Origin: Octopus vulgaris
Lineage: Eukaryota
Length of the DNA stretch: 64,000 nucleotides
NCBI GenBank assembly: GCA_951406725.2
Contig: OX597826.1
Location: forward strand, 65,472,001 to 65,536,000
Direction of reading: 5' to 3'
Under the pieces are notes generated by a model. The model did not search any database, was not told the origin of the DNA, and saw only the letters and a program-made list of their open reading frames with translations. How positions within the stretch are numbered: position 1 is the stretch's first letter; every line of letters begins with the position of its first letter. Below, in pieces: positions 1-64,000 of the stretch. The position numbers were made by a program, and so were the translations under genes.

Positions 1-1139
1 ATATGTATTTTATGGCTTTTGAATAATTCGTTGAGAATAGAACCGCGTGCAATCGTATTTTCCTAAACGATACGACCAAGCGTGATCCTATTTCTTACAC
101 ATGCTTCAGCAACTCTGAGCGTGAAAAAATGTTTCCGAAAGTCATGGGAGCTGTGTTGTTTTCTGAAAAGTTAGACACATGGAGATAATGTCATGATGTA
201 CATTGAACTGAAGTATATTTAATTATTTTTAGTTTTATTTTTCTTCTGGCGGTCATATCTATTTATAGGTGTGATTTGGAAATTCCAACTTCTTCAGTTT
301 GTGCATTCATGCACACACACACACATATACACACACACACGGATAGTATGGCTATAATACATGTGTGGGTGATATAAATACCAGAGATGGATTCCTCTTG
401 CCTTCTTTCATCAACTATAGCCACTTTGGACAAGTTTCAGCTGTCATGCCTATCTCCTTGGCTTTCTTCTGGGTTCCACTCATAACTTCTCTGGAAATAG
501 CACACTGATCCAGCCGGGAAGTTGCAGTAGCTAACTTTGTTGTGTAATAAGGCCACATGCCATCTCTTGACCAGGGTCTCATCAACTTTGTCCCATTTCG
601 TTTCCTTTACCTGGTGGGAAATCTAAAATCTGGTTTTTCCAGTTTCCTTCACAGTTTCAGTTTTCCACACTTTTCATCTTGTTGGTGTGTCCTACTTACT
701 CAACCTCAGAGAGAAGTAATGACACGGAAAAAATCGATTATCACTAAGAAAAAAAAACTCGGATTTTTTTTATTCAACCTCAGAGAGAAGCAATGAAGTA
801 ATGACACGGAAAAAGACTGCAGTGGCCACTTTTGCTTTGTGACTTTGTCACAACTTGGGTAGAGGCAATGGAAAAGCTGTGCAGTAAGTTCATGCAAAGG
901 TGGTCAGGCGTTCCCCCAAATTTCAGTTCAGTGGTCAGTAAGTTCATACAGAGGTGGTCAGGCATTCCCCACAAATTTCGGAGCCAAAAATTGCAAAAAG
1001 ATATTTTTGGTACTGAAATGTTTAATTTTTGTGTGGGGGGAGAGAGAGAGAAAGAGAAAGAGAAAGAGAGAGAGAGAGAGTGAGTGGTTGACAAAGTTTA
1101 CCTAAACATTGAATGGGTAACAATCTATCATGATTATAT

Positions 1140-1230
1140 ATCATCATCATCATCACCATCATCGTTCAACTTCTGCTTTCCCTGATGGCATGGGTTGATC
1201 AGTTTGACTGAGGACTGGCAAGCCAGGAAA
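1140..1230 (-). mobile_element. 3' tail fragment of a non-autonomous retroposon with a (GAT)n tail
   Basis: (CAT)n followed by cgttcaac...ctttcc...catgggttg...tttgactgagg; the same sequence recurs at 30486-30530 and 35302-35365. Confidence 0.5.
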
Positions 1231-1496
1231 ATCTATTCAGAATTATTATATATATTATATGCAGTGATTTTATGGGGTAGGAAAAAGATATTTTGTTAAT
1301 ATTTTGCTTTTACTCCATTTCACTCATACATGCAAAAACTCTAACATGTTTTTTTAAAGATGAATTTATCTTCTATCTCTCCACTGACTTCAATAACCTC
1401 TTCATCTTCACTTATTCATTTCAAGCATCTTTTAATTTTCAATCTAATGTAATCCACACTCTCTCGAAAATATATTTCTGCAAAATGTTATACTTT

Positions 1497-1758
1497 AGGA
1501 AACATTTTTCACGCTGAAGCATGGAACAAACTGCCGTCATCAGTTGTTAGTTGTCGGAGCACTGCATCCTTCAAAACTTCCATGCTTCCTGAGATTCGCC
1601 AACACTACACCTGATTTTCTCCCCTACGTACACACACAAGCATGTATCTGGCTCATACATTGTTCGCTTTCCAGACATTTGTACATTACTGCATATACTT
1701 TATACGCACTTTCTGACAAGTTGTGGTGCACCTGAGCACTGTATACAATAATTTCATT

Positions 1759-1760
<2 letters not shown>
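1497..1760 (+). mobile_element. 5'-truncated CR1/L2-group LINE 3' end (ORF2 C-terminus plus 3'UTR) with (ATT)n tail
   Basis: 1516-1614 translates EAWNKLPSSVVSCRSTASFKTSMLPEIRQHYT*, matching the WNxLPxxVVxxxSxxxFK C-terminal motif of CR1-group RTs; followed by a ~145-nt UTR and an ATT tail. Confidence 0.7.

Positions 1761-1761
<1 letters not shown>

Positions 1762-1791
<30 letters not shown>
1762..1791 (+). repeat. (ATT)10 microsatellite, left flank of the Tx1 array
   Basis: Read directly; (ATT)8 also at 7651-7674 and 13525-13548, (ATT)6 at 19386-19403. Confidence 0.95.
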
Positions 1792-1792
<1 letters not shown>

Positions 1793-2010
1793 CTTCCGAC
1801 GCCGATGGACGTACGTGAATCAGCTCTGTGAGTTTTGTGCCAATTTTATTGGAAATTTTTTAATAAGCTTGATTATTTTTTAATATTTTTGTAGCCAAAC
1901 CGACCGGCTTCTTGCGGAGCTCGTCGGTTGGGCGAAATTTTGCCCCATTCGGGGTGAAATTACTGTCTATCCTTTTGAAATTGACATTTTTTGCACACAC
2001 ACATTACAAA

Positions 2011-3043
2011 ATGGCACTAAAACGAGCTGCTGGCTCTTCCCTCCTTCTTGCAACACCCCCTACAAGAACAAAAAAAAATAACGTCACGGGTTACGTACAA
2101 CCCATTTCAGGCCGTAAAAGGCAACAAAGCTCCTCCTTCCGAACCGGAGAGCACGCGCTCGGTTCAAAAGGAGAATGCATGCCAGGACGTCGCGTTCGAC
2201 GTCACTCTTGATTTCCCCCCTCTGCCTTCAACAAGTGATGCTGTACCGAAGGGGGAGGTAAAGAAAATTATAACAGACACAAACACAGACAAGAACCAAC
2301 AAAAAACTGTAAAAGCTTCTAACGATTTTGCTTCTGCTGCGAAGCAAATTTCGGAAGATGTAGAAATTACAATGGAGGACATAAAAATGGCACAAGATTT
2401 GTTGAGAAAGGAGGGGAACAGTGTTTTCCTCAACACACCTCAACAACTCACACAAGAAACAAGCAAAAGAACAATCTTTTATAAAGTCTTCGAAAAGAAA
2501 ACTAAAAGATTGTTTAACGCCACACCACAACAGTTGGAGATGGCTCTGAAGCCCATTTGGGGCCAGAAGAGCTATGTGACAAGAGGAAGCGATTTGGAAC
2601 CGTGGAGGTTCGCTTCCCAACAGAGGAGCTTGCAAGGGCAAACGCCATTTCGCCCTTGCAAAATGAACATTTGTTCCTCGTCCCGACGTACCTCGGGCGT
2701 AAGGTACAAAAAATAACCATAAGCACAATACCCCCCGAACAGAAAATCTCATGGCTAGTGGCGGCTGTCCTCTATGGCATAGAGGACACTGCCACTATTC
2801 TGAATGTTCGGAGGGTACGAGAAAAGAACTGGTCAGGCATGGGTATTCAACTGCTGGTACAGATCCAGCAGGAAAACATCAATGCCATACCTGACTTTGT
2901 CATCTTGCTGGATGGGACCAGGCTAAATGTTATTGTAGAGGGGCGAAAGCCAAAATGTTTCCTCTGCAGTAGCGAAAGCCACCTAAAAAGGGACTGCCCC
3001 ATTCAAAAAAAGAGAATGGAGGAGTATAGCAAGAGGCAGCAGC

Positions 3044-3074
<31 letters not shown>

Positions 3075-3897
3075 CAAGCAACAACAACAGAAACAACAAA
3101 AACAGCAAGAAAAACCAAAGGCTGCCACACCACCAACACCATCACCAACACCAGCACCAAGACGAACAACACCACCTCCAACAACAACAACCACCACCAA
3201 ACCAACACCGACAACCACCACCAAACCAACACCGACACCAGTACCTCGAAGGTCGACAGCAGCGACATCAACAGTAACAGGAGCAGCGGCACCACCGATA
3301 CCGGCGGAACCTAAAACTTTTCGTCCTGCTACTGAAGCAGACCCCTCAACCATTCCTTTGCCGGATGAAGAGATCTCGGATTGTGCGAGCTCGGATTCCA
3401 ACAAAGGAGAATGGAATATAGTACCTCCAAAAAAGAAAAGGAGGAAAAAACAAAAAGTTTTACAGGGGAAGCACGAACAAATAGTATTTCCCAACATCAA
3501 CAACAACATCAACAACAACACACACTCACAACAACAAACAACAACAACAACACTTTCGACACCACTACTGCCACTACCACAGACACAAACAAACGCAGAC
3601 ACAATTACAGACACGATTACAGCAGTGAATACAAGAAACCAGGAACTGGTTGAGTATTTGAAAAACAAAACAAGCACAAACATTACAGATTTCATAATAC
3701 CTACACACAACACACCACCAGCACACATTCTCACAATAAAAATAAACAAAACAGTGTACAATGAAATAAAACAAATATTCCCTAACGATGTGGGATCGTT
3801 AGGGAAAAGTTTCTCTCAGAAACTTTACAAAAATATTATTGAAGCACCCGTGCAAAAGCACAAGGGAGCCACCCCCACCACCAACAACAGTAAGTAG
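2011..3897 (+). CDS. ORF1 nucleic-acid-binding protein, copy 1 (frameshifts at ~2070 and ~2585)
   Basis: MALKRAAG start is homologous to copy-3 MAMKRTVG; CX2CX4HX4C knuckle CFLCSSESHLKRDC; polyQ and P/T-rich linker; basic PPKKKRRKK motif. Reconstructed from ORFs 1912-2211, 2048-2716 and 2557-3897. Confidence 0.8.
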
Positions 3898-3936
3898 AGC
3901 CTTTTTTCTCCTTTTTTTTTCCCTAATTCTTGAGAC

Positions 3937-6900
3937 ATGGCAAATCTTAGAATCGGTTGCTTGAATGTGAGAGGCCTCGGGTCACCTTGGAAACAGGGTC
4001 ACCTGTTAAACGACCTGAGGTTTCATGATGTGGATATAGCAGCCATCAGTGAAACCAGGCTCTCCGACCCGCAGGAACTCGCAGCCCTTTTCGGCGGATA
4101 CGAGATATTTCTATCTCCGTGTCGGCCGGGAGCGGGCGGTGGTGGTACTGCGGTGTTGTTTCGGAAGGGCCTGGACCTGAAAATAAGAACAGTCTTCTTG
4201 GATCCGGAAGGTAAGTTGGTGGTCCTCGACGTGGACGGTAGTGACGGCGGTGCTTTCAGACTGCTGGCTGCCTACGCTCCGACAGGAGCAGGGCAGTCGG
4301 ATTATTTCAAACGTCTGGAAGTTTTCCTGGGAACGTCACGCACTCTAGTACTAGTTGGGGATTGGAACGCTGTCTTAGACGAACGTTTCGATCGGGTGGG
4401 CAGGGGAGCGTCTGTTAGGAGAGGGGGTGGGTGCAAGAGCCTCGCCAACCTACTCGGCCGCTTTCAGCTGTCCGACAGGTTTCGACTAGACAACCCGAAT
4501 GTGCCAATGTGGACTTGGACAAACCGCATCGGGTCGTCTAGATCGTACTTAGATAGAGTGTTTTGTAGGCCAGCGGATAAGGACAGCGTAGGGTGTCCAC
4601 AATTCCACCTAGTCGAATATACGGACCACAAATTAGTGATCTGTACGGTCGACTTAGATAGGCTACATAGACAGGGACCCGGCTACTGGAAGCTGAACGC
4701 GTCGTTAACGGCGTGCAAAGCTTACAGAGACCGGATTAGTTTACTAGTTAAGCGGGCGCTCACGGGGGCAATCATCAACAACAACTGGTGGTTTGCCCTC
4801 AAGAGAGCAATTAGAGTAGAGTCGATTAGGTATAGTAAGACTCTAGCTATTGAACGTAGGAAGAGAGAGCGGGATTTAGTTAAGAAACTAGACGAGGCTC
4901 TTGACACTGGCATCGCGACCGACGTGTTGGCGGCAAGGTTGGCCCTCGACCAACACTTCGACGCCAAACACGAAGGCTGCGTTGTCAGAGCTAAGGCACG
5001 TTCGCTAAGCGGGGAGGGGACTAGAGCCGCTCGATGGGCCCGCGTGGCGGAGGCGAAGCGAGGCAACAGAGCAACCATTCGGTCTTTGGTGGACCAGAAC
5101 GGGCGCGAGGTTACCCAACCGAAGCAGATGTGTACGGTACTTCAGCGGCACTTTGCTCAACTGTTTGGGACGAGCGGTGGAACGGACACCAACGGTACAG
5201 ACTTCGGTGTGTACCTGGACGGACTGCCGCAACTCTCGGACAGCGAGGCAGAGTGCTGCGAAGGACCGATATCTGCCTGGGAAGTACAGGAAGCGATGAA
5301 GAGTTGCACGAGAGGTAGATCGCCGGGTTTGGATGGTCTGCCCTACGAGCTTTACTTTTCAATGCCAGACTTGTTTGCGGACCTGTTGGCAAACGTCTAC
5401 TGCAACTGGCAGCAAAACGGGAGAATTCCTGCTTTTGTCTGTCGAGGGGTGGTGGCTTTGCTAAAGAAGGACCCAAACAAGGGGGACGTTATAGGCAATT
5501 TCCGGCCCATCACTCTGCTCAATGCAGAGTTGAAGATTTTGGCCAAGGTGCTAGCCAAGAGATTGGCGCTTGTCGTGGACAAGCTGGTCGGCGGGACGCA
5601 GACATGCGCCGTGCCGACCAGGTCGATACACGACAACCTCCATCTCATGCGCTACATCATAGAGAGGGTGGGTAACGACGCTGGCGCGGGTGGGGCTTTG
5701 ATCAACTTGGATCAGAGTAAAGCCTTCGATAGGGTCGACCATCGGTACCTGGCAGCTGTCCTCAAGGCAGCCGGCTTCGGTCCAGTCTTCCGCGGGTGGA
5801 TCGCTGCTTTATACAGCAACATCTGCTCGGTGATACGGGTGAACGGTCACCTTTCGGAACCGTTCGACATCTCGCGTTCGGTCCGCCAAGGATGCCCTCT
5901 CTCCTCCCTCTTGTACATTTTGACTCTCGAGCCATTACTGCGCAAGTTGGAGGCTTTGAGGGGCATCCCGCGCGATCTAGGAGGCGGAAACAGCGTGTCT
6001 GCTTATGCCGACGACGTCACCGTGGTGGTGTCGAGCCACAGGCACATTGGCCTGATTGGCGAGACGCTAAACCAGTACGAAGCGGTGACAGGGGCAAAGA
6101 TTAACGCGGAAAAGTCTGTGGGCTTGCAACTGGGCACCTGGAGAGGCAAGCCCATGCCGTCCAACAGCGTCGTAGGGCGCTGGACAGACGGACCCGTTAA
6201 ACTGCTCGGGGTCTGGTTCGGTCCGGACCTCCAGGTGGATAAGAACTGGGAAGAGGTGACGAGCAGGGTGGCACGTCTCACCCAGAAATGGGCCGAGAGG
6301 AAGCTGTCCCTGAAAGGTCGAGCGGAGGTGGCGAATGCGTACATCGCATCCGTCATCTATTACCGCTTGACCGTCGTCCCTTGTCCCGACCGCTGGTTGG
6401 CCAAGCTGGTACACCTGCTCTTCGACTTTTTGTGGAAGGGTCAGGTGCCACTGGTCAGGCGATCCATCTGCTGTCAACGACCGCTGAACGGAGGCCTTGG
6501 AATGCCGTGGTTGCTGTTGCGCAGACATGCGCTCAGGCTGCGGCATCTCAAGCGCTTCCTAGACGGTGAACAGGTGTGGTCGTCTTTTGTCAGACGCGAT
6601 TTTCCGCAGCTCGTCTCTTTGACGGAGCTGCAGACCTGGATCAAACGTAGACCGAGAAAGGGCGCTTGGCACCTCGAGTGCCGTCAAGCCCTCTCCGCCC
6701 TCCACCAGGCGGGCAATGCGGTCGGTTACAGCTCCACTCTAGCGTTCTATAGAGGGTTAGTGGAGGAAAAATGCGACGACGTTCTCGGGGAAACTCTAGG
6801 CGTTGAAGACGACGAACTGAGCGGTCTGTTCGGGAGGACTTTCGGGCCGGGGCCGATGGATAATTTCCAGAGGTCTCTCGCCTGGCAGTGCTACCGAGGG

Positions 6901-7371
6901 GCTCTGCCTGTTCGAGATAAACTCTACCGGCACGGAAGTGCCGTCAGCCGGGCCTGCCCGAGGTGTTGCCAGGACGACGAAACCGTTCTGCACGCACTCG
7001 TCCAGTGCCCGAGTATTGCTGAAATATGGGTTTATGTCGAACAGCTACTGTCACGTGTAGGACGGATCCGACTATCGGCCGAATCCATAGTGAAGATTGC
7101 CCCGCCGACCTCCTTTAACAAGGAGGGCGAGGCCGTTTTCTTGTGCCTTGTGGCTGTGGCGAAAGAAGTCGTGTGGTGGACTCGTTTGAAAGGGCTAAAG
7201 TCAGACACTTTCCTCTTTGGTCAAGGCCTCATCAACTTTTTCAAGTTTCACTTGAAAAGGAAGATGAGGTTAGAGAGGAAAGTGCTGTCCGATAGCAAGT
7301 TTTATGAAAGGTGGGTGAATTGTGCGAGACTGGCCTGTATAAATGGACCAGTTCTCAGGTTTCGCCTGTGA
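3937..7371 (+). CDS. ORF2 polyprotein (APE endonuclease, reverse transcriptase, C-terminal zinc finger), intact 1144 aa
   Basis: APE motifs CLNVRGL, ISET, VGDWN, SYLDRVF, TDH; WKLN; RT motifs SPGLDG, FRPITLLN, DQSKAFDRV, VRQGCPLS, YADD; C-terminal CPRC..ETVLHALVQC. Confidence 0.96.
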   Translation: MANLRIGCLNVRGLGSPWKQGHLLNDLRFHDVDIAAISETRLSDPQELAALFGGYEIFLSPCRPGAGGGGTAVLFRKGLDLKIRTVFLDPEGKLVVLDVDGSDGGAFRLLAAYAPTGAGQSDYFKRLEVFLGTSRTLVLVGDWNAVLDERFDRVGRGASVRRGGGCKSLANLLGRFQLSDRFRLDNPNVPMWTWTNRIGSSRSYLDRVFCRPADKDSVGCPQFHLVEYTDHKLVICTVDLDRLHRQGPGYWKLNASLTACKAYRDRISLLVKRALTGAIINNNWWFALKRAIRVESIRYSKTLAIERRKRERDLVKKLDEALDTGIATDVLAARLALDQHFDAKHEGCVVRAKARSLSGEGTRAARWARVAEAKRGNRATIRSLVDQNGREVTQPKQMCTVLQRHFAQLFGTSGGTDTNGTDFGVYLDGLPQLSDSEAECCEGPISAWEVQEAMKSCTRGRSPGLDGLPYELYFSMPDLFADLLANVYCNWQQNGRIPAFVCRGVVALLKKDPNKGDVIGNFRPITLLNAELKILAKVLAKRLALVVDKLVGGTQTCAVPTRSIHDNLHLMRYIIERVGNDAGAGGALINLDQSKAFDRVDHRYLAAVLKAAGFGPVFRGWIAALYSNICSVIRVNGHLSEPFDISRSVRQGCPLSSLLYILTLEPLLRKLEALRGIPRDLGGGNSVSAYADDVTVVVSSHRHIGLIGETLNQYEAVTGAKINAEKSVGLQLGTWRGKPMPSNSVVGRWTDGPVKLLGVWFGPDLQVDKNWEEVTSRVARLTQKWAERKLSLKGRAEVANAYIASVIYYRLTVVPCPDRWLAKLVHLLFDFLWKGQVPLVRRSICCQRPLNGGLGMPWLLLRRHALRLRHLKRFLDGEQVWSSFVRRDFPQLVSLTELQTWIKRRPRKGAWHLECRQALSALHQAGNAVGYSSTLAFYRGLVEEKCDDVLGETLGVEDDELSGLFGRTFGPGPMDNFQRSLAWQCYRGALPVRDKLYRHGSAVSRACPRCCQDDETVLHALVQCPSIAEIWVYVEQLLSRVGRIRLSAESIVKIAPPTSFNKEGEAVFLCLVAVAKEVVWWTRLKGLKSDTFLFGQGLINFFKFHLKRKMRLERKVLSDSKFYERWVNCARLACINGPVLRFRL

Positions 7372-7893
7372 TTTCAAAGAAAAAGGTAATGTAAAAGGAG
7401 AAGAAAGGGGACTCTCTACACCCCTTTTTTTGACCAGGCTCCCGTTGGCTTTTGTAGGGTTTTTTCACCAGGAACCTTTCGAAACGTCTCCCCCTTTTGG
7501 GAGTTTTTCATTGTTTTAATAATCATTGTTTTAAAGATTTTTACACGGATTTTTTTAACAAACGGACAAAACCCTTTGTAACCTTTCGTCCTGTCTTGTC
7601 CCTTTATGTAATCATGCGTGTCAGCCCTTGTGGCCAATAAAAAAGAATTGATTATTATTATTATTATTATTATTCCTTCCGACGCCGATGGACGTACGTG
7701 AATCAGCTCTGTGAGTTTTGTGCCAATTTTATTGGAAATTTTTTAATAAGCTTGAATATTTTTTAATATTTTTGTAGCCAAACCGACCGGCTTCTTGCGG
7801 AGCTCGTCGGTTGGGCGAAATTTTGCCCCATTCGGGGTGAAATTACTGTCTATCCTTTTGAAATTGACATTTTTTGCACACACACATTACAAA

Positions 7894-8919
7894 ATGGCAC
7901 TAAAACGAGCTGCTGGCTCTTCCCTCCTTCTTGCAACACCCCCTACAAGAACAAAAAAAAATAACGTCACGGGTTACGTACAACCCATTTCAGGCCGTAA
8001 AAGGCAACAAAGCTCCTCCTTCCGAACCGGAGAGCACGCGCTCGGTTCAAAAGGAGAATGCATGCCAGGACGTCGCGTTCGACGTCACTCTTGATTTCCC
8101 CCTCTGCCTTCAACAAGTGATGCTGTACCGAAGGGGAGGTAAAGAAAATTATAACAGACACAAACACAGACAAGAACCAACAAAAAACTGTAAAAGCTTC
8201 TAACGATTTTGCTTCTGCTGCGAAGCAAATTTCGGAAGATGTAGAAATTACAATGGAGGACATAAAAATGGCACAAGATTTGTTGAGAAAGGAGGGGAAC
8301 AGTGTTTTCCTCAACACACCTCAACAACTCACACAAGAAACAAGCAAAAGAACAATCTTTTATAAAGTCTTCGAAAAGAAAACTAAAAGATTGTTTAACG
8401 CCACACCACAACAGTTGGAGATGGCTCTGAAGCCCATTTGGGGCCAGAAGAGCTATGTGACAAGAGGGAAGCGATTTGGAACCGTGGAGGTTCGCTTCCC
8501 AACAGAGGAGCTTGCAAGGGCAAACGCCATTTCGCCCTTGCAAAATGAACATTTGTTCCTCGTCCCGACGTACCTCGGGCGTAAGGTACAAAAAATAACC
8601 ATAAGCACAATACCCCCGAACAGAAAATCTCATGGCTAGTGGCGGCTGTCCTCTATGGCATAGAGGACACTGCCACTATTCTGAATGTTCGGAGGGTACG
8701 AGAAAAGAACTGGTCAGGCATGGGTATTCAACTGCTGGTACAGATCCAGCAGGAAAACATCAATGCCATACCTGACTTTGTCATCTTGCTGGATGGGACC
8801 AGGCTAAATGTTATTGTAGAGGGGCGAAAGCCAAAATGTTTCCTCTGCAGTAGCGAAAGCCACCTAAAAGGGACTGCCCCATTCAAAAAAAGAGAATGGA
8901 GGAGTATAGCAAGAGCAGC

Positions 8920-8950
<31 letters not shown>

Positions 8951-9772
8951 CAAGCAACAACAACAGAAACAACAAAAACAGCAAGAAAAACCAAAGGCTG
9001 CCACACCACCAACACCATCACCAACACCAGCACCAAGACGAACAACACCACCTCCAACAACAACAACCACCACCAAACCAACACCGACAACCACCACCAA
9101 ACCAACACCGACACCAGTACCTCGAAGGTCGACAGCAGCGACATCAACAGTAACAGGAGCAGCGGCACCACCGATACCGGCGGAACCTAAAACTTTTCGT
9201 CCTGCTACTGAAGCAGACCCCTCAACCATTCCTTTGCCGGATGAAGAGATCTCGGATTGTGCGAGCTCGGATTCCAACAAAGGAGAATGGAATATAGTAC
9301 CTCCAAAAAGAAAAGGAGGAAAAAACAAAAAGTTTTACAGGGGAAGCACGAACAAATAGTACTTCCCAACATCAACAACAACATCAACAACAACACACAC
9401 TCACAACAACAAACAACAACAACAACACTTTCGACACCACTACTGCCACTACCACAGACACAAACAAACACAGACACAATTACAGACACGATTACAGCAG
9501 TGAATACAAGAAACCAGGAACTGGTTGAGTATTTGAAAAACAAAACAAGCACAAACATTACAGATTTCATAATACCTACACACAACACACCACCAGCACA
9601 CATTCTCACAATAAAAATAAACAAAACAGTGTACAATGAAATAAAACAAATATTCCCTAACGATGTGGGATCGTTAGGGAAAAGTTTCTCTCAGAAACTT
9701 TACAAAAATATTATTGAAGCACCCGTGCAAAAGCACAAGGGAGCCACCCCCACCACCAACAACAGTAAGTAG
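7894..9772 (+). pseudogene. ORF1, copy 2 (several short deletions, mostly in homopolymers; possibly sequencing error)
   Basis: Fragments 7931-8203, 8253-8639, 8639-9190 and 9257-9772 match copy-1 ORF1. Confidence 0.75.
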
Positions 9773-9810
9773 AGCCTTTTTTCTCCTTTTTTTTCCCTAA
9801 TTCTTGAGAC

Positions 9811-12800
9811 ATGGCAAATCTTAGAATCGGTTGCTTGAATGTGAGAGGCCTCGGGTCACCTTGGAAACAGGGTCACCTGTTAAACGACCTGAGGTTTCAT
9901 GATGTGGATATAGCAGCCATCAGTGAAACCAGGCTCTCCGACCCGCAGGAACTCGCAGCCCTTTTCGGCGGATACGAGATATTTCTATCTCCGTGTCGGC
10001 CGGGAGCGGGCGGTGGTGGTACTGCGGTGTTGTTTCGGAAGGGCCTGGACCTGAAAATAAGAACAGTCTTCTTGGATCCGGAAGGTAAGTTGGTGGTCCT
10101 CGACGCGGACGGTAGTGACGGCGGTGCTTTCAGACTGCTGGCTGCCTACGCTCCGACAGGAGCAGGGCAGTCGGATTATTTCAAACGTCTGGAAGTTTTC
10201 CTGGGAACGTCACGCACTCTAGTACTAGTTGGGGATTGGAACGCTGTCTTAGACGAACGTTTCGATCGGGTGGGCAGGGGAGCGTCTGTTAGGAGAGGGG
10301 GTGGGTGCAAGAGCCTCGCCAACCTACTCGGCCGCTTTCAGCTGTCCGACAGGTTTCGACTAGACAACCCGAATGTGCCAATGTGGACTTGGACAAACCG
10401 CATCGGGTCGTCTAGATCGTACTTAGATAGAGTGTTTTGTAGGCCAGCGGATAAGGACAGCGTAGGGTGTCCACAATTCCACCTAGTCGAATATACGGAC
10501 CACAAATTAGTGATCTGTACGGTCGACTTAGATAGGCTACATAGACAGGGACCCGGCTACTGGAAGCTGAACGCGTCGTTAACGGCGTGCAAAGCTTACA
10601 GAGACCGGATTAGTTTACTAGTTAAGCGGGCGCTCACGGGGGCAATCATCAACAACAACTGGTGGTTTGCCCTCAAGAGAGCAATTAGAGTAGAGTCGAT
10701 TAGGGATAGTAAGACTCTAGCTATTGAACGTAGGAGAGAGAGCGGGATTTAGTTAAGAAACTAGACGAGGCTCTTGACACTGGCATCGCGACCGACGTGT
10801 TGGCGGCAAGGTTGGCCCTCGACCAACACTTCGACGCCAAACACGAAGGCTGCGTTGTCAGAGCTAAGGCACGTTCGCTAAGCGGGGAGGGGACTAGAGC
10901 CGCTCGATGGGCCCGCGTGGCGGAGGCGAAGCGAGGCAACAGAGCAACCATTCGGTCTTTGGTGGACCAGAACGGGCGCGAGGTTACCCAACCGAAGCAG
11001 ATGTGTACGGTACTTCAGCGGCACTTTGCTCAACTGTTTGGGACGAGCGGTGGAACGGACACCAACGGTACAGACTTCGGTGTGTACCTGGACGGACTGC
11101 CGCAACTCTCGGACAGCGAGGCAGAGTGCTGCGAAGGACCGATATCTGCCTGGGAAGTACAGGAAGCGATGAAGAGTTGCACGAGAGGTAGATCGCCGGG
11201 TTTGGATGGTCTGCCCTACGAGCTTTACTTTTCAATGCCAGACTTGTTTGCGGACCTGTTGGCAAACGTCTACTGCAACTGGCAGCAAAACGGGAGAATT
11301 CCTGCTTTTGTCTGTCGAGGGGTGGTGGCTTTGCTAAAGAAGGACCCAAACAAGGGGGACGTTATAGGCAATTTCCGGCCCATCACTCTGCTCAATGCAG
11401 AGTTGAAGATTTTGGCCAAGGTGCTAGCCAAGAGATTGGCGCTTGTCGTGGACAAGCTGGTCGGCGGGACGCAGACATGCGCCGTGCCGACCAGGTCGAT
11501 ACACGACAACCTCCATCTCATGCGCTACATCATAGAGAGGGTGGGTAACGACGCTGGCGCGGGTGGGGCTTTGATCAACTTGGATCAGAGTAAAGCCTTC
11601 GATAGGGTCGACCATCGGTACCTGGCAGCTGTCCTCAAGGCAGCCGGCTTCGGTCCAGTCTTCCGCGGGTGGATCGCTGCTTTATACAGCAACATCTGCT
11701 CGGTGATACGGGTGAACGGTCACCTTTCGGAACCGTTCGACATCTCGCGTTCGGTCCGCCAAGGATGCCCTCTCTCCTCCCTCTTGTACATTTTGACTCT
11801 CGAGCCATTACTGCGCAAGTTGGAGGCTTTGAGGGGCATCCCGCGCGATCTAGGAGGCGGAAACAGCGTGTCTGCTTATGCCGACGACGTCACCGTGGTG
11901 GTGTCGAGCCACAGGCACATTGGCCTGATTGGCGAGACGCTAAACCAGTACGAAGCGGTGACAGGGGCAAAGATTAACGCGGAAAAGTCTGTGGGCTTGC
12001 AACTGGGCACCTGGAGAGGCAAGCCCATGCCGTCCAACAGCGTCGTAGGGCGCTGGACAGACGGACCCGTTAAACTGCTCGGGGTCTGGTTCGGTCCGGA
12101 CCTCCAGGTGGATAAGAACTGGGAAGAGGTGACGAGCAGGGTGGCACGTCTCACCCAGAAATGGGCCGAGAGGAAGCTGTCCCTGAAAGGTCGAGCGGAG
12201 GTGGCGAATGCGTACATCGCATCCGTCATCTATTACCGCTTGACCGTCGTCCCTTGTCCCGACCGCTGGTTGGCCAAGCTGGTACACCTGCTCTTCGACT
12301 TTTTGTGGAAGGGTCAGGTGCCACTGGTCAGGCGATCCATCTGCTGTCAACGACCGCTGAACGGAGGCCTTGGAATGCCGTGGTTGCTGTTGCGCAGACA
12401 TGCGCTCAGGCTGCGGCATCTCAAGCGCTTCCTAGACGGTGAACAGGTGTGGTCGTCTTTTGTCAGACGCGATTTTCCGCAGCTCGTCTCTTTGACGGAG
12501 CTGCAGACCTGGATCAAACGTAGACCGAGAAAGGGCGCTTGGCACCTCGAGTGCCGTCAAGCCCTCTCCGCCCTCCACCAGGCGGGCAATGCGGTCGGTT
12601 ACAGCTCCACTCTAGCGTTCTATAGAGGGTTAGTGGAGGAAAAATGCGACGACGTTCTCGGGGAAACTCTAGGCGTTGAAGACGACGAACTGAGCGGTCT
12701 GTTCGGGAGGACTTTCGGGCCGGGGCCGATGGATAATTTCCAGAGGTCTCTCGCCTGGCAGTGCTACCGAGGGGCTCTGCCTGTTCGAGATAAACTCTAC

Positions 12801-13244
12801 CGGCACGGAAGTGCCGTCAGCCGGGCCTGCCCGAGGTGTTGCCAGGACGACGAAACCGTTCTGCACGCACTCGTCCAGTGCCCGAGTATTGCTGAAATAT
12901 GGGTTTATGTCGAACAGCTACTGTCACGTGTAGGACGGATCCGACTATCGGCCGAATCCATAGTGAAGATTGCCCCGCCGACCTCCTTTAACAAGGAGGG
13001 CGAGGCCGTTTTCTTGTGCCTTGTGGCTGTGGCGAAAGAAGTCGTGTGGTGGACTCGTTTGAAAGGGCTAAAGTCAGACACTTTCCTCTTTGGTCAAGGC
13101 CTCATCAACTTTTTCAAGTTTCACTTGAAAAGGAAGATGAGGTTAGAGAGGAAAGTGCTGTCCGATAGCAAGTTTTATGAAAGGTGGGTGAATTGTGCGA
13201 GACTGGCCTGTATAAATGGACCAGTTCTCAGGTTTCGCCTGTGA
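9811..13244 (+). pseudogene. ORF2, copy 2 (single -1 frameshift at ~10735)
   Basis: ORFs 9811-10752 and 10797-13244 together match copy-1 ORF2; AGGAAGAGA reads AGGAGAGA. Confidence 0.9.
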
Positions 13245-13781
13245 TTTCAAAGAAAAAGGTAATGTAAAAGGAGAAGAAAGGGGACTCTCTACACCCCCTT
13301 TTTGACCAGGCTCCCGTTGGCTTTTGTAGGGTTTTTTCCACCGGGAACATTTCGAGACGTCTCCCCCTTTTGGGAGTTTTTCATTGTTGAATTTTATAAG
13401 TTGTTATAAAGATTTTTACTCGATGTTTTAAAAAAACGGACAAAACCCTTTGTAACCTTTCGTCCTGTCTTGTCCCTTCATGTAATCATGCGTGTCAGCC
13501 CTTGTGGCCAATAAAAAAGAATTGATTATTATTATTATTATTATTATTCCTTCCGACGCCGTTAGACGTACGTGAATCAGCTCCGTGAATTTGACACCAA
13601 TTTCATTGGAAATCTATTAATAGGTTTGAATATTTTTTAATATTTCTGTAGCCAAACCGACCGGCTTCTTGCGGAGCTCGTCGGTTGGGCGAAATTTTGC
13701 CCCATTCGGGGTGAAATTGCGTTTGAAAATTTTGAACATTTGACATTTTTCAACATTTTGAATATTACAACAAGAAAAAAC

Positions 13782-15640
13782 ATGGCTATGAAGCGAACAG
13801 TTGGCTGTTCCTTCCTTCAAAATACACTCCCTCCGCAAACACGCACAACTCGTACAAAACACCCACTTCACGCCTTAAAAGGCAACAAAGATTCTCCTTC
13901 CGAACCGCAGAGCACGCGCTCGGTTCAAAAGGAAAATGCAAGTCATGACGTCGCGTTCGACGTAATTCTTGATTTTCCCCCTCTGCCTTCACCCAATGCT
14001 TTGGTAAGGAAGGAGGAGGGAGAAAAAACAAATACAAAAATCATCACAAACATTGACACGGAGATAAAAGAAAAAACTTCCAACAATTTTGCTTCTGCTG
14101 CGAAGCAAATTTCGGAGGAAGTTAAGATAACTCTAGAAGATGTGAAAAGAGCGAAGGAATTGTTAAGGAAGGATGGCAATGGTATCTTCCTCAATACTCC
14201 ACAAGAGGTGATTGAAAGCACCAACAAGCAAACAATAATTTACAAAGTTTTCGACAGAAAACTAAAAAGAATAACAAATGCCACACCCCAACAGTTGGAG
14301 ATAGCTCTAAAGCCCATTTGGGCCCAAAAGAGCTACGTAACCAAGGGGAAGCGTTTTGGAACCGTGGAGGTTCGCTTCCCAACAGAGGAGCTGGCAAGGG
14401 CGAACGCCATTTCGCCCTTGCAAACTGAGAATTTGTTACTAATTCCAACCCACCTCGGGCGAAGAGTTACAAAAATAAAAATCGACCTCGTCCCCCCTGA
14501 ATTAAATATGTCATGGCTGGTGGCAGCTGTCCTCTATGATATAGAGGACACTACCACCATTCTAGATGTCAGGAGAGTGAGGGCGAAAAACTGGTTGGGG
14601 ATGGGAGTGCTGCTTCTTGCGCAAATTCAGCAAGAGAATATAAGTAAAGTCCCTGATTTCGTAAGTTTGCCGGACGGCACTAGGCTAAACGTTGCTGTGG
14701 AGGGGCGAAAGCCAAAATGCTTTCTCTGCAGCAGCGAAAGCCACTTAAAGAGGGACTGTCCCATTCACAAAAAGAGGATGGAGGCTTTCAGCAAGAGGCA
14801 GCAGCAGCAACAACAACAACAACAACAACAACACAAGCAACAACAACAGAAACAACAAAAACAGCAAGAAACACCAAAGGCTGCCACACCACCAACACCA
14901 TCACCAACACCAGCACCAAGACGAGCAACACCACCTCCAACAACAACAACCACCACCAAACCAACACCGACAACCACCACCAAACCAACACCGACACCAG
15001 TACCTCGAAGGTCGACAGCAGCGACATCAACAGTAACAGGAGCAGCGGCACCACCGATACCGGTGGAACCAGAAACTTTTCGTCCTGCTACTGAAGCAGA
15101 CCCTCAACCATTCCTTTGCCGGATGAAGAGATCTCGGATTGTGCGAGCTCTGATTCCAACAAAGGAGAATGGAGTATAGTGCCTCCAAAGAAGAAAAGGA
15201 GGAAGAAACAAAAAGATTTACAGGGGAAGCACGAACAAATAGTGCTTCCCAACATCAACAACAACAACAACAACAACACACACTCACAACAACAAACAAC
15301 AACAACACTTTCGACACCACTACTGCCACTGCCACACACACAAACACACACAGACACAATTACATCAATAAACACAAAGAACCAAAAACTAGTGGAGTAC
15401 TTAAAAAACAAAACTAGTACAAATATAACCGATTTCATCATACCAACACAAAACACACCACCAGCACACATTCTCACAATAAAAATAAATGCAAAATCAT
15501 ATGATGAAATCAAACAAATATTCCCTAACGATGTGGGATCGCTAGGGAAAAGTTTCTCGAAGAAACTTTATAAAAACATTGTGGAAGCACCCGTGCAAAA
15601 GCACAAGGGAGCCACCCCCACCACCAACAACAGTAAGTAG
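13782..15640 (+). CDS. ORF1, copy 3 (one -1 frameshift in a C run at ~15101)
   Basis: ORFs 13740-15179 and 15116-15640; ATG at 13782; CCHC knuckle present. Confidence 0.82.
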
Positions 15641-15678
15641 AGCCTTTTTTTCTCCTTTTTTTCCCCCTACTTTGAGAC

Positions 15679-18600
15679 ATGGCAAATCTTAGAATCGGTT
15701 GCTTGAATGTGAGAGGCCTCGGGTCACCTTGGAAACAGGGTCACCTGTTAAACGACCTGAGGTTTCATGATGTGGATGTAGCAGCCATCAGTGAAACCAG
15801 GCTCTCCGACCCGCAGGAACTCGCAGCCCTTTTCGGCGGATACGAGATATTTCTATCTCCGTGTCGGCCGGGAGCGGGCGGTGGTGGTACTGCGGTGTTG
15901 TTTCGGAAGGGCCTGGACCTGAAAATAAGGACAGTCTTCTTGGATCCGGAAGGTAAGTTGGTGGTCCTCGACGTCGACGGTAGTGACGGCGGTGCTTTCA
16001 GACTGCTGGCTGCCTACGCTCCGACAGGAGCAGGGCAGTCGGATTATTTCAAACGTCTGGAAGTTTTCCTGGGAACGTCACGCACTCTAGTACTAGTTGG
16101 GGATTGGAACGCTGTCTTAGACGAACGTTTCGATCGGGTGGGCAGGGGAGCGTCTGTTAGGAGAGGGGGAGGGTGCAAGAGCCTCGCCAACCTACTCGGC
16201 CGCTTTCAGCTGTCCGACAGGTTTCGACTAGACAACCCGAATGTGCCAATGTGGACTTGGACAAACCGCATCGGGTCGTCTAGATCGTACTTAGATAGAG
16301 TGTTTTGTAGGCCAGCGGATAAGGACAGCGTAGGGTGTCCACAATTCCACCTAGTCGAATATACGGACCACAAATTAGTGATCTGTACGGTCGACTTAGA
16401 TAGGCTACATAGACAGGGACCCGGCTACTGGAAGCTGAACGCGTCGTTAACGGCGTGCAAAGCTTACAGAGACCGGATTAGTTTACTAGTTAAGCGGGCG
16501 CTCACGGGGGCAATCATCAACAACAACTGGTGGTTTGCCCTCAAGAGAGCAATTAGAGTAGAGTCGATTAGGTATAGTAAGACTCTAGCTATTGAACGTA
16601 GGAAGAGAGAGCGGGATTTAGTTAAGAAACTAGACGAGGCTCTTGACACTGGCATCGCGACCGACGTGTTGGCGGCAAGGTTGGCCCTCGACCAACACTT
16701 CGACGCCAAACACGAAGGCTGCGTTGTCAGAGCTAAGGCACGTTCGCTAAACGGGGAGGGGACTAGAGCCGCTCGATGGGCCCGCGTGGCGGAGGCGAAG
16801 CGAGGCAACAAAGCAACCATTCGGTCTTTGGTGGACCAGAACGGGCGCGAGGTTACCCAACCGAAGCAGATGTGTACGGTGCTTCAGCGGCACTTTGCTC
16901 AACTGTTTGGGACGAGCGGTGGAACGGACACCAACGGTACAGACTTCGGTGTGTACCTGGACGGACTGCCGCAACTCTCGGACAGCGAGGCGGAGTGCTG
17001 CGAAGGACCGATATCTGCCTGGGAAGTACAGGAAGCGATGAAGAGTTGCACGAGAGGTAGATCGCCGGGTTTGGATGGTCTGCCCTACGAGCTTTACTTT
17101 TCGATGCCAGACTTGTTTGCGGACCTGTTGGCAAACGTCTACTGCAACTGGCAGCAAAACGGGAGAATTCCTGCTTTTGTCTGTCGAGGGGTGGTGGCTT
17201 TGCTAAAGAAGGACCCAAACAAGGGGGACGTTATAGGGAATTTCCGGCCCATCACTCTGCTCAATGCAGAGTTGAAGATTTTGGCCAAGGTGCTAGCCAA
17301 GAGATTGGCGCTTGTCGTGGACAAGCTGGTCGGCGGGACGCAGACATGCGCCGTGCCGACCAGGTCGATACACGACAACCTCCATCTCATGCGCTACATC
17401 ATAGAGAGGGTGGGTAACGACGCTGGCGCGGGTGGGGCTTTGATCAACTTGGATCAGAGTAAAGCCTTCGATAGGGTCGACCATCAGTACCTGGCAGCTG
17501 TCCTCAAGGCAGCCGGCTTCGGTCCAGTCTTCCGCGGGTGGATCGCTGCTTTATACAGCAACATCTGCTCGGTGATACGGGTGAACGGTCACCTTTCGGA
17601 ACCGTTCGACATCTCGCGTTCGGTCCGCCAAGGATGCCCTCTCTCCTCCCTCTTGTACATTTTGACTCTCGAGCCATTACTGCGCAAGTTGGAGGCTTTG
17701 AGGGGCATCCCGCGCGATCTAGGAGGCGGAAACAGCGTGTCTGCTTATGCCGACGACGTCACCGTGGTGGTGTCGAGCCACAGGCACATTAGCCTGATTG
17801 GCGAGACGCTAAACCAGTACGAAGCGGTGACAGGGGCAAAGATTAACGCGGAAAAGTCTGTGGGCTTGCAACTGGGCACCTGGAGAGGCAAGCCCATGCC
17901 GTCCAACAGCGTCGTAGGGCGCTGGACAGACGGACCCGTTAAACTGCTCGGGGTCTGGTTCGGTCCGGACCTCCAGGTGGATAAGAACTGGGAAGAGGTG
18001 ACGAGCAGAGTGGCACGTCTCACCCAGAAATGGGCCGAGAGGAAGCTGTCCCTGAAAGGTCGAGCGGAGGTGGCGAATGCGTACATCGCATCCGTCATCT
18101 ATTACCGCTTGACCGTCGTCCCTTGTCCCAACCGCTGGTTGGCCAAGCTGGTACGTCTGCTCTTCGACTTTTTGTGGAAGGGTCAGGTGCCACTGGTCAG
18201 GCGATCCATCTGCTGTCAACGACCGCTGAACGGAGGCCTTGGAATGCCGTGGTTGCTGTTGCTCAGGCTGCGGCATCTCAAGCGCTTCCTAGACGGTGAA
18301 CAGGTGTGGTCGTCTTTTGTCAGACGCGATTTTCCGCAGCTCGTCTCTTTGACGGAGCTGCAGACCTGGATCAAACGTAGACCGAGAAAGGGCGCTTGGC
18401 ACCTCGAGTGCCGTCAAGCCCTCTCCGCCCTCCACCAGGCGGGCAATGCGGTCGGTTACAGCTCCACTCTAGCGTTCTATAGAGGGTTAGTGGAGGAAAA
18501 ATGCGACGACGTTCTCGGGGAAACTCTAGGCGTTGAAGACGACGAACTGAGCAGTCTGTTCGGGAGGACTTTCGGGCCGGGGCCGATGGATAATTTCCAG

Positions 18601-19101
18601 AGGTCTCTCGCCTGGCAGTGCTACCGAGGGGCTCTGCCTGTTCGAGATAAACTCTACCGGCACGGAAGTGCCGTCAGCCGGGCCTGCCCGAGGTGTTGCC
18701 AGGACGACGAAACCGTTCTGCACGCACTCGTCCAGTGCCCGAGTATTGCTGAAATATGGGTTTATGTCGAACAGCTACTGTCACGTGTAGGACGGATCCG
18801 ACTATCGGCCGAATCCATAGTGAAGATTGCCCCGCCGACCTCCTTTAACAAGGAGGGCGAGGCCGTTTTCTTGTGCCTAGTGGCTGTGGCGAAAGAGGTC
18901 GTGTGGTGGACTCGTTTAAAAGGGCTAAAGACAGACACTTTCCTCTTTGGTCAAGGCCTCATCAACTTTTTCAAGTTTCACTTGAAAAGGAAGATGAGGT
19001 TAGAGAGGAAAGTGCTGTCCGATAGCAAGTTTTATGAAAGGTGGGTGAATTGTGCGAGACTGGCCTGTATAAATGGACCAGTTCTCAGGTTTCGCCTGTG
19101 A
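15679..19101 (+). CDS. ORF2 (APE-RT-zinc finger), copy 3, open 1140 aa
   Basis: All catalytic motifs retained; 12-bp in-frame deletion (RRHA lost) at ~18262. Confidence 0.95.
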   Translation: MANLRIGCLNVRGLGSPWKQGHLLNDLRFHDVDVAAISETRLSDPQELAALFGGYEIFLSPCRPGAGGGGTAVLFRKGLDLKIRTVFLDPEGKLVVLDVDGSDGGAFRLLAAYAPTGAGQSDYFKRLEVFLGTSRTLVLVGDWNAVLDERFDRVGRGASVRRGGGCKSLANLLGRFQLSDRFRLDNPNVPMWTWTNRIGSSRSYLDRVFCRPADKDSVGCPQFHLVEYTDHKLVICTVDLDRLHRQGPGYWKLNASLTACKAYRDRISLLVKRALTGAIINNNWWFALKRAIRVESIRYSKTLAIERRKRERDLVKKLDEALDTGIATDVLAARLALDQHFDAKHEGCVVRAKARSLNGEGTRAARWARVAEAKRGNKATIRSLVDQNGREVTQPKQMCTVLQRHFAQLFGTSGGTDTNGTDFGVYLDGLPQLSDSEAECCEGPISAWEVQEAMKSCTRGRSPGLDGLPYELYFSMPDLFADLLANVYCNWQQNGRIPAFVCRGVVALLKKDPNKGDVIGNFRPITLLNAELKILAKVLAKRLALVVDKLVGGTQTCAVPTRSIHDNLHLMRYIIERVGNDAGAGGALINLDQSKAFDRVDHQYLAAVLKAAGFGPVFRGWIAALYSNICSVIRVNGHLSEPFDISRSVRQGCPLSSLLYILTLEPLLRKLEALRGIPRDLGGGNSVSAYADDVTVVVSSHRHISLIGETLNQYEAVTGAKINAEKSVGLQLGTWRGKPMPSNSVVGRWTDGPVKLLGVWFGPDLQVDKNWEEVTSRVARLTQKWAERKLSLKGRAEVANAYIASVIYYRLTVVPCPNRWLAKLVRLLFDFLWKGQVPLVRRSICCQRPLNGGLGMPWLLLLRLRHLKRFLDGEQVWSSFVRRDFPQLVSLTELQTWIKRRPRKGAWHLECRQALSALHQAGNAVGYSSTLAFYRGLVEEKCDDVLGETLGVEDDELSSLFGRTFGPGPMDNFQRSLAWQCYRGALPVRDKLYRHGSAVSRACPRCCQDDETVLHALVQCPSIAEIWVYVEQLLSRVGRIRLSAESIVKIAPPTSFNKEGEAVFLCLVAVAKEVVWWTRLKGLKTDTFLFGQGLINFFKFHLKRKMRLERKVLSDSKFYERWVNCARLACINGPVLRFRL

Positions 19102-19403
19102 TTTCAAAGAAAAAGGTAATGTAAAAGGAGAAGAAAGGGGACTCTCTACACCCCCTTTTTTTGACCAGGCTCCCGTTGGCTTTTGTAGGGTTTTTTCCAC
19201 CGGGAACATTTCGAGACGTCTCCCCCTTTTGGGAGTTTTTGATTGTTTTAATAATCATTGTTTTAAAGTTTTTTTTTTACACGGATTTTTTAACAAACGG
19301 ACAAAACCCTTTGTAACCTTTCGTCCTGTCTTGTCCCTTTATGTAATCATGCGTGTCAGCCCTTGTGGCCAATAAAAAAGAATTGATTATTATTATTATT
19401 ATT

Positions 19404-20830
19404 ATAAAATTATGGGTAAAAAAAGAAATAGCAAAAAATATTTGAAAATGGGGATGAGGGTGAAATTTCCGAGGGCTCCACCCCATCCCACCCTGTTTTC
19501 CGGGTTTTGTAGCATATTAGGAGGTCACTGGAATTCAGTCAACGGAAAAAAAATTCCAATGATGCTGGGATAAGGGAGGGGGCCGGTTTCCAACCCACCC
19601 CTTTTTTTTTTTCAGAACAAAAATAAAGGGTTTACTCTTTTACTTGTTTCAGTCATTTGACTGTGGCCATGCTGGAGGACCGCCTTTAGTCAAGCAAATT
19701 GACCCCAGGACTTATTCTTTGTAAGCCTAGTACTTATTCTATCAGTCTCTTTTGCCGAACCGCTAAGTTACGGGAAAGTAAACACACCAGCATTGGTTGT
19801 CAAGCGATGTTGTGAGGGACAAACACACACATACACACACACATAAACACACACACACACACACATATATATATACACGATGGGCATCTTTCAGTTTCCG
19901 TCTACCAAATCCGCTCACAAGGCTTTGGTTGGCCTGAGGATATAGTAGAAGATACTTGCCCAAGGTGCCACGCAGTGGGACTGAACCGGGAACCATGTGG
20001 TTAGTAAGCAAGCTACTTACCACACAGTCACTCCTGCGCGCAGCATATTATGAGGTCAGGGTGCTTGATTCCATGCAAAAAAACAGAGTTTTTTTTAAGA
20101 TCAATAGGGGTGGGGCGTGAAATTTCCGAGGCTTCCACCTCACCCCACCCCGTTTTCCAGACCCCAAAGAGCATATTAGGAGGTCACAAGAATTCATTCA
20201 ACAAAAAAAAAATTCCGGCATGGGTGGTGGGGTGCCCCCTTTTTTTCCGAACCAAAATAAGGAATTTGTAGCATATTAGAAGGTCAAGATACTTGATTCC
20301 ATGCAAAAAATCTGAGGTTTTTTTCTTTTTAGTGAAAATCATGCGGGTAAAAGGATCAAAATTTACCAAATCGACCTTTTTTTTTCAAAATTTTTTCAGG
20401 GATTTCCCTTCTGTATTAACACCTGCACAATTTTATCTAAGAAAAAAAAAGAACTCAGAGTTTTTGCGTGGAATCAAGTACTCTGACCTCCTAATATGCT
20501 TCAAAACTCTTATTGTGTTTCGGAAAGTGGGGGGTGCACCCCTCCCGGAATCATTGAAAATGTTTTTTTCGTTGAATGAATTCCTGTGATCTCCTAATAT
20601 GCTACAAAACCCTTTTGGGGTCTGAAAAGCGGGGTGAGGTGAGGTGGAAGCCTTGGAAATTTCACACCCCACCCCCAGCGATCTTTTCATCCCCACCTTT
20701 TTTCCGAACTAAAATAAGGGGTTTGCAGCATATTAGGCCAGAGTACTTGATTCCACTTTAAAAAATCCAATTTTTTTTTCTTAGTGAAAATCGTGCGAGT
20801 GTCCCCTTCACCTCCCACTTAGAGTTATGG
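19404..20830. repeat. Degenerate complex repeat with direct and inverted subunits
   Basis: Motif GCATATTAGGAGGTCA (with variants) forward at ~19512, 20043, 20170, 20270 and 20727, reversed at ~20484 and 20587; GTGAAATTTCCGAGG module forward at ~19460 and 20118, reversed at ~20650. Confidence 0.6.
19634..20039 (-). mobile_element. tRNA-derived SINE (family A, CORE-like body, internal (TG)n)
   Basis: Minus strand GCGCAGGAGTGACTGTGTGG (A box) ... GGTTCAGTCCC (B box) ... CCTTGGGCAAGT; interrupts the host repeat between GGGTTT and GCAGCATATT. Confidence 0.85.
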
Positions 20831-20921
20831 TTAGAATTTGGCTGTATGCTGCTGAAGTGACACCATATATATGATACATACATGCATACATACATACTTA
20901 TATGTGTATGTATATATGTAT

Positions 20922-20953
<32 letters not shown>

Positions 20954-20962
20954 GATATATAG

Positions 20963-21000
<38 letters not shown>

Positions 21001-21012
<12 letters not shown>

Positions 21013-21900
21013 GCAGTTTGTCTGTCTGTGTGTCTGTCAGGTTGTACCCTCACCCTGACCACGGCTTTCAACCGATTCTGATGAAACTTGACACACACAT
21101 AGCCCAATGTCATAATTCAAAACTAACGCAGTGAAAATTTTGAAAAGTTCCCCCAGTTCTGAAAAAAATCGATAAATTCGACATGGGGTCAAGAATCTAA
21201 GCTTATCATATGCAACACATTTTCCGTTGTAGTTTTCGCAACTTGCAATCGATTTTCACCAAACTGATGGTGAAGCTTAATGTAACCCTAAGGAACTTAA
21301 TTCTGACATTAGTTTTCCATGCAATACCTTACCATCAGAAAAAATAGATAAAATCATGCCATTTTGGGAAATCGCGTTCAAATTCAAGAGGACATATTTT
21401 CGACGATATCTTTAACAAATTAGCAGGAATTTTTTTTGAAATTCACAGCGAGAGCGCCTTCGTTCCCTAGAGGGAAAGGACTAGATTGGGATTAGTCATT
21501 GCCTACTAGAGGCTCCCGAGCCCCCTTTTGCTTGACTTAGGTTAGGATTAGGTAGGGCTTAGCTATGGTCCGAACCCAACTTGGAGTTCGGGGGGGGCAG
21601 TGTCAAAAGGGCCGGCATGTGCAACTTTATCACCTCTGCCTGTCAAACTCCCAACCCATGCGTTCCCGTCGCGACACTGATCCCGCAGAACTGGGTTGGG
21701 TGTGCTAAACAAAACCAGAAAATGCACTTTGACTGTCATAGATTTTCTTCATGCATGCAAGGGAACGGTGCCTTGAATGCCTTAATACCTTTTAGGCTTC
21801 ATTTTACAAAATAACAGTTCAATGAGTACAAAAAAGGGTAAAAAGGTAAAGGGCATTGCTTATCAATAAAGTTTCTTACATACCCGGGCTATGCTGCTAG
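21001..21900 (+). mobile_element. Non-autonomous Helitron in a (TA)n tract
   Basis: 5' TATATAAAAG..(GTCT)n..ACCGATTCTGATGAAA; 3' CCCGGGCTATGCTGCTAG followed by T; the 5' boundary is hidden in the microsatellite. Confidence 0.65.
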
Positions 21901-22013
21901 TATATATATAAATTTATATAAATAAAGATAAGATCGTTATTTAAATACCAATCTTATCAGGTGGCCAGCATGGGAATAAAAACCTTCAAAGGTAATAATT
22001 ATTATTAAAATTT

Positions 22014-22218
22014 TAATTTAGGGTATCTAAGAGATACCACCACGCTGGAAATAGCAGCCAAAACTTGACTCTAAAACCACATTAAATGTAATTTTTTTGC
22101 TAGTTTATTTTGTCTCTTGTCTTCTCTCCTGGTGCTGTATCAACATTTAATGTGGTTTTAGAGTCAAGTTTTGGCTGCTATTTCCAGCGTGGTGGTATAT
22201 CTTAGATACCCTAAATTA
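22014..22218. repeat. 76-bp inverted repeat with 53-bp spacer
   Basis: Arms 22014-22089 and 22143-22218, one mismatch. Confidence 0.9.
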
Positions 22219-22499
22219 TAATTTTACACATATATATGTATATATATATATATATGGTAAATGAAAGACAGAAGAGGGAATATACAAGAATTTATTATTA
22301 ATCATGACACATCTCACGGGATCTATTCAATGTACTGTTCTGTGATGGTAAGATTAACAAAAAAGTACACCATCTGGTGAGAGATAAATATTATTTGATA
22401 AACACAATTTATATTTTTATGTGTTTCATGTGATGCAAACATAAGAGACAGCATTTGTTAATATGTCTGGTGCCTTCATAGCATAACAGAAGTTACAGT

Positions 22500-24500
22500 A
22501 ATTATGCCAGATGCAAACTTGGAAACAGTACAACCACAAAGACTTCTGGCACTGCATAAAAGGTGTGTTCCTGGCGAATTTCTCCTTCAAACAATCAATT
22601 TAATGCATCCAACTTATGATTCACTGCAGTTCCCATTGCTATTTCTATTTGATAATAGGGCATGGAGAGTCAACTTAACTTTTGACATTGGAAATAAGAG
22701 TCATACAATATCATAGATGGAGCACCAGCTAAGTTGTTTCCATGTAGGATATACTACACTGATTTCCTTGAATTTTGCACATGGAGTAATACTGAGAAAA
22801 TGTGGCATCTCAGAAAAATTAATACATATTCAATTGGGTATTTCTACTTAGTTTGCCAAAAGAACAGGAGCAATTCTGAGAGATTTATTGCATCGTATTC
22901 CTGGAACTACAGCATTTGAAGATATAAGAACTATTAATGGTGTAGTTTGTGACACTTACAAAGCAGCTACAATATAACTGAACTTAGCACATAATGACCA
23001 TGAATACTATCAAACTATGGACTTTACAAATGTTTCAGCAACTCCATAACAGTCATGAAGACCTTTCTGCTCTGACAAATTATTTACAGTATTTGAAAGA
23101 CAACTTTCTGAAGATCAAATGACTACTTTAGAAGTTGAAGATATCAATGACAACATACATTACAAAAAAAAATTTAACTTATTTTGAAAGAAAATGGGTC
23201 ACCATTAAACAGTCCCCCACTTAATATACCAAACATGAATATTTTCAACATCAGTACAGGCAACTCATTCTTTCTGCAAGATCTTAGAAATTTTCTGCTG
23301 ACTGAACAAAAAAGAGTTTGTCTGATGAAAATGTCATAAAATGAAATTGTGGTCAACAAGCAACATTCTAGATATTGTTTCATCTTTATAGAAACATGTA
23401 AAAAATATTCAGCTGACAGAAAATATGAAATTAAAATCATGTGCAGAGAATTCAGAAAACCAAAACAACCAAGTTTATACTTCATGTAGGAAATGGGGGA
23501 AATTATTATACCCAGAGATGATTTCAATGACTTCATTTCTTTGGTTTTCAATAGAAATCTCATACAGAAATGCATTGCAGAGCCAGAAAGATTTTCAAAC
23601 ATTTTTGTTTTAGCACCCAAAAATATTGATGTTGATCATTGAGGAAATATTGATACTTTTTCCGGGAGATGAAAAGGTTCTCTTTAATGACAATCAACGC
23701 TTGCATCAGGATGACCCTTCAGAATTCACTACAAAATACTTGAATATGCTAAATATTTCAGATTTACATCACACATATTAAAATTAAAGATTAATGCAGT
23801 AATTATTCTCTTAAATACAATTGACCAAGCTTATGGCATTTGTAATGGTACATTCAAGACAGGAAAAAGTCATTAAGGCAAAAATTATAACTGAAGGTCC
23901 ACACCACATAAAAACTATATTTATATCAAAAGTTGTGTGGAGGTGCAATGGCCCAGTGGTTAGGGCAGCGGACTCAGGGTTGTAGGATCGCAGTTTCGAT
24001 TCCCAGACCGGGCGTTGTGAGTGTTTATTGAGCAAAAACACCTAAAGCTCCAGCAGGGGGTAGTGGTGATCCCTGCTGTACTCTTCCGCCACACCTTTCT
24101 CTCACTCTTTCTTCTGTTGGCCTGCTCGCTTTGCCAGCGGGGTGACGTCATTTGAAGGCTAAAACAATGCGAAGCACATTGTGACCAGCGATGTGTAGCA
24201 ACATCTGATAGCCTGGTCAGTCATGTGGTCACGTGATATCAAAAGTTCAATAGCTGAAGAGATACCATTTATATTAATTAGACAAGAGTTTCTTATTAAA
24301 TTAGCAATGGCAATGGCAATTAATAAAAGACAAGGACAAACATTTTAAAAGCTTTCTTTATATTTATCAACACCTGTATTCACACAAGGACAACGATATG
24401 TTGCCTTCTCTATAGTGGACACAGAGATTCCAGGATTGAACATATATATACCAAACAAAAAACATTCCACAATGAATGTTGTTTACAAGAAGTTCTCATT
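22500..24500 (+). pseudogene. Decayed, internally deleted Helitron Rep/PIF1-helicase gene, interrupted by a SINE
   Basis: Manual translation gives YDSLQFPLLF; LLHRIPGTTAFEDIRTINGVVCDTYKAA; LAPKNIDVD; ILKLKINAVIILLNTIDQAYGICNGT; RQEFLIKLAMAMAINKRQGQTF..YLSTPVFTQGQRYVAFS. These match Helitron RepHel/PIF1 motifs, with many stops and frameshifts. Confidence 0.85.
23935..24235 (+). mobile_element. tRNA-derived SINE (family B head, tail type 1) with 12-bp TSD
   Basis: TGGCCCAGTGG A box, GTTTCGATTCC B box; TSD ATATCAAAAGTT at 23923-23934 and 24236-24247. Confidence 0.88.
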
Positions 24501-24687
24501 TAGAAAAACCTTCTGACAATGAAGCCAGTAATACAGATTTCAATCTCACACAACAGCAAATAGTATTTATCTACACATCAGGCTTAATTACAAAATATGG
24601 AAACAATAGAACAATAAAGCATGTTGTGAATTTGAAGTTTGAAAGTGGTTTAGCTTATTGTTAGCTGATATAATGCAAGGTGAACTA

Positions 24688-25964
24688 TCAGGCTGAGTAA
24701 AAAGTAAGCAACATTTTGAAACATGAAATTCATCACAATATATTTCATCAAAGCGGAAATTTTATTCATCAAAGTAAATACCATTACAATTAATACACTT
24801 TTGCCAAATTACAAGTTTCTTTATTCCAGTAACATAAAAATCTGCAGTTCTGGAGCTGATGAACTCTTTGAATACACTTTCAGCGTTGGTTTGATTTTTG
24901 AACTCCTCTCGCAGGAAACCATCAAGGTGCTTGAAAAAGTGGTAGTCGGTAGGAGAAAGATCTGGGGAATAAGCTGGGTGGGGAAGAACTTCATAGCCAA
25001 GTTCCCTCAACTTCTGGAGTGTCATTAGTGAAATGTGTGGTTGAGCATTGTCATGAAGAATGATTAACCCTCTTCTGTTGACCAGTCTGGGATGAAGGAG
25101 TAGCAGTTTTTGGTTCATTTTGACAATTTCATGGCAATATGTTTCTGCAGTAATGGTTTTTCTGGGTTTTAAGAAGTTATAGTGAAGGAATCCAGCAGTA
25201 CACCACCAAACAGTCACCATAATCTTCTTTTTGAAGAGCTCGGGTTTAAGGAAGGTTTTCAGTGCTTCATTTTGGTCCAATCACTGCAAAGAACATTTTT
25301 TATTGTTGTACAGAATCCACTTTCCATCACAAGTTACAATACAGCTAAAAAATGGATCAGCCTGGTTACAGAGAAGTGACGAGCAAATTTCATATCTGCA
25401 CATTTTCTGATTTTCATTCAAATCGTGTGGTACCCATTTGTCAAGCTCTTTTGATTTTCCGATCACAAGTAAATGGTTGCAGGCAGTTTTCTGGCTAACT
25501 GGAAGTTCTTTTGCCAGTTCTTAAGTGGTTTTAAATGGATCTTTCTCAATGACGATCTTTAATTGACTGTCATCAATGTCAGATGGGCGTCCACTATGCT
25601 CATAATCTTCAAGGGCTCAGGTCTCCACTGTAAAATCATTTAAATCATTTTTGAGCAGACCACTCAATGGTCATTTCCTTACCAAATGTTTCATTGATAT
25701 TGCAAGCAGTTTCAGCTGTTTTACATCCTTTTTTGGAGTTGAATAGCAAAATTGCTCAAATATTGCACTTTGATAGTTCCATTTCAGATGATTGTAACAA
25801 CGGTAAAAAATATCAATGTTAATTTATTGATGCATTTGGGTAAGTCTGTGTCTGTATTATCAGACAATTTTTTTTTTAATGGTTAAAAAAATTTCAAATC
25901 TCTGCAAAAATCCAGTATAAACTCTTCATGTTTCAAAATATTGCTTACTTTTTATTCAACCCAA
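24688..25964 (-). mobile_element. Full-length (1277-bp) decayed mariner transposon
   Basis: ~40-bp TIRs (tcaggctgagtaaaaagtaagcaacattttgaaacatgaa versus its near reverse complement at 25925-25964) flanked by TA. Confidence 0.9.
24762..25782 (-). pseudogene. mariner DD34D transposase pseudogene
   Basis: WVPHDL, IVTCDGKW, HDNAQPH-(34 aa)-YSPDLSPTDYHFF; in-frame stops and frameshifts. Confidence 0.9.
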
Positions 25965-26879
25965 TATAAACTATTCAAACATGTTGGGTATATAAACTTC
26001 ACTTTATCCTCCATTCTCTCTTTTTTACCTTTCTTTCCCAACAGGGGTTGCCATGTCTCCCTATCTTCCTATCTGGCTCTCTCCCTTCCTTTCTTGCCTT
26101 TCTTCCCTAACTGGGTTACCATATATGTATGCCCGCCACAACAAGTCACCTTTATTCCTCTTTTATACTTTAACCTTTCCCCACTCAAGGGTCTTGGTCT
26201 TGAAAGTTATTTGGTGACCCCACCAGTGCTGATGATACGTTAAAAACACCCCATACACTCTATAAAGTGGTTGGCTTAGGAGGATCATATCACAGATAGC
26301 TGGATCTGTCCCACACGTGACAGCAGGCGTTTGACATAAACCCACAGGTCACTGCTTTAATATTACTAATAATAATCCTTTCTACTATAGGCACAAGGCC
26401 TGAAATTGATTATTTCTAGTATTGTGCAATTAAGCAGATGTATTCAAAGCATTGCTATTACTAGTATGCAGATTGTTTGTGTACATGACCTGTTTAAGTT
26501 TGGAGTTATTATAGTATGAAATTTTTTATCATAACCACCTCTTATAAGCACTTGTTTATAATACTCAGCATGGTTTTGGAAGATAGTTTTGTTAGCAGAA
26601 AAGTTAGAGACTCTAATAGATATGTTTTTAATGATGCTATTCCTAAATGAGAGTGGATGGCTAGAAGAACTATGGATATAATGTAAGTTTTCATTGGGCT
26701 TATGGTAGGGACAGAATGTTTGTGAACTTAAGTCTACAGTTAGGTCAAGGAAGTTAATTGTAGTAGTGCTTTCTTCAAAAGAGATAGTTAAGTCAAAATT
26801 TTGGAAAAATTAGTGTAGTTTCTCCCTCAGTCTTACAAGGGGCAAAGAAGAGTCATTAACCACAGTAAGGAGAGTATCA

Positions 26880-27925
26880 TCTTGATACAGGCCTCCCCTA
26901 ATATATGATATCTCTTGAGTGTGGGCCGAGTCAGATGGTCATTTGGAAGGAATTGAAAATGGGCACTGCAGACGAGATTCCACATATCCTGAATGAGATA
27001 TTCCTGGAGCATGGCCCTGTGGACAAATTGCTGATGGACAACAGCACTGCATTTCATTCGAACATACTGAAGGTGATGCTTGATAAGTGGGACATACGCC
27101 GTTTCTTCAGAGTGGCATACAAGCCGAGTGGAAATGGGATCATGGAAAGACATTGTTAAACAATTAAGGCCATGGTGGAGACATGGTGCACCTCACTGCT
27201 GGAAGCAGTATTCTGGTACAATATGTTGTCCCAATCAGGACAGGCCAAAGAATCCATGTCGCACAATGATATTCAGATATGAATAGTGGCATCTGAGTAA
27301 ACCATCAGAATGCCATGCAGATGAGAGAAGGCCTATCTTCCTGAAGCAAGGAAATGAAGTCTGGGTCAAGCTCCCGAAGGTACACTGCACATCCCAGTGG
27401 AACAGAGGAACAGTGATGGCTGTTAATTCAAAAAATAATGTTTCTCTGGATGGAATTCCGTGTCACGTCTTGGATGCTTGTAGAATAGTCACTTCATTGG
27501 ACAACAAAAGTGGAGGAGAGAAAGAGAACAAGACTCCCTCACTATGGAGATCACAGCATGTGAAGCATCCACCCAGGTGGATGGTAGATTTTGACATGGA
27601 ATAAAGTGAGGAGGTGATCTTTGAGATTGCGGTGGTGGGGGAAGGATGACATGAGCTGGAAGGAAAGGGTTGTGATGTCAACAGTGAAGGGGCCTGACCA
27701 GAACTGGAAATGGGAGAGACGAAATAAGGGAAGCAAGACTAGGGTCATCCTCTTTCAGCTTGGAGCACTCACCATGAACAAACGTGAACAAAGCGAGCCT
27801 GCGGAATTGGTAGTAGCAGCTGCTATTGTTAGGTGTGACAGTAGGGCATGAATTTTGGACTTAGTACAGCTGGACAGCCAACAACGAGAAGGTAGGTGAA
27901 CCGTATCTTATTTCCCCGCATTACA
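26880..27925 (+). mobile_element. Ty3/gypsy-like remnant: integrase core and C-terminus, polypurine tract and probable 3' LTR
   Basis: LLMDNSTAF-(35 aa)-GNGIMERH D35E spacing; LWRSQHVKHPPRWMVDF C-terminal motif; purine run 27603-27614, then a TG...CA segment at 27615-27925 (LTR limits tentative). Confidence 0.7.
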
Positions 27926-28387
27926 GTTCCCTCGTACAATAGATTTAATTGCTTGTTTTTTGGATGGAGTATGTAAAATACAAAAGCAAGTGGAACGGGA
28001 TTTGAAATCAGAAAGATAAAGTAAATAACAAAATATGTCAGTATACTTAACTATTTCATATATCTTTCTTTTCTTTTGGGTCGTCCATTTTAATGGGGTC
28101 TACATTAAGAGAGGAACTGTATATGTGAAAGTGAATGGTAGTAGGTGAGTGTATGAAAGCACGTATATATGAGTGTCAGAAGTATTGTTGGAAGTATGAA
28201 AGAAAAAATTGATTCTGGCAGGATTTGATCTAAAAAATTGAGAAGCCGAAACAAATACAGCAAGGTATTTTGTTTGAAGCTCTGATGACTTTGCCAAACA
28301 CCACCATCTTCTACTTATACATAAATTAAATATCAATAGTAAAAGGAAATCATGATTGTGTGACAATCATTCCATTCCCATTAACAT

Positions 28388-28617
28388 TGGGAATGTCAAT
28401 GTGTAGGTTTTTTATTTTTAATTATTTGGTAAATACCAAAAATGAAACTCTTGGCTCATGAGTCAATGTAATATACACACACACACACACACACATATAT
28501 ATATGGGAATGTCAATGTGTAGCTTTTTTATTTTTAATTATTTGGTAAATACCAAAAATGAAACTCTTGGCTCATGAGTCAATGTAATATACACACACAC
28601 ACACACATATATATATA
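28388..28617 (+). repeat. Tandem duplication, ~116-bp unit x2
   Basis: TGGGAATGTCAATGTG...(CA)n(TA)n starts at 28388 and again at 28504. Confidence 0.85.
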
Positions 28618-29689
28618 TTTATATGTATATGTATTTTGGGGTTAATAATCTTAATCTTTAGTTACAGTTTCTCATTCAAACTACATAATAGGCAGAATTA
28701 TCAGATTAAGACAGTAGGGTGTTTTGAGGGAGATGTGGCTGCTATTTCTGCCAGGTCTAGCTACCATGTAGAGGTCTCTCCCTCATTGGCTCATACATAC
28801 ATATATACATAAAATCTAAATAAAATACTTTAACTATCATCAAATACAAAAGCCAAAGTCCATGCAGTGTCATGGGCCAAAAATATTTCCAACTTCCTGC
28901 ATAATGCGAGCCCAGAGCAATCTCTTATCTCTTACACTATTTCAGTATTATGTCTCTATTGTAATGTGAGATAATATTTTCAGTTTGAAAGAAGTCTGTT
29001 TTATACATAAATATATTCCTTATGCATTCCAAAACCGAGTTACAGATTTTGACGTATAGGGTATCAAAAGATTCAGTACTATTTCAGCTACAAATTAAAC
29101 TTAATTTCCATTCACATAATTGCATTTCAAAAATTTTACATTATAATCTTTTCCATAAATCAACTATCATAAGCATGTTATACGATGGCGCACATTTTCT
29201 ATATATGTGTGTACCTTATAAGTCATTAATCATCATGACACACACCTTCACTCACTCTTTCTCTCTTTTTCACGCTCTTTCTCTCTCACACACATATGCA
29301 CACGCACATGTGCACACACACATCCATTTCATATAGGTGTACATACATCTTTCACTTTCTCTGTTCTTTTCGCTTTCTCTTCTTTCAATTTCTGCTCTCT
29401 TCAAATAAATTTTTACAGAATGAGCGGGAGAAACACAGAAAAGATGTAATCTCTCTAGAAACAAGTACAAAGCAAGGAGGATTGTAGAAAACCGAAGGCG
29501 CAAGTCTGAAGAGAGATGAGATTTTCTCAAGATCAACAAATGCATGTTGCAGCACTTCATGCTGGATCATTAAATCAATGTTTTAAAGATTAGACAGAGG
29601 TCCAGTAGAACAGCTCTCAAAAACAGACTATGTACAAATTCATTCTTCACAACTCCTGAAGCTGTTTTCAGATATGATCCATCCTATTC

Positions 29690-30471
29690 TTATAAAAATG
29701 ATAACTCTGTCCAAACTGGTGTGCTAAACACAAACTGTCATTTATGTAGAGCTTTAAAATTTTCAAATGAAACAAATGATATGTGCTGCTCAAGCGGCCA
29801 GGTAACATGGCTAGCACTGCCAGCTCCTTCTCAGCCTCTTATGAATCTTTTAGAAGGCACTTCCATCCAGTCAAAGGATTTTCTGAACAATATCAGACAA
29901 TATAACTCTGCATTTCAAATGACATTGTTTGGTGCATCTAAAAAGATAGATAAAAAATGAATTTACGCTGAGATCAAAGTTCAAGGGCAAGTCTGTCATT
30001 GCCCAGTATTTACTCCATAAATGTTTTGTTCTCTATGCTGCACTTTCCCATATCACATGTTTCCACATAATTGGTTCCCTATTACCAACAAATGAACAAC
30101 AACAGTTCCTCCAAATTTACTTCATGAGTAATGTAGGACAACAAACCGGACACAAGTGTCAAAATTTCATATGATGGGTCGTGTTAGACACAGCGCCAAC
30201 TGCTGCAAGGGAGAGTATATCCAGACAGCTTTTCGGTGCATTCAAAAATCACATAACCCCCTACCTCCAATTTTCCATGACAGGTTAGGGCCTGAAATAC
30301 TCCAAACAGACGCATAGCATGTTGCTTAGTCAAATTAACCCAGTATTTACTCCACAAATGTTTTGTTCTCTATGCTGCACTTTCCCATATCACTTGTTTC
30401 CACATAATTGTAATATATTAAATACAAGCTATGCCATCTTAATCTCGAGCAATGCCAGGTATCTCTGCTAG
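29690..30471 (+). mobile_element. Internally deleted Helitron: N-terminal RepHel remnant plus 3' terminus
   Basis: CHLCRALKF..ETNDMCCSSG..FLNNIRQYNSAFQMTLFG..KVQGQVCH..IGSLLP..FLQIYF; ends CTCGAGCAATGCCAGG..TGCTAG then T. The 5' end probably lies further upstream (~28.8 kb) and is not defined. Confidence 0.75.
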
Positions 30472-30531
30472 TATATATTTATATATCATCATTGTTTAAT
30501 GTCCGCTTTCCATGCTAGCATGGGTTGGACG

Positions 30532-30534
<3 letters not shown>

Positions 30535-30584
<50 letters not shown>

Positions 30585-30635
30585 ACATATAAATATATTT
30601 ATTTATTTATTTATATATATATATATTTATATATA

Positions 30636-30668
<33 letters not shown>

Positions 30669-30671
30669 TTA

Positions 30672-30712
<41 letters not shown>

Positions 30713-30790
30713 TATATATTTATTTATATATATATATTTATATATATATAATATATAAATATATACATATATACATACATATATGTACAT
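30535..30790. repeat. (TA)n/(TTTA)n microsatellite
   Basis: Read directly. Confidence 0.9.
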
Positions 30791-31022
30791 ACCTACATCT
30801 ATATGTATATATACATGCATATATGGAAACAGGACATCAAAAAAACGTTGAACACAATGAGAAACGAAAACATAAAAACAAAAACATGGAAACGAACTTC
30901 TTTTCAAACAACAAAAAAGCAGAGTACAAGACATACAACACAAGGAATATTCCCCTTCAGCTTTCCCTGTTTCGTCTACTCCGCGTTTCAAAGGTATGTA
31001 TGTATGTATGTATGTATGTATG

Positions 31023-31079
<57 letters not shown>

Positions 31080-31139
31080 CAAAATTAGAAAATGGAGAAA
31101 CATACTTAAATCAATCAGAGAGAGAGAGAGAGAGAATGA

Positions 31140-31530
31140 GGTGCAGGAGTGGCTGTGTGGTAAGAAGCTTGCTTACCAACCACATGGCTCCGGGTTCAAT
31201 CCCACAGCATGGCAACTTGGGCAAGTGTCTTCTACTATAGCCTCAGGCCGACCAAAGCCTTCTGAGTGGATTTGGTAGAGGGAAACTGAAAGAAGCCCGT
31301 CATACATATGTGTGTGTGTACGTATATATTTATGTGTCTGTGTTTGTCCCCCACCATCGCTTGAGAACTGATACTAGTGTGTTTACGTCCCCATAACTTA
31401 GCGGTTCGGCAAAAGTGACTAATAGAATAAGTACTAGGCTTACAAAGTATAAGTCCTGGGGGCGATTTTTTTGACTAAAGGTGGTGCTCCAACATGGCTG
31501 CAGCCAAATGACTGAAACAAATAAAAGAAT
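31140..31530 (+). mobile_element. tRNA-derived SINE (family A), second copy
   Basis: GGTGCAGGAGTGGCTGTGTGG...GGTTCAATCCC; homologous along its length to the reverse complement of 19634-20039. Confidence 0.85.
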
Positions 31531-31535
31531 ATATA

Positions 31536-32412
31536 TTGGGTCATCCCCTAACTAATGTGTTTTTTTTAAATTATTTCTTTTATTTTCCAAAATTAAGATA
31601 AACAAAGTTCTTTTTTAATCTAAAATATACACTCCATTTTCTACTATTCTCTTCCATCTACCTGGTAGACTTGCAAAGCGCCTCTTCCAAAATTCACTTG
31701 TCCATGACAAAAAATAATCCTCCAGTACTGTTCTGACCTCATCTACAGATTCATATTTTTTCTGTCCAAATGACTTTGAAGATTGCACAATAAATGAGAA
31801 GCAAATGGGGTAATGTCCGGCGAATATGGTGGTTAGGGTATCGTTTCCCATTCAAACTGTCATCCTCGGAAGAACCCTTTTCATCTTGAAACCAAATTTG
31901 GTCATTTTTCTTATAGCACTGACATGAATGAGTGGTTGAATGACCAAATCCAAGCTTCTCTGCAAGTTCTTCAACAGTTACGATGGGATTTTGTTCTACT
32001 AGGGTTTGCAGGACGTCCTCGCCATGCTTTACAAATTTTCCAGGACGGGGTTTGTCTTCTAGGCTTTAATTTCTGGCTTGGAATTTCTGGAACCACTATT
32101 GACACTGGCTTATACTTATTGTCTGATCCCCATATACTGCTTTAATATTTCTCACACTTTCCATTACGTTGTTGCTTTTATTGAATTCATAAAGCAAAAT
32201 ATGGTGAACATGCTCCATTTTCCCTTCCATTATAGCTTTGCAAAAATAAGTTAAAATCGAACTGCACTCTTCAAAACTTGCACTAAGAATAAGCAGAAGT
32301 TAAAATTACTACCTGGTTTTTTAGTAAATTGATGCAGGTTATTTATCCCGTTCCCCTCCAACTTTTAGTTCAATGAATTGAAAAAAACTGCATTATTTAT
32401 GGAATGACCCTA
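31536..32412 (-). mobile_element. Internally deleted mariner element (second family)
   Basis: Imperfect TIRs ttgggtcatcccctaactaatg / cattatttatggaatgacccta in a TA context; minus-strand remnants MEHVHHILLYEFNK..WFQKF..LEDKPRPG and EFWKRRFASLPGRWKRIVENGVY. Confidence 0.75.
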
Positions 32413-32426
32413 TATATATATATATA

Positions 32427-32822
32427 CTAGCAGTATCGCCCAGCGTTGCTCGGGTTTGTAAGGGAAATAACTATATAAGCATTTTTAGAGAGTTATAAAC
32501 AAAAAATAGCAAAAAAATGCATTAAAAATGGAAAAGAAATGATGGTCAATTTTTTTTTAAATCGTTGACTCATCGTAGACATTTTTAGAGAGTTACTTCC
32601 CTTATATAATAGCGTAAAAATGCATTAAAATAGAAAAAAATGATGGTAAATTATTTTTAAAATCGTAGACTCATCGTAGACGCGCGCTAATACCCAGAAG
32701 GGCTCGATATGAATCACGACTATAAGATACCCGGTTTTGGTTAAACTGCACCGCAAAATGTGGGAGTAGTTAGGAATCTAAATCGTAGGAGACAGACACA
32801 CAACTTCTTTTATATATAAAGA
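32427..32822 (-). mobile_element. Complete 396-bp non-autonomous Helitron
   Basis: Minus strand begins A|TCTTTATATATAAAAG, ends with hairpin CCCGAGCAACGCTGGG then TGCTAG|T; A/T target with no TSD. Confidence 0.85.
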
Positions 32823-32927
32823 TATTGTTAATCCAAACATGAAAACACAAAGAGAAAACAAAACAACGCGAGGACGTGGAACAAATATAGTATTATTGGA
32901 CACTCAGGAAGGAAGGGAAGAAGGAGG

Positions 32928-32962
32928 GTTTAACGTTTCGAGCGGAGCTCTTCGTCAGAAAC
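32928..32962 (-). ncRNA. Minimal type-I hammerhead ribozyme (Penelope-like-element type)
   Basis: GUUU CUGACGA A GAGC UCC GCUC GAA ACGU U AAAC: stem I 4 bp, conserved core, stem II 4 bp, palindromic loopless stem III, GUU cleavage triplet. Confidence 0.72.
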
Positions 32963-33011
32963 ATATGAAGAGGAAAGATCCAGAGAAGGGAAGACGGAGG
33001 GGGAAAGAGCA

Positions 33012-33085
<74 letters not shown>

Positions 33086-33516
33086 CAAACACTGAAATTC
33101 CTAAAAAAAAAAGACTAGCAATGCATCGTTTTAGGTCTCGGAAAAATGTAAGTATTTGTTCGGCAAGTTCCGTATAAAATTTTTTATTTCTTTAATGTTT
33201 ATTTTTTGCAGCTGAACAGTGAAAAACACGGTCGCACACACGCATTCATTGTCTTTCATTTGCAATATCGACTTGATCAGTGACATACAGACATGAATAT
33301 ACATGTTTTATGTTTTCACGAATCGCTTATATTTTTGTGTATATATGTGCATGTATGTATATTTCTCTGTGTATGTATGTGTGTGCGTGTAGAAAGAGAG
33401 TGTGAGAGCTGAAAAAGGAAGTAAAATAATAAAAATAATTGCAGCGTGGATGGTGTTTGTAAGCCATTTAAGAAACACACAAAAACCGTTAGATTCACTT
33501 CGACATATAAATTTAA

Positions 33517-33567
33517 TTTGTCAAAATATTTTCGTCGCTTTGAGACCGCGACCTGTTCACTGACAAA
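33517..33567 (-). ncRNA. Minimal hammerhead-like fold with G3:C8 core variant
   Basis: UUUGUCA GUGAACA G GUCGC GGUCUCAAA GCGAC GAA AAUAUU U UGACAAA: stem I 7 bp, stem II 5 bp, palindromic stem III. Confidence 0.6.
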
Positions 33568-33910
33568 ATTCCGTGTTTTACGGAAATTACCGAATACTTT
33601 CACATTTCCGAGATCAAAAACGATGGATTGCCAAAGGGCAATGGCAGACACAAACACACACACGCGTGTGTTATTCGCCCATGTATGTGTGTGCATTGTT
33701 GTCGCCTATATTGCTTGACAACTTGAGATTAGCTTTCTTGGGTTCCTCCAAGAAAGATGCACTTATGGAAATATTGACCTCTCTGGCATACACCAAAGTT
33801 TTATAAGGCGTTTCATTTTCTCATTTTACCAGAAGGCAAGAAACATCGCCCAGGTGCATACTCAATGAAGTGTATGGATGCAGCATATTTCAAAACACCG
33901 TTGCTGCTTG

Positions 33911-64000: not shown

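What the first reader, a model, noticed from the sequence alone, without database searches (positions are those of the whole stretch)
33517..33567. Natural G3:C8-swapped hammerhead candidate that CUGANGA searches would miss
Seen: 7-bp stem I, core GUGAACA in place of CUGANGA, one extra purine before stem II (as in the neighbouring hammerhead), 5-bp stem II, GAA, palindromic stem III AAUAUU and a UUU cleavage triplet. Known: C3 and G8 form a Watson-Crick pair in the active hammerhead fold, and the C3G/G8C double change partly rescues activity. Inference: both positions changing in a compensatory way while all stems stay intact suggests selection on a functional variant ribozyme in a second Penelope-like repeat family. 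UUU is a weak triplet, so activity is uncertain.
Basis: partly seen in the sequence, partly recalled or inferred. Interest (0 to 1): 0.7.

Follow-up and report, generated by a model that had tools for sequence, protein, structure and literature searches.

The report
Swapped-core hammerhead in octopus retrotransposon
This short stretch is one of thousands of end-pieces of a Penelope-like jumping gene whose hammerhead-shaped RNA has the core C-G pair flipped to G-C in most copies while sister elements keep C-G, a paired change that likely preserves slow self-cutting, which has not been tested.

Summary
The motif is real (minus strand, 33567-33517) and is the family consensus, not a private mutation: at least 7,002 genomic matches carry the G3/C8 core. 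It lies in the terminal repeat (pLTR) of a Penelope-like retroelement. One full-length copy has identical G3:C8 motifs 4.26 kb apart around an RT-like/GIY-YIG ORF, and ORF-bearing copies are about 98% identical. Sister families in the same genome keep the same scaffold with C3:G8. Five pairs, including 3:8, changed on both sides while silent ORF sites are near saturation, which supports selection on the active-site pair. Cleavage is not shown. Copies come from uncut RNA (1 of 84 5' ends and 0 of 48 3' ends at the cut site; 1 of 30 in a C3:G8 control). G3 can mispair with U17, and this window's copy is predicted to misfold. I found natural U3:A8, but no natural G3:C8, in the papers held; four key papers were unavailable. 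This scan has reported the same variant before on other DNA. Verdict: new natural variant of a known ribozyme.

The parts
33432..33575 (-). Truncated pLTR remnant of a Penelope-like element (element positions about +9 to +150, counting from the common 5' end)
   Evidence: blastn of the window against family loci, 92-95% identity; alignment to the family majority
33580..33588 (+). 9-nt inverted (snap-back) piece of the element's 5' end; longer inverted 5' pieces are common in other copies
   Evidence: sequence, fold, copies
33561..33567 (-). Stem I, 5' strand
33554..33560 (-). Core positions 3-9, G3 U4 G5 A6 A7 C8 A9 (G3 = 33560, C8 = 33555)
   Evidence: 94 of the first 100 listed matches carry G3+C8; 138 of 155 aligned copies
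33553..33553 (-). Extra G between A9 and G10.1
   Evidence: a described feature of PLE minimal hammerheads (PMC4209133)
33534..33552 (-). Stem II (5 bp, G10.1-C11.1) with 9-nt loop; the loop differs among subfamilies, the stem does not
33531..33533 (-). G12 A13 A14
33525..33530 (-). Palindromic stem III (A15.1-U16.1, A15.2-U16.2, 2-nt loop); predicted to pair only between two copies
   Evidence: 6-bp duplex only -0.2 kcal/mol
33523..33524 (-). U17 and the predicted cleavage site (UUU triplet)
   Evidence: hammerhead numbering; U17 in 152 of 155 copies; cleavage not shown
33517..33523 (-). Stem I, 3' strand; A-to-G at position 1.3 (keeps a G.U pair) in 47 of 155 copies
33496..33528 (-). Competing hairpin predicted to sequester stem III and the 3' strand of stem I in this copy
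33436..33467 (-). Start codon and first codons of the element's ORF, cut off here by the 3' end of the insertion
   Evidence: in full-length copy L332 the same ATG opens the ORF
32928..32962 (-). Neighbouring C3:G8 minimal hammerhead of a different repeat family (used as a control)

Best explanation
The stretch is a truncated terminal-repeat copy of a Penelope-like retroelement whose type I minimal hammerhead carries G3:C8 in place of C3:G8, a derived paired change likely kept by selection for the active-site fold and predicted to allow only slow, dimer- or protein-assisted self-cleavage after U17. Shown: the motif, its fixation in the family, its place in both pLTRs of a full-length element 56 nt above the ORF start, and covariation with C3:G8 sister families. 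Inferred: element RNA begins about 16 nt above stem I; two motifs (4.26 kb apart in one transcript, or on two RNAs) would pair through the palindromic stem III; the 2'-OH of C8 would act as general acid while G3:C8 positions it; cutting must be slow or conditional because it would separate the RNA body from the downstream sites where copies end (the presumed RT start sites), and nearly all genomic copies derive from uncut RNA. The copy in this window is likely an inert passenger.
For: Fixation: 7,002 matches with fixed G3/C8 core and free stem II/loop, 0 in the reversed control; with positions 3, 7, 8 free, 2,092 matches, 94 of the first 100 listed G3+C8; 138 of 155 aligned copies. Parent element: L183 open frame of 530 aa with YVDD, CX3CX2C linker and GIY-YIG (PF01541); L332 is pLTR-ORF-pLTR with identical motifs at 4738 and 8999; 23 ORF segments (some are two arms of one insertion) median 98.1% identical. 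Covariation: sister family (53% amino-acid identity, only 33 of 86 fourfold sites identical) has the same scaffold with C3:G8; 4,658 matches of the scaffold without G3, 90 of the first 100 listed C3+G8 (hand count). On a hand-picked alignment of 14 distinct sequences, 3:8 is CG 8, GC 4, other 1; 5 of 13 pairs change on both sides; 87.5% of cells pair versus 21-47% when slid. Loop II differs among subfamilies while stem II is constant. No variant of 5% or more at G3 or C8 is listed in contigs of four runs from four organism labels (2 rows not shown). Literature: in an Anolis PLE hammerhead, single C3G or G8C abolishes cleavage, the double change partly restores it, cleavage needs the PLE protein, and uncut RNA is the main insertion substrate (PMC11167929, section read).
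Against: No cleavage datum. 1 of 84 copies anchored downstream begins at the cut site, and that junction is explained by stem I microhomology; 0 of 48 copies anchored upstream end there. G3.U17 is predicted to extend stem I into an inactive state (P 0.67). The dimer helix is A/U-only (-0.2 kcal/mol). In the window copy stem I falls to P 0.36 at +35 nt and 0.00 at +90 nt. The young, abundant sister family has C9 in place of A9 (77 of the first 100 listed, hand count) and 16 of 25 neighbour-family copies have C4 (hand count), so these elements spread with weakened cores. The 3:8 swap is a single evolutionary event; given both letters change, a pair results by chance one time in three. In one search the count of pairs with two-sided change was reached by 58 of 500 shuffles, and the rows are related and hand-picked.
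Confidence: 0.62

Rival explanations
1. The fold is kept as a structural element (protein-binding, promoter-proximal or RT-positioning structure), catalysis is vestigial, and G3:C8 became fixed by drift through a weakly constrained core.
For: No cut-site ends; sister family thrives with C9; neighbour family with C4; hammerhead mutants do not affect insertion in vitro (PMC11167929); Craig et al. raise the possibility that hammerheads merely parasitize PLEs (PMC8557442, passage).
Against: The 3:8 pair forms only in the catalytically primed fold (PMC3884650, passage); U4, G5, A6, G12, A13, A14 and A15.1-U16.1 stay identical across families whose fourfold sites are 38% identical; the C3:G8 control family also lacks a cut-site pile-up (1 of 30).
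Confidence: 0.25
2. The ribozyme is a deliberately slowed switch between two fates: cut RNA loses its cap and a 22-codon upstream frame that spans the ribozyme and would be translated, while uncut RNA serves as retrotransposition template.
For: The cut site lies 56 nt above the ORF ATG and below an ATG at element +3 whose frame stops just after stem I; copies derive from uncut RNA; 5'-UTR hammerhead cleavage drives cap-independent translation in RNA viruses (PMC13725137, abstract only).
Against: No translation or RNA-end data; I did not see an equivalent upstream ATG in the sister family's sequence before stem I (by eye); analogy comes from fungal and plant systems.
Confidence: 0.1
3. Chance resemblance or a one-off mutated copy of a canonical hammerhead.
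For: None beyond the shortness of the motif.
Against: 0.017 expected hits per shuffled window; thousands of copies with the same core; homologous position in sister pLTRs.
Confidence: 0.03

Closest known systems
Minimal type I hammerheads (min-HHR) of metazoan Penelope-like elements (Cervera and de la Pena 2014, PMC4209133; main text parts 1-2 of 4 and supplement file 2 parts 1-2 of 3 read)
   Same: In pLTRs; extra nucleotide between 9 and 10.1; G10.1-C11.1; short palindromic stem III; U17 occurs in many listed examples; thousands of dispersed single copies, some in inverted pairs; low activity expected.
   Different: Core is G3/C8. Every core in the text of their Figure S3 begins CUGA or UUGA; their only two-sided covariation is U3-A8.
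Natural U3:A8 hammerheads (PMC4209133; Perreault 2011, PMC3088659, part 3 of 8 read and supplements searched)
   Same: Two-sided natural change of the 3:8 tertiary pair.
   Different: Transitions that keep pyrimidine 3 / purine 8; here two transversions give purine 3 / pyrimidine 8 and allow a G3-N17 mispair.
Engineered C3G/G8C mutant of the Anolis PAc hammerhead (PMC11167929, section 3 part 2 read)
   Same: Same core letters in a PLE hammerhead near the ORF start; partly active; uncut RNA is the insertion template; two internal end points define a tail at the ORF start.
   Different: Laboratory mutant, Poseidon clade, ORF starts inside stem II; here natural and fixed, ORF starts 56 nt below the cut, two end clusters lie about 60 nt apart.
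C-terminal EN+ PLEs with CX2-5CxxC linker (Neptune or Nematis; PMC8557442, passages)
   Same: Single ORF ending in GIY-YIG, linker cysteines, pLTRs, inverted 5' copies, (TA)n targets.
   Different: Clade not resolved here; no reference tree was built.

Membership tests
Hammerhead ribozyme, PLE minimal type I | Stems I and II around the core, type I topology | tested here: met
Hammerhead ribozyme, PLE minimal type I | Literal core consensus C3-U-G-A-N-G8-A | tested here: not met
   G3 and C8; hence filed as a variant, not as a plain member
Hammerhead ribozyme, PLE minimal type I | Watson-Crick complementarity of positions 3 and 8 | tested here: met
   G3+C8 in 138 of 155 copies; CG 8 / GC 4 / other 1 across families
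Hammerhead ribozyme, PLE minimal type I | U4 G5 A6, A9, G12 A13 A14, A15.1-U16.1, G10.1-C11.1 | tested here: met
   (each at least 136 of 155; lowest is C11.1, a CpG site)
Hammerhead ribozyme, PLE minimal type I | NUH cleavage triplet | tested here: met
   UUU; U17 in 152 of 155
Hammerhead ribozyme, PLE minimal type I | Short palindromic stem III for dimer cleavage | tested here: met
   AAUAUU; duplex weak
Hammerhead ribozyme, PLE minimal type I | Present in both pLTRs of a full element | tested here: met
   L332
Hammerhead ribozyme, PLE minimal type I | Site-specific self-cleavage | not testable with these tools
   indirect genomic end mapping negative but also negative in control
Rfam hammerhead models | Covariance-model match | tested here: not met
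   no hammerhead hit at E<=10; the C3:G8 neighbour is missed too
C-terminal EN+ Penelope-like element | GIY-YIG endonuclease at the C-terminus | tested here: met
   PF01541 above its cut-off in L146, L183, L324; not detected in L316
C-terminal EN+ Penelope-like element | Reverse transcriptase domain | tested here: inconclusive
   YVDD and DKS motifs by eye; homologues named 'Reverse transcriptase domain' by UniRef; no Pfam RT hit, no PDB hit
C-terminal EN+ Penelope-like element | pLTR repeats, inverted 5' copies, tail at ORF start, (TA)n targets | tested here: met
Neptune or Nematis clade | CX2-5CxxC linker before GIY-YIG | tested here: met
   CX3CX2C in L146/L183
Neptune or Nematis clade | Placement in an RT phylogeny | not tested
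   no reference sequences at hand

The most novel reading that the evidence does not exclude
G3:C8 is a catalytically active natural hammerhead class invisible to CUGANGA searches, co-adapted with U17 to limit the G3-N17 trap, and octopus Penelope-like elements have repeatedly tuned their ribozyme down (G3:C8, C9, C4) because cutting switches the RNA from retrotransposition template to message.
Probability: 0.18. Interest if true: 0.75.

Novelty: new variant of a known kind. Interest (0 to 1): 0.47.

Why it matters
The 3:8 pair forms only in the catalytically primed hammerhead. A natural two-sided transversion there, fixed in a recently mobile family with C3:G8 sisters as built-in controls, is phylogenetic evidence that PLE minimal hammerheads are selected for the active fold, a point still open in print. 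It gives a matched natural series (G3:C8, C3:G8 with A9, C3:G8 with C9) for testing what these ribozymes do, and shows that descriptors fixed on CUGANGA miss at least 7,000 motifs in one genome. It is not a new ribozyme class: the lab mutant is known to work partly and U3:A8 occurs in nature.

Tried and rejected
Rfam: no hammerhead among the 150 best of 441 window hits shown nor in the two local scans. A tandem cluster at C1:67.34 Mb looked like a full element but is a segmental repeat with no PLE ORF. A second G3:C8 family with a short loop II: 0 matches (a zero is surprising given thousands of copies and I do not lean on it); the A3/C8 copy L254 is a singleton, so it cannot be read as an evolutionary intermediate. 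Metagenome scan: 5 matches, none with the stems. Sequencing runs: no RNA holder listed on record; only contigs were available, which cannot show RNA ends. First pair count used a structure string shifted by one column and is void (redone). Pairwise global alignment of the two pLTRs misregistered the ribozyme and was not used. Whether the common 5' end is a capped start (14 of 20 copies without upstream sequence have a G where the parent has C) or a 3' splice site (branch-point-like, pyrimidine-rich sequence before AG) is unresolved. Literature searches for a natural G3:C8 (supplements) found only engineered cases; Lunse 2017, Przybilski and Hammann 2007, Nelson and Uhlenbeck 2008 and Hammann 2012 were not held, supplement file 1 of PMC4209133 and bioRxiv supplements could not be seen, and gapped alignments could hide the motif from a text search.

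Full report
Observation. A descriptor free at positions 3, 7 and 8 finds only this motif and a C3:G8 neighbour at 32962-32928 in the window. With any Watson-Crick 3:8 pair, stem I >=7 and stem II >=5, 60 shuffles gave 0.017 hits per window.

It is a family consensus. A DNA search of the own genome (G000, 2.8 Gb; a protein that NCBI labels Octopus vulgaris matches it at 100% over 106 residues) returned 53 matches from 40 scored candidates. A 23-letter pattern free at 3, 7 and 8 has 2,092 matches, reversed control 0; 94 of the first 100 listed carry G3 and C8, the other six are single changes. With the core fixed and stem II/loop free there are 7,002 matches. In 155 aligned copies, 138 are G3+C8, 152 have U17, and 61 keep every core letter and stem pair; this set was collected with anchors that partly overlap the motif. 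Individual copies decay like neutral DNA, with CpG hotspots inside stem II. Subfamilies differ in loop II but not in stem II, and 47 of 155 have A-to-G at 1.3, which keeps a G.U pair. Contigs of four runs from four organism labels list no variant of 5% or more at G3 or C8 (two rows not shown; the organisms may be close relatives).

The parent element. Copies that keep upstream sequence (497 matches) led to an ORF on the same strand that ends about 1.1 kb above the motif: L183 has a 530-residue open frame with YVDD, a CX3CX2C linker and GIY-YIG (PF01541). Pfam found no RT domain, so RT rests on motifs and on homologues that UniRef names reverse transcriptase-domain proteins (139 hits). L332 is a complete pLTR-ORF-pLTR with identical G3:C8 motifs at 4738 and 8999; the ORF starts just below the first motif (this copy has a stop and a frameshift further on), so the 3' ends of short copies are the first codons of the ORF. 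Twenty-three ORF segments, some of them two arms of one insertion, are a median 98.1% identical: the family moved recently with this core. Short copies often carry an inverted 5' piece and end in (TA)n, as described for PLEs (PMC8557442, passages). The window copy is such a remnant, element +9 to about +150.

Covariation. A search for the C3/G8 version of the flanks found 27 matches belonging to other families. The closest named homologue, P0006, marks a very young sister family (150 scored matches at 99-100%) whose pLTR holds the same scaffold with C3:G8 at the homologous place and a homologous ORF start. The scaffold without G3 has 4,658 matches, 90 of the first 100 listed being C3+G8 (hand count). 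The two families share 53% of amino acids but only 33 of 86 fourfold-degenerate sites, yet U4, G5, A6, the extra G, most of stem II, GAA and A15.1-U16.1 are identical, and five pairs (3:8, 10.4:11.4, 15.2:16.2 and two in stem I) change on both sides. On 14 distinct hand-picked rows 87.5% of cells pair against 21-47% for slid partners; covariation score exceeded all 500 shuffles, but the count of two-sided pairs was reached by 58 of 500, and rows are related. One row (L131) lacks positions 3-6 through my coordinates. Since all related families seen here have C3:G8, G3:C8 is derived, and it is one event.

Evidence on cleavage. None is direct. Of 84 copies anchored below the cut site, 55 begin between -5 and +19, 4 extend further up, 25 begin later (10 of these are copies of one composite, and a few come from a segmental repeat), and 1 begins at the cut site (+61), where stem I microhomology explains the junction; 46 end at +203 to +209 and 30 at +141 to +152. 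Of 48 copies anchored above the motif none ends at the cut. The C3:G8 neighbour family gives 1 of 30 at its cut site, so the lack is not special to G3:C8, and it matches the Anolis element, where uncut RNA is the main substrate and no RNA-seq ends were found at the site (PMC11167929). Folding adds cautions: G3 pairs with U17 at P 0.67, would pair with C17 at 0.98, and C3 with neither. The sister family has C17 in 18 and U17 in 12 of 30 copies, so the fixed U17 fits co-adaptation but does not prove it; PMC3884650 (passage) reports a G3-C8 variant less active with C17 than G17. The dimer helix is weak. Stem I survives in the young subfamily copy L183 (P 0.70-0.98 at all lengths) but not in the window copy (0.36 at +35 nt, 0.00 at +90 nt).

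Mechanism. Most likely the element RNA starts near +1, folds the hammerhead in its leader and again at its 3' end, and cleaves slowly after U17 when two motifs pair through stem III or the element's protein assists; the general-acid role of the position 8 2'-OH (PMC6155905, PMC8495972, passages) is compatible with C8 held by G3. Because a cut would part the RNA body from the downstream end sites, selection plausibly favours a slow ribozyme. These steps are inference. The main rival is a conserved but non-catalytic structure, helped by the young sister family's C9 (77 of the first 100 listed) and the neighbour's C4 (16 of 25).

Comparison and novelty. It works like the minimal PLE hammerheads of Cervera and de la Pena (PMC4209133) and meets their structural features except the literal C3/G8; membership as a ribozyme awaits cleavage. 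Natural U3:A8 is in print (PMC4209133, PMC3088659); G3:C8 I found only as an engineered mutant (searches; supplements in 81, 83, 84, 87), with four relevant papers not held. No paper on octopus hammerheads appeared among the 4 listed for that search. Earlier notes of this scan describe the same variant on other DNA; they are not independent support. Verdict: real, new natural variant of a known kind, activity untested; interest 0.47.

Noticed in passing
L197, L249-L278 (sister PLE family): A very young, abundant sister family (open frames to 1,312 aa, tandem spacing about 4.6 kb) has C in place of the nearly universal A9; older members keep A9.
   Followed up: partly
window 32928-32962 (-); L219-L248: Neighbour hammerhead family (501 exact matches of a downstream 20-mer) has C4 instead of U4 in 16 of 25 copies that reach the core; link to an ORF not tested.
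   Followed up: partly
L183:8036, 8075, 8083: Contigs of three runs guessed to be RNA show A>G at two sites (4-21%) and T>C at another (2-12%), against under 0.5% A>G in a large run of the same organism label; a fourth guessed-RNA run does not. Suggests A-to-I editing of copies transcribed on both strands; no matched DNA of the same individual.
   Followed up: partly
L183:7944-7964; element +1: The common 5' end follows a branch-point-like, pyrimidine-rich stretch ending in AG, and 14 of 20 short copies carry an untemplated G before it: capped start or intron acceptor, unresolved.
   Followed up: partly
element +3 to +71 (partly window 33513-33575, -): A 22-codon upstream frame spans the ribozyme in the family majority and stops just after stem I.
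   Followed up: no
L054, L056, L068, L070, L077, L087, L101, L118, L123, L130: Ten copies share one inverted-junction structure and flanks, i.e. a composite palindromic unit that has itself been multiplied.
   Followed up: no
window 2000-19100 (+): Three tandem copies of a two-ORF non-LTR retrotransposon (endonuclease-RT frames of about 1,140 aa, one split), period about 5.9 kb.
   Followed up: no
window 22040-22192: Near-perfect inverted repeat of about 150 bp, probably a MITE.
   Followed up: no
window 35800-40300: Satellite of interleaved 9-nt and 22-nt units with internal inversions; beyond 40 kb the window is about 13% GC microsatellite-rich DNA.
   Followed up: no
L181:1927-4370: A different PLE (RT plus C-terminal GIY-YIG, frames of 500 and 312 aa) lies directly upstream of a truncated G3:C8-family copy.
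   Followed up: no
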